A stretch of 64,000 nt of DNA from contig JALOKP010000009.1 in the NCBI GenBank assembly GCA_025456425.1, positions 13,388 to 77,387 on the forward strand, in the 5' to 3' direction. This document shows, piece by piece, positions 1 to 64,000 of this stretch. A model generated the notes under the pieces. It saw only the letters and a list, made by a program, of their open reading frames with translations. It was not told where the DNA came from and searched no databases. The position numbers were made by a program, and so were the translations under genes. Each line of letters starts with the position of its first letter. Within the stretch, counting starts at the first letter, position 1. Origin of the DNA: Acidobacteriota bacterium. Its GTDB lineage: Bacteria; Acidobacteriota; Polarisedimenticolia; J045.

Positions 1-846
1 GTGATCGTCCAGGTCAACGACAAGATGCCGCGGATCCTGGGCGACTCCTTCATCCACGTCAGCCGGGTCCACGCGATCGTCGAGCACCACGAGCCGCTGC
101 CCGAGCTGAAGCCGCACGCGATCAGCGACGTCGAGCGGCGGATCGGCGAGCACATTCGCCCGCTGATCACCGACGGCGCGACGATCCAGATGGGGATCGG
201 CGGGATTCCCGACGCGGTCTTCGCCACGATGGACGGCCTGAAGGACCTCGGGATCCACACCGAGATGATGTCGGACGGCGCGATGCGCGCGATCGAGCGC
301 GGGATCGTGACCGGGGCCCGCAAGACGCTCCACCCGGGGAAGGCGGTGATCACCTTCGCGCTCGGCACCGCCGAGCTCTACGACTTCCTCAACAACAACC
401 CGATGGTCGAGGCCCACCCGGTCGACCACGTCAACGACCCCTGGGTGATCTCGATGAACGACAACCTGATCGGGATCAACTCGGCAATCGAGGTCGACCT
501 GACGGGGCAGGTCTGCTCGGATTCGATCGGCACACGGATCTACTCCGGCTTCGGCGGCCAGGTCGACTTCATCCGCGGAGCGGCCCGGTCGAAGGGGGGC
601 AAGCCGATCATCGCGCTCCCCTCGACGACGGCGAAGAACGTCTCGCGGATCGTCGGGAAGCTGAAGCCGGGCGCGGGGGTCGTCACCTCGCGGGCCGACG
701 TGCACTACATCATCACGGAGCATGGGATCGCTTACCTCTTCGGCAAGAACCTGCGCGAGCGAGCCGAGGCGCTGATCGGGGTCGCCGCGCCGGAGCACCG
801 CGACGAGCTGATCCGCGAGGCCAAGGAGCGCAAGCTGATCCCGTAG
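1..846 (+). CDS. Acetyl-CoA hydrolase/transferase family protein (4-hydroxybutyrate CoA-transferase-like), probably 5'-truncated by window edge
   Basis: Motifs GATIQMGIGGIPDAV, LGIHTEM and GFGGQVDF are typical of the acetyl-CoA hydrolase/transferase C-terminal domain. Confidence 0.9.
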   Translation: MIVQVNDKMPRILGDSFIHVSRVHAIVEHHEPLPELKPHAISDVERRIGEHIRPLITDGATIQMGIGGIPDAVFATMDGLKDLGIHTEMMSDGAMRAIERGIVTGARKTLHPGKAVITFALGTAELYDFLNNNPMVEAHPVDHVNDPWVISMNDNLIGINSAIEVDLTGQVCSDSIGTRIYSGFGGQVDFIRGAARSKGGKPIIALPSTTAKNVSRIVGKLKPGAGVVTSRADVHYIITEHGIAYLFGKNLRERAEALIGVAAPEHRDELIREAKERKLIP

Positions 847-870
847 GGCCGGCCTCCGTGCCGGCCCGCA
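843..870. repeat. GTAG-type REP-like palindromic element, single copy
   Basis: GTAGGGCCGGCCTCCGTGCCGGCCCGC overlaps the stop of the CoA transferase and nearly matches the unit at 1487-1557. Confidence 0.65.
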
Positions 871-919
871 CCGCGGCCTCCCTGTCGGCCGCTCCCGGGC
901 GCCTTGTATCCTCGGGGAC

Positions 920-1489
920 ATGGCGCCCGGGCCGCTCCCCGTGTCGTTCTACCGCCGCCCGGCGGCGGAGGTTGCGCGCGACCTGCTCGGGCGGCGGCTC
1001 TGCCGGCGGCTTCCGGAAGGGCGCGTGCTGGCCGGGCGCATCGTCGAGGTCGAGGCCTACGACGGGCCGGACGATCGAGCCAGCCACGCCCGGGCCGGCT
1101 GCACGCGCCGCACCGCGCCGATGTTCGAGGCCGGGGGGATCGCGTACGTCTACCTGGTTTACGGGATGCACCACTGCCTGAACCTCGTGACCGGCGACGC
1201 CGGCTACCCGGCCGCGATCCTGCTGCGGGCCGCGGAGAGCCCGCTCGAAGGCGTTTCCGCCTCGGGCCCCGGCCGGTTGACGCGCGCCTTCGCGATCGAT
1301 CGCCGGCTCGACGGCGCGCCGCTCGGCGGCCCGGAGTTGTGGCTCGAAGCAGGGGAGCCGGTGCCGGACCGAAGCGTCGCGCGGACACCGCGGATCGGCG
1401 TCGACTACGCCGGCGCATGGACGCGGCGGCGGCTGCGCTGGCTGCTCCGCGGACACCCCGCCGTATCAGGCCCGTACCGCGGCCGGTAG
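920..1489 (+). CDS. mpg: DNA-3-methyladenine glycosylase (MPG family)
   Basis: Motifs FYRRPAAEVARDLLG, IVEVEAY, YVYLVYGMHHCLN, SGPGRLTRAF and RIGVDYA. Confidence 0.95.
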   Translation: MAPGPLPVSFYRRPAAEVARDLLGRRLCRRLPEGRVLAGRIVEVEAYDGPDDRASHARAGCTRRTAPMFEAGGIAYVYLVYGMHHCLNLVTGDAGYPAAILLRAAESPLEGVSASGPGRLTRAFAIDRRLDGAPLGGPELWLEAGEPVPDRSVARTPRIGVDYAGAWTRRRLRWLLRGHPAVSGPYRGR

Positions 1490-1557
1490 GGGCCGGCCTC
1501 CGTGCCGGCCCGCTCCGCGCGGGGCGACGTGCGGGCCGGCACGGAGGCCGGCCCCTA
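1487..1557. repeat. Inverted pair of REP-like units (27-bp perfect inverted repeat, 17-nt spacer) between convergent genes
   Basis: TAGGGGCCGGCCTCCGTGCCGGCCCGC at 1487-1513 and its exact reverse complement at 1531-1557. Confidence 0.75.
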
Positions 1558-2529
1558 TGCCGGCATCGCGCGCAGCGCCTCGCGCTCCGGGTCCCAGCGC
1601 CACGGCGCGTGGCGCCCGGAGAGATGGACTCCGCCCAGCCAGCGGTCGAGGCCGCGCGCCCGGGCCGCGTCGAGTTCCCCGGCCAGCACGGCGCGGCCTG
1701 GTTCGGTCGCGACGACCACCAGTTCCTCCAGCCCGAGGCCGGGCGGCCCGTCGACCGACAGCAGTGGGACCGGCGGGCGCGCCAGACGCCTCAGGTGCCA
1801 GGCGAAAACCGTGTCCCCCATGAAGACGCGCTCTTCCGCGCGGTGGTGCGCCAGCTCGTAGGCCAGCGTCGCTCCGAGCGGCCGGGCGGCGCAGGCCTCG
1901 AGGATCTGCCGCTCGGTGCGCGACACCCCCTCCCGGATCCACGGGAACTCCTGCAGGTGGCGCCGGATCGCGGCGGCAAGGCCGGGAAAGTCGTCGAGCC
2001 CGCCCGCCGCCAGCGCCGCCAGCGGCTCAGGGCTGGGCCCCCGGAAGGCGGCGAAGACCTGCGCGGCGCGCTGGAACTGCACCGCTTTCAGCGGCCGCCG
2101 GCGGTCGTGGATCATCGCGACGAGATCGGGAGTCAGGCCGGCACCGATCGTCCCGGCGTGCAGCACCAGCCGCACCCGGCCCCGCACCAGCGGGTCCTGC
2201 CCGAGGGCGTCGAGCACCTGCAGCAACTGGAGCTGGTCGTAGAGGTCCTGCTCGAACCAGAGGACGATCTCCTCGCGCGTCCCGGCGGTCGCCAGGAGCG
2301 CGTCGCGGGCCTCGAACGCGCGGCGCAGCGCGGCCGCGTCGCCCCAGCCCTGGGCCGCCAGGTACTGCGCGCGCTCGAGCGAGAGGGCCCGCAGCGGGAG
2401 CCCGGCCCGGACCGGCCCCTCGTGCAGGGCGTCGCGCCAGGGCAGGACCTCCCCGTCGATCCCGGCCGCCGTCAGCTGCCGGGCCGCGTGGTCGCCGTTC
2501 GTGACGTGCAGGACGCGCGCCCTGGCCAT
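1555..2529 (-). CDS. DUF1835-domain protein
   Basis: N-terminal LHVTNGD, WRDALHEGPV, EIVLWFEQDLYDQLQLL and C-terminal RWLGGVHL. Start placed at MARARVLH. Confidence 0.8.
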   Translation of the reverse strand: MARARVLHVTNGDHAARQLTAAGIDGEVLPWRDALHEGPVRAGLPLRALSLERAQYLAAQGWGDAAALRRAFEARDALLATAGTREEIVLWFEQDLYDQLQLLQVLDALGQDPLVRGRVRLVLHAGTIGAGLTPDLVAMIHDRRRPLKAVQFQRAAQVFAAFRGPSPEPLAALAAGGLDDFPGLAAAIRRHLQEFPWIREGVSRTERQILEACAARPLGATLAYELAHHRAEERVFMGDTVFAWHLRRLARPPVPLLSVDGPPGLGLEELVVVATEPGRAVLAGELDAARARGLDRWLGGVHLSGRHAPWRWDPEREALRAMPA

Positions 2530-2611
2530 CGGCGCCCATTCTAGAGAGTTCCGGGGCCGGACCCTATACTCCCCGCCCCAGCCGCCCCGCGGCCCAGCCG
2601 GTGAGGACCCG

Positions 2612-3775
2612 ATGGCTTCCCCCCACCCCCTCGACTTCTTCGACGTCCGCTCGCTGCTCTCCGACGAGGAGCAGGCGGTCCAGGACGCGGTCGCCCGCTT
2701 CGTCGACGAGCGCGTGATCCCGATCATCGGCGAGTGCTTCGAGGCGGACCGCTTCCCGATGGAACTGGTCCCCCAGCTGGCCGAGCTGGGGCTGTTCGGG
2801 GTCAGCATGGAGGGCTACGGCGGGGCCGGGATGAACTCGGTCTGCTACGGGCTGGTCTGCCAGGAACTCGAGCGCGGCGACTCGGGGCTGCGCAGCTTCG
2901 TCTCGGTGCAGTCCAGCCTGTGCATGTTCCCGATCCGGCGCTACGGCAGCGAGGAGCAGCGCCGGCGCTGGCTGCCGGAGATGGCGGCGGGCCGGGCCCT
3001 GGGCTGCTTCGGCCTGACCGAGCCCGACGGCGGCTCCGACCCCGGCACGATGAAGACCCACGCCCGCCGCGACGGCTCGGACTGGGTGATCAACGGCGCC
3101 AAGATGTGGATCACCAACGGCACGCTGGCCGACGTCGCGGTGGTCTGGGCCAACACCGACGACGGCGTGAAGGGATTCCTGGTCGAGCGCGGCGCGAAGG
3201 GCTACGTGGCGCGCGACATCAAGCGCAAGATGTCGCTGCGGGCCTCGGTCACCTCCGAGCTGTTCTTCGACGACGTGCGCGTGCCGGAGGCGGCCCGGCT
3301 GCCGGACGCGATCGGGCTGGCGGCCCCGCTCTCCTGCCTCACCCAGGCCCGCTACGGGATCGCCTGGGGTGTGCTGGGTGCGGCCTCGGCCTGCCTGGCC
3401 GAGGCGCTGGAATTTGCGGGGACGCGCGTGCTGTTCGGCCGGCCGCTGTCCCACACCCAGACGATCCAGCGGCGGCTGGCCGACATGGCGCGCCGGCTGA
3501 CCGCGGGCCGCCTGCTGGCCCTGCAGCTGGGCCGGCTCAAGGACCAGGGACGGATGCACCACAGCCAGGTCTCGCTGGCCAAGTGGAACAACGTCCGGCT
3601 GGCGCTCGACGCGGCGCGGGAGACGCGCGACATCCTCGGCGGCGGCGGGATCACGCTCGACCACCACGCGATCCGGCACATGCTCAACCTCGAGAGCGTG
3701 ATCACCTACGAGGGGACGGAGACGATCCACGAGCTGGTAGTCGGGCGCGAGCTGACCGGAACCGCGGCGTTCTAG
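2612..3775 (+). CDS. Acyl-CoA dehydrogenase (glutaryl-CoA dehydrogenase-like)
   Basis: Motifs CFGLTEPDGGSDP, NGAKMWITNG and LESVITYEGT; GAGG RBS before ATG 2612. Confidence 0.92.
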   Translation: MASPHPLDFFDVRSLLSDEEQAVQDAVARFVDERVIPIIGECFEADRFPMELVPQLAELGLFGVSMEGYGGAGMNSVCYGLVCQELERGDSGLRSFVSVQSSLCMFPIRRYGSEEQRRRWLPEMAAGRALGCFGLTEPDGGSDPGTMKTHARRDGSDWVINGAKMWITNGTLADVAVVWANTDDGVKGFLVERGAKGYVARDIKRKMSLRASVTSELFFDDVRVPEAARLPDAIGLAAPLSCLTQARYGIAWGVLGAASACLAEALEFAGTRVLFGRPLSHTQTIQRRLADMARRLTAGRLLALQLGRLKDQGRMHHSQVSLAKWNNVRLALDAARETRDILGGGGITLDHHAIRHMLNLESVITYEGTETIHELVVGRELTGTAAF

Positions 3776-3837
3776 CCCGTCCCCCCCGGAAATCTCCGAG
3801 GCCCCTCGCCGCGCCGAGGCGGGGCTATCATGCGGCC

Positions 3838-4182
3838 ATGGCGGCCAATAAGACCCTCTACCGGGTCGCGTTCCACAACCAGGGCCAGCTGTACGAGCTG
3901 TACGCCCGGCGCGTGAGCCACGGCGAACTCCTGGGTTTCGTCGAGGTCGAGGACCTCGTGTTCGGGGCCAAGGGGCTGCTGGTGGTCGACCCGTCGGAAG
4001 AGCGGCTGCAGCGCGAGTTCGAGGGGGTCCGCCGCTTCTTCGTCCCGATGCACGCCGTGGTGCGGATCGACGAGGTGGAAAAGCAGGGGCCGGCGCGCAT
4101 TCTCGAGGCCGCGAAAGGGGCGCCGGTCGCGCCCTTCCCGCTCCCGCTGCACCGGCCCGACACCCCATCTTCCAAGTCCTGA
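3838..4182 (+). CDS. DUF1820 family protein
   Basis: YRVAFHNQGQLYELYARRV...FVEVEDLVFG...VVDPSEERLQREF...PMHAVVRIDEV pattern. Confidence 0.85.
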   Translation: MAANKTLYRVAFHNQGQLYELYARRVSHGELLGFVEVEDLVFGAKGLLVVDPSEERLQREFEGVRRFFVPMHAVVRIDEVEKQGPARILEAAKGAPVAPFPLPLHRPDTPSSKS

Positions 4183-4198
4183 GGAACGAGGTGAGCCC

Positions 4199-6508
4199 GT
4201 GAGCCGACTCCGCCCGTCCGTAGTCCTCGCCGCCCTGGCCGCGCTCTCCCTCCCCGCGGCCGCGGAGCAGCCGGTCCCTCCGCCCCCCGACGCGCCGGTC
4301 CAGGCCGTGGACGCTCCCGGGCCCCCGCCGACGCCGGCCGCCGTCGAGCCGGTCATCCCGCCGCGAATTGCGGACCGGCCCAAGGTCGGCCTCGTCCTCT
4401 CCGGCGGCGGCGCGCGCGGCGCGGCGCACGTCGGCGTGCTGCGCGTGCTGCGCGAACTGCGGATCCCGATCGACTGCATCGCCGGCACGAGCATGGGCTC
4501 GATCGTCGGCGGCCTGTACGCCAGCGGGATGTCGGTCGAGGAGCTGGAAGAGGTCGTCGACACGACCGACTGGTTCGACGTCTTCTACGACAACTCCCGG
4601 CGCCAGAACCTGTCGTTCCGCCGCAAGCAGGACGACGCCCAGGTCCTGTCGCCGATCCGGATCGGGGTCGAAAAGGGCAAGGCACCGTTCGCCCTCGGCC
4701 TGATCACCGGGCAGAAGGTCGGCGGGATGCTGCGCGACTACTCGATCACCGCCGCGGGGATCGAGAGCTTCGACAACCTGCCGATCCCGTTCGCCGCCGT
4801 CGCGACCGACCTGGCGACCGGCGAGATGGTGACGCTCCGCGGCGGGAGCCTGGCCGAGGCGATGCGGGCCAGCATGGCGGTCCCGGGGGTCTTCACCCCG
4901 GTCGAGATCGACGGCCGTAACCTGGTCGACGGCGGGCTGGTGCGGAACCTCCCGGTCGACGTCGTCCGTGCGATGGGGGCCGAGGTCGTGATCGCGGTCG
5001 ACATCAGCACGCCGCTCGACTCGATCGAGGAGATCCGGACCTTCTTCAACGTGACCGGGCAGATGACCGGGTTCCAGACGCGCAAGAACGTGCTGGAGCA
5101 GATCGCCACGCTGGGCCCGCAGGACGTCCTGATCGTGCCCGCGCTGAAGGGGATCAAGTCCGGCAGCTTCGAGCCCGAGAAGCTCGCGCAGGCGGTCGAC
5201 TCCGGCGAGGAGGCCGCCCGGGCGAAGGCCTCCGCGCTCGAAGCGCTGAGCGTCTCGACCGAGGACTACGCCGCCTTCCAGAAGCGCCACTTCCGCAACA
5301 CGACGAGGGTGGTCCAGATCCGCGACGTCGAGGTCGCGAACGACTCGCACCTCGACTCGCGGGTCCTCCTGGCCCGCGTCCGGGTCAAGCCCGACGCGCC
5401 GCTCGACCTCTCCGTCCTCAACTCGGACCTGTCCCGGCTCTACGAGCTGGACGCCTTCGAGCTGGTCGACTACATCCTGATCCCGATCGAGGGCGAGAAG
5501 AACAGGTTCGACCTCCTGATCCGGGCCAAGGCCAAGACCTGGGCCCGCCACTTCCTTCGCGTCGGCCTCAGCCTGGTCTCGGACCTGACCGGCTACGGGG
5601 AGTTCACCGCCCTGGGGTCGTACACCATGACCCAGCTCAACGGACTCGGGGCGGAGTGGCGGACCTACGCGGGGGTCGGGACCAGGCCCCTGATCGAGAC
5701 CGAGATCTACCAGCCGATCGACTACGCCGGAAACTGGTTCTTCTCCGCCGCCACGGGCTGGCGCCGCATCCCCTACCCGGTCGTCACCGGAGACAACCTG
5801 GTCGTGGACTTCGAGCTCGATCGCGCCGCGGTCTACGCCGACATTGGCCGCCAGTTCGGACGCTATGCGGAACTCCGTCTCGGCGTCGTGCAGGCCTGGC
5901 GCACGGTGAGGCTCCAGACTCTCGAACCGGGAGCGATCAAGCTCGACAGCAACCCGCTCGCCGGGAGGCTGCGCTTCGAGTGGGACACGCTGGACAACAT
6001 CAACTTCCCGCGTCACGGCCTGCGGTCGATTCTCGACGGGCAGTACGCCTTCAACGGCGGCGTCGACGACGACTCGTTCCAGACGGCCGAGCTGCAGGTC
6101 AACGGCGCATTCAGCTTCGGCAACAACACCTTCGTCCCGGGCCTGCGGGCCGGGTGGGCGGGAGGCGCGCCGACGATCTTCGACCAGTACTCGTTCGGCG
6201 GCCTCTTCAATCTCTCCGGATACGGCGCGCAGCGCTATTTCGGCACGAAGGCCGTCCTGGCGAGACTGTCCTACTACCGCAGGCTGCTCGAACTTCCGGC
6301 CCAGCTCGGCTCCGGGATCTATGCCGGCGCCGCGATCGACGGGGCCTACTCGAAGGATCCCGTGGAGGGGGACCCGACGGATGGATGGGAGGGCTCGGCC
6401 GCGGCCTTCGTCGGCGCCGACACGCTAATCGGCCCGCTCTACGTCGCCTACGGGGTCTCGTCGGACGGCGTGGACTCGTTCTACCTGTTCCTCGGCCGGC
6501 TGTTCTGA
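4199..6508 (+). CDS. Patatin-like phospholipase with POTRA + Omp85-type beta-barrel (PlpD-like)
   Basis: Signal peptide; GGGARG, GTSMG (catalytic Ser) and DGG motifs; C-terminal barrel ending YLFLGRLF. Confidence 0.9.
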   Translation: MSRLRPSVVLAALAALSLPAAAEQPVPPPPDAPVQAVDAPGPPPTPAAVEPVIPPRIADRPKVGLVLSGGGARGAAHVGVLRVLRELRIPIDCIAGTSMGSIVGGLYASGMSVEELEEVVDTTDWFDVFYDNSRRQNLSFRRKQDDAQVLSPIRIGVEKGKAPFALGLITGQKVGGMLRDYSITAAGIESFDNLPIPFAAVATDLATGEMVTLRGGSLAEAMRASMAVPGVFTPVEIDGRNLVDGGLVRNLPVDVVRAMGAEVVIAVDISTPLDSIEEIRTFFNVTGQMTGFQTRKNVLEQIATLGPQDVLIVPALKGIKSGSFEPEKLAQAVDSGEEAARAKASALEALSVSTEDYAAFQKRHFRNTTRVVQIRDVEVANDSHLDSRVLLARVRVKPDAPLDLSVLNSDLSRLYELDAFELVDYILIPIEGEKNRFDLLIRAKAKTWARHFLRVGLSLVSDLTGYGEFTALGSYTMTQLNGLGAEWRTYAGVGTRPLIETEIYQPIDYAGNWFFSAATGWRRIPYPVVTGDNLVVDFELDRAAVYADIGRQFGRYAELRLGVVQAWRTVRLQTLEPGAIKLDSNPLAGRLRFEWDTLDNINFPRHGLRSILDGQYAFNGGVDDDSFQTAELQVNGAFSFGNNTFVPGLRAGWAGGAPTIFDQYSFGGLFNLSGYGAQRYFGTKAVLARLSYYRRLLELPAQLGSGIYAGAAIDGAYSKDPVEGDPTDGWEGSAAAFVGADTLIGPLYVAYGVSSDGVDSFYLFLGRLF

Positions 6509-6535
6509 TCGGCCGGCGGCCGGCCGGAGCGCGCG

Positions 6536-6811
6536 CTACGCGCCCCGGTCCCCGCGGACCTTCGGGCCGGTCGACCCGTGGTGGCCGTGGGTGTCGGTGT
6601 GGAGCGTGCCCGTCGACCCGCCGGTCCCGCGGGCCTGCTCCCCTTCGGCGAGCAGCTCGATCTGGCCGGCTTCCACGAGCTTCGCCACGCCCGGCGCGTC
6701 GACCGCGTCGTCGGCGATCTGGCCCGACTTCCCGGGGCCGAGGTGGAGCACCTTTCCGCGCGGCAGGCGTACCGCGAGCGGCTGAACGGTCCGGTTGACG
6801 ATCGTTCTCAT
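6536..6811 (-). CDS. Small hypothetical protein (91 aa)
   Basis: MRTIVNRTVQPLAVRLPRGKVLHLGPG...; GGAGAG RBS upstream and GC3-biased codons. Confidence 0.6.
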   Translation of the reverse strand: MRTIVNRTVQPLAVRLPRGKVLHLGPGKSGQIADDAVDAPGVAKLVEAGQIELLAEGEQARGTGGSTGTLHTDTHGHHGSTGPKVRGDRGA

Positions 6812-6855
6812 CGTGCGCGCTCCTCTCCAACGGGTTCGCCGCGATTGTACGCCGC

Positions 6856-8289
6856 TCAGCCGATGCCGAACAGCCGGGTCAGGAGCAACACGCCGGCCGG
6901 CACCAGCAGGGCGCTCGCCAGGTCGAGCATCGTCCCGAGGCGCAGCATGACGGTGATCGGCACGCAACCCGAGCCGTAGACGATCGCGTTGGGCGGGGTC
7001 GAAACCGGCAGCATGAAGGCCATCGAGGCGCCGAGCGCCACCCCCATCGCCGGCGGGACGGGGCTGACACCCGCGGCCTGGGCCGCCGCGATCGCGAGCG
7101 GGCCGACCATCGTCGCGGCCGCGGTGTTGGAGGTCGTCTCGGTCAGGAGGATCGCGAGCAGCGTGAACAGCACCGTCAGCGCGCCCAGCGACTGGGCGCC
7201 GCTGGCCCGCACGATCCCCTGCCCGATCGCCTCCGCCAGCCCGGTGCGGAACATCGCCGCCCCGAGCGAGAGGCCCCCGCCAAACAGCAGCAGCGTGCCC
7301 CAGTCGATCCGCACCGCCTCGCTCCCCAGCACCAGGGCCAGCAGGCCGGGCAGCACCCAGAACGCGACGGTCAGCGCGAACGCACCCAGGACGTTCTTCT
7401 CCGCCCGCGAGGGGGCGCCCAACGCGGCCCGCTCGCGCAGGAACTCGTTCCGGCTGCCGACGATGGCACCGACCTCGGGGGGGAGCGTCCAGCGCAGCCA
7501 GCCCAGCAGCAGCGCGAGCATCACCGCCGCGACCGGCGCCCCGACCAGCATCCACTGGAAGAACGGCACGCGCACGCCGGCCAGCTGGTCGAGCTGGCCC
7601 AGCACGACGAGGTTGGGCTGCGTTCCGACCGGCGGGACGATCCCGCCGATCGACGCGGCCCAGGCGATCCCCAGCATGAGCGCGGTCCCGAAGCGCAGCC
7701 GCGTCGCGTCGACCGGGCCCCCGGAGTCCCGCTCGAGCAGGCGGGAGAGCGCGGCCAGCACCGACAGCGCGATCGGGTAGAGCATCGCTGTCGTGGCGGT
7801 GTTGGAGAGCCAGGCCGAGAGCCCGGCGGTGGCGAGCGCGAACGCCGCGAGGATCCGGGTCGACGACGACCCGACCCAACGGCGCGCGAGGATCGCTTAG
7901 GCGAAGCGGAGGTCGAGGCCGGTCGCGAACATCGCCTCGGCCAGGACGAACCCGCCGAGGAACAGGAACACGATCGGGTCGCCGAACGGGCTGAACATCT
8001 CGGCCGCCGTTCCGATGCCGAGCACGACGGCGAGCGCCGGGCCGAGCACCGACGCGACCGGGATCGGCACGGCCTCCGTGATCCACCAGACGAGGATCCA
8101 GGTGAGCACGGCTGCCAGGCGCGCCGCGGCCGGTTGCAGGCCGGGGGGCGGCAGGGCGAGCAGGAGCAGGAACAGCGCCGGCCCGGCGAAGAGCCCGATC
8201 GTGCGGCGCGCGCGCTCGAAGCGCAGTTCGGGCGGCGAGAGGACCTCGCGAGCCTGCGTGAGATCGCGGAACCGGACGCGCTCGGACAC
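6856..8289 (-). pseudogene. SLC13/DASS family anion:sodium symporter with in-frame TAA at 7897-7899 and probable internal deletion
   Basis: ORFs 7897-8289 and 6856-7785 share a frame. Reading through the stop gives LDLRFA*AILARRWVG...SNTATTAM. DASS motifs IDWGTLLLFGGG and MLPVSTPPNAIVY are present. Confidence 0.8.
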
Positions 8290-8410
8290 CGGCCGCCCTC
8301 CGATCGGCGCAGCCTAGCGCGACCGCGGCCCGGACCGGGAGCGATTTACCCCGGCCCGCGGGCGGGCTAGGATGGCCCTGTCGGCGGAGACGTCCGCCGG
8401 GGAGCGCCGG

Positions 8411-8929
8411 ATGAACGAGCCCCAGCCGCCGTCGCCACCAGCCCGGCACCCGCCACCACCCTGCGCCGGCGACTTCCACGACGACGAGTTGATCCTGCGC
8501 TTCGACGAGGTCATCCCGGCCGACGTCTCCGTGATCGGGCCGCTGGTCGAACGCGTCATGGGGCTGGTCCGCGATTTCGGCTGCGCCGTGGGGGAGGAGC
8601 ACACGATCGAGCTGGCGCTCCAGGAGGCGCTGGCCAACGCGGTGGTCCACGGCGCGGGAGGCGACGCTTCCAAGCCGGTGGCCGTCTCGGTCGCCTGCGA
8701 GGAGGACCGCGGAATCCTGGTCGTCGTCCGCGACCCCGGTCCCGGCTTCGACCCCCACAAGATCCCGAGCCCGGTCGTCGGCGAGAACATCTTCGAGTCG
8801 CACGGCCGGGGGATCTACCTCATCAACCGGCTGATGGATCACGTCGAGTTCGCGCACGGCGGGACCGAGATCCGGATGCGCAAGAACCCGACCGAACCGC
8901 CCGGCGAGCCGTCCCCTGACTCGCCCTGA
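8411..8929 (+). CDS. RsbW-like anti-sigma factor Ser/Thr kinase (HATPase_c_2)
   Basis: Motifs IELALQEALANAVVHG, VRDPGPGFD and HGRGIYLI. Confidence 0.88.
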   Translation: MNEPQPPSPPARHPPPPCAGDFHDDELILRFDEVIPADVSVIGPLVERVMGLVRDFGCAVGEEHTIELALQEALANAVVHGAGGDASKPVAVSVACEEDRGILVVVRDPGPGFDPHKIPSPVVGENIFESHGRGIYLINRLMDHVEFAHGGTEIRMRKNPTEPPGEPSPDSP

Positions 8930-8954
8930 GCGCCGCCCCTCCCAGGAGAGCCCG

Positions 8955-9990
8955 ATGTCCGCCGAGCAGACCGGCCGACCCGTCGATCCCCCGCCCGTCA
9001 CCGGCGGCGAGTCGCTGCGGACGCTGATCGAGACCCGCTTTCCCGCCTTCGCCGGCCGCAACGTGCGCGAGGTCCACCGGATCATGCGGCGCTCGCTCGA
9101 GGACGACTGCGCGGTCTTCGCGACCCTCTCGGGCGCGATGACGCCGGCCGGGCTGCACACCTCGGTCGTGATCCCGCTGGTGACGAGCGGCGCGATCTCC
9201 TGCCTGACCACGACCGGGGCCAACCTCTACCACGACGTCCACCGCCTGCTCGGCCACACGATCCACGAGCTGTCGCCTTCCGCCGACGACCTGGCGCTGC
9301 GCGAGGAGCGGATCATCCGGATCTACGACCTCGGTTTCGACGAGGAGGTGCTGCTCGACACCGATCGGTTCTTTCTGGAGGTGATGAAGCAGCCCGAGTT
9401 CCAGCGCCCGATGACGACGCCGGAGTTCCACCACGCGCTCGGCCGCGCCGTGGCGGCACTCGAGGACGAACGGGGCGTCCCGAACTCGACCGTGCTGGGC
9501 GCCTGCTTCCGCGCCGAGGTGCCGATCTTCTCCGGCGCGGTGCAGGACGGCTCGATCTTCCTGAACGCCGTCCGGCTGCAGCGCGAGGACCCGGCCTTCC
9601 TGTTCCGGATCGACGCCGGCCGCGACGTCTACCAGATGGCGGCGCTGCAGCGTCCCCAAGAACTACACGCTCCAGGGCGAGCCGCTGCTCTCGCAGATCC
9701 TGGGGGTCGAGGCCCGCGGTTTCGACTACGACGCCCAGGTCTGCGTCGACGTCGTCGACAACGGGGCCCTGTCCCCCTGCTCGGCTGGCGAGGGGCACAC
9801 CTGGGGGAAGACCAGCGCCGAGTGCGTCGAGTCTTCCTCGGCCTACCTCCGGACCGACGTCACGATCGCGGCACCGTTCCTGGCCGAGGCACTGCTCTCC
9901 GACCCCGGGCTGCGCCGCGCGCCGAAGCGGATGTTCCCGCGGCTGGCGGAGGCCGAGCGGGCGCTCGACGCGCTCTGGCTGAAGGGCTGA
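8955..9990 (+). pseudogene. Deoxyhypusine synthase-like protein, frameshifted near 9650
   Basis: Frame 1 has LSGAMTPAGL, TTGANLYHD and QDGSI up to QMAALQ. The conserved C-terminus (VPKNYTLQGEP...DNGALS...EGHTWGK...DVTIAAP) continues in another frame to TGA 9988-9990. Confidence 0.8.
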
Positions 9991-10122
9991 GCGGGATCCG
10001 CGATTGCGGCGTCGGGTCGAGCGGACTATCCTGAAACGCCTGTTTCCGTTGCGTACCTCGCACGATCCCCGCACCGAAGGGGGCATGGCCTCATGGCAGG
10101 CACAGGTAGGTGGAGATCCCTC

Positions 10123-11478
10123 ATGCCGACTCGATCCGCTCGAACCCTGCTGGCCTTGTGCTGCGCCGTGATGCTCGCTCCCGGGGCGGCGGTCACGCTG
10201 GCCCAGCAGGGGGCATCCGCGCCGCCGCCGTCGCCGGCGCCTCCGGCCGCCGCGGCCGAGCCCGCGGAACCCCTGATCCCGCCGGACCAGCTCGATTCCC
10301 TCGTCGCCCCGATCGCGCTCTATCCCGACCCGCTGCTGGCCCAGACCCTGGTCGCCTCGACCTACCCGCTCGAGATCGTCCAGCTCCAGCAGTGGCTCGC
10401 GAAGAACCCGAACCTCAAGGACCAGGCGCTGGTGGACGCGGTCGCGAAGCAGCCCTGGGATCCCTCGATCCAGTCGATGGCGGCCGTGCCCGACGTCGTG
10501 AAGCGACTGGCCGATGACATCCAGTGGACGACCGAACTCGGTAACGCCTTCCTCGCGCAGCAGAGCGACGTCATGGACGCGGTCCAGCGGATGCGCAAGA
10601 AGGCCTCGGACAACGGCGCCCTGAAGTCGAACGAGCAGATGGTCGTCGAGACCAAGGTGGTCGAACAGAAGACGGTCATCGTCGTCGAGCCTGCGGACCC
10701 CCAGGTGGTCTACGTGCCGAGCTACAGCCCGACGGTCGTCTACGGGGCGGCCCCCTACTACCCGTACCCGCCGATCTACTACCCCCCTTACTACCCGGGC
10801 GGTGCACTCATCGGCTTCGGCGTCGGCCTGGCCTGGGGCGCGGCGTGGGGCGGCTCCTGTTGCGGCTGCGGCTGGGGCGGCGGGGACGTCGACATCAACA
10901 TCGACAACAACTTCAACCGCAACACGAACATCGACCGCGGCAACTCCGGCCGCGGTGACGCCGGTCGCGGCGGCTCCGGCAACAAGTGGAGCCACAACCC
11001 CCAGCATCGCGGCGGCGCCCCCTACTCGAACAAGGCAACGGCCAGCAAGTACGGCGGCCAGGCGCGCGGGAGCGGGCAGCGCTCGCCCGGTGCGACGACC
11101 GCGAACCGCGGCGGCGCCGGCGCGACGGGCGGCCGCGGCGGCTCGCCGAGCACCATGGATCGCAGTGCGGGGGGCGCCGGATCCCGCGGCGGCTCGCCGA
11201 GTACCGCGGACCGCAGTGCGGGAGGCGCGGGCTCCCGCGGCGGCTCGCCGAGCACCGCGGACCGCGGCGGCTCCTCGGCCAGCCGGGGCAGCAGCGCGAA
11301 CCAGGTCGGCAGCCGGAACGTCCCGTCGAGCGCCCGGCCCAGCAGCAGCGGGTACAGCGGCGGGTCGCGCGGCTACAGCGGCAGCAGCGCCCGCGCGAGC
11401 AGCTCGCGCGGGTCTGCCAGCATGGGCTCGCGCGGCGGAGGATCGAGAGGCGGTGGCGGCGGCGGGCGGCGGAGGTGA
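10123..11478 (+). CDS. DUF3300 domain protein with Gly/Ser/Arg-rich tail
   Basis: Motifs QLDSLVAPIALYPDPLLAQ, WDPSIQS, LGNAFLAQQSDVMDAVQRMR and VYVPSYSP; signal peptide. Confidence 0.92.
   Translation: MPTRSARTLLALCCAVMLAPGAAVTLAQQGASAPPPSPAPPAAAAEPAEPLIPPDQLDSLVAPIALYPDPLLAQTLVASTYPLEIVQLQQWLAKNPNLKDQALVDAVAKQPWDPSIQSMAAVPDVVKRLADDIQWTTELGNAFLAQQSDVMDAVQRMRKKASDNGALKSNEQMVVETKVVEQKTVIVVEPADPQVVYVPSYSPTVVYGAAPYYPYPPIYYPPYYPGGALIGFGVGLAWGAAWGGSCCGCGWGGGDVDINIDNNFNRNTNIDRGNSGRGDAGRGGSGNKWSHNPQHRGGAPYSNKATASKYGGQARGSGQRSPGATTANRGGAGATGGRGGSPSTMDRSAGGAGSRGGSPSTADRSAGGAGSRGGSPSTADRGGSSASRGSSANQVGSRNVPSSARPSSSGYSGGSRGYSGSSARASSSRGSASMGSRGGGSRGGGGGGRRR
11134..11265 (+). repeat. 51-bp coding tandem repeat (about 2.6 units, RGGSPSTxDRSAGGAGS) in the DUF3300 tail
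   Basis: Units start at 11134, 11185 and 11236. Confidence 0.8.
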
Positions 11479-11483
11479 CGGCG

Positions 11484-12437
11484 ATGAGACACGAATCGAC
11501 TGAACACACCATCTCTCGGCGCAGTGCCCGCGTCTTCCGTCCCGGGCTCTGCCTGCTCCTCGCCTGCCTGGTCCCGCTGGCCGGCGCGGCCATCAAGCAG
11601 CGCACCTTCGACACCCCCGAGAAGGCCGTCGAGGCCTTCATCGCCGCCTCCGAGCGCTACGACGTCGAGGCGCTGAAGACGATCCTCGGCGACGATGGCG
11701 TGGACATCGTGGTCTCGGAGGATGCGGTCCAGTCGAAAAACCAGGCCGTGGAGTTCGCCAAGGTGGCGCGCGAAAAGTCCGCGATCGAGATCGACCCGCT
11801 GGACCCGAACGTCGCCATCCTGTCGGTGGGGCCCGACGACTGGCCGCTGCCGATCCCGATCGTTCGGGAGGGCGGGAAGTGGCGCTTCGATACCGCGGCG
11901 GGACGCGAAGAGCTCCTGTTCCGGCGGATCGGGCAGAACGAGCTGGACGCGATCGAGATCTGCCTCGGGTACGTCGAAGCGCAGGAGGAGTACGCCCTCA
12001 CCAGGCACGACGGCTCACGGATCAACCAGTACGCCCAGCGCGTCGTGAGCACGCCCGGGAAGCGGGACGGGCTCGCCTGGCAGGACCCGGACGGGACGTG
12101 GCAGGGACCGGTCGGCGAAGCGATCGCGCGGATCATCGCCGAGGGCTACCCCGAGAAGCCCACACCGTTCCATGGCTACACCTTCAAGATCCTGAAGGGC
12201 CAGGGTCCCGCCGCCCCGCTGGGCGAGATGGACTTCATGGTGAACGGGGCGATGATCGGCGGCTTCGCGCTCGTCGCCGCACCGGCCGACTACGAGGTCA
12301 GCGGCGTGATGACCTTCATCGTGAGCCACGACGGCATCGTCTACCAGAAGGACCTCGGACCGAAGACGGCCGAAGCGTTCAAGGCGATGGACCGGTACAA
12401 CCCGGATGAGACCTGGAGCCCCGTGTTCGGGCAGTGA
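11484..12437 (+). CDS. DUF2950 domain protein
   Basis: Motifs FDTPEKAVEAF, DDWPLPIP, RRIGQNELDAI, PFHGYTFKIL, GGFALVA and GVMTFIVSHDG; usual partner of DUF3300. Confidence 0.92.
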   Translation: MRHESTEHTISRRSARVFRPGLCLLLACLVPLAGAAIKQRTFDTPEKAVEAFIAASERYDVEALKTILGDDGVDIVVSEDAVQSKNQAVEFAKVAREKSAIEIDPLDPNVAILSVGPDDWPLPIPIVREGGKWRFDTAAGREELLFRRIGQNELDAIEICLGYVEAQEEYALTRHDGSRINQYAQRVVSTPGKRDGLAWQDPDGTWQGPVGEAIARIIAEGYPEKPTPFHGYTFKILKGQGPAAPLGEMDFMVNGAMIGGFALVAAPADYEVSGVMTFIVSHDGIVYQKDLGPKTAEAFKAMDRYNPDETWSPVFGQ

Positions 12438-13387
12438 CACGCAGCCGCCAGAGCCGTCCTCCGCGGTCGCGCGAGCTTCGGCGCCCCGGAAGGATCTTGC
12501 TCGGGATCGCCGGGGCGCTCGCCTTTTCGGCCGTGGCCTCGGCGCAGGAACTCGAGCCGCGCGCCTACTCGGCCTCGCCGGTCGGGGCGAACTTCGTGCT
12601 CCTCGGCGGCAGCTGGTCCGGCGGCGAGGTGCTGGTCGACGAGTCGCTGCCGGTGAGCGACATCGAATCGCGGATCGACAGCCTCTTCGCGGGGTACTCG
12701 CGGACCTTCGGGTTCGCCGGCCGCGCCTCGAGCCTCGCGGCGACCGTCCCCTGGACCTGGGGCGCGATGAGCGGAAACGTCGGCGAGACCCGGCGGTCGA
12801 TCGAGCGCGTCGGCCTCGCCGACGTGCGCCTGCGCTGGGCCGTCAACCTGCTCGGCGGGCCGGCGCTCTCGCCGGCCGAGTTCGCGAAGTGGAAGCAGCC
12901 CACCACGCTGGGTGCGAGCCTCACCGTCGTCGCCCCGACGGGGGAGTACGACCCCGCGAGGCTGGTCAACATCGGCTCGAACCGCTGGTCGCTCAAGCCC
13001 GAGCTGGGGGTCTCGATCCCGCTGGGGAAGTGGTTCCTGGAGGGCTCGGTCGGGGTCTGGCTGTTCGCCGACAACGACGACTTCTTCGGGGGGAAGAGGC
13101 GCGAGCAGGACCCGCTCGCGCTGTTGCAGCTGCACGGAGGCTACCAGTTCCGTCCCGGCTTCTGGCTCGCCGCCGACGCCAACTACTACCGGGGCGGCTC
13201 CTCCACGATCGACGGGGTCGAGAGCGACGACCTGCAGGCCAACTCGCGCTACGGCCTGACGCTGTCCGTACGGCTTTCGCCGGGCCTGTCGGCCAAGCTG
13301 GCCGCCGCGACCGGACTCACGACGCGGGTCGGCGGCGAATACGACATGGTGCTGCTGGCGGTCCAGTACCTCTGGTTCGACCGCTGA
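12434..13387 (+). CDS. Outer-membrane transporter, Phenol_MetA_deg/SphA-like beta-barrel
   Basis: QELEPRAYS after the signal peptide, PTGEYDPARLVNIGSNRW, and aromatic C-terminus QYLWF. Confidence 0.75.
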   Translation: MTRSRQSRPPRSRELRRPGRILLGIAGALAFSAVASAQELEPRAYSASPVGANFVLLGGSWSGGEVLVDESLPVSDIESRIDSLFAGYSRTFGFAGRASSLAATVPWTWGAMSGNVGETRRSIERVGLADVRLRWAVNLLGGPALSPAEFAKWKQPTTLGASLTVVAPTGEYDPARLVNIGSNRWSLKPELGVSIPLGKWFLEGSVGVWLFADNDDFFGGKRREQDPLALLQLHGGYQFRPGFWLAADANYYRGGSSTIDGVESDDLQANSRYGLTLSVRLSPGLSAKLAAATGLTTRVGGEYDMVLLAVQYLWFDR

Positions 13388-13515
13388 CTGCGGGCCGGTC
13401 AATCGCGACGAGGGTCCGAAGGCGTCTGCGCAGTCCGCCCGCCAACTCGCCGTCCCTCGGCATCATGCCGCAACCCGGCCGGCGGCGTCAGAGGGCGAAC
13501 CGGCCGGGCGGCGCG

Positions 13516-13929
13516 TCATGCCAGGCCGGCGTCCTCCAGTTCGGCCGCGAGCTCGGGCCCCGGCCGCTTCGGGCGCCGGAAGAACCACGGCTGGCGCGCT
13601 GGGTCGTGCCCCTCCTCGGCCGCGATCTCCTCGCCCCAGAGCGGCGCGCCGGCCGGGAGCGTCGCGGCGAGAAAGCGCCGGTCGGCCTCCGCGACCTGCG
13701 CCGAGGCCGCGGTGCGCGCGGCGTCGGGCGCCACCGCCAGCGCGCCGGCGAGGATGTCGCGCAGGTCCATGTCGTTGAGCCAGTCATCGAGCGTCAGGTC
13801 GTAGCCGTCCTCCAGCGCGTCGACGATCGCCTCCCAGCGGTCGGCGAGGCCCGCGAGCCCTCCCTCGACCAGCCGCGAGGCGACGCCGCGCTCCGCGAGG
13901 TACTCGGTCACCGGATCGTCAGGGGTCAT
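13516..13929 (-). CDS. Acidic hypothetical protein, candidate immunity protein
   Basis: 137 aa (MTPDDPVTEYL...DDWLNDMDLRD); ATGA overlap with the upstream toxin-like gene. Confidence 0.6.
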   Translation of the reverse strand: MTPDDPVTEYLAERGVASRLVEGGLAGLADRWEAIVDALEDGYDLTLDDWLNDMDLRDILAGALAVAPDAARTAASAQVAEADRRFLAATLPAGAPLWGEEIAAEEGHDPARQPWFFRRPKRPGPELAAELEDAGLA

Positions 13930-14360
13930 CGTCGCGGCCTCGCTGCCTGGCGGCGGAAGTACCGCTCGCCGTCGTTGGGGACGAAGAAGGTTCGGATCAC
14001 GCCGTCGCGCTCGAAGGCCAGGAAGGCGCCCGTCGCGCGGTCGAATCGCGTGATCACACCGTCGGCGCGGACCAGCTCGAGCACCTCGCTCCCGGACGGA
14101 CGGTCGCGCAGCGCCTGGGCCAGCGCCAGGTAGTCCTGTGGCGTCGCCGCTCCGAACTCGGCACCGTGCTTCTCGAAGTGCTCCGCCAGACGACCGGGCG
14201 AGCGGAAGCCGATCGCCGCCCGCGCCGGGGAAGGCGCGCCGAGCGGCGCCGCGGCGGAGGGCGGATCCGTGGCGCGCGTCGCGTCGGGCGCGACGGGGGC
14301 GGCTTCGCACCCGCAGAGCAGGAGCGCGAGCGCGGCCAGCCAGCGGGATCCCGGGCGCAT
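13926..14360 (-). CDS. Lipoprotein with CdiA-CT-like (Kp342-type, BECR-fold) RNase domain
   Basis: Lipobox LLLCG|C, then HFEKHGAEFG...DY...RADG...DGVIRTFFVPNDGERYFRRQ. Confidence 0.6.
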   Translation of the reverse strand: MRPGSRWLAALALLLCGCEAAPVAPDATRATDPPSAAAPLGAPSPARAAIGFRSPGRLAEHFEKHGAEFGAATPQDYLALAQALRDRPSGSEVLELVRADGVITRFDRATGAFLAFERDGVIRTFFVPNDGERYFRRQAARPRR

Positions 14361-14446
14361 CGGCGGCGGGATCGTGGGGCCGGCGCCCGGACCGGTCAAG
14401 CGGCTCGCGGCTCGCCCCGGCCCCGGCCGCTTGCTACCCTCCGCCG

Positions 14447-15439
14447 GTGCGAATCGCCGCCCCGTCCCGCCTCGCTCCCGCCGCCCCGCTGCTGGTGCTG
14501 GGGCTCGTGCTCGCCGCCGGCTGCGGCCGCGGCGGCGAGCGGTCCGGGCCGCCGCCCCCGCTGATCGAGATCGAGGCCCCGAAGGGAGAGGTCCCGGCCG
14601 CTCCGGAGGCGTTCCGCTGGGCACCCGTCCCGGGCGCCGCGGGCTACCGTGTGACGGTCGGCGACGCCGACACGGTCTGGCCCCTCTTCCTGGGAACCGC
14701 CACCGAGCCCCGGCTGCCGATGCCCGAGGCCCGACGCGGCGCGATCCGCCCGGGCCGGATCCACGAGTGGACGGTCGATGCGCTCGACGCGGGCGGCGCG
14801 GTGATCGGCTCGGGAACGGTGCGCTTCTGGGTCGCGGCGGGGCCGGCGCCGGCGGGCGCCGCGCCATCTCCCGCGGAGTCCGCGGGCTCAGCCCCCGCGG
14901 CGGCGTTCCCCGAGTTCCCGCTCCCCGCGCTCGCGCTCGAGCGGCCGGATGGCAGCGCGGTCGATCCGCTGGCGGCCGGCGGCAGACGGGCCCCCTCCGC
15001 GACCGTCTTCTTCTTCGTCCGCACCGACTGCCCGATCGCCAACCGCTACGCGCCGGAGATGAAGCGGCTCGCCGCGACCTACGCGCCGCGGGGGGTCATC
15101 TTCTTCGTCGTCTACGTCGATCCCGGCGAGTCGGCCGAGGCGATCGGCCGGCACCTCGCCGAGTACGGCCTGCCGCCGGCAGCGCTGCGCGATCCGCGGC
15201 ACGCGCTGGTCGCCGCGACCGGGGCCAGAGTCACCCCGACGGCCGCCGTCGTCGCTGCCGACCGCCGGCTGGTCTACCGCGGCCGGATCGACGACCGCTA
15301 TCCCGGCTACGGCAAGGCGCTGCGCGAGCCGTCCGAACGCGACCTCGTCGTCGCGCTCGACGCGCTGCTCGACGGCCGGCCGGTGCCGCGCCGGGAGACG
15401 GAGGCGATCGGATGCCTGATTGGAGACGTCGCCCCGTGA
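14447..15439 (+). CDS. Lipoprotein with N-terminal beta-sandwich-like region and C-terminal redoxin (AhpC/TSA) domain
   Basis: Lipobox LAAG|C; FVRTDCPIANRYAPE, VTPTAAV, YRGRIDD and AIGC motifs. Confidence 0.8.
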   Translation: MRIAAPSRLAPAAPLLVLGLVLAAGCGRGGERSGPPPPLIEIEAPKGEVPAAPEAFRWAPVPGAAGYRVTVGDADTVWPLFLGTATEPRLPMPEARRGAIRPGRIHEWTVDALDAGGAVIGSGTVRFWVAAGPAPAGAAPSPAESAGSAPAAAFPEFPLPALALERPDGSAVDPLAAGGRRAPSATVFFFVRTDCPIANRYAPEMKRLAATYAPRGVIFFVVYVDPGESAEAIGRHLAEYGLPPAALRDPRHALVAATGARVTPTAAVVAADRRLVYRGRIDDRYPGYGKALREPSERDLVVALDALLDGRPVPRRETEAIGCLIGDVAP

Positions 15440-17424
15440 CCCGACCCCGCCCGATCCGCCTCCCGGGGCCCGGCCCCGCCCTCGCGCTGCTCGCCGCCGG
15501 TGTTCTGACCGTCGGCTGCGGAGGCGAGCGGCGGCCGGCGGCCGCCGCGTGGGCCCCTCTCCCGCCCGACCCCGAGATCGCGCTCGACGCGCGCGCGCTG
15601 ACCCCGCCGCCCGACCCGGTCCCGCCCGCCGAGCCGCCGGCCGCACCGCGGCCGAAGGGCTCGCTCACCTTCGCCCGCGACATCGCGCCGATCGTCCACG
15701 CGCACTGCGCGGTGTGTCACCACGAGGGGGGCGCGGCCCCCTTCGGCCTCGTCACCTACGACGACGTGAGAAAGCGCGCCGGGCAGATCGCGGCCGTCAC
15801 GCGCTCGCGCTACATGCCGCCCTGGCAGCCCGAGCCCGGCGTCGCCGCGTGGCAGGGCGAGCGCCGGCTTTCGGCCGACCAGGTCGCGCAGCTCGCGCAG
15901 TGGGCGGAGGAGGGGGCGCCGGCCGGCGACCTGGCCCGCGCGCCGGCCCCGCCCTCCTTCCCGGAGGGCTGGGCGCTCGGAGAGCCCGACGCGGTCGTCC
16001 CCTTCCCCGCCCCGTACCTGCTGCGCGCCGACGGCGGCGACGTCTTCCGCAACTTCGTGCTCCCCGACGCGATCCCCGCCTCGCGCTGGGTCCGCGGGCT
16101 CGAGTTCCGCGCCGCCGGAACCCGCGCGATCCACCACGCCGAGATCCGGCTCGACGAGACGCCGGGCTCGCGCTCGCTCGACGACGCCGACCCGGTCCCC
16201 GGCTTCGAAGGGATGGAGAGCGAGACCGCGCACTACCCCGAGGGGCACTTCCTCAACTGGGTCCCCGGCAAGCTCCCCGCGTTCGAGCCCGCCGGTCGCG
16301 CCTGGCGGCTCGGCGCCGGCGACGACCTCGTCGTCCAGCTGCACCTGCTGCCCACCGGCCGCGAGGAGCGGGTCGCGCCGCTGATCGGGCTGCACTTCGC
16401 CGACGGTCCGCCGACCGACGTCACGCCGCTCAATCTGCGCCTGGCCTCGCGCGCGATGAACATCCCGGCCGGCGAGGCCGCGTACGTGATCGAGGACACC
16501 TACACCCTGCCGGTCGACGTCGAGGTCCTGTCGGTGATGCCGCACGCGCACTACCTCGGCAAGCGGATGCTCGCGTGGGCGACGCTTCCCGACGGCACGA
16601 AGCGCTGGCTGATCCGGATCGCGGACTGGGACTTCAACTGGCAGGACGAGTACCGCTACGCCGTTCCGCTCGCGCTGCCGCGCGGCACGGTGCTGGCGAT
16701 GCGCTACACCTACGACAACTCCGCGGCCAACGAGCGCAACCCGCACAAACCGCCGGTGCGGGTCGGCTACGGGCCGCGCTCGTTCGACGAGATGGGCGAC
16801 CTCTGGGTGAGGGTCCGGCCCCGCGGCGAGATGGAACGGCAGCTGCTCGCGGCCCACCAGGCGCGGCATCGCGCCCTCGAGGACGCGGCCGACGCCGAGC
16901 GCGCGCTGGCGGCCGACGCAACGCCGGACGGGCACAAGCGGGCCGCGCGGCTCTACGAGCGCGCCGGCCGCAGCGAGCGCGCGCTGGTGCACCTCGAGGC
17001 GGCGGTGGGTGCGGACCCGGACGACCCCGAGGCGCAGGAGATGCTGGGGCTGGCGCTGCGCCAGAAGGGCGACGGCCCCGGGGCGATCGAACACGTCGAG
17101 CGCGCGGCGCGGCTGCGGCCCGACTCGGCCACGACGCGCTACAACCTGGCCGGCCTCTACGCCGCGGCCGGGCGCCCGGCCGACGCGGTGCGGGAGCTGG
17201 AACGGGCCGTGGCGCTCGACCCCGGCTATGTGCGGGCACGCACCCAGCTCGGCGTCGTACTGGCCCAGCAGGGGCGGTTCGCCGAGTCGCTCGCCCAGCT
17301 CCGCGAGGCCTCGCGGCTGTCCGAAGGGAAGGACCCGGCCGTCGAGCAGGCGCTGGCGGCCGTCGATCGCGCCGCGGGCGGCGGCGCGGCCCGCGGGCCC
17401 GCCGGGGGACCGGGACGGCGCTAG
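15436..17424 (+). CDS. Cytochrome c (CxxCH) + copper type II (PHM-like) monooxygenase domain + TPR lipoprotein
   Basis: HCAVCHH heme motif, IHHAEI, MPHAHYLG and DEMG Cu-ligand motifs, C-terminal TPRs; GTGA overlap with the redoxin gene. Confidence 0.8.
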   Translation: MTRPRPIRLPGPGPALALLAAGVLTVGCGGERRPAAAAWAPLPPDPEIALDARALTPPPDPVPPAEPPAAPRPKGSLTFARDIAPIVHAHCAVCHHEGGAAPFGLVTYDDVRKRAGQIAAVTRSRYMPPWQPEPGVAAWQGERRLSADQVAQLAQWAEEGAPAGDLARAPAPPSFPEGWALGEPDAVVPFPAPYLLRADGGDVFRNFVLPDAIPASRWVRGLEFRAAGTRAIHHAEIRLDETPGSRSLDDADPVPGFEGMESETAHYPEGHFLNWVPGKLPAFEPAGRAWRLGAGDDLVVQLHLLPTGREERVAPLIGLHFADGPPTDVTPLNLRLASRAMNIPAGEAAYVIEDTYTLPVDVEVLSVMPHAHYLGKRMLAWATLPDGTKRWLIRIADWDFNWQDEYRYAVPLALPRGTVLAMRYTYDNSAANERNPHKPPVRVGYGPRSFDEMGDLWVRVRPRGEMERQLLAAHQARHRALEDAADAERALAADATPDGHKRAARLYERAGRSERALVHLEAAVGADPDDPEAQEMLGLALRQKGDGPGAIEHVERAARLRPDSATTRYNLAGLYAAAGRPADAVRELERAVALDPGYVRARTQLGVVLAQQGRFAESLAQLREASRLSEGKDPAVEQALAAVDRAAGGGAARGPAGGPGRR

Positions 17425-17450
17425 AATGGTCGTGCGAAAGGGGGGTCACG

Positions 17451-17657
17451 ATGGTGATTCGGATCGACCTTCCCGACGACGACGTTCCGTACCTGCGCGA
17501 GGTCGTGGAGTGGCGGTTGCGGGCCCTCCCGATGGAGATCGCTCACACCGACCACGCCCCCTACCGAGAGCGGCTGCGCGACGAATCCGAGGCGCTCGAG
17601 CGCGTCCTCGACCGGATCGCGCACGCCGCGGCGCCGGCGCCGGTGCACGGGCTCTGA
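17451..17657 (+). CDS. Small hypothetical helical protein (68 aa)
   Basis: MVIRIDLPDDDVPYLREVVEWRLRALPMEIAHTDH...; purine-rich RBS. Confidence 0.6.
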   Translation: MVIRIDLPDDDVPYLREVVEWRLRALPMEIAHTDHAPYRERLRDESEALERVLDRIAHAAAPAPVHGL

Positions 17658-17726
17658 CGCGCTGCGGGCGGGACGGGAGGCGGGCCCGGCGCGGAGCACC
17701 GCGCCGTGGAGTAAGCTGTTTGTATC

Positions 17727-18899
17727 ATGCCGAGCCTCTCCTCCCGCACCGTGCGCCGCGTGGCCTTCGTCCTGCTGCTCCTCGCCGCAGCCGCCGCGCT
17801 GCGCTACTTCGTGTTCAGCACCGACCCCGTCCCGGTCACCGTGACCGCGATCGCGACCGGCCGCGTCGAGCAGACCGTCACCAACAGCAAGGCCGGCACC
17901 GTGCAGACGCGGCAGCGTGCCTCGCTCAGCCCCGAGATGGGCGGGCTCGTGATCGAGCTGCCGGCCCGCAAGGGGGCGCGGGTCGCCGCGGGGGACGTCG
18001 TGCTGCGGCTGTCCGACGCCGACTACCGGGCCCAGGTCACGCTGCAGGAGCGCTCGATCGACGCGGCGCGGGCGGCGGGCCGCGAGGCCTGCCTGACCGC
18101 CGACCAGGCGCGGCGCGACGACGCGCGCTACGACGCGCTGGCGCGCGAGGGGGTCGTGTCGGCCGAGCTGAGCGAGCAGGCGCGGTCCCGGCGCGACGCC
18201 GCCGCCGCGGCCTGCGCCGCCGCCGGCGCGCGCGTGCTGCAGGCCGAGTCGGCGCTGGCGCTGGCGCGCGCGCAGCTGGAGAAGACGGTCCTGCGCGCCC
18301 CCTTCCCCGGCGTCGTCGCCGAGCTGAAGACCGAGCTGGGCGAGTGGATCACGCCGGCCCCGCCCGGCGTGCCGATCCCGCCCGTGATCGAACTGATCGC
18401 CCCTGAGGAGATCTACGTCTCCGCGCCGCTGGACGAGGTCGACGTCGGCAAGGTCCACCTCGGGCAGCGGGTGCGGATCACGATGGACGCGTTTCCCGGC
18501 CAGGGCTTCCCGGGGCGGGTGGTCCGGGTCGCGCCGTACGTGCTCGACATCCAGGAGCAGAACCGGACATTCGAGATCGAGGCCGAATTCGACGACCCGG
18601 CGTTCGCGCGCACGCTGGTGCCGGGGGCTTCGGCCGACGTCGAGGTGATCCTGGCAGCGAAGGACGGCGTGCTGCGCGTCCCGACCTCCGCGCTGATGGA
18701 AGGCAACCGGGTGCTCGCCGTCGAGGGCGACCGGCTGGTCGAAAAGACCGTCACGACGGGCCTGCGCAACTGGGAGTTCGTCGAGGTCACGGGGGGGCTG
18801 TCGGCGGGCGAGCGCGTCACCGTCTCGCTCGACCGGATGGAGGTCAAGGCGGGGGCGCGCGTGCGAATCGCCGGCGAGGCGTCTGGACCGGCCAAGTGA
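17727..18899 (+). CDS. Efflux periplasmic adaptor subunit (MacA-like MFP)
   Basis: N-terminal TM, lipoyl half motifs GARVAAGDVVLRL and LRAPFPGVV, C-terminal TGLRNWEFVEV. Confidence 0.9.
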   Translation: MPSLSSRTVRRVAFVLLLLAAAAALRYFVFSTDPVPVTVTAIATGRVEQTVTNSKAGTVQTRQRASLSPEMGGLVIELPARKGARVAAGDVVLRLSDADYRAQVTLQERSIDAARAAGREACLTADQARRDDARYDALAREGVVSAELSEQARSRRDAAAAACAAAGARVLQAESALALARAQLEKTVLRAPFPGVVAELKTELGEWITPAPPGVPIPPVIELIAPEEIYVSAPLDEVDVGKVHLGQRVRITMDAFPGQGFPGRVVRVAPYVLDIQEQNRTFEIEAEFDDPAFARTLVPGASADVEVILAAKDGVLRVPTSALMEGNRVLAVEGDRLVEKTVTTGLRNWEFVEVTGGLSAGERVTVSLDRMEVKAGARVRIAGEASGPAK

Positions 18900-19585
18900 T
18901 CGAACTGTCCCACGTCGAGCGGATCTACCAGGTCGGGGACGAGGAAGTCCACGCGCTGCGCGACGTCGACCTGGCGATCGCGGCCGGCGAGCACGTCGCG
19001 ATCATGGGCCCCTCGGGCTCGGGGAAGTCGACGCTGCTCAACATCCTCGGGGCGCTCGACCGCCCCACAGCGGGGATCTACCGCCTCGACGGGCTCGACG
19101 TCGGGGCGCTGGGCGAGGACCGGCTGCCCGAGATCCGGCGCCACCAGATCGGCTTCGTCTTCCAGTCGTTTCACCTGGTGCCGCGGCTGACGGCCGCGGG
19201 GAACGTCGAGTTGCCGATGGTCTTCGCCGGGCTGCCCCGGCGCGAGCGCCTCGAGCGGACCGGCCGCGCGCTGGCGGCGGTCGGCCTGACCGCACGCGCG
19301 TCCCACCGGCCGGACCAGCTCTCGGGCGGCGAGCGCCAGCGCGTCGCGATCGCCCGCGCGATCGTGATGGGGCCGAAGATCCTGCTGGCCGACGAACCGA
19401 CCGGCAACCTCGACAGCGCCTCGGGCGGCGAGGTCGTCGGCCTGCTCGAGCGGATGAACGCCGAGGGGCTGACGCTGATCGTCGTGACCCACGACCCGGC
19501 GATCGGCTCGCGCGCGCGACGGCGGATCCGGCTCGCCGACGGCCGGGTGGTCGAGGACGCGCGCCAGCCGGGGGCGGGCGCGTGA
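18896..19585 (+). CDS. ABC transporter ATP-binding protein (MacB/LolD type)
   Basis: Walker A GPSGSGKS, LSGGERQRVAIARA, ADEPTGNLD. Confidence 0.95.
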   Translation: MIELSHVERIYQVGDEEVHALRDVDLAIAAGEHVAIMGPSGSGKSTLLNILGALDRPTAGIYRLDGLDVGALGEDRLPEIRRHQIGFVFQSFHLVPRLTAAGNVELPMVFAGLPRRERLERTGRALAAVGLTARASHRPDQLSGGERQRVAIARAIVMGPKILLADEPTGNLDSASGGEVVGLLERMNAEGLTLIVVTHDPAIGSRARRRIRLADGRVVEDARQPGAGA

Positions 19586-20787
19586 AGGCCGGCGACCTGC
19601 TGCGCTTCGCGGCGGGCGCGCTCTCGGGCCACCGCCTGCGCGCCGGGCTGTCGCTGCTGGGCGTCGCGATCGGCGTCGGCTCGGTGATCCTCCTGACCAG
19701 CCTCGGAGAAGGGGCGCGGCGCTATGTCACCGGCGAGTTCGAGGTCCTCGGCAGCAACCTGCTGATCGTGATCCCCGGGAAGATCGAGACCTCCGGCGCC
19801 CCGCCGATCTTCGGCAGCTCGACCAACGACCTGACGGTCGAGGACGCCGAGGCGGTCGAGCGGCGCGTGCCGCTCGTGCGCCGCGTCGTGCCGCTGGTCG
19901 TGGTGCTGGCCAAGGCCCAGGCCGGCTCGCTCGAGCGCGACGTCGTCGTGGCCGGGGTCTCGCCCGCGATGAAGCCGGTGCGGAAGATCGCGGTCCCGCT
20001 CGGGCAGTACCTGCCGGAAGGCGACCTGGACCGCGGGGCGCGGGTGGCGGTGCTGGGCGCGAAGCTCCGCGACGAGCTGTTCCCCGGCCAGAACCCGCTC
20101 GGCGCGGCGATCCGGCTGGGCGACGAGCGCTTCCGCGTGATCGGCGTCATGGGCCAGCGCGGCACGTCGCTGGGCGAGAACCTCGACGAGGTGATCCACG
20201 TGCCGGTCGCCCACGGGCTGAAGCTGGCCAACCGGCGCGGGCTGTTCCGGCTGCTGATCGAGATCACCTCGCACGAGGATACCGAGGCGGCCAAGCAGCA
20301 GGTCCTGGCCGTGCTCAAGGAGCGCCACGGCGGGGTCGAGGACGTGACGGTCCTGACGCAGGACGCGGTCCTCTCGACCTTCAACCGGATCCTCGCGATC
20401 CTGACCGCCGCGCTGGCCGGGATCGCTGCGATCTCGCTCTCGGTCGCGGGGATCGGGATCATGAACGTGATGCTGGTCTCGGTCTCCGAAAGGACCCGCG
20501 AGATCGGCCTGCTCAAGGCGCTCGGCGTGACGCGGCGGCAGGTCGTCGTCGTCTTCCTGGCCGAGGCGGCGATCCTCTCGACGATCGGCGGGCTGGTCGG
20601 CGTCGCGCTCGGGTTCGCGCTGGGCCGCGCGGTGCGGCTGGTCTACCCCGCCTTCCCCGTCGCCGCGCCGGGCTGGGCCGTCGCCGCGGCGATCGGCGTC
20701 TCGGTCGCGGTGGGGCTGGTCTTCGGCGTGCTTCCGGCGCGGCGCGCGGCGCGGCTCGACCCGGTCGCCGCGCTCGCGGGGAGGTGA
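19582..20787 (+). CDS. ABC transporter permease (MacB/FtsX type)
   Basis: LSLLGVAIGVGSV, GIGIMNVMLVSVSERTREIGLLKALG, PARRAARLDPV. Confidence 0.93.
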   Translation: MKAGDLLRFAAGALSGHRLRAGLSLLGVAIGVGSVILLTSLGEGARRYVTGEFEVLGSNLLIVIPGKIETSGAPPIFGSSTNDLTVEDAEAVERRVPLVRRVVPLVVVLAKAQAGSLERDVVVAGVSPAMKPVRKIAVPLGQYLPEGDLDRGARVAVLGAKLRDELFPGQNPLGAAIRLGDERFRVIGVMGQRGTSLGENLDEVIHVPVAHGLKLANRRGLFRLLIEITSHEDTEAAKQQVLAVLKERHGGVEDVTVLTQDAVLSTFNRILAILTAALAGIAAISLSVAGIGIMNVMLVSVSERTREIGLLKALGVTRRQVVVVFLAEAAILSTIGGLVGVALGFALGRAVRLVYPAFPVAAPGWAVAAAIGVSVAVGLVFGVLPARRAARLDPVAALAGR

Positions 20788-21916
20788 GGGTGGGCCCCGG
20801 CGACCTGCTGCGCCTGGCCTGGGGCTCGATCGCGGCGCACCGCCTGCGCTCGACGCTGACGATGCTGGGGATCACGATCGGCATCGCTTCGGTGATCCTC
20901 CTGACCTCGATCGGCGAGGGGACGCGCGTCTTCATCACGAGCGAGTTCTCGCAGTTCGGCACCAACCTGCTGGCCGTGCACCCCGGGAACACCCGCACCA
21001 CCGGCGTCCCCGGCTCGATCGTGGCCACGCAGCGCAAGCTGACGGTCGAGGACGGAGAGGCGCTGCTGCGCGTGCCGGGGGTCGAGAAGATCGTGCCGCT
21101 GGCGATCGGCCAGGCCCGGGTCGAGGCCGGCAACCGCGGCCGCTCGGTCTACGTCTACGGCGTCACGGCTCGGCCGTGACCGTCCTGGGCCCGAAGCTGC
21201 AGCGCGAGCTGTTCGGCGACCGGAACCCGCTGGGCGAGTACGTCCGGATCGGCGGAGAGCGCTTCCAGGTGATCGGCCTGCTCGAGCCCAAGGGACGGTT
21301 CCTCGGGTTCGACCTCGACGACACCGCCTACATCCCGGTCGGCCGCGCGCTGAAGCTCTTCAACCGCGACGAGCTGGTCGAGATCGACGTGATGTTCTCG
21401 CCGGGACTCGACGGCGCCCGCGTGGCGCAGGGCGTGAAGGACGTGATGATCGCCCGCCACGGCGAGGAGGACTTCAACGTCGTGACCCAGGACGAGATGC
21501 TCGGCGTGCTCGACCGCGTGATGGGGATCGTCAGCGCGGCCGTCGGCGGGATCGGTGCGATCTCGCTGGTCGTCGGCGCGATCGGGATCCTGACCATGAT
21601 GTGGATCGCGGTCAACGAAAGGACCTCGGAGATCGGGCTGGCCAAGGCGCTGGGGGCCACGGCGGGCCAGGTCCAGGCGCTGTTCCTGGTCGAGGCCGGG
21701 ATGCTCTCGCTGCTCGGGGGAGCGCTGGGGGTCGGGGTCGGGATGGGGCTCGCGTGGCTGCTGCGCGCGGCGCTGCCCGAGCTGCCGGTCCGCACCCCTC
21801 CCGGCTACGTCGTCGCCGCCCTCGCGGTCAGCCTGGCGGTGGGACTGGCGAGCGGGGTGATGCCGGCCCGGCGCGCGGCCCGGCTCGACCCGATCGAGGC
21901 GCTGCACGCGGAGTAG
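20784..21916 (+). pseudogene. Second MacB-type ABC permease, frameshifted near 21170
   Basis: The N-half ends at VYVYGVT. The C-half resumes in another frame as GSAVTVLGPKLQRELFG and ends PARRAARLDPIEALHAE. Confidence 0.8.
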
Positions 21917-21953
21917 TGTCCCGAATCCGCGCGGGCTCGACCGTCGGCCGCCG

Positions 21954-22817
21954 CTACTTCCCCTTCGACTTCTTCTTCCCGCCCGCCCCGGCCGGCTTCT
22001 GGCCGGTCGCCTTCTCGTAGCGCTTGAGCGCCTCGGGCATGTCCTTCTTCAGCCGTTCGATTCTCTGCTCGTCGGCGGGGTGGGTGCTGAGAAAGGCGGG
22101 CGGCTTGCCCGACCCCTTCGAGGCCTCCGCCATGCGCTGCCAGAGGCCGATCGAGGCTCGCGGGTCGTAGCCCGCCATCGCCATGAAGTTGATCCCCATC
22201 TTGTCGGCCTCGCTCTCCTGCGCGCGGCTGAACGGGAGCAGGATCCCGACGACGGAGCCGGCCCCGAAGGCGGCCATCGCCAGGGCCTGCGTCTGGGTCG
22301 ACTTGCCGGCGAGCGCCACGGCGAGCGTCGCCCCGCCGAGCTGCGTCGCGAGCTGCTGGCTCATCCGCTCGGCCCCGTGCTGGGCGATCGCGTGCGCGAC
22401 CTCGTGTCCCATCACCACCGCCATCCCGGTCTCGTCGCGCGTGATCGGCAGGATCCCGGTGTTGAAGACGACCCGGCCGCCGGGCATGCACCAGGCGTTC
22501 ACTTCCTTGTCCTCGACCAGGTGGAACTGCCAGTCGTACCCCGCGAGCTGGTCGGCGTAGTCGTTCTTCTTCATGTACTGCTCGACCGCGGCCTGGATCC
22601 GGCGGCCGACCCGCTCGACCATCTCCGCGTCGGGCGTCCCGCGGACCGGCGGGTTCTTCTTCAGGAACTTGCCGTACTCGGTCGCGGCGAGCGCGTTGAC
22701 TTCGCTTCCCGAGACCAGGCTGAGCTGCTTGCGGCCGGTCATCGGAACGGTCGCGCAGCCGGCGAGCAGCAGCAGGGCGACGAGCAGGGCGACGCGGCGG
22801 ACGGCGTGGGCGCTCAT
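21954..22817 (-). CDS. M48 family metallopeptidase lipoprotein
   Basis: Lipobox LLAG|CATVPMTGRKQL, VNAWCMPGG, GHEVAHA, FSRAQESEAD, FLSTHP. Confidence 0.93.
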   Translation of the reverse strand: MSAHAVRRVALLVALLLLAGCATVPMTGRKQLSLVSGSEVNALAATEYGKFLKKNPPVRGTPDAEMVERVGRRIQAAVEQYMKKNDYADQLAGYDWQFHLVEDKEVNAWCMPGGRVVFNTGILPITRDETGMAVVMGHEVAHAIAQHGAERMSQQLATQLGGATLAVALAGKSTQTQALAMAAFGAGSVVGILLPFSRAQESEADKMGINFMAMAGYDPRASIGLWQRMAEASKGSGKPPAFLSTHPADEQRIERLKKDMPEALKRYEKATGQKPAGAGGKKKSKGK

Positions 22818-23458
22818 GCGCGTCCCTCCTTCCGGTGGCGCAGGAACTCGTAGACGGCGGGCAGGACCGAGATCACGATGATCGCGATGATCACGACGCT
22901 GAAGTTGTCGCGGACGAAAGGCAGATTGCCGAAGAAGTAGCCCCCGAGCACGCAGACCAGGATCCACAGCGCGGCGCCCGTCACGTTGTACATCGCAAAG
23001 CGCGGGTAGCTCATCTCGCCGACGCCCGCCAGGAAGGGGGCGAAGGTCCGGACGATCGGGACGAAGCGCGCGATCACGATCGTCTTGCCGCCGTACTTCT
23101 CGAAGAAGCGGTGGGTCCGGTCGATGTACTCCTTCCGGAAGATCCGGCTGTCTTTCATCTCGTAGACCCGGTGGCCGATCCGGCGGCCGACCGCGTAGTT
23201 GACCGCGTCGCCCAGCACCGCCGCGGCGAACAGCACCAGCATCACGAGCGGCAGCGAGAGCGAGCCCTTGGCCGCGAACACACCCGCCGCGAACAGCAGC
23301 GAGTCGCCGGGCAGGAAGGGCGTGACGACCAGCCCGGTCTCGCAGAAGACGACGACGAAGAGCAGGGCGTAGGTCCAGGTGCCGTAGGTCTCGATGATCT
23401 TCGCCAGGTACTTGTCCAGGTGCAGGAATACGTCGATCGCGGTCTGGATCAGCTCCAC
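22814..23458 (-). CDS. dedA: DedA family membrane protein
   Basis: FCETGLVVTPFLPGDSLLF, LGDAVNY, ARFVPIVRTFAPF. Confidence 0.95.
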   Translation of the reverse strand: MELIQTAIDVFLHLDKYLAKIIETYGTWTYALLFVVVFCETGLVVTPFLPGDSLLFAAGVFAAKGSLSLPLVMLVLFAAAVLGDAVNYAVGRRIGHRVYEMKDSRIFRKEYIDRTHRFFEKYGGKTIVIARFVPIVRTFAPFLAGVGEMSYPRFAMYNVTGAALWILVCVLGGYFFGNLPFVRDNFSVVIIAIIVISVLPAVYEFLRHRKEGRA

Positions 23459-23666
23459 GGGGCCCTCGCCGGCGGGGCACGCGGCAGGGCGCGCCCGGGG
23501 CGGCATTCTGACCCGGCTGCCGCGGGCCGCCAAGGGGACCCCGCCCGGTGAGCCGGTTCCCGCGGCGCGGTGGCGCCCCGACGGGATCCCGTTAGACTCC
23601 TGTTTCGTCGCGCCCGACCCGGCGGAGCCCACCGTCCCGGATACCGGCCGCGCGGAGGAAGACCCC

Positions 23667-24008
23667 ATGAAGCGTCTGACCCTGTTCGCGCTCGCGTTCG
23701 CCCTCGTGCTCGGCCTGTCGGCCGTCGCGCTGGCGGGCAGCCCCAACGAAGTCACCATGACCGGCAAGGTCGCCTGCAGCAAGTGCACGCTCAAGCTCGA
23801 GGGTTCCGCGACCTGTCAGGACGTGTTTGTCGTCGCCGGCAAGGACGGCGCCGCCCCCGCCTACTACTACTTCGCCAAGACCGAGGCCCTCGCGGCCTTC
23901 GAGCACGGCTGCAGCGGTGAGAAGCCGGCCGTCGTGACCGGCGTCGTCGCCGAGAAGGACGGCAAGAAGTGGATCGTCGCCACGAAGATCGTGGAAGCGA
24001 AGAGCTAG
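23667..24008 (+). CDS. Secreted Cys-containing small protein (OB-fold-like, DUF6370-like)
   Basis: Signal peptide; TGKVACSKC...CQD...HGC...VTGVV motif; GGAGG RBS. Confidence 0.65.
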   Translation: MKRLTLFALAFALVLGLSAVALAGSPNEVTMTGKVACSKCTLKLEGSATCQDVFVVAGKDGAAPAYYYFAKTEALAAFEHGCSGEKPAVVTGVVAEKDGKKWIVATKIVEAKS

Positions 24009-24625
24009 CATCCGAGGCGCCGGGGGGCGGCGACGCTGCCCTCCGGCGTGCGCTCGGGCGCGCCCTGGCCCGGGCCGGCGGCGCGGTGAGTGTCCGACCC
24101 GGCGCCGGCAACCTGGTCCGCCGCGCAACGCCGGCGGACGGCGTCTCCCTCCCCTTCGTCGTCGAGGTCGAGGGGCTCCCCAACCTGCTGCACGAGTTCG
24201 TGCACTTCGTCCTGCGCCCGCCACTGGCGGTCGACCACGGCTTCGACTACGCGCTGATCCCGTTCGATACGGCGCGGCCGGAGCCGCGGCGCTGGCTGTG
24301 GGAGGAACTCGCCTGCTGCGTCGTGAGCTGCGCCTACCTGGCGGAGCAGCCGGCGCGGGTCGCGCCCTGGTTCGCCGAGCAGCTCGGGATCCAGCACCAC
24401 TTCTACGGCGTCGATGGTCCCGAGCGGTTCCTGCCCCATGTCGCGGCGCTGGTCGCGACGCACGGCGCCGAGCTGGACGCCGTGATCGACGAGGCCTACG
24501 CCGCCGCGGCCGCGCACCTCGCGGCCGTCGGTGCCGATGACTCCGGCCCGCCGCGGCACCTCGCCTTCGCGCCGCTGTTCGCGGCGCTGTGCGCTACAAC
24601 CCCGCCAGGATCTGCGCGAGGATGA
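23969..24625 (+). CDS. Hypothetical HExxH protein (start uncertain; GTG at 24086 is an alternative)
   Basis: NLLHEFVHF followed by WEELACC; coding-like composition. Confidence 0.55.
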   Translation: MDRRHEDRGSEELASEAPGGGDAALRRALGRALARAGGAVSVRPGAGNLVRRATPADGVSLPFVVEVEGLPNLLHEFVHFVLRPPLAVDHGFDYALIPFDTARPEPRRWLWEELACCVVSCAYLAEQPARVAPWFAEQLGIQHHFYGVDGPERFLPHVAALVATHGAELDAVIDEAYAAAAAHLAAVGADDSGPPRHLAFAPLFAALCATTPPGSARG

Positions 24626-26234
24626 TCTTCGAGATCGTCGCCACGGGGTAGACTGCGGCGTAGGCGACGTTGGGCGTCTCCGACCCGGTGTGCGTGTTGG
24701 CGAACGACAGCGCCGCCGGCTGGGTGTGAATTCCCGCGACGAGCCCCAACGTCGTGATCATGTCGAAGCCGAAGACCCGGCGCGAGAGCAGGATCGCCGC
24801 GGTCGCCGACAGCACCGTGATCAGCCCGCCCGCCAGCAGCAGCGGCAGCCCCTGTTTCTCGAAGGTCGCGACGAAGGTCGCCCCGGCGCGCGTTCCGACA
24901 CCGGCCAGGAACAGCAGGATCCCCAGCTGACGCAGCGTGAGCGAGGCGTTGGCCGGCATCGTCCAGACGATCGGCCCGGTCCGGCCCAGCCGGCCGAGGA
25001 TCAGTCCGACGACCAGCGGGCCGCCGGCGAGGCCCAGGGACATCGTCTGGCCGCCCGGCAGCGGGATCGGGAAGGTCCCGAGGAAGACGCCCAGGATCAG
25101 CCCGAAGCTGAAGGACATGAAGTCGGTCTCGGTCAGGTCGCGCAGCGGGTCGCCGACGACCTGCGAGACGCGGTCGAGGTCGCGCGCGTGGGCCACCGCG
25201 CGGATGTGGTCGCCCAGCTCGAGCGTCGTGTCGGCCTCGGGCGTGATCGCGATCCCGCCGCGCCGGATCCGGCTGACCACGACCGGGCAGCCGCAGGCCG
25301 CGGACAGTTCGGACAGCTTGGTCCCGGCGACCTTGCGCTGGAGCACGACCAGGTCGCGGTGGGCGATGTCCGAACCGAAGCGTTCGCGGTGCTCGCCGAC
25401 CAGCGGGCCGATCAGCAGCACGGCGCGCTCGATCGCGTCCGGCGGGCCGACGCCGACCAGCACGTCGTCGGCCTGCAGCGGCAACTCGGGGGTGACGAGG
25501 ATCTCCTCCCCTTCCCCGCGGCGCTTCACGCGCGTGAAGACCATCCCGGTGAGCTCGGCGAAACGGGCCTCTTCGAAGGACTTGCCCACGAGCTGCGGGT
25601 TGGCCAGCCGCAGCTCGCGCGAGAGCAGGTCGTCGCCCAGACCGCTCGCGGCGCGCGCCCTCCGATCCTCCTCCTTGAAGTCGACCCGCGCAATCCGCGT
25701 CGCGACCTGCATCACGAGGATCAGCCCGACCACGCCCAGCGGGTAGGCGATCGAGTAGCCGACGGTCGGCCCGTCGGCGGCGCCGGCGGCCAGGACGCCG
25801 CGCAGCCGCTCGATCGCCGCCGCCAGCGCCGGCGTGTTGGTCAACGCGCCGCAGAAGAGCCCGGTCGCCACCGGGGCCCCGGTCGCCAGCACCAGGCCGG
25901 CGACCGCGGCGCCGACTGCGGCCACGGCCGGGATCAGCGTCCCGGCCAGCGTGAAGCGCAGCCCCTGGCGCCGGAAGAGGTTGAAGAACATCGGTCCCGA
26001 CTGCAGCCCGATGATGTAGACGAACAGGATCAGCCCCAGCAGGTAGACGAACTCGGGCAGCACGAAGTGCCGTGGGTCGACGGCGCCGAAGACGAGGCCG
26101 ACGAACAGCACCGCCGCCACCCCGAGCGAGAACCCCCGGAGGCGCACCGCGCCGAGGAACCAGCCGAGGCCGATCACCGCGAACAGCAGCGCGACGGGCG
26201 AACTGGCGAGCAGGTCGTAGAGGCCGGCGAGCAC
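24594..26234 (-). CDS. Aspartate:alanine exchanger (AspT/YidE/YbjL) family transporter with TrkA-C domains
   Basis: Duplicated TM repeat (GALTNTPAL, HTQPAAL), YSIAYPLG and YAAVYP, central RCK_C domains. Confidence 0.9.
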   Translation of the reverse strand: MLAGLYDLLASSPVALLFAVIGLGWFLGAVRLRGFSLGVAAVLFVGLVFGAVDPRHFVLPEFVYLLGLILFVYIIGLQSGPMFFNLFRRQGLRFTLAGTLIPAVAAVGAAVAGLVLATGAPVATGLFCGALTNTPALAAAIERLRGVLAAGAADGPTVGYSIAYPLGVVGLILVMQVATRIARVDFKEEDRRARAASGLGDDLLSRELRLANPQLVGKSFEEARFAELTGMVFTRVKRRGEGEEILVTPELPLQADDVLVGVGPPDAIERAVLLIGPLVGEHRERFGSDIAHRDLVVLQRKVAGTKLSELSAACGCPVVVSRIRRGGIAITPEADTTLELGDHIRAVAHARDLDRVSQVVGDPLRDLTETDFMSFSFGLILGVFLGTFPIPLPGGQTMSLGLAGGPLVVGLILGRLGRTGPIVWTMPANASLTLRQLGILLFLAGVGTRAGATFVATFEKQGLPLLLAGGLITVLSATAAILLSRRVFGFDMITTLGLVAGIHTQPAALSFANTHTGSETPNVAYAAVYPVATISKIILAQILAGL

Positions 26235-26375
26235 GGGGCGAATCCTCCGGGAGCAGCGCGTCAGGATACGGGAGCGCGGCCCCCTGCGGTAGCCCGTGGC
26301 GGGCTCGGTGCGCGGTGCGCGTCCCCGGGCGCACGGCGGCGCGACGCGGCCGCTCCCATCGCCCCTCCCTGCGGC

Positions 26376-28136
26376 TCACGGCGCGGCGAAGTGCACCGGC
26401 ACTTCGCCGCGCAGGCTGCTGACCAGCCAGGCCGCTGTCGCGCGCGCCAGGTCGGTCGGCCGCAGCACCCGCTCGGCCACCGCCCCGCGCCCGAGCAGCT
26501 CACGGCGCAGCACGCCGCCCAGCAGGCCGCACGGACGCGGCGGCGTGAACCGGCCGCCGTCGAGGTCGAGCACCAGGTTCCCTCGCGTGAACTCTGTCAG
26601 CTCCCCCGACTCGTTGAGCAGCAGCACGTCGTGCACGCCGGGGTGCTCGGCGCGCCGCGTCTCGTAGACCGCGCGCTGCGTCGTCTTGTGGTGCAGGAAG
26701 AGGTCGTCGCGCGAGACCGGGCGCGGGCAGAGCGCGACCGGGAGCGGGCCGGCGGGCAGGGGCTCGAGCGGCAGCGCCTCGGCCCGCACCGCGCCATCCT
26801 CCGCCAGGACGAGGCGCAGCCGCCACACCCCGGGCTCCAGCCCGTCGATCCTCCGGCGCGCGGCGCCCTCGGCCGCCGCGGCATCGAAGGGCCACCCGAA
26901 GTAGCGGGCGGACGCCCCCAGCCGCGCGAGGTGCGCCGGCAGGCGGACGGCGCGGCCCGCCTCGACCCGCAGCGTCTCGAACAGCTCGAACGGCGGCGGC
27001 GGCGGCGCGAGCACGGCCGACTTCAGGCGAACTTCGCGGTACTCGGCGGCCGCATCCGAGCCCCAGGTGATCCCGGCTCCCACGCCGTACTCGACACGCC
27101 CGGTCTCGCGGTCGACGACGGCAGTCCGGATCGGGACCGAGAAGGTCGCGGCGCCGCCGGGGGCGACCAGCCCGATCGCACCGCAGTAGACCCCGCGCGG
27201 CGCGCGCTCGAGCGCGGCGATCGTGCGCATCGTGCTGGCCTTCGGCGCGCCGGTGACCGAGCCGCTGGGGAAGAGCGCGCGAAAGAGGTCGGCCAGGCCG
27301 GTGCCGGGTCGCAGTGTCGCGGTCACGCTCGAGGTCATCTGCAGCACCGTCGGGTAGCGCTCGACCTCGCACAGCGCGGGGACGGCGACGCTGCCGGTGG
27401 CGGCGACCCGGCCGAGGTCGCTGCGCATGAGGTCGACGATCATCACGTTCTCGGCGCGGTCCTTCTCCGACGCCGCCAGCGCCGCGGCGCGGGCGTCGTC
27501 CTCGTCCGGGAACCGGCCGCGCGCCGCCGTGCCCTTCATCGGGCGGACCGCGATCCAGTCCCCTTCCCGCCGGAAGAACAGCTCGGGCGAGGCCGAGGCG
27601 ATCGCGAAGCGGCCGAGGTCGAGGTAGGCGGCGTAGCCGCCGCGCTGGCGCGCTGCCAGGCGCCGCCAGAGCGCAAGGGGATCGCCCGCGAAGGGCGCGG
27701 CGAGGCGCAGCGTCAGGTTGACCTGGTAGGTGTCGCCGCGGGCGATCGCCGCCCTCACGGCCGCGACCGCGTCGAGCCAGGCGGCCTCGCCGGTGTCGGG
27801 CTCCAACCGCTCGGCCGGGCCCGGCGACCGGGTTCCGGCCGGGACGGCGGCCGGCTCGTCCTCCGCCGCGTCGAACAGCGCGAACCACGCGGACGGCAGC
27901 GGCCCCGGCGGGTGCGTGACCAGCGCGGCGTCGAAGGCCGGGGCGGCCTCGTAGGCCACGAAGCCGGCGGCCCAGCGGCCCGTCGCGGCCGCGCGCTCGA
28001 CCTCGCCGAGCAGCGCCGGCACCTCGTCCGGCGCGCGCGCCTCGAGCACCGCGACCGGGTCGGCGAAGCGCCGAGGTACGACCCGCCGCGCGGCATCCTC
28101 GAAAAGGAAGAGGGCGGCGGGCACGGCGCGGCTCAC
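26376..28136 (-). CDS. pabB: Aminodeoxychorismate synthase component I fused to class IV aminotransferase (PabB-PabC)
   Basis: GDTYQVN, SASPELF, KDRAENVMIVDL, LFPSGSVTGAPK; C-terminal HKTT, EFTRGNL and GLLGGV. Confidence 0.9.
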   Translation of the reverse strand: MSRAVPAALFLFEDAARRVVPRRFADPVAVLEARAPDEVPALLGEVERAAATGRWAAGFVAYEAAPAFDAALVTHPPGPLPSAWFALFDAAEDEPAAVPAGTRSPGPAERLEPDTGEAAWLDAVAAVRAAIARGDTYQVNLTLRLAAPFAGDPLALWRRLAARQRGGYAAYLDLGRFAIASASPELFFRREGDWIAVRPMKGTAARGRFPDEDDARAAALAASEKDRAENVMIVDLMRSDLGRVAATGSVAVPALCEVERYPTVLQMTSSVTATLRPGTGLADLFRALFPSGSVTGAPKASTMRTIAALERAPRGVYCGAIGLVAPGGAATFSVPIRTAVVDRETGRVEYGVGAGITWGSDAAAEYREVRLKSAVLAPPPPPFELFETLRVEAGRAVRLPAHLARLGASARYFGWPFDAAAAEGAARRRIDGLEPGVWRLRLVLAEDGAVRAEALPLEPLPAGPLPVALCPRPVSRDDLFLHHKTTQRAVYETRRAEHPGVHDVLLLNESGELTEFTRGNLVLDLDGGRFTPPRPCGLLGGVLRRELLGRGAVAERVLRPTDLARATAAWLVSSLRGEVPVHFAAP

Positions 28137-29353
28137 CTGGGCAGGAGAGCCCTGGTCTCCTCGAGCGTGCGGCGCGCGATCTCCGCCTGGACCGCGCGCA
28201 CCGCGTCCGGGGCCGGCGCCGTCGCGCGCCACGATGCGAGCGCCCGCTCCGCCGTCTCGACGTTCTTCCGCTCGATCGCCAGCAGCCCGTCCACGACGCG
28301 CCGCACGTTCGCGCGCAACGCGTCGACGCGGACGAAGCGCTTCAGTTCGCCGCGCGTGGCCGGGTAGAAGACCGCCTTCACCGCGTCGAAGGCCCGCGTC
28401 AACGGGGCGGGCTCGGGCGACGCGGCGAGTTCGGCCGGGACGCTGCGGGCCGCGACCCAGGCCGGGACCGCGACGCCGGTGACCGGTTGACCGAGGATCA
28501 CCCAGGCGGTCGCCAGCAGCGGGCTCTCGCCCGGCCGGACCCCGGAGATCACGAAGGCGGACGCAGTCGCGTCGCGACAGATGCTGTCGCCGATGTAGGC
28601 GTAGGGCCCGGCCGGCGGCGCCGGGCCGAGCGGGTCGCTGCCCAGCGCCTCGTTGGCCAGGTCGCGTGTGACCCGCGCGAGGAGCAGCGGCGTGTCGAGC
28701 GTCCCGGCCTCGGCCGCCGCTTCGAGCAGCGTGCCGGCGCGACGGCGCCGCAGCGTCCCCGAGCCGCGCTGGTCGTCTCCCGAGTCGCTGTAGTTGCTGC
28801 GCACGAGCAGCCCGCGCGGCGCGAGCGCCCTGTCGGTCGCGTCGAAGCGCCGGTAGGCCTTGCGCGAGGTCTCGAAGTAGGCCGCGCCGCCCCGCGCGTC
28901 GATCGTGCCGAAGTTCGAGGCGACGGCGCGGCCGCCAGGGTTCGTCCGGTCGAGCAGGGCCTGGAACTCGTCGAGGCTGGCGCAGGTCTGCAGCGCGAGC
29001 CGCATGAACTCGCCGTCGGCCTCCTCGTCGTCCTCCTCGATGTTGTAGGAGGCGGAGTTCATGATCGCAAAGCCAGCGTCGTTGACGCCGGCCCAGATCT
29101 TCATCCCGGCGGCGTCCCCGGTGTCGACCAGCCCGACGAAGGCGTGCCGGCCGTCCGCGTTGTAGACGAGCTGGTTGGCCAGGTTGTCGGCGTCGCGGTT
29201 CTTCCAGAGGATCGGGCGGCCGTCGGCGGTCGCGGCGCCCGAGATCACCGCGGTGGTGCAGCCGAGGACGGCGGGAGGCAAGCCGGCGGCCGCGAGAAGC
29301 GCGAGGCCGGCGGTCAGCGCCGGCAGACCGCGGCCGGTGGGACGGGGCGACAT
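28133..29353 (-). CDS. Secreted Ntn-hydrolase (peptidase C45-like)
   Basis: Signal peptide followed by CTTAVISG...DGRPILWKNRD (N-terminal Cys nucleophile), and RSNY. Confidence 0.75.
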   Translation of the reverse strand: MSPRPTGRGLPALTAGLALLAAAGLPPAVLGCTTAVISGAATADGRPILWKNRDADNLANQLVYNADGRHAFVGLVDTGDAAGMKIWAGVNDAGFAIMNSASYNIEEDDEEADGEFMRLALQTCASLDEFQALLDRTNPGGRAVASNFGTIDARGGAAYFETSRKAYRRFDATDRALAPRGLLVRSNYSDSGDDQRGSGTLRRRRAGTLLEAAAEAGTLDTPLLLARVTRDLANEALGSDPLGPAPPAGPYAYIGDSICRDATASAFVISGVRPGESPLLATAWVILGQPVTGVAVPAWVAARSVPAELAASPEPAPLTRAFDAVKAVFYPATRGELKRFVRVDALRANVRRVVDGLLAIERKNVETAERALASWRATAPAPDAVRAVQAEIARRTLEETRALLPR

Positions 29354-29498
29354 GATCGGTCTCCTATCGAGTGGGCAGTCTATCCGATCGCATCCGGGCC
29401 CAGCCGCCGCCCGGCCCCGCCGTCACGGACCCTCCCGCCCCCCGGGCGGCCGTGGAATAATGCTGCCCCTTCCAAGTGTAAGAAGAACGGGGGTCACG

Positions 29499-30347
29499 AT
29501 GCGGATCGGAATGCGGTCGGCCCTGGCGGCCGGCGGGGCGGGACGGAGGGGGCTGGCGATCGTCCTGGCCGGGTTCCTCGCGGTCATGCCTCCGGTCCCG
29601 GCCAGCGCGTCGCCGGTCGATGCGGCCGCGGCCGAGAGCTCGCTCTCGGACCCCTTCCCGTCGAGCCTCTATGTCGAGCGCGACGTCAAGGTGGCGGCGC
29701 GCCGCTCGGGCGTGATCGAGAAGGTGCTGGTCGACCGCGGGCAGTCGGTGCGCGCCGGCCAGGCGCTGGCCATGCTCGAGACCGACCTCGCGACGCACGA
29801 GGTCGAACTGGCGCAGGAAGAGCTGCGGCTCGCGGAGACCGAGCTGCAGCGCGTCGCGCCGCTGGCCTCGTCGGGGATCGTCTCGCAGCAGGAGCTGCAG
29901 CAGAAGCAGATCGACCGCGACCTGGCGAAGACGCGGCTCGCCCGCGAGAAGGCGATGCTCGACCGCTGCACGGTGCAGGCGCCGTTCGCCGGCGTGGTCG
30001 CGGAGCGCTGGGCGGTTCTCGGCGAGCGGGTCCAGGAGGATGACAACACGCCGCTGTTCCGCGTCGTCGCCTCCGGGCCGCTGCGGGCGCGCGTCGACCT
30101 GCCGGAGGCGATGCTGGCCCGCGTCGCGGTGGGCGGCCGGGCGGCAGTCACGCTCGACCGCGATCCGGGCACGGTCCACTCCGCACGGGTGGTCTTCGTC
30201 AGCCCATCGGTCGACGCGGCCAGCGGGACCGCGCCGGTGATCGTCGAGCTGCCGGCGGCCGGTCCCGCGCTGCGCCCCGGCTCGGCGGTGACGGTGCGGC
30301 TGGCGCTGGGTACGGGCACGGCGGCTGGGGGGCGGAGCGGGCGATGA
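29499..30347 (+). CDS. Membrane fusion protein (HlyD/RND periplasmic adaptor)
   Basis: VAARRSGVIEKVLVDRGQSVRAGQALAML, helical hairpin, VQAPFAGVV, VSPSVDAASGT. Confidence 0.88.
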   Translation: MRIGMRSALAAGGAGRRGLAIVLAGFLAVMPPVPASASPVDAAAAESSLSDPFPSSLYVERDVKVAARRSGVIEKVLVDRGQSVRAGQALAMLETDLATHEVELAQEELRLAETELQRVAPLASSGIVSQQELQQKQIDRDLAKTRLAREKAMLDRCTVQAPFAGVVAERWAVLGERVQEDDNTPLFRVVASGPLRARVDLPEAMLARVAVGGRAAVTLDRDPGTVHSARVVFVSPSVDAASGTAPVIVELPAAGPALRPGSAVTVRLALGTGTAAGGRSGR

Positions 30348-31048
30348 GCCCGCGCCTCGCGGCGCGCAGCGGGGCGCGGCGCCGGCCGCCGGCAGCCCAC
30401 GCGGCCCCGAACCTGCTGGTCCACGAGCTGAAGCACCTCGCGGGCCGGCTGCAGTTGCTGAACGAGAACCTGGCCGGCCACTTCGGCGACCCCGCTTTCC
30501 GGGCAAGCGCGTGGGAGCTGCTCGACGACACCGTCCGCCAGTTGCGCCGCCTCGCCGCGGAGATGCACGAGCGCGAGGGCCGGCTGATGGTCAAGCTGCG
30601 CGTCGACCTCAACGAAATCCTCGACGACGCGCTGGCCTCCTGCCACCCCGACCTCGCGGGGGCGGTCGAGCTGGAAGAACGCCTGACCGAGCTGCCGCCG
30701 ATCTGGGGCGATCGGTTCCTGCTGCGCCGGGCCTTCTCCTGCACGATCGAGAACGCGCTCGAGGCCATGGCGGGGCGCGGGACGCTGCTCGTCGCGTCGG
30801 GCGTCGTGCGGCGCGGCGGGCGGTCGCGTCTGCTGGTCGAGTTCATCGACGACGGGCCCGGGATGTCGGCCGAGTTCAAGCGCCGGCTGCTGACCCGGCA
30901 GTTCGCGAGCGGCAAGGCCGACGGGCTCGGGCTGGGGGTTTACACGGTGCGGCAGGTCGTCGCGCTGCACGGCGGGACCGTCCGGATCACGAGCGCCCCG
31001 GGTGCCGGGACCGAGGTCCGCTTCTACTTTCCCGTGGACGAGGAGTGA
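30344..31048 (+). CDS. Soluble histidine kinase core (PrsK-like DHp + HATPase) without sensor domain
   Basis: H-box VHELKHL, N-box IENALEA, DDGPGMS, GLGLG; ATGA overlap with the MFP gene. Confidence 0.8.
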   Translation: MSPRLAARSGARRRPPAAHAAPNLLVHELKHLAGRLQLLNENLAGHFGDPAFRASAWELLDDTVRQLRRLAAEMHEREGRLMVKLRVDLNEILDDALASCHPDLAGAVELEERLTELPPIWGDRFLLRRAFSCTIENALEAMAGRGTLLVASGVVRRGGRSRLLVEFIDDGPGMSAEFKRRLLTRQFASGKADGLGLGVYTVRQVVALHGGTVRITSAPGAGTEVRFYFPVDEE

Positions 31049-31051
31049 CGG

Positions 31052-32425
31052 GTGCCCGGGTCGCGCACCTTGCTGCTCGTGGTCGAGGACGACCGCCTGC
31101 ACGCCGACCAGCTGCGGTGGGCGCTCGGCGAGCACTACGCCCTGCAGTTCGCGGCCGACCGCGACTCCGGGGTCGCTGCGCTGGCCGAATCCGCACCCGA
31201 CCTCGTGCTGCTGGACCTGTGCATGCCGCCGGAGATGTCCCCCGAGGCCGGGCTCGCGGTCCTGCGCGCGGTCCGCGCGCGGGATCCCGACACGCCGGTC
31301 GTCGTGATGTCCGCGCTGGAGGAGCGCGAGCCGGCGCTGCGCGCGGTCGAGCAGGGGGCCTGGGACTTCTTCACCAAGCCGATCGACGTCGCGGCGCTGA
31401 AGGTCGTTTTCTCGCGGGCGCTCGAGCGGCAGGCGCTGGCCCGCGAGAACCGGCGCCTGCGGGCCGACCTCGAGCAGCGCTTCCAGGTCGAGGGGATCGT
31501 CGGCGCCTCGCCGGCGATGGTCCGCGTCCTGGAGGCGATCCGGCGGGTCGCGGACAGCCCGGTCACGGTCACGATCGAGGGGGAAAGCGGGACCGGCAAG
31601 GAACTCGTGGCGCGCGCGATCCACTACTCGGGGGCGCGGCGCAACGGGCCGTTCGTGGCGGTGCACTGCGCGGCGCTGCCCGACTCGCTGGTCGAGTCGG
31701 AGCTGTTCGGTCACGAGAAGGGGGCCTTCACCGGCGCCGACGCGCCGCGCGTCGGACGCTTCGAGGCAGCGCGCGGCGGAACGCTCTTCCTGGACGAGAT
31801 CGCGACGCTGCCGCCGGCCGTGCAGGTCAAGCTGCTGCGCGTGCTCGAGGAGCGTGCCGTCGTCCGGCTCGGCTCGAACGAGCTGCGGCCGGTCGACATC
31901 CGGCTGGTCGTCGCCACCAACGAGAGCCTCGAGGCCCGCGTCGCGCGAAAGGAGTTCCGCGAGGACCTGCTCTTCCGGATCCGAGGCTTCCCGATCCTGG
32001 TCCCCCCGCTGCGCGAACGGCGCGAGGACATCCCGCTGCTGGCCGAGCACTTCCTGCGCACCGCCTGCGAGCGCGACGGACGGCCCGCCAAGCACCTCGA
32101 CCCCGAGGCGCGGCGCGAGCTGACGGCCCGGCGCTGGCCCGGGAACGTCCGCGAGCTGCTGCACGCGATGGAGAACCTGGCGCTCACGGTGGACCGGGAG
32201 ACGGTGCGGCCGGAGGACCTGCCTCCGCCCCCGGAATCGCTGCCGCCGCTGGGGGCGATGAACGAAGCACCGTCCGACTTCAGGACGGCCGTCCTGCGCT
32301 TCGAGCGCCAGCTGCTCGAGGGGGCGATCGCCCGCGAGGGCGGCGTGAAGGCCCGGGCCGCCCGGGCGCTCGGGCTCGATCCGGCCCAGATGAAGTACCT
32401 GGTCCGGAAGCACGGGCTGAAGTAG
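31052..32425 (+). CDS. Sigma-54-dependent response regulator (NtrC family, PrsR-like)
   Basis: REC domain ([16 protein letters not shown]), [31 protein letters not shown], Fis-type HTH. Confidence 0.95.
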
Positions 32426-32446
32426 GCGTCGGAGCGGCCGCCGAGT

Positions 32447-32486
32447 GGGTGAATTTTTCACCCTCTCCTGGATGAAGAATTACCCC
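32447..32486 (+). promoter_or_regulatory. Candidate upstream activator sites for a sigma-54 enhancer-binding protein
   Basis: Dyad GGGTGAA-TTT-TTCACCC (32447-32463) plus a degenerate copy GGATGAAGAATTACCCC (32470-32486), about 100-135 bp upstream of the -24/-12 box. Confidence 0.55.
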
Positions 32487-32582
32487 TGGCCTCGTACAAA
32501 CTAGTATTCAATGTCGCTTCTGCGGGATGTCATCTATATTAAAATGAACGACTTAACGGTCCGAGAAGCCTAGCGCGCGGGA

Positions 32583-32598
32583 TGGCACGCGGCGTGCA
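32583..32598 (+). promoter_or_regulatory. Sigma-54 (-24/-12) promoter
   Basis: TGGCAC-GCGGC-GTGCA with GG at 32584 and GC at 32596 (correct spacing); AT-rich tract upstream; adjacent sigma-54 activator gene. Confidence 0.8.
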
Positions 32599-32638
32599 TA
32601 TTGGTCTGCGTCCACCAGATGGGACGGGAGACCAGACG

Positions 32639-33196
32639 ATGAGCAAGCCCAAGAGCGTGACGATCAAGTTGACCGAGAAGCAGCGCACCCAGATCAAGTC
32701 CGCCACCGGCGTCGACCACTCCGAGATCCGCGTCGAGTCGTTCGACGGGAAGGTCGGGAACGAACTCGCCGCCAAGACCCCGCTCCGCGCCAAGTCCCCG
32801 CTCGCGGGCAAGAGCGCGCTGGCCAAGAAGAACCCGCTGGCCGCCAAGAGCGCGCTGGCCAGGAAGAACCCGCTCGCCGCCAAGAGCGCGCTGGCCAAGA
32901 AGAACCCGCTCGCTTCCAAGGCCGCTCTGGCCTCGAAGAGCGCCCTCGCCTCCAAGTCGGCGCTGGCCTCCAAGAGCGCCCTCGCTTCGAAGAGCGCCCT
33001 CGCCTCCAAGTCGGCGCTGGCCTCCAAGTCGGCCCTGGCCTCCAAGAGCGCCCTGGCCTCCAAGAGCGCCCTGGCCTCCAAGAGCGCACTCGCCTCCAAG
33101 TCGGCGCTGGCTTCCAAGAGCGCCCTCGCTTCGAAGAGCGCCCTCGCCTCCAAGTCGGCGCTGGCTTCCAAGAGCGCCCTTCGGAAGTCCTTCTAG
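32639..33196 (+). CDS. Leader + hexapeptide-repeat protein (185 aa; (SALASK)n), putative exported precursor
   Basis: GGGAG RBS. A 40-aa unique N-terminus is followed by 10 degenerate hexads, 13 perfect SALASK units and SALRKSF. Synonymous codon variation fits this reading frame. Confidence 0.88.
   Translation: MSKPKSVTIKLTEKQRTQIKSATGVDHSEIRVESFDGKVGNELAAKTPLRAKSPLAGKSALAKKNPLAAKSALARKNPLAAKSALAKKNPLASKAALASKSALASKSALASKSALASKSALASKSALASKSALASKSALASKSALASKSALASKSALASKSALASKSALASKSALASKSALRKSF
32759..33190 (+). repeat. 18-bp coding tandem repeat array (about 24 units)
   Basis: Units such as AGCGCCCTCGCCTCCAAG and TCGGCGCTGGCCTCCAAG; perfect SALASK block at 32939-33172. Confidence 0.95.
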
Positions 33197-33216
33197 TCCG
33201 GGCGATCGCTCGAGAT

Positions 33217-33253
33217 GGAACGCGGCGGCCACCGGCCGCCGCGTTCCTTTTTT
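33217..33253 (+). terminator. Rho-independent terminator of the repeat-protein gene
   Basis: 14-bp stem GGAACGCGGCGGCC / GGCCGCCGCGTTCC with ACC loop, followed by TTTTTT. Confidence 0.9.
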
Positions 33254-33269
33254 CCGGCGCCACCGCGCC

Positions 33270-35375
33270 CTACCAGACCACGGTCGAGATCCAGCGCGAG
33301 AAGCTCCACCAGAGCTGGCCCAGCGCGCTGCGGGACGGCCCCGAGAACTGCACGGCGCCGCTCATCCCCGGACGCAGCTGCTCGCCGGGATTGTCGACCT
33401 CGACCAGGACGCGCACCTGTCGGGCCCGCCGCACCAGGTCGAGGTGGGCGCCGCCCCCTTCCGGATCGACCGCCACCGGCGCGACGTCCCGGACGGTGGC
33501 GCGCAGGGTGCGGCCGGGCAGCGACTCGGCGCGGATCCGTGCCGGCGCGCCCACCCGGACCTCCTCGATGTCCCGCTCCGAGAGCCGGGCCGCCAGTCGA
33601 GCCCGCGCCAGGCCGTCGATCACGCAGACCGTCTCTCCTTCCGCGAGCTGGCGGCCCGCCATCTCCTCGACGCGGTAGGTCGACACGATCCCGGCGATCG
33701 GCGCGGCCAGGACCAGCCGGCCCTGCCGCGCTTCGAGCATGGCCAGCCGGCTCTCCGCCGCCCGCGCCAGCTCGCGCGCCGCCGCCTCGGAGGCCGCATC
33801 CCGCGCGTCGCGCGCGCGGGAGGCCTCGCGCAGCGCGCGCACCCGGGCCGACTCCGCCGCGGCCCGGTCGGCTTCCAGCTCGGGGCTGGCCAGCCGCGCC
33901 AGCTCGGCCCCCACGGCGACGCGGTCCCCCTCGCGCACGGCGACCGAGGTGACGAGCGCGTCCGACGGGACCCGCACCACGGCCCGCTCGGCCGGCTCGA
34001 CGACGAAGGGCCCGGTGATCCGCGTCGGCAGCGGCACGAGCAGCAGCGCCGCGGCCAGCAGCACCACCGCGATCGCCACGCTCGCCTTTCCCTGGGCCGT
34101 CGCCAGCCACTCGCGCTTGTCGAGCCAGAGGTGGCGCACGAACCGGCCGAAGGCCTTGAGCTTGCTGCGCAGCAACCAGTAGAAGAACAGCCCCAGCGCG
34201 ATGTAGCCGGCGGGGCCGAGCCAGCCGACGAACCAGCGTTCCAGGAAGTGGTAGATCACCGCGATCATCAGCACCATGTAGAGAACCGCGGCGACGCCGT
34301 AGACCAGGTAGATCCGCCGCCGGCGGCGCGAGATCGCATGCTCGGGTACCTCGAGCCGCAGCACGTGCTTCTTGAACAGGCCGCCGATGTACTCGAAGCT
34401 CTCCTCCCGCAGGTTCGGCACGTCGAGCCAGTCCATCAGCAGGTAGTAGCCGTCGAGCTTGAGCAGCGGGTTGACGTTCAGCACGATCACCGAGAGGCCC
34501 GTGAAGAAGACGAGGGTCAGCGCCAGATCGTGAACCCACGACTCGGCCGGCGTGGCAAGCCAGACTACCGTGGCCACCGACGCGAGCATCAGCTCGAAGT
34601 AGGGCCCCCCGAAGGTCGAATAGAGACGGTGCGACTGCTTCTCGAACAGGTACGAGTCGTCGATGTTGCAGTAGAAGGCGGGCTGGAAGTAGAAGATCAT
34701 GAAACCGATGTCGTGCACCTCGCCGCCGAAGCGCTTGCAGGTGAAGCCGTGGCCGAACTCGTGCCAGATGCTGACCCCGGCCAGCAGCGCGAAGAACCCG
34801 ACCCAGCCCCAGGCGGTCTTCTCCTTGAAGTTCCAGAGCTCGAAGAAGCCGCTCCAGTACAGGTCCCAGTGATAGACCAGGAAACCGAGCATCACGGCGA
34901 AGATCGCCATCCACGGCAGCACGAACCAGGGGGACCAGACCCAGCGGATCCAGGGAATGACCCGGTCCATGATCGCGTTGGGGTCGAACAGCGGGATGTG
35001 GACCTGGAAGATCGTCGAGCGCTCGGCGTCGTAGAATCGCCGCTTCCGCATCGTCTTCAGCTTGTCCATCATCACCAGGTGCCGCTCGCGTTCGCCGCGC
35101 TCGAGCAGGTCCAGCCCCTTCAGCGCCTCGAGGTAGTCCTGCACGAAGGCCTCGGTCAGCGGCCGCTGGGGGTTCTTCGCGCTGAACTCGCGCGCGATCT
35201 CCTCGGGCGTGCGCGAGCCGTCGATCAGCGCCAGCAGGTCGTCCTCCCACGGCTCGAACTTGAAGAACTTCTGCGTCGCGCCGTCCTTGACGATGACGTA
35301 GTCCTCCTCGCGGGTCGCGAGGCGGCGGTAGACGACACCCGGCTTCAGGCGCGGCCGCGCTGCGGCGGGGTTCAC
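33270..35375 (-). CDS. PqqD/RRE-like domain + M50 (site-2-protease-like) membrane peptidase + HlyD-type MFP fusion
   Basis: N-terminal YVIVKDGATQKFFKFEPWEDDLLALIDGSRTPEEI, WHEFGH, NVNPLLKLDG, C-terminal VAVREGDRVAVG...LAAPIAGIV. GTGA overlap with the upstream gene. Confidence 0.88.
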   Translation of the reverse strand: MNPAAARPRLKPGVVYRRLATREEDYVIVKDGATQKFFKFEPWEDDLLALIDGSRTPEEIAREFSAKNPQRPLTEAFVQDYLEALKGLDLLERGERERHLVMMDKLKTMRKRRFYDAERSTIFQVHIPLFDPNAIMDRVIPWIRWVWSPWFVLPWMAIFAVMLGFLVYHWDLYWSGFFELWNFKEKTAWGWVGFFALLAGVSIWHEFGHGFTCKRFGGEVHDIGFMIFYFQPAFYCNIDDSYLFEKQSHRLYSTFGGPYFELMLASVATVVWLATPAESWVHDLALTLVFFTGLSVIVLNVNPLLKLDGYYLLMDWLDVPNLREESFEYIGGLFKKHVLRLEVPEHAISRRRRRIYLVYGVAAVLYMVLMIAVIYHFLERWFVGWLGPAGYIALGLFFYWLLRSKLKAFGRFVRHLWLDKREWLATAQGKASVAIAVVLLAAALLLVPLPTRITGPFVVEPAERAVVRVPSDALVTSVAVREGDRVAVGAELARLASPELEADRAAAESARVRALREASRARDARDAASEAAARELARAAESRLAMLEARQGRLVLAAPIAGIVSTYRVEEMAGRQLAEGETVCVIDGLARARLAARLSERDIEEVRVGAPARIRAESLPGRTLRATVRDVAPVAVDPEGGGAHLDLVRRARQVRVLVEVDNPGEQLRPGMSGAVQFSGPSRSALGQLWWSFSRWISTVVW

Positions 35376-37747
35376 GGCAGCCAGCCCCAGATCGCGTTCC
35401 ACGCCCAGCGGGCGGGGCGACGGAACAGCACGCGCCCCAGGCTCGCGCGCCCGCTGTCGATCTTGGCCCGGCCGGTCATGCCCGAGCGCAGCCCCTCCGG
35501 CTGCCCGTCGAGGCGGGCCCGGACCGTGAAGACCCGGCCGGCGTCGGCGTCGTCGGTCGCGACCACGCCGACCTGCTCCACCGCGGCCCGGACGCGCGTC
35601 GTCGGGAGCGCGTAGAGCCGGACCTTCACCGGCATCCCCGGCGCCACCAGTCCGGCGTCGCGCTCCGGGACCAGGACCTCGATCTCCTGGCGGTCGATCT
35701 GGACGATGTCGCAGAAGACCTCGCCGCGCGCCAGCTTGAGCCCGGCCCGGTCCTCGATCCGGGGGGTCGCGACGACGCCGGACGCACGGGCGCGGATCCG
35801 CATCCGTGCCAGGTCGGTCTCCCAGCGCTCGACCTCGGCGGCGAGGCCGGCCAGCCGTGCCGCCTCCGCGGACGCCCCCGCTGCGTCCGCCTCGGCGCGG
35901 CGCGCGGCCAGCGCGCGCTCGGCGATCGCGCGGCGAGCGCGGGCCTCGGCCAGGCCGGCCTGGATCTCGACGTCGTCGAGGCGCGCGAGTTCCTGGCCGG
36001 CCTCGACCGCGTCCCCCTCGCGGACCAGGACCTCGACCACCCGCCCGCCGGTCTCGGCCGCGGCCGGCACGCGACGCTCGGGCAGGACGCGGGCATCCCC
36101 CGCGATCCGCAGCGGAACCGGCAGGAACAGCAGCGCAAGGGCTGCCAGCGCCGCGCCCGCCAGCCAGGTCGCCCGCGCCCGGCCGAGCTTCTCCAGCCGC
36201 GCGGTGGTCCGCGCCAGCGGCTGCATCACCTGCCGCATCGGCATCTGGTCGAACAGCGCCGCGTTGCGCAGCGCGACCGTGGCCTGCGCGCCGAGCAGCT
36301 GCGCGGCCTCGATGTCGCGCGCCGAGAAGGCGTACGCCGCGGCCGACTCGAGGACCCAGGTCCCGAGCCGTCCCGCTTCGTCGGCCAGCGGCACGGCCAG
36401 GAAGCTGCGCATCCCGCTGCGCTCGAAGTAGGCCCGGAACTTCTCCCGCGTCTCGGGGCGGTCGCTGTCGATCGTCCCGTCGTCCTCCTGGACCACGTAG
36501 AGCCCCTCCTCCAGCCCGGCGGTCCACTCCAGCAGCCCCTTCAGCTCCTTCATCTCGGCCAGCGACTCGTCGACGAAGGTCTGGCCGCTGACGGCGGCGA
36601 TCTCGAAGCGGCTGCCGCGCCGCACCCCGACCGCCGAGCGCTCGAAGGAGAGCAGCTCGGCCGGCCGGTGCACCAGCGTGAAGGCCACCTTCTTCGCGTC
36701 GAGCTGGGAGGTGAGTTCCTGCGACACGCCGAGCAGCTCTCCCAGGTCCGCCGCGCGGCGCTCGGCGTCGAGTCGCCGCGCGTTGACGAGCGCGATCGCC
36801 GCGGTGGCGGCGATCTCCTGCAGGAAGGTCAGGTCGTCGCCGTCCAGCGGGTCGCCGTTGGCGCGGTTGACGACCTCGATCGCCCCCACGGCGTCGCCCT
36901 CGGCGGTGACGATCGGGACGCAGGCGGCGCTCGCGATCTCGAGCCCGGCGTCGACGTCGGGACGCGCCTCGAGGTCCGGGACCGCCTCGGCCTCGCCTGC
37001 GAGCATCGGTTCGCCGGCAGCCAGCGCCGCCCCGACCAGCCCTTCCGCGGCGGGCAGTTCCCAGCCGGCGACGATCTCCGCCGCGGTCCCGGCCGCGGCC
37101 GCGACGCCGACCGACTCGCGGTCGGCGCCGAGCAGCCAGAGATAGGCCTGCTCGACGTCGAGCGCGGCCTGCACGCGGTTGACGATCACGCCGGTCAGGT
37201 CGCCCAGCTCGACCGTCGCCGCGAACGAGCGCCCGATGTCGTAGAGCCGGGAGAGGCGCTCGATCACCTCGATCATGTCCTGCTGCGCGCGGTCGCGCTC
37301 GCGGACCGCGGCCAGCGCCGATTCGGCGGCACCCAGCGGCTCGGCCGCGGAGGCGGCGTCGGCGGTCGCGTAGGCCCCGTCGGCGCGACCGCGCTCGAGC
37401 AGCTCGATCACGCCGAACGGACGGCCCGAGGCCCGCAGCGGCAGCACCAGCCGGGAGCGGAAGCCGGCGTCGTCCGCCGCCACCGCGACCGGGGCGTCGA
37501 ACGCCATCGCGCGTGCCGCGGCGTCGGGCGGCTCGTCGCCGGCGGCGCGCGCCTCCGCCGGCCAGGCACCGGCGAACCGAAACCCGCGGTGCCGGTCGAA
37601 AACGAAGACCCGGACGCTTTCGGCACCCAGCAGCGCCCCGACTGCCCGCGCCAGGGCCCCCGCGGCCTGCGCCTCCCCGGATGCCCGCGCCAGTTCTCCC
37701 GCGAGCCGCCAGACCGACCGGGTGTCACCTCCCGGACTGCCCATCAC
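35372..37747 (-). CDS. Triple GAF domain + TM + HlyD-type MFP fusion
   Basis: Three GAF-like segments (LVLPLRASGRPFGVIEL; CVPIVTAEGDAVGAIEVVN; FLAVPLADEAGRLGTW), a TM, and VLVREGDAVEAGQELARL...IRARASGVV...GMTG. Confidence 0.88.
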   Translation of the reverse strand: MMGSPGGDTRSVWRLAGELARASGEAQAAGALARAVGALLGAESVRVFVFDRHRGFRFAGAWPAEARAAGDEPPDAAARAMAFDAPVAVAADDAGFRSRLVLPLRASGRPFGVIELLERGRADGAYATADAASAAEPLGAAESALAAVRERDRAQQDMIEVIERLSRLYDIGRSFAATVELGDLTGVIVNRVQAALDVEQAYLWLLGADRESVGVAAAAGTAAEIVAGWELPAAEGLVGAALAAGEPMLAGEAEAVPDLEARPDVDAGLEIASAACVPIVTAEGDAVGAIEVVNRANGDPLDGDDLTFLQEIAATAAIALVNARRLDAERRAADLGELLGVSQELTSQLDAKKVAFTLVHRPAELLSFERSAVGVRRGSRFEIAAVSGQTFVDESLAEMKELKGLLEWTAGLEEGLYVVQEDDGTIDSDRPETREKFRAYFERSGMRSFLAVPLADEAGRLGTWVLESAAAYAFSARDIEAAQLLGAQATVALRNAALFDQMPMRQVMQPLARTTARLEKLGRARATWLAGAALAALALLFLPVPLRIAGDARVLPERRVPAAAETGGRVVEVLVREGDAVEAGQELARLDDVEIQAGLAEARARRAIAERALAARRAEADAAGASAEAARLAGLAAEVERWETDLARMRIRARASGVVATPRIEDRAGLKLARGEVFCDIVQIDRQEIEVLVPERDAGLVAPGMPVKVRLYALPTTRVRAAVEQVGVVATDDADAGRVFTVRARLDGQPEGLRSGMTGRAKIDSGRASLGRVLFRRPARWAWNAIWGWLP

Positions 37748-38179
37748 GCGCCTCCTTCGGACGGGAGAGTCTAGCCGCGTTGGGGGGTCGAATAAACCGC
37801 GAAACCGGCTGAATTAGCCGGAATGGGAGGCGGTTTGACGGAGGGGGAGCCGGGGGAAGGACGGCAGGACGGGCCCGGGGTTCGGAAATCCCGCAGGGTA
37901 ACGGGAGCGCGCACAACTCCGGCCCCGGGCCCGTCCCCCCGAAAGTGTCCGGCAGCGCCCCGGGCTCGGCGAAGCCGTCGGGGGGGACGGGAAAGCGGTC
38001 TTCGCGCGCTCCCAGGGCACTACCGGAGTACGGGAGGATGGTGCCCTGCGCGGGACCGGGGCGCCGTGGCCCGGGGCGCCAAGTTCCTGATCCGGTGCGC
38101 CAGAGTTCGGCCCGCCGCGGGGTGGAGCGGAAGGGCCCGGAGCCGGGCGGAGGCCCCCGCGGGTGGCGGCGGCGCCCGC

Positions 38180-39190
38180 TCAGTGCCGCGACACGCGAAA
38201 CCTCCGCGGCGACTCGCCGTGCCAGCGGCGGAAGGCGCGGTGGAAGGCGCTCGGGTCGGAGTACCCGAGCAGGTAGGCGACCTCGTAGACAGCGACGTCG
38301 CGCTGGTCGAGCAGGCGCCGCGCCAGCCCCCGCCGGAACGAGTCGAGGACCTCCTTGAAGCTCGTCCCCTCCTCGGCCAGCCGGCGCTGGAGACTGCGGC
38401 CGCTGAGGCCGAGCCGCGCCGCCACGGTGCCGATCGCGGCGTTGCCGCCCGGCATCTCCTGCCAGAGCACGCGGCGCACGCCGTCGGCGGTGCTGTCGTC
38501 CCGCGACAGTTCCTGGCGGGCCTGCTCCGCCAGGCGGTCGAGGTAGCCCAGTAGCGTCGGGTCGGCGGTGGCGATCGGCAGGTCGAGGTCGGAGCCGCGC
38601 AGCACGAGCCGGGGCGCCTTCGCTTCGAAGCGCAGCGGGCAGCGGAAGAGGCGTCGGTGGGTCGCGGTGTCGGCCGGAGCGGGGTACGGGAAGTGCGCCT
38701 CGAGCGGGGACAGCTCGCGCTGCATCACGATCCGGATCCCCGACAGGAGCGCGTAGAGCCGGAAGTCGACCGGCGGCCGGACCGGCTCGTACAGGAACGC
38801 GCGCTGCAGCTCGACCTCGGCGCGGTCCTCGCGGCGGCGCACGGCCACGACGAGGTCCTCCGCCACGATCTGGCTGTAGCGCGCCAGGCGCCGCAGCGCC
38901 TCGCCCAGCGTCCCCGACAGCCGCACCGTGTACGAGACCAGCCCCAGGTCGCGCATCACGCGGTTCTCGGCCACGAGCATCCCGACCGCGGGGTCGGGCA
39001 CGCGTTCGGCGATCACGGCCCACAGGCGGCGCAGCTTGGCGATCGCGACCCGGGCATCCGGGTCGTTCAGCTCGGTCTCGCGGAAGCCGGCCTGCCGCAG
39101 CAGGTCGTCGGGGTCGAGCCCGAAGCGCGCCGCCCCCCGCGCGATGAACAGCGGCAGCCGGGCGATCGCGGTCTGGTCGTGGTCGGCCAC
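38180..39190 (-). CDS. AraC family transcriptional regulator (OruR/ArgR-type N-terminal domain)
   Basis: C-terminal LSGRSLQRRL...VAYLLGYSDPSAFHRAFRRW. Confidence 0.92.
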   Translation of the reverse strand: MADHDQTAIARLPLFIARGAARFGLDPDDLLRQAGFRETELNDPDARVAIAKLRRLWAVIAERVPDPAVGMLVAENRVMRDLGLVSYTVRLSGTLGEALRRLARYSQIVAEDLVVAVRRREDRAEVELQRAFLYEPVRPPVDFRLYALLSGIRIVMQRELSPLEAHFPYPAPADTATHRRLFRCPLRFEAKAPRLVLRGSDLDLPIATADPTLLGYLDRLAEQARQELSRDDSTADGVRRVLWQEMPGGNAAIGTVAARLGLSGRSLQRRLAEEGTSFKEVLDSFRRGLARRLLDQRDVAVYEVAYLLGYSDPSAFHRAFRRWHGESPRRFRVSRH

Positions 39191-39200
39191 GCGGCGCTCC

Positions 39201-39680
39201 TCAGAAGAACCAGGCCCAGGCCAGCACCCCGACGAGCACCGCCGCCAGCGCGAGCTTGCCGGCCGTCCCGAGCAGGAAGCCGATCGCGACCCCGGCCCCC
39301 GCGCGGGCTGCGCGCTTGAACTCCGGGTCGCGCGCGTACTCCAGCGCGAAGGCCCCGACCGGCGGCCCGAGCAGGATCCCGGGCAGGCCGAAGAAGAGCC
39401 CGGCCACCAGCCCCAGGCCGGCCCCGGCGAGTCCCCACGCGGAAGCACCCATCTTCCGCGCGCCCAGCAGCGAGGCGACCCAGTCGACGACGGTCATCAG
39501 CAGCGCGAGGACCAGCGTGACGACGATCGTCGGCCAGCCGATCCGTTGGAACCCCTCGGCCCACGCGATCAGGACGACCCCGAGCACCAGGAACAGCGCA
39601 CCCGGCAGGGCGGGCACGACGAGCCCGGCGATGCCGAGCCCGACGAGCAGGAGGCCCGCGAGGTAGAGCGCGAGGGTCAC
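39201..39680 (-). CDS. DUF456 family membrane protein
   Basis: GLVVPALPG, GASAWGLAGA, GILLGPPVGAFALE. Confidence 0.88.
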   Translation of the reverse strand: MTLALYLAGLLLVGLGIAGLVVPALPGALFLVLGVVLIAWAEGFQRIGWPTIVVTLVLALLMTVVDWVASLLGARKMGASAWGLAGAGLGLVAGLFFGLPGILLGPPVGAFALEYARDPEFKRAARAGAGVAIGFLLGTAGKLALAAVLVGVLAWAWFF

Positions 39681-39919
39681 GGTGCGGCGGCGCCGGGGCG
39701 GGCCGTCAGAGCCGCCGCCCGGAGACCGCGGCCTGCACCCGCCCCGCCAGGCCCTTCAGCGTGAAGGCGAAGACGATGTTCACGATCCCGATCACGAGCG
39801 CGACTGCCGGGCGAGTACCGACATCGGGCGTGTCCTCCGCGAGAAAGGAACTCTCCCGGCTCGGGCCGGGATCGGCAGAGTAGCACATGGCTCGGAGGAC
39901 GCGGCGCGCGCCTCCAGTT

Positions 39920-40393
39920 TCAGTGCGGGGGGCCGCTCACGGTCGCCCGCTTCGGATGGACGAGCCGCTCGAAGTCGTCGAGGGCCATCTCGACGACCTC
40001 GGTGTGGTCGCCGCCGTTGAAGGCGATCCGGTCGTTGTGGAAGACCCGGTCGTCGACCACGACCGGAACGCCGTAGAGGTTGCCGAAGGGCGGCATCGCC
40101 CCCAGGTCGCAGTCCCGGAACAGGCCGGCGAACTCCCGCTCGTGCTCCAGCACGGCGTCCTGGGCGTGCAGCGCCGTCTTGAGCCGGCTGACGTCGATGC
40201 GGTCGTTGGCCGTCGTGACGACCATCGTGTGCTCGCCGTCGACCCGGACCATGACCGGCTTGAGCATCTTCGCGCCCTGCACGTGCGCGCGCTCGGCGAC
40301 GCGCTGCGCGGTGTAGGCCGGCGTGTGCACGGTGACGGTGTAGTGGACGTGGTGGTCGTCGAGGAACGACTTCAGGCGTTGGCACAGTGGCAT
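39920..40393 (-). CDS. YbaK/EbsC (aminoacyl-tRNA deacylase) family protein
   Basis: HTPAYTAQ, MLKPV, GAMPPFG, FNGGDH. Confidence 0.9.
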   Translation of the reverse strand: MPLCQRLKSFLDDHHVHYTVTVHTPAYTAQRVAERAHVQGAKMLKPVMVRVDGEHTMVVTTANDRIDVSRLKTALHAQDAVLEHEREFAGLFRDCDLGAMPPFGNLYGVPVVVDDRVFHNDRIAFNGGDHTEVVEMALDDFERLVHPKRATVSGPPH

Positions 40394-40536
40394 CGGGCCC
40401 TCCTCGCTCGCGCGCCGGGGCGGCGCGGGACGAGGCGCGCGCCCCGATTCGAGATCGATTATGCGCTCCAGTACCCTGCGCGGACGGGGGCTTACCGAGA
40501 GCGGCTCCGGGTGCGGCGAAGCGGGCGGGCGGCCCG

Positions 40537-41778
40537 CTACGCCAGCTCGAGCAGGGCGTCCCCCAGGCGCTCGACCTCGTCCATGGTGTTGTAGTGCAGG
40601 AATCCCGCCCGCAGCACGCCCTGCGGCTCGAGCCCCAGCGCCTCGGTCAGCGCGAGCGCGTAGAAGTTGCCGCTCCAGGTGAAGATCCCGCGCCCCGCCA
40701 GGAAGCGCGCCAGCTCGGACGGCGTCCGGCGCGCGTGGGTGAAGGCGAAGGTCGGGGTCCGCTCGGCGACGCGCGCCGGGTCGGCGATCCCGTGGAGCGC
40801 CAGCCCGGGCACCGCCGCGAGCCGGTCCAGCGCGCGGCGCGACAGCTCCTGCTCGTGGGCCTCGATCCCCCGGAAGGCGGCCTCGATCGCCTCCCGGCGG
40901 CCGGCCGCCGCCGGCTCGAGCGCGCGCCCGAGGTCGGCCAGGTACTCGATCGCGGCCAGCGTCCCGGCGATCCCCTCGTGGTCCAGCGTCCCCGTTTCCC
41001 AGCGAACCGGCAGCGCCTCCGAGGCGGGCCGGACCTTGTAGGCGGGCAGGGTCTCGAGCAGCTCGCGCCGGCCCCAGAGCAGGCCGACGTGCGGCCCGAA
41101 GAACTTGTAGGCCGAGCAGGCCAGGAAGTCGCAGCCCAGGGCCGCGACGTCGACCCGCGCGTGAGGGGCCAGGTGGACCGCGTCAAGAAGGACCAGCGCG
41201 TCGACGGCGTGGGCCAGCTCGGCGACGCGGGCCACGGGCTGGATCGTGCCGATCGCGTTCGAGGCGCAGCCGGCCGCGACCAGCCGGGTGCGGCGCGACA
41301 GCTTGCGGGCCAGGTCGTCGAGGTCGAGCGTGCCGTCGCGCCGGATCTCGACGAAGGCCGCCGAGGCCCCGGCGTCGCGCGCCGCGAGCAGCCACGGGGC
41401 GACGTTGGCGTCGTGGTCGGCGCGCGTGACGAGGACCTCGTCCCCGGGACTCCAGGTCCGTCCGAGCGCGCGCGCCAGCGCCATCGTCAGCGTCGTCATG
41501 TTGGCGCCGAACGCGATCTCGCCCGGGTCGTCCGCTCCCAGCAGGTCAGCCGCGGCGGCGTGGGCCTCGTCGAGCATCGCGTCGGTCTCGACGCTGGTGA
41601 CGAAGACGCCGCCGGAGTTGGCGTTCCGGTCCCGCAGATAGCCCGCCACCGCGTCGATCACGCGCTGCGGGACCTGGCTGCCGCCCGGACCGTCGAGAAA
41701 CGCGGCGGGAAGCTCGCCGACCCGGCGCGCGAGCGACGGGAACTGCGCACGGACCCGCTCGACGGGAAACGGCGGCAT
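40537..41778 (-). CDS. Cysteine desulfurase-like protein (class V aminotransferase)
   Basis: VRAQFPSL, FLDGPGGSQVP, DHDANV, DAVH, CSAYKFFGPH (PLP Lys). Confidence 0.9.
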   Translation of the reverse strand: MPPFPVERVRAQFPSLARRVGELPAAFLDGPGGSQVPQRVIDAVAGYLRDRNANSGGVFVTSVETDAMLDEAHAAAADLLGADDPGEIAFGANMTTLTMALARALGRTWSPGDEVLVTRADHDANVAPWLLAARDAGASAAFVEIRRDGTLDLDDLARKLSRRTRLVAAGCASNAIGTIQPVARVAELAHAVDALVLLDAVHLAPHARVDVAALGCDFLACSAYKFFGPHVGLLWGRRELLETLPAYKVRPASEALPVRWETGTLDHEGIAGTLAAIEYLADLGRALEPAAAGRREAIEAAFRGIEAHEQELSRRALDRLAAVPGLALHGIADPARVAERTPTFAFTHARRTPSELARFLAGRGIFTWSGNFYALALTEALGLEPQGVLRAGFLHYNTMDEVERLGDALLELA

Positions 41779-41855
41779 CGCAGGACTCCTCTCTCGCGCG
41801 CAGTATAGGCGGGCCGCCCGATCTCCCCGATAATCGGCGGCCCGCGAGGACACCT

Positions 41856-43202
41856 GTGACCCGCCCACTCCGAAGCCGTCTCCCTCTGTCCCTGGCCCTG
41901 CCTTCCTTGCTCCTGCTGGCCGCACCGCCGGGGGTCCGCGCCGCGGACGCACCGCCCGTCGCCCTGGTCGGCGTGCGGATCCTGCCGGTCGCGGGGTCGC
42001 CGATCGACGACGGCGTGCTGGTCGTCGCGGGCGGCCGGGTCGCTGCGCTCGGCCCCCGGGGTACGGTCGCCATCCCGCCCGGCGCCGAGGTGCGCGAACT
42101 TCCGGGGCGCGTCGTGATCCCGGGCCTGGTCGACACCCACAGTCACATCGGCGGGGTCGGCGGGGCGGACGGAAGCGGGCCGCTCCAGCCCGAGGTCCGG
42201 ATCTACGACTCGCTCAACCCGCTCGACCCGGGCTTCCGGCGCGCCGTCGCCGGCGGGATCACGACCATGAACGTGATGCCGGGCTCGGGCCACCTGCTCT
42301 CCGGCCAGACGGTCTACCTGAAGCCGCGCGGCGGCGTGACGATCGACGCCTTCTTCATCGCGCACCCCGACGGCACCCCGGCGGGCGGGATGAAGATGGC
42401 CAACGGCACGAATTCGATGCGCGAGCCCCCCTTCCCCGGCACCCGCGGCAAGTCGGCGGCGCTGGTCCGCGAGCTGTTCGTCCGGGCGCAGGAGTACCGG
42501 GAGAAGACCGGTCAGCGGGACCCCGCGAAGCGGCCGGCGCGCGATCTCGGCCTCGATGCGATGCTCGAGGTGCTCGACGGCACGCGGATCGTGCAGTACC
42601 ACTCGCACCGCGCCGACGACATGGTGACGGTGCTGCGGCTGGCGCGGGAGTTCGGCTTCAGGCCCGTCCTGCACCACGCCAGCGAGGCCTGGAAGATCGC
42701 CCCGGAGATCGCGGCGGCGGGGATCCCCGTCTCGGCGATCCTGGTCGACAGCCCGGGCGGCAAGCTCGAGACGCGCGACCTGTCCTTCGCCACGCCGGGC
42801 GTGCTGGAGCGAGCCGGCGTGACGGTCGCGCTCCACACCGACGACTGGATCACCGACTGCCGCTTCTTCCTGCGGATGGGGGCGATTGCCGTGCGCGGCG
42901 GGATGACGCGCGAGGGGGCGCTGCGCGCGCTGACGCTGTCCGGGGCCGAGATCCTGGGGCTCTCGGACCGCGTCGGCTCGCTCGCGCCCGGGAAGGACGC
43001 CGACTTCGTCGTGCTCGACGGCGACCCGTTCGGCGTCCGGACGCAGGTGCTGGAGACCTGGATCGAGGGGCGGAAGGTCTTCGACCGGAGCCTGCCGGCC
43101 GACCGGCTCCACGCCACCGGCGGCTTCGGCGCCGGGAGCGAGCGCAAGCCCTACCTGTGCTGTGCCGACGAAGCGGCGCTGGCCGCCGGGGAGGCCCAGT
43201 GA
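41856..43202 (+). CDS. Secreted amidohydrolase family protein
   Basis: PGLVDTHSHIG, HSHRADD, HHASE, LHTDD, GSLAPGKDADFVV. Confidence 0.9.
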   Translation: MTRPLRSRLPLSLALPSLLLLAAPPGVRAADAPPVALVGVRILPVAGSPIDDGVLVVAGGRVAALGPRGTVAIPPGAEVRELPGRVVIPGLVDTHSHIGGVGGADGSGPLQPEVRIYDSLNPLDPGFRRAVAGGITTMNVMPGSGHLLSGQTVYLKPRGGVTIDAFFIAHPDGTPAGGMKMANGTNSMREPPFPGTRGKSAALVRELFVRAQEYREKTGQRDPAKRPARDLGLDAMLEVLDGTRIVQYHSHRADDMVTVLRLAREFGFRPVLHHASEAWKIAPEIAAAGIPVSAILVDSPGGKLETRDLSFATPGVLERAGVTVALHTDDWITDCRFFLRMGAIAVRGGMTREGALRALTLSGAEILGLSDRVGSLAPGKDADFVVLDGDPFGVRTQVLETWIEGRKVFDRSLPADRLHATGGFGAGSERKPYLCCADEAALAAGEAQ

Positions 43203-44425
43203 GCGCGCGCCGGTTCGCCGCCTCGCTGGCTGCCGCCGCCGCGGTCGCGGGCGCGTCGACCGTCCCGGCCGCGGCCCAGGTCGCGGTGCGCGGCCGGCTG
43301 ATCCACACGATGGCCGGCACGCCGATCGCGGACGGGGTCGTGGTGGTGACGGACGGCCGGATCGCCGCGGTCGGCCCGGCGGCGACGACGCCGGTCCCGG
43401 AAGGCTACCGCGTGATCGAGGCGGCGGTCGTGACGCCCGGGCTGATCGATGCGCGCTCGGTCGTCGGACTGTCGGGGCTGCTCAACCAGAAGCAGGACCA
43501 GGACCAGCTCGAGCGCTCCGCCCCGCTGCAACCCGAGCTGCGCGCGCTCGACGCCTACAACCCGCTCGACCCGCTCGTGGCCTGGGTCCGCGGCTTCGGG
43601 GTCACGACGCTGCACACCGGCCACGCGCCGGGCGAGACCGTCTCCGGCCAGACGATGATCGTCCGGACGGCGGGACGAACCGCCGACGCGGCGCTGGTGC
43701 GCGAGCCGGCCGCGGTCTCCGTCTCGCTCGGTCCGACCGCCACGAAGAACGAGGGAAAGTCGCCGGGCACGCGCGGCAAGCAGGCGGCGCTGCTGCGGGC
43801 CGAGCTGGTGCGGGCCCGGGAGTACCGCGACAAGCTGCGGGCCGCGGCACCCGGGGCACGGCCTGAACGCAACCTCCGGCTCGAGGCGCTGGCCCGCGCC
43901 CTGGACGGCGAGCTGCCGCTGCTGGTCTACGCGCACCGCGCGCAGGACATCGCCACCGCGCTGCGGATCGCGCGCGAGTTCGAGGTCCGGGTCTGGCTGG
44001 AAGGGGCGGCCGAGAGCTACCTGCTGCTGCCGGAGATCGCGGCGGCCGGCGTCCCCGTGATCGTCCATCCGACGATGGCGCGGGCCTGGGGCGAGCTGGA
44101 GAACGCCACCTTCGAGACCCCGGCCGCGCTGCGCCGCGCCGGGATCCCGGTCGCGTTCCAGAGCGGCTACGAGAGCTACGTCCCGAAGACCCGCGTCGTG
44201 CTGTTCGAGGCCTCGGCCGCGGTGGCCCACGGCCTGGCCCCGGACGACGCGCTGGCGATGCTGACGATCGACGCGGCGCGGATCCTGGGGATCGCCGATC
44301 GGACCGGCTCGCTCGAGCCCGGCAAGGACGCGGACCTCGCCCTCTACGACGGCGACCCGCTCGAGTACACCTCGCACTGCACCGGGGTGCTGGTCCAGGG
44401 CGAGCCGTTTCTCGAGGGGCGGTAG
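43199..44425 (+). CDS. Secreted amidohydrolase family protein (second subunit-like)
   Basis: TPGLIDA and GSLEPGKDADL; the canonical HxH is replaced (DARSV); GTGA overlap. Confidence 0.85.
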   Translation: MSARRFAASLAAAAAVAGASTVPAAAQVAVRGRLIHTMAGTPIADGVVVVTDGRIAAVGPAATTPVPEGYRVIEAAVVTPGLIDARSVVGLSGLLNQKQDQDQLERSAPLQPELRALDAYNPLDPLVAWVRGFGVTTLHTGHAPGETVSGQTMIVRTAGRTADAALVREPAAVSVSLGPTATKNEGKSPGTRGKQAALLRAELVRAREYRDKLRAAAPGARPERNLRLEALARALDGELPLLVYAHRAQDIATALRIAREFEVRVWLEGAAESYLLLPEIAAAGVPVIVHPTMARAWGELENATFETPAALRRAGIPVAFQSGYESYVPKTRVVLFEASAAVAHGLAPDDALAMLTIDAARILGIADRTGSLEPGKDADLALYDGDPLEYTSHCTGVLVQGEPFLEGR

Positions 44426-44433
44426 GGGCCGGG

Positions 44434-46044
44434 ATGCGCGCGCTCGCGCTGGGGATCGCGCTCGCGGCGGCGGGGAGCGGCGCGGGGGCGGCAGCCGGCG
44501 AAAGCGACGCGCCTCCCCCGGTCGCCGCGCAGGCCGCGGCCGACAGCGTGCAGCTCCCCGCCAACCCGGTCGACGTGGCGGCCGGCGACGTCGACGGCGA
44601 CGGGACCTCGGAGATCGTGCTGCTCCTGCTCTACCCGGCGTGGGGCTCGGCTGCGGAGGTCCGCGACACGAAGGAAGGCCAGGAGGTCGACGTCGTCGCC
44701 GCGCTGCAGGACCGGCGCGAGCTGCGGGCCTACGCGGTCGAAGGGGGCACGCGGCTGCGGCTCGCCGCACCACCCCTGCCGCTCGACGGGAGCGTCTACG
44801 CGCTCGACGCGCTGCCGCGCGGCGGGCCGGTGGTCGCGATGACCGCCGCGGGGCCGGCGCGGGTCGTGGTCGGGGCCGCGCGGCTGGAACTCGTCCCGGT
44901 GGCGGCAGAGCCGCCAGTCTTCGCCGGGGTCGAGCGCTTCTTCTCGTTCGCGCCGCTGGCCGCCGACCTGGACGGGGACGGGCTGCCGGAGTCGCTGGTC
45001 CCGACCGGCCGGGGGCTGGTCGCCGTGCGGGTCGCCGACGGCGCGCGCAGCGAGCTGTCGACCCCGCTCGCCGAGTTCACCTCCGGGGGCCAGGGGCGGA
45101 TGCGCGTGACCCTGCCCCGCGTGCTCGACGTCGACCGCGACGGGACCGTCGACCTCGTCGACGTCGATGACGACACGCGGCGCGCCGCGCTGCGCCGCGG
45201 CCTCGGCGGCGGCCGGTTCGCACCGGCCGCGGCCTGGGACCTCGGCGGGCTGCTCGCGGAGCGGCCGCAGAAGGCGGGAACGGTGCGCACCCCCCGGCTG
45301 CTCGACGTGCTCGACGTCGACGCCGACGGCACGCTCGAGGCGGCGATCGCGATCCGCGAGGACGACGCCGAGAGCGACCCGAGCCTGCGCGCGCTGAAGG
45401 GCGGCCCGCACGCCGTCGCCTTCCACGCGCTCGTCCCCGGCCGGGTGCCCGCGGTCCCGCCCGAGTCGACGCTGCGGGCGACCTTCACCGCGCCGCTGCT
45501 GCTGCCGCGCGAGGACTCGTTCTCCCCCTTCCTCGACGTCGACGGCGACGGCCGCAAAGAGTTGCTCGCGTTCGACATGGCGCTGGGCTACTTCGGCGTC
45601 GCGAAGGCGGTGACGACGGGGGCGGCGAAGGTCGGCGTGACGCCGCGCGGCTTCCGCCTGTCGGGAGGCGCGTGGACGGAGATCCCGAAGCTCGCCCCGG
45701 CCTTCGACGTGCGCCTCAACCTGCGGCAGGGCGAGTTGCGGGGCTTCGCGCTGCTCCCGGGCGACGTCACCGGCGATGATTTCGACGACATGGTCGTGCT
45801 CGATGGCGACGAGGTCCTGGTCCACGCCGGGCGCGCGGGCGGGACGATCGAGGCGCGCGCGCGCACGCGTGCGCGGCTGCCGCGGGCCGAGCCGGGCAGC
45901 TCGTTCCTGCCGGTCTTCGTCGACCTCGACGGCGACGGCGCGCTGGAACTGGTCGCGGTCGAGCAGCTCGAGGAGAGCGAGGGGGAGCCGGCCCGGCCGG
46001 CCCAGCTCTCGCTCCACCGCTTCTCCGGCAGGGCGGAACGGTGA
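44434..46044 (+). CDS. FG-GAP/VCBS repeat protein
   Basis: Repeated DVDGDG / DLDGDG / DVDRDG motifs; signal peptide. Confidence 0.8.
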   Translation: MRALALGIALAAAGSGAGAAAGESDAPPPVAAQAAADSVQLPANPVDVAAGDVDGDGTSEIVLLLLYPAWGSAAEVRDTKEGQEVDVVAALQDRRELRAYAVEGGTRLRLAAPPLPLDGSVYALDALPRGGPVVAMTAAGPARVVVGAARLELVPVAAEPPVFAGVERFFSFAPLAADLDGDGLPESLVPTGRGLVAVRVADGARSELSTPLAEFTSGGQGRMRVTLPRVLDVDRDGTVDLVDVDDDTRRAALRRGLGGGRFAPAAAWDLGGLLAERPQKAGTVRTPRLLDVLDVDADGTLEAAIAIREDDAESDPSLRALKGGPHAVAFHALVPGRVPAVPPESTLRATFTAPLLLPREDSFSPFLDVDGDGRKELLAFDMALGYFGVAKAVTTGAAKVGVTPRGFRLSGGAWTEIPKLAPAFDVRLNLRQGELRGFALLPGDVTGDDFDDMVVLDGDEVLVHAGRAGGTIEARARTRARLPRAEPGSSFLPVFVDLDGDGALELVAVEQLEESEGEPARPAQLSLHRFSGRAER

Positions 46045-47474
46045 GGGTCGTGCGCCTCGCGGCTGCCGCGGCGCTGCTGGCGGCGGGCCCGGTGCTCGCG
46101 GCCCGCGGGGCCGCGCCGGCGGTCCCAGCGCCGATCGTCGTGGAGCGGCCGCATCCGGTGCAGGCGTTGGCCGCTGCTCCCGCCGAGTCGCCCTGGAGCG
46201 GCTGCGCCTTCCTGCTCGAGGGGCCGGCGGGGCGCACGGCGGAGCGGACGCTGGGCGCGGCCTGCCGGGGACCGGGAGGAGTCCCGGAGGTGCGCGCGCT
46301 CGTCAGCGGCCTTCCCGGGGCCCGCAGCCTGGTCGCCGACCGGCTGGGTGACGGGCGCGTGCGGGTCCTCGTCGGGCTTCCCGGGGGGGTGCGCGTCGTC
46401 CTGCTCGACGGCCCGTCGGAACCGCCGGGCTCGGCACGGTCGCTGGAGGACGCGCGGCTGGACCCGGCGACGCTCGCCGACCGGCCCGACCTGGACGGCG
46501 ACGGCACGCGCGACCTGCTGCAGGCGACGTGGGAGGGGCTCGCCGCGTGGCGCTGGGCGGGAGACGGGTTCGAGCCGCTCGCCGCCGCTGCGCTGCCGCG
46601 CCGCGCCGCCGCGGCCGGCGGCGACGTGACGGTCTGGGGTCCCACCGTGATGGCCGGCGAGGACGCGCCCGTGCCGCGCTGGAGCTGGCCCGCGGGATGG
46701 ACCGGCGAGCGGCTGCGCGTCGAGCGGATCGCCCTCGGCCCGCTCGGCGCGGGTCCGGCCTGCTCGGCCTGGATCGCGCCCGGCTCGCGCGTCCAGGCGG
46801 CGGCGGCGGCGGTGCTCGGGGGCGAGCCGCCGCGCCTCGCGGTGCTGGTCGAGCCCGCCGACCGGATCGCGCTGCTCGGCGAGCGGCGCCTGCTCGTCGC
46901 GCCGCTGGCCTGCCGCGCGAGCGGGCGGGGCGAGCCGCCCGCACAGTCGCTCGACACGCCGCTGGCGAACTACTTCGCCGGCGCGACGCTGCGGGCGCGC
47001 GACGCGACCGGCGACGGGGTGGAAGACCTGGTCGCGATCGGGATCAGCGGGCGGATGAACCCCGACCTCGAGGTCCTGGTCTGGCAGGGTCAGCCCGCCG
47101 GCGGTGTGGCGCGCCGCCCGCTGCGCTGGTCGCGCAAGTCCGAGTCGATGGGCGGGACCTGGGCCTGGGATTGGGACGCCGACGGCGATGGGCGGAACGA
47201 CCTGGTCCGGCGCGACGAGCGGGAGGTCTGGGTCGCGCGCGGGCTCGCGCCGGCCCCGGGGCAGGTGCCGCTGGAGAAGACGCCGTCGTTCTCCGCGACC
47301 CTGCCGGAGGGGTTCGCGGCCGGCTTCGCCTGGGGCCACCTGCCGCCGCGCCCGGCGGTCCCGGGCGAGCCGGGCTGGCTGCTCTTCTCCGCGCAGCGCG
47401 CCGGCCAGGGCGGCGGCCCGACCACCCACGCGCTGATCGTCGTCCCGCTCCCCGCTCCCGCCCCGCGGGGATAG
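46041..47474 (+). CDS. FG-GAP/VCBS repeat protein
   Basis: DLDGDGTRDL, DATGDGVEDL, DADGDGRNDL; signal peptide; GTGA overlap. Confidence 0.75.
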   Translation: MRVVRLAAAAALLAAGPVLAARGAAPAVPAPIVVERPHPVQALAAAPAESPWSGCAFLLEGPAGRTAERTLGAACRGPGGVPEVRALVSGLPGARSLVADRLGDGRVRVLVGLPGGVRVVLLDGPSEPPGSARSLEDARLDPATLADRPDLDGDGTRDLLQATWEGLAAWRWAGDGFEPLAAAALPRRAAAAGGDVTVWGPTVMAGEDAPVPRWSWPAGWTGERLRVERIALGPLGAGPACSAWIAPGSRVQAAAAAVLGGEPPRLAVLVEPADRIALLGERRLLVAPLACRASGRGEPPAQSLDTPLANYFAGATLRARDATGDGVEDLVAIGISGRMNPDLEVLVWQGQPAGGVARRPLRWSRKSESMGGTWAWDWDADGDGRNDLVRRDEREVWVARGLAPAPGQVPLEKTPSFSATLPEGFAAGFAWGHLPPRPAVPGEPGWLLFSAQRAGQGGGPTTHALIVVPLPAPAPRG

Positions 47475-47524
47475 GATCGTCGGGCGGCGCCGCGCGGCCC
47501 GCGCGCGGGCCGAAGGAGCGGACG

Positions 47525-48508
47525 ATGACCCCCGAAGAGGCCCACTTCCGCGAGGAGCTGATCGACCGCCGGCAGCGCGCCGAGCGGACCGCCGCCCGGA
47601 TCGGGACTCGGCCCGACCTGGCCGCGCTGCTGGCGCGGATCGACGAGGCGCTGGGAGAGATCGAGGGCGGGACCTTCGGGCTGTGCCGGAGCTGCCACGA
47701 CCCGATCGAGACCGAGCTCCTGCACGCCGATCCGCTGGCGCAGTTCTGCCTCGATCATCTCGACCGCGCCGCGCGGGACCGGCTGCAGGCCGACCTCGAC
47801 CTCGCCGCGCGGATCCAGCGGCGACTGCTCCCGGCCGAGCCCCCCGCGGGGCCGCACTGGCGGACCGCGCGGGCCTACCTGCCCGCCGGGCCGGTCGGCG
47901 GGGACGTCTTCGACCTGGTCGCGGGCGAGACGGGCGGGCTGACCTTCGTGCTCGGCGACGTGGCGGGAAAGGGGGTCGCCGCGGCGCTTCTGATGGCGAA
48001 CGTGCAGGCCACCTTCCGCGCCCTCGCGCCGATCGAGCCCGACGTCGCGCGGCTGGCGGCGCGGATCAACCACCTCTTCTGCCGCAGCGTGCTCGAGTCG
48101 CACTACGCGACGCTGGTCGTCGGCTCGGCCGCGCCGAACGGCCGCGTCGAGCTGTGCAGCGCCGGGCACCTGCCGGCGCTGCTGGTACGGCGGGACGGCG
48201 TCCGCGAGCTGGGGGCCACCGGGCTGCCGGCCGGGATGTTCTGCGAGGGGAGCTACGAGGCCCACCGGCTTTCGCTCGAGCCGGGCGACGCCCTGCTGCT
48301 GTTCACGGACGGGGTGACGGAGGCCCGTGACGCCGCGGGTGAGGAGTACGGCCTGGCGCGGCTCGCCGCGCGCGCCGCGCCGCTGGCTGGCCGGCCGGCG
48401 GAGGAGCTGGTCGCGGCCTGTCAACGGGACCTGGAGGCCTTCCACGAGGGGGTGCCGCGCGCCGACGACGTCACGCTCTTCGCGCTCGAGCGCCCCGTCC
48501 GCACCTGA
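47525..48508 (+). CDS. PP2C (SpoIIE/RsbU) phosphatase with N-terminal DksA/TraR-type zinc finger
   Basis: IDEALGEIEGGTFGLCRSCHDPIE...FCLDH; VGGDVFD, GDVAGKG, FTDGVTEA, DDVTL. Confidence 0.88.
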   Translation: MTPEEAHFREELIDRRQRAERTAARIGTRPDLAALLARIDEALGEIEGGTFGLCRSCHDPIETELLHADPLAQFCLDHLDRAARDRLQADLDLAARIQRRLLPAEPPAGPHWRTARAYLPAGPVGGDVFDLVAGETGGLTFVLGDVAGKGVAAALLMANVQATFRALAPIEPDVARLAARINHLFCRSVLESHYATLVVGSAAPNGRVELCSAGHLPALLVRRDGVRELGATGLPAGMFCEGSYEAHRLSLEPGDALLLFTDGVTEARDAAGEEYGLARLAARAAPLAGRPAEELVAACQRDLEAFHEGVPRADDVTLFALERPVRT

Positions 48509-48538
48509 CCGACCCGCCGCCCGCCCCGCGCCCCTGAA

Positions 48539-48574
48539 ACCGCACCGGGCCGCCCGCGGGCGGCCCGGTGCGGT
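48539..48574. terminator. 36-bp perfect palindrome between convergent genes (putative bidirectional terminator)
   Basis: ACCGCACCGGGCCGCCC-GC-GGGCGGCCCGGTGCGGT. Confidence 0.6.
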
Positions 48575-48592
48575 CGTACCCTGCTTCCGCGA

Positions 48593-50812
48593 CTACCGGT
48601 CGGCCACCTCTTCCTTCCACGCGCGGATCTCGATCGCCTTCTCGCGTGGCAGGTAGATCCCGAAGTCCTTCGCCCCGCCGAGCAGGCGCGGGTCGTGGGT
48701 GAACATCGTGATCGAGGCGCCGACCGTCGCCTCGACGCGCGAGACGAAGGCGCCGTAGGTCTCGATGATCCCCGAGGCATCGGGGCGGAAGACTCCGGCG
48801 GTCGCATGGTTGTTGTAGAGCACGCCGGCGATCATCGGCACGCTGGGCGGATCGGGCGAGAACTCGTTCCAGCTGTGCGTCGTCACGGCGTCGAGCCAGA
48901 GCGGGCTGCCCCGCCAGATCTTCCCGTCGTTGTCCGTGTCGAGCTTGGCCGCCGTGTTGGGGTTCGCGGCCGACGAGTTCAGCCGGTCGTTGATGTTCTC
49001 CGGCAGCGCGAAGCTGGAAGATCCCGCAGTCGGCAACCCCTGGTTGTTGAGCGTGCCGCGGCGGATCCGGTCGTCGAAGCGGGCGTCGCCGTCGATGTCC
49101 TCGCCCGATCCCGGGACCACGTCTCCGATCGCGTAGCCGGCCGGGATCAGGCCCGACCCGCACTGCCCCTGGCCGTCGGCGGTGTAGTACTTGACGTTCC
49201 AGACGCTGTTGTTCTCGTTGAGGTCGCCGGTGTTGGGCAGGTTGTCGATCCCCAGGTCTTCCTTCGACTGGTTGTTGGCGTCGGCCAGCCAGCTGTCGAC
49301 CGACCCCCAGCTGCTGCCGCCGGGGAACCTCCCGATGATCAGGTTCTCGCGGGCGAACAGTCCGATCAGGTCGGCGTCGCGCACGGCGTAGGTTCCCGCC
49401 GGCGCGGTCGACGCATTCAGCGCGCGCCAGGCCTGGATGTCGGCCGTGGCCATCGAGGCGAACCCGGTCTTCGGGACGTTCCCGTACCCGGTCCCGGCCG
49501 GCGGGCCGGAGCCCGGCAGGTGCGGCCTGGGCGGGTTGTCGTAGAGCAGGCCGTTCGGCAGGTAGATGTTGCCGGAGGTGTAGAGGCTCCCCTGCCCCGA
49601 GACTCGGCCCATGGCGATGATCGCTCCCGTCATCGGCCGCAGCCCGGCGGCGTCCCACTCGTCGTTGGTGTTCCAGTAGCCGTCGGTCCCGGGGGAGCCG
49701 ATCACGACCGGCCCGTCGATGATGAACGGCCGGGTGCGACCGTCGAGGATCATGAACGGCGACTCGTCGTCATCCGTGTTGGCGGTGCCGTCGCGGCCCC
49801 AGCTGTCGTCCGCCGTGTTCCAGACCGCGTCGGGACCGACATTGCAGCCGATGCAGGCCCGGTAGGTCCGGTAGCGGTTCAGCTTGGGGTCCCAGACCTT
49901 CAAGGTCGACCCTCCGGTGTCGTCGGGCGTGCCCCAGATCTCGTCAGGACCGGCCGTGCCGCCGTTCCACTCGCGGGCCGCCTTGACGTAGATCGACAGG
50001 TCCGAGAGGTTGGGCATCGGCACGATGTCCTGCCACTCGAGCCGGTTGGCGGCGACACCGTAGTCGCCTTTCAGGTTCTCGGGGCCCAGGATCCGCCGCC
50101 CGGCGATCACGCCGCCGTTGTGCAGGCGGTTGATCAGCTTGTTCCCCAGGACCTTCTCGAAGTAGGGTGTGCCGCGCCCCCAGATGCACGAGCCGTAAAG
50201 GCGCACGTCGCCGTTGGCCCTCAGGTTGCCGTGGAAGTAGAGCTGTCCGCAGCCCCAGCCGCTCATCCAGCCGAAGTTGTTCATGAAGTAGGCGTTGTCG
50301 AAGACCCGCGACGGGATGAGCTTGAGCCGAATGACGGCCGAGAGCGTCTTCTGCTTGCCCTCCAGCGTGGCCGTCGAGCGGATGTTCATGTCGACGTACT
50401 CCAACTGGCGCGCCTCGTCGATCGTCGTCGGATAGGTCAGGATGTTGATCGTGTAGGTCCCGCGACCGTGTTGAATGTCGACATAGTTGCGGCCTGCATC
50501 GTCGGCCGTGCCCGCGGCGCCGTCGGGCCCCCGGGACTTGCCGTTCGTCAGGTGCAGCATCACGTAGTTGTCGAAGATCCGGTCGAGGTTCGGGTTGCCC
50601 ACCAGCGAGCAGGTGACGTCGCCCGTCATCCGCTCCAGGCCCGCCTCGGCGATGTAGAGCAGCTCGCTGTTGTCCTTGTCCTGGTCGGTCGTCCTGAGCG
50701 AGAGCATCGACGAGCCGAGCATCGCCAGTCCCATCAGGGTCAGCGCAGACACCGCGAACATGACGACGAGCAGGGCGGCCCCGCGCTCGCCGTGCGGCTC
50801 TTCGGTTCTCAT
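48593..50812 (-). CDS. PilX-like minor pilin with large C-terminal extension (739 aa)
   Basis: RG|AALLVVMFAV...LLYIAEAGLE (PilX N-terminus lacking Glu5); last gene of a pilin operon. Confidence 0.75.
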   Translation of the reverse strand: MRTEEPHGERGAALLVVMFAVSALTLMGLAMLGSSMLSLRTTDQDKDNSELLYIAEAGLERMTGDVTCSLVGNPNLDRIFDNYVMLHLTNGKSRGPDGAAGTADDAGRNYVDIQHGRGTYTINILTYPTTIDEARQLEYVDMNIRSTATLEGKQKTLSAVIRLKLIPSRVFDNAYFMNNFGWMSGWGCGQLYFHGNLRANGDVRLYGSCIWGRGTPYFEKVLGNKLINRLHNGGVIAGRRILGPENLKGDYGVAANRLEWQDIVPMPNLSDLSIYVKAAREWNGGTAGPDEIWGTPDDTGGSTLKVWDPKLNRYRTYRACIGCNVGPDAVWNTADDSWGRDGTANTDDDESPFMILDGRTRPFIIDGPVVIGSPGTDGYWNTNDEWDAAGLRPMTGAIIAMGRVSGQGSLYTSGNIYLPNGLLYDNPPRPHLPGSGPPAGTGYGNVPKTGFASMATADIQAWRALNASTAPAGTYAVRDADLIGLFARENLIIGRFPGGSSWGSVDSWLADANNQSKEDLGIDNLPNTGDLNENNSVWNVKYYTADGQGQCGSGLIPAGYAIGDVVPGSGEDIDGDARFDDRIRRGTLNNQGLPTAGSSSFALPENINDRLNSSAANPNTAAKLDTDNDGKIWRGSPLWLDAVTTHSWNEFSPDPPSVPMIAGVLYNNHATAGVFRPDASGIIETYGAFVSRVEATVGASITMFTHDPRLLGGAKDFGIYLPREKAIEIRAWKEEVADR

Positions 50813-50820
50813 CGGCCACC

Positions 50821-53800
50821 TCATGGCATCGTCGCTCCCAGCTCGATGCTGTTGCACGAATCGATGAGGATCTGGTCCTCCCCGTCGTCGGGATTCTCGG
50901 TTGGACCGGGCCGGTCGGGGATCACGCCGGACTCGCCGTCGAGCACGCTGCTCTGGGCGTAGGCCGCGGTCACGACGTAGTAGAAGGTCGCACCGCTGCC
51001 GGCGGCGTTGGTGCTGGCGTCCTCCCAGGCCAGCTCGGGCCGCGCCGCCAGGGCGCGCAGCGGCTCGCCGGCACTGACCGAGGTGGCGCTCCAGGCCCCG
51101 CTGTGGTCGCGGTGGTAGACGGTCCCGCTGGAGTCCGAGACCCAGGCGATCGTCGCATTGAGCATCGTCACCGCGAGCGGGCCGCTTGGCGAGGGACCCT
51201 CGACCGCCCAGTTGACTCCATCGACCGAGCGGTAGATCGCATTGGCCGAGGGAACGACCGCCATCGCCGGTCCCCCGGGAACGACCGCCAGACCGCGGAA
51301 CCGGCCGGCCCCAGCGAAGTCGAGCGGTGTCCAGTTCACGCCCCCGTCGCCGGAGCGCCAGATCCGGTCCTCCGCGCCGATCACGATCGTCCGGTCGCCC
51401 GAGCCCTCGCGGGCCAGCGCCACGCCGTAAAGGTCGCTCGTTCCCGCGAACCCCAGAACCGTCCAGTTGACGCCGCCGTCGACCGACCGGGCGGCAGCGC
51501 CGCCGTCGCCCACGACCATCACGAAGTTGCCGTCGCTGGCGATCCCGGTCAGATCGTCGGTGAGGCTGACGGTCAGCGGGGAGAAGTTCGCCCCCCCGTT
51601 GGTCGACTTGAGCACCGTGCCGTTGTCGCCGACCGCCATCACGACCTCTTCGGAGAGGAAGGTCACGGCGCTCAGGTCATCGCTTCCGGAAATCGCCGAG
51701 GCGGACCAGGTCGCGCCGCCGGTCGTCGAGTAGTACGCCTTGCCGGACTCGCCGACGACGACGGCGTTCAGCCGGCTCCCGAACGCGATCCCGTTCGGAC
51801 GGAATCCCCCGGAATTCCCGACCTCGCGCCAGTTCGTTCCGCCGTCCAGGCTCTGGTGGACCGTCCCCGACGAGCTCCCACCGGCGGTGTAGATCAGGCC
51901 GGTCCAGCGGATCGTCGCAACGCGATCGGACAGGCGATAGCCCGCGCTGTGGTCGACCAGCGAGTTGATCGTGCCGTCGCCGTTGTAGTCGCTCGCGCGA
52001 TAGATGTTGTAGTCGATCAGATAGGGATCGTACCCGGCGTCCTCGTTGCGCTGGTTCTGCGAGAAGTAGATCTCGACCGGGTGGTCGTTGACGGCATGCT
52101 CGGCGATCCGGGCGTGCTGCATGGTCGGGAACGTCGGGCCCTTGAAGGCCCGGCCGCAGTAGCGCGGGCTGTAGGGCGAGAGGCCGCCCGCCGCGTCCAA
52201 CGCGCGCATCCAGTAGTAGTAGATCGTGCCCCAGGCCAGCCCGGAGGTCGAGTTCGTGTCGTTGTCGGTGAAGGTGTAGAAGGGTGCGTTGGTGGCGTCG
52301 ATCGCCAGATTGTTGACCGGAGCCACACAACGGTAGTCCAGGCTGGTCGAGCGGTGGATGTAGTACTTCTTGACCACGCCCCCGAAGCCGGTGGTGTTCG
52401 CCATCTCGTCGGCCGAGCGGCCGAACACGACCTCGAGCTGGGTCCCGTCGTCGCCCGGGATGTCGCGGATCTCGATCTGCTCGGGGTACTGGCCGCCGAC
52501 CTTCGACGGGTAGCCGCCAGCCGTCGGGTCGAGCACCGACAGTTGCGGGGTGCAGTCCATCGCGCGCAGCTTGTACCAGTACTGCCGCGGCGGCCAGGTC
52601 CGCATGATGATCCAGTCGTCCTCGTAGCTCGTCTCGCCCTTGTTGGCCTCGGTGTAGGGGGTCGTTCCGAAGACGCTGTCGACGTCGGTGCGGTACATGA
52701 TGTACTTCTCGACGTCCATCTCGCCGCCGCCGTCGTCGGCGGACAGCGCCCAGGTGATGCGGACCTTGCCGTCGGCGAGCGGGTCGGCGCAGGCGTTTTC
52801 GACCGAGACCGAGGAGGTCGGGTGCGGCTGGTCGCCGCAGGCGCCACCCGGCAGGTCGATGTTGCGCGGCTTGATCTGGGTCGACATCGTGACCGTCCGG
52901 AACCGGAACGGCGTCGTCGTCGACGAGCGGGTCCTGTCGGCGTAGTTCATGTCGGGGTAGGGGGTCTCGGACGTGACGTGGATGTCCACCTTCTTGACGA
53001 GGTCGCCGATCCGCCGCTCGAGTACGCCGTTGCCGTTGCGGTCCTCGCCCGCGTCCATCACGGCGTTGTCGTTGGCGTCCTCGTCCGTCACCGTGGTCAG
53101 GGCGGTCAGTTCACCCGGCTCCAGCACCCCGTTGTAGGCCACGCCACCGCCGGCCCCCGTGTCGCCCCAGAGCGTCAGCCCCTTGCGGTTGTAGAACGTG
53201 CCCCAGTACTGGAACAGGGGCAGCGGCTTGGCCCCGCTCGGGTAGGCCGCGGGCCCGCGGATCAGGCCGACCGGCCCGGAGCCGGAGCGGTTGTCGGTGC
53301 CGTTGTCGCCGTAGATCTCGCGGCGCAGCAGGTAGAGCCCGGCGTTGTCGACCACCGCCTCTTCGGCCTCGTCCTGCCGGTCGGCGGCGTTGATCGTCCC
53401 GTCGCCGTTCGAGTCCAGCGTGTAACGCACGGTCTCGGCCCCGGTGTGGAAGGTCACGGGGGCGTAGCCGGTGGGCAGCGCGTCGCCGGTGTTGCCGTCG
53501 ACGATCGCTTCGATCTCCGGGTTGACGTCGGCGTTGACGACGAGCTCGTAGGGCGCAGCGTAAACCACAGCCGACTGCCCGACCAGGTCGTCGCCGGTGT
53601 CGGCGGTCCCGTCCGGCCCGACGTCCGCGATCGTCTGCTTGTCGACGAGGAAGCCCGTCATCAGCAGGTCGTGCTCGAGCGTCTCCAGGGTGTGGCGGGC
53701 CTCGCGCGTCACCTCCAGCACCGCGTCGTCCCGATGGTAGATGCGGTTGTCGATCGACAGCATCGAGAGCGCCGCAAGGAACACCATCGAAGTGATGGCG

Positions 53801-53943
53801 AGCGCAACGAGGGCTTCGCTGAGCGAGAACCCCCGCTCGGCCCCGGTCCGTCCGGCCGTCTCCGCGCCCGCGCGGAGGCGGTCAGAACGACGGGATGTAG
53901 AACGCCTTTTCCGAGGACAGGGTGACATGATGTAGTTTGCCAT
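50821..53943 (-). CDS. PilW-like minor pilin fused to FN3-like and YCF48/BNR-type propeller domains (start uncertain)
   Basis: RG|FSLSEALVAL class III signal; FN3-like YWYKLRAMD and YYWMRALD; repeated xSxDGGxNW (BNR) motifs. Confidence 0.75.
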   Translation of the reverse strand: MANYIMSPCPRKRRSTSRRSDRLRAGAETAGRTGAERGFSLSEALVALAITSMVFLAALSMLSIDNRIYHRDDAVLEVTREARHTLETLEHDLLMTGFLVDKQTIADVGPDGTADTGDDLVGQSAVVYAAPYELVVNADVNPEIEAIVDGNTGDALPTGYAPVTFHTGAETVRYTLDSNGDGTINAADRQDEAEEAVVDNAGLYLLRREIYGDNGTDNRSGSGPVGLIRGPAAYPSGAKPLPLFQYWGTFYNRKGLTLWGDTGAGGGVAYNGVLEPGELTALTTVTDEDANDNAVMDAGEDRNGNGVLERRIGDLVKKVDIHVTSETPYPDMNYADRTRSSTTTPFRFRTVTMSTQIKPRNIDLPGGACGDQPHPTSSVSVENACADPLADGKVRITWALSADDGGGEMDVEKYIMYRTDVDSVFGTTPYTEANKGETSYEDDWIIMRTWPPRQYWYKLRAMDCTPQLSVLDPTAGGYPSKVGGQYPEQIEIRDIPGDDGTQLEVVFGRSADEMANTTGFGGVVKKYYIHRSTSLDYRCVAPVNNLAIDATNAPFYTFTDNDTNSTSGLAWGTIYYYWMRALDAAGGLSPYSPRYCGRAFKGPTFPTMQHARIAEHAVNDHPVEIYFSQNQRNEDAGYDPYLIDYNIYRASDYNGDGTINSLVDHSAGYRLSDRVATIRWTGLIYTAGGSSSGTVHQSLDGGTNWREVGNSGGFRPNGIAFGSRLNAVVVGESGKAYYSTTGGATWSASAISGSDDLSAVTFLSEEVVMAVGDNGTVLKSTNGGANFSPLTVSLTDDLTGIASDGNFVMVVGDGGAAARSVDGGVNWTVLGFAGTSDLYGVALAREGSGDRTIVIGAEDRIWRSGDGGVNWTPLDFAGAGRFRGLAVVPGGPAMAVVPSANAIYRSVDGVNWAVEGPSPSGPLAVTMLNATIAWVSDSSGTVYHRDHSGAWSATSVSAGEPLRALAARPELAWEDASTNAAGSGATFYYVVTAAYAQSSVLDGESGVIPDRPGPTENPDDGEDQILIDSCNSIELGATMP

Positions 53944-54583
53944 TGAGGTCCTTCCACTTGACGCGCACGATGACGTATTTCACGTATCGGCTCGCCGGCT
54001 GGTCGGCGGTCGGCGCCGTGGTGTCGACGATGACGCTGTCGCGGGCGTCGGGGTTGGCTGGCCCGAGACGGACGTTCGTGATGGCCTGGGCGTAGTCCGC
54101 GGCGTCCACGACGTAGACCTCGCGGCGGAAGCGGCCGTATTGGGCCGAGTTGACGGCGAAATCGTGCCTGCCCTGCTGTCCGGCGGAATAGGTCGCGGAG
54201 GTCACCATGATCGACGAGAGCTTGATGTCCGGAACGTTGGCGCAGTTCCGGTAGTTGAAGCGCGTGCCGTTGAGCAGGTCGACCTCGCCGTAGTCCTCGT
54301 CCGGAAAGATGCTCGTCGTGACCTCGTCGATGTCGGTGCAAGGGTCGGTCGGGTCGCGGTAGGCGTCGCGGTCACCGTCCTGGTAGCGGGAATTCTTGAT
54401 CTGCTCCAGCCGGTGGCCCGCCAGGAAGCGGGCGGTGGCGTAGTCCTTCGTGAACTGCGAGGTCTTGATCGTCGAGATCAGCAGCATGTTCAGGCCGAGC
54501 AGCGCGATCCCGAAGATGCCGACGGCGACCAGCGCCTCGACCAGCGTCACGCCCGATTCCGAGCCGAGTCTGTTCCGTCTCAT
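53882..54583 (-). CDS. PilV-like minor pilin
   Basis: SG|VTLVEALVAVGIFG prepilin signal; C-terminal IVRVKW; GGAGG RBS. Confidence 0.8.
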   Translation of the reverse strand: MRRNRLGSESGVTLVEALVAVGIFGIALLGLNMLLISTIKTSQFTKDYATARFLAGHRLEQIKNSRYQDGDRDAYRDPTDPCTDIDEVTTSIFPDEDYGEVDLLNGTRFNYRNCANVPDIKLSSIMVTSATYSAGQQGRHDFAVNSAQYGRFRREVYVVDAADYAQAITNVRLGPANPDARDSVIVDTTAPTADQPASRYVKYVIVRVKWKDLNGKLHHVTLSSEKAFYIPSF

Positions 54584-55206
54584 CGCTCGAGCCTCCACGG
54601 GACCGGCCCGCCGCTGGCCGGGTCGTATTTCCAGCGGCGCACCCGGCCGGTCGCCTCCGTGACGCTGATCGCGCGCATCTTCGAGGGGTCGTTGTGCTCC
54701 AGGTCCCGCCGGTCGATCAGGTAGACCACCCCGGCTGTCGACGAGCCGCCCGGCCGGAAGGTCGCCGCGGGCGGGCTGCCGGCGAAGGTCACGGCGTCGG
54801 TCACGGCGGCCCCGTCGAGGCCGATGATCCCGGGGGGGCAGCCGAAGACGATGTGCTCCGCGGAGGCCGAGAGGCGGGACTCCCGGAGCGTCTCGCCGAT
54901 CCCGGCGTCGACGTCGCCGTCGCTGTTGCGGTCGGCGTGGACCGCGTAGCCGCCGCCGACGTCGTCGAAGACGACGCGGAAGTTGTAGTCGTTGAATGCG
55001 GCCTGCGAGCGTGCCAGCTCCAGCCGGCGCGCGACGTCCGACGCCGCGGCGCCGGTGCGCCAGCCGGAGGTGTTGGCCACGAACACGCCGATGGAGGTCG
55101 TGACGCCCAGGATGCCGAGGACCACGAGAATCTCGGGCATGCTGTAGCCGCGCTCGCCGCGAGTCCGGGGGCGGCGTCCGCCGTCAGTACCGAGTGTCGA
55201 ATCCAC
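54580..55206 (-). CDS. FimT/GspH-like minor pilin
   Basis: RG|YSMPEILVVLGIL prepilin signal; LELARSQA and TFRPGG (FimT-like). Confidence 0.78.
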   Translation of the reverse strand: MDSTLGTDGGRRPRTRGERGYSMPEILVVLGILGVTTSIGVFVANTSGWRTGAAASDVARRLELARSQAAFNDYNFRVVFDDVGGGYAVHADRNSDGDVDAGIGETLRESRLSASAEHIVFGCPPGIIGLDGAAVTDAVTFAGSPPAATFRPGGSSTAGVVYLIDRRDLEHNDPSKMRAISVTEATGRVRRWKYDPASGGPVPWRLER

Positions 55207-55413
55207 GAGCGTCCCGTCCGTGCAGGGATCCCCGGTCGAATATTGGTTCGGGCCGGAGTCCGCGCAAGGCCGCGCACGGCGCGGCTTCCGGGGAACGGGG
55301 TGCTGCGGGAGACGAGTGTCCGGAGATCGAACACTGCCCGGACCGGCCCTGTTCCGCCCCGTTCGGAGCGCTACCGGCGCGGGGCCGGATCGTGGCAGTA
55401 TCTTCTTCCTCCG

Positions 55414-55842
55414 ATGGTCGCCCCGTCCTCCGCCGACCTGACCCTGCGCTGCGACCTCGACGAGGTCGCCCGGGCCGACGCGTGGCTGCAGGAGTTCTGC
55501 TCCGGCCACGGGGTGGTCGAGGACGCGCTCTACGACCTGCGGCTGTGCCTCGACGAAGTCCTCGCCAACGTGATCCGGCACGGCTACGGGGTCGGCGAGA
55601 CCGGGAAGATCCTGGTGACGGTGGCGTGCCCGGGGGACCGCGTGCGCCTCGAGGTCCGGGACGCGGCCGCCCCTTTCAACCCGCTCGACGCCTCCGACCC
55701 CGACCTGGACGTGGCCCCCGAGGACCGGCCGATCGGCGGGCTGGGGATCTTCCTGGTCAAGCAGCTGATGGACATCGTCAGCTACGACTACGAGGACGGG
55801 GAGAACCGGCTCTCGATGGAGCGCAGCCTCCGGCGGCGCTGA
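55414..55842 (+). CDS. RsbW-like anti-sigma factor kinase (HATPase_c_2)
   Basis: CLDEVLANVIRHGY, DAAAPFNP, IGGLGIFLV. Confidence 0.88.
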   Translation: MVAPSSADLTLRCDLDEVARADAWLQEFCSGHGVVEDALYDLRLCLDEVLANVIRHGYGVGETGKILVTVACPGDRVRLEVRDAAAPFNPLDASDPDLDVAPEDRPIGGLGIFLVKQLMDIVSYDYEDGENRLSMERSLRRR

Positions 55843-55887
55843 CGCCGCTGACCGGGACCGTGATCAGGTGGCGGCAGCCGTCCTGTC

Positions 55888-56886
55888 TCAGTGCCCGCCG
55901 AAGGCCCGGCGCATCGCCGACAGGACCTTGTTCTGGTAGAGGGCGTGGCCGCGCGAGTCGAAGCGCGCGAACAGCGAGGCCGCGATGACCGGGGCGGGAA
56001 CCCCCTCCTCGACCGCCTGCAGCACCGTCCAGCGCCCTTCGCCCGAGTCCGAAACCTGCCCCGCGTAGCCGTCCAGCTTCGGGTCGGCGTGCAGCGCCTG
56101 GGCCGTCAGGTCGAGCAGCCAGGAGGCCACCACGCTGCCACGGCGCCAGACCTCAGCGACTTCCGCAACGGGAATGTCGTACTGGAAGTACTGCGGGTCG
56201 CGCAGCGGGGCGGTCTCGGCGTCGACCGCGTGGTCCTTCCGGCCGATCCCGGCGTGGTGGAGGATGTTGAACCCCTCGGCGTAGGCCGCCATGATCCCGT
56301 ACTCGATCCCGTTGTGGACCATCTTGACGAAATGGCCGGCCCCGGCCGGGCCGCAGTGCAGGTAGCCCTCCTCCGCCGTGCCGCCGGCCCCGTCGCGCCC
56401 CGGGGTCGGCGGCGCCGCCGCCCGGCCCGGGGCCAGCGCGCGGAACAGCGGGTCGAGCCGACGCACCGTCCCGGGCTCGCCGCCGATCATCTGCGAGTAG
56501 CCGCGCTCGAGCCCCCAGACCCCGCCCGAGACCCCGACGTCGACGTAGTGGATGCCGCGCGGCGCGAGGCGCGCGGCGCGGTCGACGTCGTCGCGGTAGT
56601 ACGAGTTGCCGCCGTCGACCAGCGTGTCGCCGGCCGCCAGGAGCGGGAGCAATTCGTCGACCAGCGCGTCGACCGCGCCCGCCGGGACCATCAGCCAGAC
56701 GGTCCGCGGCGCGGCGAGCCGCGCCACCAGGTCGGCCAGCGACGCGGCCGAGGTCATCCCCGCCTGCTCCAGCTCCGCGACCCCGGTGCGGGAGCGCGCC
56801 CAGCCGACGCAGTCGATCCCGTGGCGCATCCAGCGCCGAACCATGTTCCCACCCATCCGCCCCAGCCCAACCATCCCGACCTGCAT
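55888..56886 (-). CDS. gnd: Decarboxylating 6-phosphogluconate dehydrogenase (short YqeC/GntZ type)
   Basis: GLGRMG, DGGNS, GVSGG, KMVHNGIEYG, DSGEGRW, MRRAFGGH. Confidence 0.95.
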   Translation of the reverse strand: MQVGMVGLGRMGGNMVRRWMRHGIDCVGWARSRTGVAELEQAGMTSAASLADLVARLAAPRTVWLMVPAGAVDALVDELLPLLAAGDTLVDGGNSYYRDDVDRAARLAPRGIHYVDVGVSGGVWGLERGYSQMIGGEPGTVRRLDPLFRALAPGRAAAPPTPGRDGAGGTAEEGYLHCGPAGAGHFVKMVHNGIEYGIMAAYAEGFNILHHAGIGRKDHAVDAETAPLRDPQYFQYDIPVAEVAEVWRRGSVVASWLLDLTAQALHADPKLDGYAGQVSDSGEGRWTVLQAVEEGVPAPVIAASLFARFDSRGHALYQNKVLSAMRRAFGGH

Positions 56887-56909
56887 CGCCGTCTCTCCCT
56901 GGTCCTGCT

Positions 56910-58076
56910 TCAGCCCCGGCCCGCGCGCGCCAGCACCTCGCGGTAGGCGGCTTCGAGCTCGTCGATCATCCGCTCGTGCGTGAACCGCTCCCGCACGAAG
57001 CGCTCGCCTTCCGCCGCCTGCGCGCGCCAGGCCGGCAGGTCGCGCGCCATCGACGCGATCGCCCCGGCCAACGCCGCCGGGTCGCGCGGCGGCACGACGA
57101 GCCCGTACTTTCCGTCGCCCGTCAGCTCGCGCGCGGCCCCCACCTCGGTGGCGACGACCGGGACGCGCGAGGCCAGGGCCTCCTTGATCATCCCCGACGA
57201 GGCGTCGCAGTCCACCGCCGGCAGGACCGCGAGGTCGAGCGCCGCGTAGACCTCCTGCACGTCGTCGCGGTAGCCGAGGAAGTGGACGCGATCGGCCAGT
57301 CCGAGCCGCGCGGCGCGGGTTTCGAGCGCTTCGGTCGCCTCCCCGTCTCCTGCCAGCACGACCGAGAGCCGCGGCCAATCGGGCGCCAGGATCGCCAGCG
57401 CGTCGATCAGGTGCTCCTGCCCCTTGTCGGGGACGAGCCGCGCCACCGTGCCGGCCAGGACGTCGCCCTCCCCCGCCCCGACCTCGCGCCGCACCTTCGC
57501 GCGGTCGGCCGGCCGGGCCGGCGCGGCCATGTCGGCGCGCAGCGGGCTGTGGATCGCCGGGATCCGCGCCTCGTCCAGCGCGCCCGCGGCGATGATGCCG
57601 CGGAAGCGCTCCCTGACCTCCGGCGCGACGACGATCAGTCCGTCGATCCCGCGTCCGAAGAGCCAGCGGTTGACCCGCGTGTCGCGCACGCGCTTGGTGT
57701 TGTGCCGGGTGTAGAGCTGGAGCGGGCGCGCGGCGCTCGGCATCAGGCGGCGCGCCAGCACCGCCGCCCAGGTGTCCTGCGAGCCGTGCGAGTTGACGAT
57801 GTCGGGGGCGAACGCGGCGAACAGGCGCCGCAGCGCCAGCGCGTCCCTGAGCAGCGAGACGGCGTCGCGCTTGGGCCGGAAGCGAACGCCGCCGAAGACG
57901 GCGATCCCGTCGGCGCGCGCCGTCGCGGCCGGCCGGCCGTCGCCCGGCACGGCCAGCATCACCGCGTGCCCGCGGGCCGCAAGGCCCCGGCACTCGGCCA
58001 GCACGCGGTTGATCTGGCCGCCCCACCCGCGGTGGAAATCGGTGTGGAGGACGGTGAGGCGGCCGGCCGCCGGCAT
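56910..58076 (-). CDS. Glycosyltransferase family 4 (GT-B)
   Basis: HTDFHRGWGGQ, VARLVPDKG, FLGYRDDV, EALASRVPVV. Confidence 0.88.
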   Translation of the reverse strand: MPAAGRLTVLHTDFHRGWGGQINRVLAECRGLAARGHAVMLAVPGDGRPAATARADGIAVFGGVRFRPKRDAVSLLRDALALRRLFAAFAPDIVNSHGSQDTWAAVLARRLMPSAARPLQLYTRHNTKRVRDTRVNRWLFGRGIDGLIVVAPEVRERFRGIIAAGALDEARIPAIHSPLRADMAAPARPADRAKVRREVGAGEGDVLAGTVARLVPDKGQEHLIDALAILAPDWPRLSVVLAGDGEATEALETRAARLGLADRVHFLGYRDDVQEVYAALDLAVLPAVDCDASSGMIKEALASRVPVVATEVGAARELTGDGKYGLVVPPRDPAALAGAIASMARDLPAWRAQAAEGERFVRERFTHERMIDELEAAYREVLARAGRG

Positions 58077-59188
58077 CACTTCTCCCAGGGGAGTCCGGGC
58101 TTTCCGAAGTGACCGTAGTTGGTCGTCTTCGTGTAGAGCGGCTGCAGCAGCTTGAGCCGCTCGATGATCGCGTGCGGCCGGAAGTCGAACTTCTCGCGCA
58201 CGAAGGCCGCGGCCTTGTCGGGGTCGCCGGTGCCGAAGGTCTCGACCAGGACCGACATCGGCTGGGCCCGGCCGATCGCGTAGGCGACCTGGATCTCGGC
58301 CCGCCGCGCCAGCCTGTGCTTCACGAGCTGGCGCGCGACGAAGCGGCAGAAGTAGGCGCTGGAGCGGTCGACCTTGGAGGGGTCCTTGCCGGAGAACGCG
58401 CCGCCGCCGTGGCGCGCGAAGCCGCCGTAGGTGTCGACGATGATCTTGCGGCCGGTCACGCCGGCGTCCGCGGTGGGGCCGCCGATCTCGAACGCCCCGG
58501 TCGGGTTCACGAGGTACTCGATCTTCCTGTGGGCCCAGTCGCCCAGCACCTGCGGCGCGAACTGGTCGGCGACCCAGGACTTGATCTCCTTCTGCTTCGT
58601 CCCGCGCGCGTGCTGGGTCGAGACCAGCACCGACTGGACCTCGACCGGCCGGCCGTCCCGGTAGTGCACGGTGACCTGGGTCTTGGCGTCGGGACGCAGC
58701 CACTTCGGCCCGTCGCCGCGCCGCGCCTCGGCCAGCTCGCGCGAGAGCTTGTGGGCCAGCAGGATCGGCAGCGGCATCAGCTCCGGCGTCTCGTCGGTGG
58801 CGTAGCCGAACATGATCCCCTGGTCGCCCGCCCCCTGCTGGTCCGGGTCGGTCCGGTCGACGCCCTGCGCGATGTCGGCCGACTGGCGCGTCATGTGGAG
58901 CTGGACCGAGACGCCGGCCGCATGGAAGGCCTCGCCCGGGTCGGTGTAGCCGATCTTCTCGACCGTGTCGCGCACGAGCTTCTCGAAGTTCAGCTTCGCG
59001 CCGGTCGTGATCTCGCCGCCCAGGATCACCTGGTTGCTCTTGCACATCACCTCGCAGGCCACGCGGCTGTGCTTGTCCCGCCTGAGGCACTCGTCGAGGA
59101 CGGTGTCGGCGATCAGGTCGCAGACCTTGTCGGGGTGGCCCTCGGTGACGGACTCGGAGCTGAACAGGAACTCGTTCGACTTCGCCAT
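58076..59188 (-). CDS. metK: S-adenosylmethionine synthetase
   Basis: SESVTEGHPDK, GAGDQG, GRKIIVDTYGG, GGGAFSGKDPSKVDRS. Confidence 0.98.
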   Translation of the reverse strand: MAKSNEFLFSSESVTEGHPDKVCDLIADTVLDECLRRDKHSRVACEVMCKSNQVILGGEITTGAKLNFEKLVRDTVEKIGYTDPGEAFHAAGVSVQLHMTRQSADIAQGVDRTDPDQQGAGDQGIMFGYATDETPELMPLPILLAHKLSRELAEARRGDGPKWLRPDAKTQVTVHYRDGRPVEVQSVLVSTQHARGTKQKEIKSWVADQFAPQVLGDWAHRKIEYLVNPTGAFEIGGPTADAGVTGRKIIVDTYGGFARHGGGAFSGKDPSKVDRSSAYFCRFVARQLVKHRLARRAEIQVAYAIGRAQPMSVLVETFGTGDPDKAAAFVREKFDFRPHAIIERLKLLQPLYTKTTNYGHFGKPGLPWEK

Positions 59189-59269
59189 GGGTCGCTTCCT
59201 TCTCCCGGGCGGGACGCTCGCCCGCCACTGCTCGCTCGACACCGGGGACCGCGGATCGACGGGACACTT

Positions 59270-59391
59270 GGTTGCCCCGGCCTTCAGGACCGCATCCCCG
59301 CGGCGGCGCCGCTGCGGCCCGCCGCGGGATGGCACCTTGGGTGTCCGCCCAGGTTGCCGGACCCGGCGCCCGCCGGGTCGCTCCCGATGCA
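59270..59391 (-). ncRNA. SAM riboswitch, SAM-I superfamily (SAM-I/IV-like)
   Basis: Minus strand: P1 GCAUC/GAUGC, J1/2 GGGAG, simple P2 hairpin GACCCGGC/GCCGGGUC, P3 GGCAACC...AGGUGCC, and a P4 hairpin; lies in the metK leader. Confidence 0.8.
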
Positions 59392-59501
59392 ACGGCGCAA
59401 GATACCGGACCCGGGCGGCGGCTTCAACACGCGGCCGGGAGGCGCCGGGAACCGCGGGGATCCGCCCGCCGGCGGCGTCCGGAGGGGCCCGGCGGCGGCG
59501 C

Positions 59502-60104
59502 TCAGCAGAGGTTCTGCGTCACGAAGACCTTGCCGCCGGCGGTGATCGCGACGCCGATCCCCTGGCGGTCGAAGCCGCGCTTGAGCAGGTTCTCGCGGTG
59601 CCCCTCGCTCTCCATCCAGCCGTCGACCACCTGCCGCGCGATCTCGTCGACGCTCATCCACTGGTAGGTCCGCGCCCCGCCGGAGCCGAAGGTCACCGAG
59701 GAGAAAACCGCCGACTGGAAGATGTTCTCGCCCAGCCCGTGCGTGAGGTAGGTCCCGCGGTTCTTGCGGCAGGGGTAGCCGGCGTCGATCCCGCGCCGCT
59801 CGGGGTCCTTGCCGTCGGGCGAGACGTGGTCGAAGTAGCGGCGCGCGGCCATGTCCTCGGAGTGGCGGCGCGCGATCTCGGCCAGCTTCGGGTCGGTGGC
59901 CAGCAGCGGCAGGCCGGCGCGCGCGCGCTCCGCGTTGACCCGCTCGGCGATCCGAGCCTCCACCGGCCCGGCCTCGACGCCCGACTGGGCCGCGACGTTG
60001 GTGCCGCCGTCGGACTGCGCCCGCGCGGGCTCGCCCGGCGCGCCCGCCGCGAGCCCGAGCACGAGCGCCAGCAGCCCGGCGGCGGCGCGCTGCGGCCGGG
60101 TCAC
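59502..60104 (-). CDS. CAP (SCP-like) domain secreted protein
   Basis: VNAERARAGL, ARRHSEDMA, YFDHVSP, GENI, WMESEGHRENLL. Confidence 0.9.
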   Translation of the reverse strand: MTRPQRAAAGLLALVLGLAAGAPGEPARAQSDGGTNVAAQSGVEAGPVEARIAERVNAERARAGLPLLATDPKLAEIARRHSEDMAARRYFDHVSPDGKDPERRGIDAGYPCRKNRGTYLTHGLGENIFQSAVFSSVTFGSGGARTYQWMSVDEIARQVVDGWMESEGHRENLLKRGFDRQGIGVAITAGGKVFVTQNLC

Positions 60105-61237
60105 GCGCCGATCCGGGCCGCCGCGGCGCCGCCGCGGAAGTGGCGGCGCGCCCCCTCGAGGTCCTGCGCCCGCCCGAGCACGACGACCGTCTCCCCCGCC
60201 GCGAGCCGGTGCGCGCCCTGCGGGTTGAAGACGACCTCCTCGCTTCCCGGCGGCCGGGCCGCGACGACCAGCAGCCGCCCGTAGCGCCGCACGTCGGCCT
60301 CGGCCAGGGTGCGGCCGTCGACCTCGCTGCCGGACTCGACCACCAGTTCCTCGAAGCGGTAGGGATCGTCCGGCTCGCGCAGCATCGTGTCGATAAAGGT
60401 CACGACGGTCGGACTCAGCATCTCGCCGACCAGCCGCCGCCCGCCGATCGCGGTCGTGTTGACCACCGCGTCGGCGCCGGCCGCGGCCAGCTTGGTCCGC
60501 GCCAGGTCTTCCACCCCCTTGCTGACGATCCGCAGCCGCGGGTTGAGCGCCCGTGCCGAGAGCGTGACGAAGACGTTGTCCTTGTCGTCGGTCAGGGCCG
60601 CGATCAGGCCGGAGGCCCGCTCGATCCCGGCCTCGCGCAGCACCGCGTCGTCGTCGGCCCGGCCGACGACGTAGAGGAAGCCCCCGAGCTGCTGGAACGC
60701 CTGCCGCAGCCGGCCCGCGTCCCTGTCGATCGCGACGAAGGCCGCGCCCATCTCGCGCAGCTCCTCGACGCAGTGCAGCCCGGTCGAGCCGACCCCGCAG
60801 ACGATGACGTGCCCGCTCAGGGCGGCGATGTCGCGATCCATGCGGCGCCTCCGGAAGACGTCGGCGAACAGGCCGTCGACGATCAGGGCGGTCGAGTTGG
60901 TGATCAGGAAGGCCGGGACGGCGACCCCCACGACGGCCAGAACCATCGTGAAGATCGTCGCCAGCGGCAGTCCCTTGATGTCGAGCCAGTCGCCGTAGCC
61001 GATCGTCGAGAGCGTGATCACGGTCATGAACAGGCAGTTGAGGAGCGTCCACTGCTCCCGCCCGTGGTAAAGGCCGATCGCGTAGTAGACGAGAGTCGAG
61101 AACAGGATCACCGCGACCAGGACCAGCGCCCCCAGCCGGACCAGGCGCAGCGGCTCGTAGCGGGAGGGGCGGAGCCGGGAGGGGCGCCGGGCGCGGGACC
61201 CGTGTCGCGCGGCCCCGGTGAAGAGCGGCGTCGGCAT
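60101..61237 (-). CDS. Potassium channel protein with TrkA-N/TrkA-C (RCK) domains
   Basis: Pore TLSTIGYGD, VCGVGSTG, DKDNV, C-terminal RCK_C. Confidence 0.92.
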   Translation of the reverse strand: MPTPLFTGAARHGSRARRPSRLRPSRYEPLRLVRLGALVLVAVILFSTLVYYAIGLYHGREQWTLLNCLFMTVITLSTIGYGDWLDIKGLPLATIFTMVLAVVGVAVPAFLITNSTALIVDGLFADVFRRRRMDRDIAALSGHVIVCGVGSTGLHCVEELREMGAAFVAIDRDAGRLRQAFQQLGGFLYVVGRADDDAVLREAGIERASGLIAALTDDKDNVFVTLSARALNPRLRIVSKGVEDLARTKLAAAGADAVVNTTAIGGRRLVGEMLSPTVVTFIDTMLREPDDPYRFEELVVESGSEVDGRTLAEADVRRYGRLLVVAARPPGSEEVVFNPQGAHRLAAGETVVVLGRAQDLEGARRHFRGGAAAARIGA

Positions 61238-61441
61238 CGGGGCGATTCTACCCGCGTGGCCCGACCGGGACGGTGACGCCGGAAGCTCCCGTCCCAGGCG
61301 GGTTTCGCGTGTCCGCAGTTGTTCCTGACTGTTTGGGCGGTTCGTTCGAACGGTCCCGGCCCGAAATTCGCCTCGCCCCGCAACCCCCCTCGGCGGACAT
61401 TACCGGCGTCCGGGGAACGCTCTTGGGGGGCGGGAGTACCG

Positions 61442-61591
61442 GTGATCATCACGATCGTTTGCCACTGCGGTCACCACAACCAGGTTCCCGACGAGCAGCT
61501 CGAGGTGGCGCACTGCCTGCGCTGCTTCCGCCTGCTGCTGCCGGTGTCGCGGCTCGCGCCTGCCGCCGTGTCCGTCGCCGCGCGCCCCTGA
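61442..61591 (+). CDS. Small Cys-rich zinc-ribbon-like protein (49 aa)
   Basis: GGGAG RBS then GTG; IVCHCGHHN...AHCLRC. Confidence 0.55.
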   Translation: MIITIVCHCGHHNQVPDEQLEVAHCLRCFRLLLPVSRLAPAAVSVAARP

Positions 61592-61649
61592 GGCGCACGC
61601 CCCGGGCCCCCGTGGCGCCCGGGGTCCCGGGTGCGCACAATCGTCGGCG

Positions 61650-63335
61650 GTGAACGGACCGCCGAAAGACCTCGTCGCCCGCCGTGACCGCCTGCTGGCC
61701 CTGCCGCCGCTCGCGCGGATAGAAGCGATCGAGTCGGCCCGCGACCCGCGCGAACTGGTCCGGGCGCTCCCCGCCCAGGACCTCTTCCTGACGCTGGCCG
61801 AGGCGGGGATCAACGACGCGCTGGTCCTGCTCGAGCACGCGAGTGTCCCGCAGCTCGAGTTCCTTTTCGACCTGGGGGCCTGGGACCGGGACGCCTTCGA
61901 CCCCGCGCGATTCGCCCGCTGGATCGGCGCGGTCGCGGTCGCCAACCCGGACCGGGTCGCCCGCTGGCTCTCCGAGGGGGACGAGGCGGCCGTGCTGCTG
62001 GCGCTGGGCCGCGTCTTCCAGGTCTTCAAGCTCGACGAGTCGAGCGAGCCCGCCTTCTGGCCGCCGGACCGGCCCGTCCCGACGCTCGACGGGACCTACT
62101 ACCTCGAGGCCCGCGACGACGTGCCGGAAGAGGCCGCGGCCGCGCTGTGGGAGGCGCTGGCGCGGCTGCGCTCGACCGATTCCCAGGCCTACGAGGCGCT
62201 CCTGGAGCAGGTGCTGTGGGCGGTCCCGGCCGAGCGCGAGGAGGAGGCCTACGAGCGCCGCGCCTCGCGCCTGGCGGAGAAGGGGTTCCCGCCGTTCGAC
62301 GAGGCGATCGAGGCCTGGGCTGCGGGGCCCGCCGCCGACCCGGAGTTCCGGCGCGAGGCCTCGCGTCGCGCGCTGGTCGCGGCGTCGGCCCGGCAGCTCG
62401 CGTCCGGCCCGCCCGACGCCGGCGCCGGGCGCCACCTCCCCGCCCCGCTCGACGACGCCGGTCGCGCGCTGGCGCAGGCCGTTGCCGGGCTCGACCCGGC
62501 CGAGCAGCGCCGCGTGCTGTCCGACCTGCTGCGCCTCGGCAACCGCTTCGCGGTCGCCGGCCTGGGCGACCTGGCCGAGCTGGAGACGCACCGCGAGGGG
62601 CTGCGGATCGCGCTCTCGCACGCCGCGCTCGGCCTGCACGAGCTGGGCGGTGCGCGCGCCGCGGCGCTGGGGCCGGCGCTGCTGGCGACGGTCCCCGTGC
62701 CGGACCTGGTGCGCGCCGGCACCGGCGCGGTGATGCAGCGCGCGGAGCGCGCGCGGCGGCTGGACGCGGGCTGGCTGGCGCGCGTCGCAGGCGGGCGCGA
62801 GCGGCTCGATCCCGAGAGCGAAGAGCTGCTGAACGCCCTGCTGCTGCCGCGTCCCGCCTTCGGCGCCCCCGGCGTCGCACCGCGCCCCTTCCGCCACCCC
62901 GACGACCTCGCGGCGGCGGACGAAGCGCTCGACGCGATCGAGGCGCTCGGCTCGTTCGTCGAGCAGCGCCTCGGCGTCGGCGCGGACGGGCGCTGGCCCG
63001 AACTCGACCCGCTCCCGGCGGCGCGCGGCGGTCCGCTCGATCTCGACTGGCCTGCCGTGGCGCTAACCGCGATCGCGCGCGCCGCGCTGGGAGGCCCGCC
63101 CCGCCCGGCGCCGCTCGACCCGGGCGAAGCGCGCCGCGCGCTGGAGCGGCTGCTCGAGGGGGAGGACCCGCGCCGCCCCGCACCGCGACTGTTCGCGCTC
63201 GCGGCGGAACTGGGACTGGAGCCGGCCGCGGCCCACCTGGCGCGGCGGCTGGCGGACGAGCTGAGCGAGCTGCCGCCCGGCGAGGCGCCGGACCCGCGTT
63301 TCGTGCGGTCCCTGCTGCTGCGGTGGGAGGACTGA
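61650..63335 (+). CDS. Conserved hypothetical protein (DUF6178-like)
   Basis: ELVRALPAQDLF, QLEFLFDLGAW, EEEAYERRASRLAEKGFP pattern. Confidence 0.7.
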   Translation: MNGPPKDLVARRDRLLALPPLARIEAIESARDPRELVRALPAQDLFLTLAEAGINDALVLLEHASVPQLEFLFDLGAWDRDAFDPARFARWIGAVAVANPDRVARWLSEGDEAAVLLALGRVFQVFKLDESSEPAFWPPDRPVPTLDGTYYLEARDDVPEEAAAALWEALARLRSTDSQAYEALLEQVLWAVPAEREEEAYERRASRLAEKGFPPFDEAIEAWAAGPAADPEFRREASRRALVAASARQLASGPPDAGAGRHLPAPLDDAGRALAQAVAGLDPAEQRRVLSDLLRLGNRFAVAGLGDLAELETHREGLRIALSHAALGLHELGGARAAALGPALLATVPVPDLVRAGTGAVMQRAERARRLDAGWLARVAGGRERLDPESEELLNALLLPRPAFGAPGVAPRPFRHPDDLAAADEALDAIEALGSFVEQRLGVGADGRWPELDPLPAARGGPLDLDWPAVALTAIARAALGGPPRPAPLDPGEARRALERLLEGEDPRRPAPRLFALAAELGLEPAAAHLARRLADELSELPPGEAPDPRFVRSLLLRWED

Positions 63336-63345
63336 AGACGGAAGC

Positions 63346-63420
63346 TGGAGGCGCCGGTCGGAATCGAACCGACGAATAAGGGTTTTGCAGACCCTCGCCT
63401 TACCACTTGGCTACGGCGCC
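63346..63420 (-). tRNA. tRNA-Cys (GCA) with encoded CCA
   Basis: GGCGCCGTAGCCAAGTGGTAAGGCGAGGGTCTGCAAAACCCTTATTCGTCGGTTCGATTCCGACCGGCGCCTCCA. Confidence 0.97.
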
Positions 63421-63422
63421 GA

Positions 63423-64000
63423 ATTCGGAAAGCGGAGGATAATCCCTGCACGATCGTCATCTTCGGTGCCAGCGGCGACCTGTCGAAGCGCAAGCTCCTC
63501 CCCTCCCTCTACTACCTGTTTCGGCAGGGGCTGCTGCCCGAGGCGACCCGGATCTTGGGCATGGCCCGCGAGACGGGAGGGCGGGAGGCGGTCGCGGCCG
63601 GGCTCGAGCAGTCGATTCGGACCCACGCCGGGCCGCTGTTCGACCCGGAGACGTTCGCGCGCTTCGCCGAGCGGGTGACCTACCTCGGCGGGAACTTCGA
63701 CCACCCGCTGACCTTCGACCTGCTCCGGTCGGAACTCCATCGGATCGAGCAGGGGGGCGGAACGCACGGGAACCGTCTGTTCTACCTGTCGGTCCCGCCC
63801 GGGGTCGTGCTCGGGATCCTCGACCAGCTCACGGCGCGGGGCCTGCTGCGTCGCGAGGGCGGCGGCTGGAAGCGGGTCGTGCTGGAGAAACCCTACGGCA
63901 CCGACCTGGCCTCGGCCCGGGCGCTCGACGCCCAGGTCCACCGCCACCTCGACGAGCGCCAGGTCTACCGGATCGACCACTACCTGGGGAAGGAGACGGT
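63423..64000 (+). CDS. zwf: Glucose-6-phosphate 1-dehydrogenase, partial (runs off window; no canonical start seen)
   Basis: PCTIVIFGASGDLSKRKLLPSL, RLFYLSVPP, VLEKPYG and YRIDHYLGKE all lie in one frame. Confidence 0.9.
   Translation, partial: MRKAEDNPCTIVIFGASGDLSKRKLLPSLYYLFRQGLLPEATRILGMARETGGREAVAAGLEQSIRTHAGPLFDPETFARFAERVTYLGGNFDHPLTFDLLRSELHRIEQGGGTHGNRLFYLSVPPGVVLGILDQLTARGLLRREGGGWKRVVLEKPYGTDLASARALDAQVHRHLDERQVYRIDHYLGKET

Follow-up and report, generated by a model that had tools for sequence, protein, structure and literature searches.

We found that the small repeat gene at positions 32639-33196 of the window (the whole 64,000-nucleotide stretch that was analyzed, from an uncultured Acidobacteriota bacterium) very probably forms a monocistronic, enhancer-dependent sigma-54 unit that produces a precursor-like protein. 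By its sequence relationships, the gene belongs to an undescribed Acidobacteriota family in which a conserved leader is followed by a variable tandem repeat. The promoter is of an ordinary, textbook type; the gene family and the cassette around it are new. The features of the locus are:

29499..30347, plus strand: HlyD-type membrane-fusion protein (MFP), whose gene opens the regulator operon
30344..31048, plus strand: histidine kinase core without a sensor (234 aa, DHp and HATPase only; HATPase_c 2.1e-17)
31052..32425, plus strand: NtrC-family response regulator and sigma-54 activator (REC, AAA+ with GAFTGA, Fis-type HTH)
32447-32463, strand not applicable: UAS1, perfect 7+7 dyad GGGTGAATTTTTCACCC (GGGTGAA-TTT-TTCACCC), centered at about -154 relative to the predicted transcription start
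32470-32486, strand not applicable: UAS2, GGATGAAGAATTACCCC, three mismatches, centered at about -131
32487-32582, strand not applicable: AT-rich spacer (GC 0.41-0.51) with an IHF-like site, AATGAACGACTTA
32583-32598, plus strand: sigma-54 -24/-12 promoter TGGCACGCGGCGTGCA (TGGCAC-N5-GTGCA), predicted start near 32608-32609
32626-32631, plus strand: RBS GGGAGA, 7 nt ahead of the ATG at 32639
32639-33196, plus strand: small ORF of 558 bp and 185 aa, stop codon at 33194-33196
32639..32743, plus strand: leader domain, residues 1-35 (MSKPKSVTIKLTEKQRTQIKSATGVDHSEIRVESF), conserved across the phylum
32774..33187, plus strand: hexapeptide repeat of 23 units that begins as KxPLxx and shifts gradually to 13 x KSALAS, with SF between the last unit and the stop codon
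33217-33253, plus strand: intrinsic terminator, a 14-bp stem (12 G-C; 33217-33247) with a 3-nt loop, then T6
33270..35375, minus strand: RRE-like domain, M50 intramembrane protease (HExxH, NPLLKLDG) and HlyD-type MFP fused in one protein, convergent with the small gene
35372..37747, minus strand: fusion of a GAF-domain protein and an HlyD-type MFP (GAF 5.3e-25, HlyD_D23 5.5e-16), syntenic in relatives

All of the elements that an earlier note on this DNA had proposed around the small gene (the dyad, a second site, the AT-rich spacer, the -24/-12 box, the RBS, the 558-bp ORF and the terminator) were recovered in place, and its sigma-54 interpretation is supported. The promoter TGGCACGCGGCGTGCA keeps the GG-N10-GC spacing, has one mismatch to TGGCAC-N5-TTGCW (its -12 element reads GTGCA, against the consensus TTGCA) and is the sole such match in the 64-kb window, where 0.44 matches with one mismatch are expected. 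Because chance matches are frequent (a background of about 62 per 8.6 Mb, both strands counted), a lone motif is not significant, and the weight comes instead from the ordered combination of elements and its conservation in 21 related loci. No sigma-54 box was found upstream of the first MFP gene, where TGGAATAATGCTGC has GG-N9-GC spacing, and none was seen upstream of the gene for the GAF-MFP fusion.

The two enhancer sites lie 23 bp apart, center to center. The genome scan for GGGTGAA-N3-TTCACCC that the earlier note had suggested returned a single exact copy, at the small-gene locus itself, in an uncultured MAG whose assembly is 85% complete and from which extra operator copies could be absent. 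A second genome, G002, also holds one exact copy, again at the small-gene locus, and the single copies in both genomes fit a regulator dedicated to one promoter. We rejected the rarity of the dyad as evidence, since the window contains 30 perfect 7-N3-7 dyads; UAS1 is the only one of these below 65% GC. Around the enhancer, GC content falls to 0.41 (32450-32549), against 0.70-0.80 in the flanks and 72.9% for the genome. The IHF-like site AATGAACGACTTA at 32543-32555 has one mismatch to WATCAANNNNTTR and is centered near -60, between enhancer and promoter; IHF might assist the promoter. The genome carries four HU/IHF-family genes, the IHF-beta-like ones scoring below cut-off on partial sequences. 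Among relatives, an IHF-like site occurs in about 3-4 of 14 loci, at an equal offset in G058 (perfect) and G046 (one mismatch); it was absent at that offset from the 11 other loci of this comparison, and the spacers of several relatives are GC-rich.

The regulator encoded directly upstream has the makeup of an NtrC-class enhancer-binding protein, with Pfam matches to Response_reg (1.5e-19), Sigma54_activat (3e-66) and HTH_8 (1.4e-6), a GAFTGA loop and the Walker A motif GESGTGKE. Its partner sigma factor is present in the genome as an rpoN gene (Sigma54_DBD, 202.8 bits, in C157) in a 501-aa open frame, and the genome holds about 30 sigma-54-type AAA+ genes, 20 of which have a GAFTGA-like loop. 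A complete NtrC-type activator, rpoN, a gene order kept in relatives and a single exact dyad all point to this activator as the probable controller of the small gene, in agreement with what the earlier note had proposed. That note had also called the product highly inducible and probably abundant, which the promoter class would suggest.

Conservation gives this arrangement its weight. The order of regulator, dyads, GG-N10-GC promoter and small gene recurs across the phylum, in 21 of 21 related Acidobacteriota loci read. In 20 of them the promoter precedes the start by 32-63 nt, and in L057 by about 140 nt; it has zero or one mismatch in 19 loci and two in the remaining 2. Relatives share an operator type, paired dyads of the form GGnyGAw-N3-wTCrACC, whose centers lie at roughly -85 to -160 (automatic dyad scan and by-eye reading) and are always about 20-23 bp apart. 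In an alignment within the genus, UAS1 and the promoter (GGCAC...TGCA) are the only invariant islands. A GGAG-type RBS stands at the matching place in relatives, and terminator-like hairpins, tallied by eye only, lie 3' of most small genes read. The ...TTACCC right arm of UAS2 was seen again in the distant lineages L048 and L050. The regulator C-terminus lies directly upstream of the small gene in 18 loci, and the wider synteny (HlyD, kinase, regulator and small gene facing the M50-HlyD and GAF-HlyD genes) held in all 10 wider loci.

The small gene is coding in the plus-strand frame. Its 13 identical KSALAS units are written in seven DNA versions, all synonymous and including AGC/TCG serine switches, and leader differences among relatives are concentrated at third codon positions, both of which indicate selection at the protein level in this strand and frame. 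The leader family comprises 214 clusters (E<=1e-3, among 1.84 billion proteins), nearly all of them small proteins whose motif starts at residue 1. Between lineages, the leader is kept while the repeats are replaced outright (SALASK, VSPAKR, GGRTP, ERANPLSVGIEA), with units of 5 to 12 residues that are lineage-specific and vary in number from strain to strain; some members have short non-repeat tails of 20-30 residues. Such a conserved leader joined to a hypervariable core in small ORFs is the pattern of RiPP-type precursors. AF2 models the leader as strand-helix-strand (block-mean pLDDT 80-94 for residues 1-30, 68 for 31-40) and the repeat tail as a low-confidence helix (pLDDT ~40); the protein ends ...RKSF. 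The frame LASKSA satisfies the hexapeptide rule [LIV]-[GAED]-x2-[STAV]-x. A left-handed beta-helix was rejected as a general reading, given the low-confidence AF2 helix and relatives with 5-, 9-, 10- and 12-residue units. Profile searches assigned the product to no Pfam or NCBIfam family, a word-indexed protein search with the leader gave no match, an exact look-up of plus- and minus-strand products gave no identical entry in the protein collection searched, and a search of the source genome for paralogues gave low-complexity noise only. Downstream, the unit is closed by the terminator (dG -42.9 kcal/mol, z = -4.96, a stability that none of 200 shuffled sequences reached), which lies 23 bp ahead of the convergent gene's stop codon; the unit encloses the small gene alone, as had been claimed.

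Two other readings of the locus can be weighed against these data. The dyads could form the terminator hairpin of the regulator operon, with the small gene expressed by read-through or from an unrecognized sigma-70-type promoter; UAS1 lies 21 nt past the regulator stop codon and could fold into a 7-bp hairpin, and AT-rich intergenic DNA may hide non-consensus promoters. However, inspection found no T-run 3' of the dyad, the paired sites, about 20-23 bp apart, are always present in relatives, and all 21 loci have a -24/-12 box, whereas 31000-34500 contains no sigma-70-like match. The arm changes in relatives are moreover uncompensated (GGCTGAT/TTCACCC in G003, GGTCGAA/TTATCCC in G046), indicating that sequence rather than pairing is conserved; for this reason we rejected the dyad as an RNA hairpin, and we regard this reading as a whole as highly improbable. 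A still fainter prospect, to which we give next to no credence, is that the true gene is an antisense ORF (32570-33232, 32539-33171 or 32694-33263, minus strand) or a non-coding RNA, the plus-strand ORF being an artifact of GC-rich repeats. All six frames are indeed open across the repeat, and the plus-strand protein matches no profile family, but the repeat units vary only by changes synonymous in the plus frame, the leader is kept at the protein level with third-position drift while repeats are swapped between lineages, and the RBS, promoter and terminator are all oriented to the plus strand. An Rfam scan of 32300-33400 returned sub-threshold noise only.

The sigma-54 unit sits in a six-gene cassette of three MFPs, the kinase, the regulator and the precursor only. 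The first MFP (HlyD_D23 1.4e-24, HlyD_3) has an N-terminal signal or anchor, and its stop codon overlaps the kinase start (ATGA); the GAF-MFP gene is the first of the convergent operon. The M50 fusion has Pfam M50 and HlyD matches and aligns with NCBIfam daptide_HExxH (NF041824) at 1e-58 over profile positions 13-377 of 379, its 199 bits falling short of the cut-off of 300. The top PDB match of its N-terminal 100 aa is the lasso-peptide RRE TbiB1 (residues 24-93, a weak E = 0.014), and the N-terminus also matches Pfam PaaA-like_N weakly (E = 0.13). In daptides, RRE-site-2-protease fusions act on leader peptides (bioRxiv 10.1101/2023.03.08.531785), and M50 proteases remove RiPP leaders (PMC10885120); the M50 fusion is the presumed processing partner of the leader here. 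Like the daptide leader peptidase, it combines HExxH and NPLLKLDG with a weakly RRE-like N-terminus and near-full profile alignment, and, as in daptides, the protease gene adjoins small ORFs whose N-terminal motif is conserved and whose C-terminal part varies. By contrast, the fusion scores below the family cut-off and carries an extra C-terminal HlyD/MFP domain, genes for an aminotransferase, a dehydrogenase, a methyltransferase and an ABC transporter are all absent from the cassette, neither the ELExMEAP motif nor the C-terminal Thr occurs in the precursor, and the host is a Gram-negative acidobacterium using sigma-54 control. Daptide membership was rejected on the C-terminal Thr, ELExMEAP and the enzymes. 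Domain scans found no RiPP-type modifying enzyme, ABC/RND pump or outer-membrane channel in the cassette, and no conserved extra partner (pump, TolC) in the flanks, whose genes differ between lineages. With no pump or channel in the cassette, export of the product is conjectural.

This inventory bears on a third reading, which accepts the promoter and activator and takes the product to be an intracellular, Lys/Ala-rich low-complexity protein with a folded N-terminal module, such as a stress protein that is histone-H1-like or binds polyanions. The absence of a pump or outer-membrane channel would suit such a product, as would the compact strand-helix-strand N-terminus predicted by AF2 and the H1-tail-like Lys/Ala/Pro-rich repeats of many members (AAKGLK, KKVMAKKAVA, MAKKAAPKQI, VSPAKR). 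Other members, however, carry repeats that are acidic or neutral (ERANPLSVGIEA, GGRTP), or the short non-repeat tails, a diversity easier to reconcile with a variable core than with a single physical role common to all, and the family is in strict synteny with the RRE-like M50 protease-MFP fusion. We consider an intracellular product unlikely, and favor the precursor.

Among known systems, the closest in regulation is of the NtrC-glnAp2 type, an enhancer-dependent sigma-54 promoter served by a REC-AAA+-HTH_8 activator through paired 17-bp dyads 100-160 bp upstream. The present locus shares the GG-N10-GC promoter, 7-N3-7 dyads, an AT-rich or bent spacer and an activator gene adjoining its target; it differs in its operator (GGnyGAw-N3-wTCrACC, dyads 23 bp apart), in a sensor-less kinase translationally coupled to an MFP and in its target, which is one small precursor-like gene and not a set of metabolic genes. 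PspF is a sigma-54 activator of essentially one promoter, pspA, which has two upstream sites and an IHF site and yields a strongly inducible small envelope-related protein. The apparent dedication to essentially one promoter with two upstream sites is similar here, but our regulator has a receiver domain, which PspF lacks, and the product is unrelated to the coiled-coil PspA. The best-scoring named relatives of the kinase core and regulator are PrsK and PrsR (TIGR02916, TIGR02915) of PEP-CTERM/exosortase systems. The kinase aligns with the C-terminal 200 aa of PrsK at 99.9 bits, under the cut-off of 300, and is without the long N-terminal membrane and GAF part of PrsK; the top NCBIfam match of the regulator, PEP_resp_reg, reaches 422.1 bits, under 502.6. 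As neither equivalog cut-off was reached, we rejected membership, and no PEP-CTERM or exosortase gene was seen among the scanned cassette and flanking ORFs. Autoinduced bacteriocin or lantibiotic loci of the nisin NisRK type use OmpR/LytTR-type regulators, sigma-70 promoters and membrane kinases that sense peptide. They too place a two-component system beside a leader-bearing peptide gene with processing and export genes and one dedicated promoter, whereas the present locus has a sigma-54 AAA+ activator and a soluble kinase.

For the precursor-producing sigma-54 unit, we envisage that sigma-54 RNA polymerase would be held as a closed complex on TGGCAC-N5-GTGCA while regulator dimers, phosphorylated by the sensor-less kinase of their own operon, bind the two 17-bp dyads. 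The regulator would then oligomerize and contact the polymerase across the AT-rich, probably bent spacer, possibly helped by IHF or HU, and its GAFTGA loop would couple ATP hydrolysis to promoter opening. The predicted transcript of ~645 nt would start near 32608-32609, read the 185-aa ORF only and end at the 33217-33253 hairpin. The leader would most likely be recognized by the RRE-like domain of the convergent M50 fusion, which would cleave it and move the repeat portion beyond the cytoplasm. More tentatively, and with odds that we place well short of even, the cassette could be a self-contained, maybe self-inducing peptide system. The soluble kinase, coupled to periplasmic or GAF-bearing MFPs, might sense export or the peptide, and phosphorylation of the dedicated activator might trigger burst expression of the leader-tagged tandem-repeat precursor. 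The RRE-M50-MFP machine might then cut and release it without an ABC or RND pump, the repeat units being functional, possibly multi-copy, peptide cargo.

In the literature searched, neither a leader peptide gene under sigma-54 control nor this six-gene cassette was found described. The regulatory claim is in itself unsurprising; what makes it useful is the access that it gives to an unknown system. For a low-complexity gene that is open in six frames and has no Pfam or NCBIfam family, the promoter shows where the true start lies and which strand and frame are used, and the operator type common to these families provides a motif for finding further cassettes. The regulator and a 200-bp promoter fragment constitute a portable test system for a laboratory host with and without rpoN. 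Together, these data place the small gene as the one regulated output of a six-gene cassette that is conserved across the Acidobacteriota, a phylum with few genetic models.

Direct reading of positions 32100–33500 located all the promoter-unit elements that the earlier note had listed around the small gene, which encodes a leader (residues 1–35) followed by hexapeptide repeats.

31052–32425, plus strand: regulator ORF, its stop codon ending at 32425
32447–32463: UAS1, a perfect dyad (GGGTGAA-TTT-TTCACCC), twenty-one bases past the end of the regulator ORF
32470–32486: UAS2, a weaker copy of the dyad (GGATGAAGAATTACCCC), 23 bp centre to centre from UAS1
32450–32549: AT-rich stretch, GC 0.41 versus 0.70–0.80 on either flank
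32583–32598, plus strand: sigma-54 box TGGCACGCGGCGTGCA, with the obligatory GG-N10-GC spacing
32626–32631, plus strand: RBS GGGAGA, 7 nt ahead of the ATG at 32639
32639–33196, plus strand: small-gene ORF, 558 bp, 185 aa
33217–33253, plus strand: intrinsic terminator, a 14-bp stem (12 G-C pairs) with T6

The terminator folds at −42.9 kcal/mol (z = −4.96; 0 of 200 shuffles equally stable), and because the convergent gene's stop codon lies at 33270, the transcription unit encloses only the 558-bp repeat gene, as had been claimed. The source genome has a GC content of 72.9%, TGGCACGCGGCGTGCA is the sole match to TGGCAC-N5-TTGCW with ≤1 mismatch in the 64-kb window, and a search of 31000–34500 found no sigma-70-like promoter. 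The convergent M50-HlyD gene ends 23 bp short of the terminator hairpin (window 33217–33272), whose T-run is on the plus strand only; the minus-strand operon would run into this hairpin without a U-tract.

These motifs carry no significance when taken singly, and the weight rests on comparison with relatives. At one mismatch, 0.44 promoter matches are expected per window, and the source-genome background is 62 promoter-box matches in 8.6 Mb on both strands (~1.4e-3 per 200 nt); perfect 7-N3-7 dyads number 30 in this GC-rich window, UAS1 alone being below 65% GC. Searching with the first 60 residues of the product turned up relatives at the level of its own genus, family, class and phylum, all recorded as uncultured Acidobacteriota MAGs. 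The order HlyD-type membrane-fusion protein (MFP), kinase, regulator and small gene, facing M50-HlyD and GAF-HlyD, is kept in 10 of 10 wider loci, and the C-terminal HTH of the regulator lies immediately 5′ of the small gene in 18 loci. All 21 loci read have a GG-N10-GC box ahead of the small gene, with 0–1 mismatches in 19 and 2 in two; its distance to the start codon is 32–63 nt in 20 of them and about 140 nt in L057. Past the regulator stop and before this box, every locus has paired 17-bp sites, GGnyGAw-N3-wTCrACC, spaced about 20–23 bp, with centres (placed by automatic dyad scan and by eye) at roughly −85 to −160. L046, a locus from another family, has an identical GGGTGAATTTTTCACCC, and in the genus alignment UAS1 and GGCAC...TGCA form invariant islands and the spacer drifts. 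The second site described earlier as degenerate is present, but its odd right arm, TTACCC, recurs in the distant lineages L048 and L050, indicating a conserved variant rather than noise. The dyads might instead form an RNA hairpin; this is disfavoured by arm changes that are uncompensated among relatives, which argue for a protein-binding site.

Two related loci carry variants of this arrangement. L027 (G106:C3, about 1321400–1322500) has two tandem precursor genes, one per set of paired dyads and sigma-54 box; their repeats are the decapeptides KSAPRGVVPG and KAAPRGIVAG. In L018 (genome G022, 5450–6290, minus strand), a perfect TGGCACGGAGGTTGCT lies ahead of two small ORFs and is read as their driver; the first lacks the VTIxLT leader and shares a C-terminal core (EDLESRDAPKIAGGGLDDGSLS.GGGKP) with the leader-bearing second.

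The regulator combines REC, a Sigma54_activat AAA+ domain (3e-66) with GESGTGKE and GAFTGA, and HTH_8; its best named relative is PrsR, with a score under the cut-off. These full activator domains, the conserved synteny, and the dyads and box support, at the level of sequence, the proposed control by the activator directly upstream. The 234-aa kinase, whose start codon overlaps the stop of the MFP gene ahead of it, is a DHp and ATPase core without a sensor domain, and would presumably sense the signal. The source genome has one rpoN copy and about 30 sigma-54-type AAA+ genes, 20 of them with a GAFTGA-like loop. A scan for GGGTGAA-N3-TTCACCC, which the earlier note had suggested for defining a regulon, found the exact dyad once in the source assembly (85% complete) and once in a second genome, G002, both at the small-gene locus. 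Looser matches were no commoner than a reversed-pattern control, G003 excepted, and at none of their contig positions in the source genome was a sigma-54 box found beside them; nor was a correctly spaced box found at the cassette's other two operons. The regulator thus looks dedicated to the small-gene promoter alone. Upstream of the first MFP gene, TGGAATAATGCTGC (29450–29470) resembles a sigma-54 box with GG-N9-GC spacing, and so should not function as one.

The claim of an AT-rich (IHF-like) spacer is borne out in part: it is AT-rich, and the IHF-like site AATGAACGACTTA (32543–32555, centre near −60) has one mismatch to WATCAANNNNTTR. G058 (perfect) and G046 (one mismatch) have a counterpart with matching offset and strand; 11 other loci lack one, and some relatives' spacers are GC-rich. 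For IHF use at this promoter, the site is suggestive only. The source genome has four HU/IHF-family genes, some nearest IHF-beta.

The small gene reads as a real, plus-strand gene. All six frames are open in the repeat region; KSALAS occurs 13 times unchanged, encoded by 7 DNA variants whose plus-frame differences are all synonymous, including AGC/TCG serine switches, and leader differences among relatives concentrate at third codon positions (1, 0 and 7 at positions 1, 2 and 3 in G003). We found no match above threshold to the region in Rfam, no family for the product in Pfam or NCBIfam, and no paralogue in the source genome. On source-genome contig C34 (about 11070–11670, minus strand), a low-complexity match to the repeat falls in a long open frame that is rich in Lys, Ala and Val (AVKKAVAVKK...) and resembles histone H1.

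The conserved leader is KSVTIKLTxKQRxQIKxxTGxxHxEIRVE, predicted by AlphaFold2 as strand 5–10, helix 13–23 and strand 29–34 (block-mean pLDDT 80–94 for residues 1–30, 68 for 31–40, about 40 for the repeats). The sequence beyond it is lineage-specific, with repeat units of 6 (SALASK, AGLASK, VSPAKR, AAKGLK), 5 (GGRTP), 9 (AGKSIAGRA), 10 (KAAPRGIVAG, MAKKAAPKQI) or 12 residues (ERANPLSVGIEA), or short non-repeat tails. Close strains differ in hexapeptide number, so that their proteins measure 157, 185, 192 and 210 aa (L036 6001–6471, window 32774–33187, L037 and L038), and the array grows and shrinks quickly. Of 1.84 billion representatives searched with a leader profile, 214 clusters matched at E ≤ 1e-3; nearly all are proteins of 50–190 aa that have the motif starting at residue 1. 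Other matches include ~185-aa membrane proteins (P0084, P0090, P0102, P0119) with two tandem leader-like motifs (VTIQLTDKQ..IK.ATG) between hydrophobic helices, and giant proteins (P0005, 2163 aa; P0006, 6596 aa; P0052, 3346 aa) matching profile positions 3–24 10–33 times each, which could be a leader-related repeat module or a compositional artefact. The L022/L039 orthologue (G001) loses frame mid-repeat (AKAAAKMP... then GEGRWPRPPP..., back to ...RGKRF), probably because of an indel error, the MAG being long-read, or because the copy is decaying; in P0018 an (AKAAAKLP)n version is intact.

The 701-aa convergent protein, a likely partner of the product, resembles the daptide RRE-site-2 protease: its N-terminal domain has as best PDB match the lasso-peptide RRE TbiB1 (weak, E = 0.014), and the protein, with motifs HEFGH and NPLLKLDG, aligns to positions 13–377 of the 379 in the daptide intramembrane metalloprotease profile (E 1e-58), at 199 bits, below the cut-off of 300. 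Its C-terminus is an HlyD/MFP domain. In daptides, an RRE–site-2 protease fusion is the hallmark of gene clusters whose small ORFs share a motif at the N-terminus (bioRxiv 10.1101/2023.03.08.531785); in other RiPP classes leader removal is the work of M50 proteases, among which EpeP has a proposed role in both cleavage and export (PMC10885120). The cassette lacks modifying enzymes, a pump and an outer-membrane channel, and what flanks it varies by lineage, marking it as a self-contained module whose product may be exported.

The small gene very probably forms an enhancer-dependent, regulator-specific, monocistronic unit; that this holds jointly with a leader-dependent processed or exported peptide is somewhat favoured. 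From the promoter class, its product may be highly inducible and abundant. No published description of the small gene's family or its cassette turned up in the literature searched. The promoter is of an ordinary kind, and the target it controls is a new family within a conserved, undescribed cassette.
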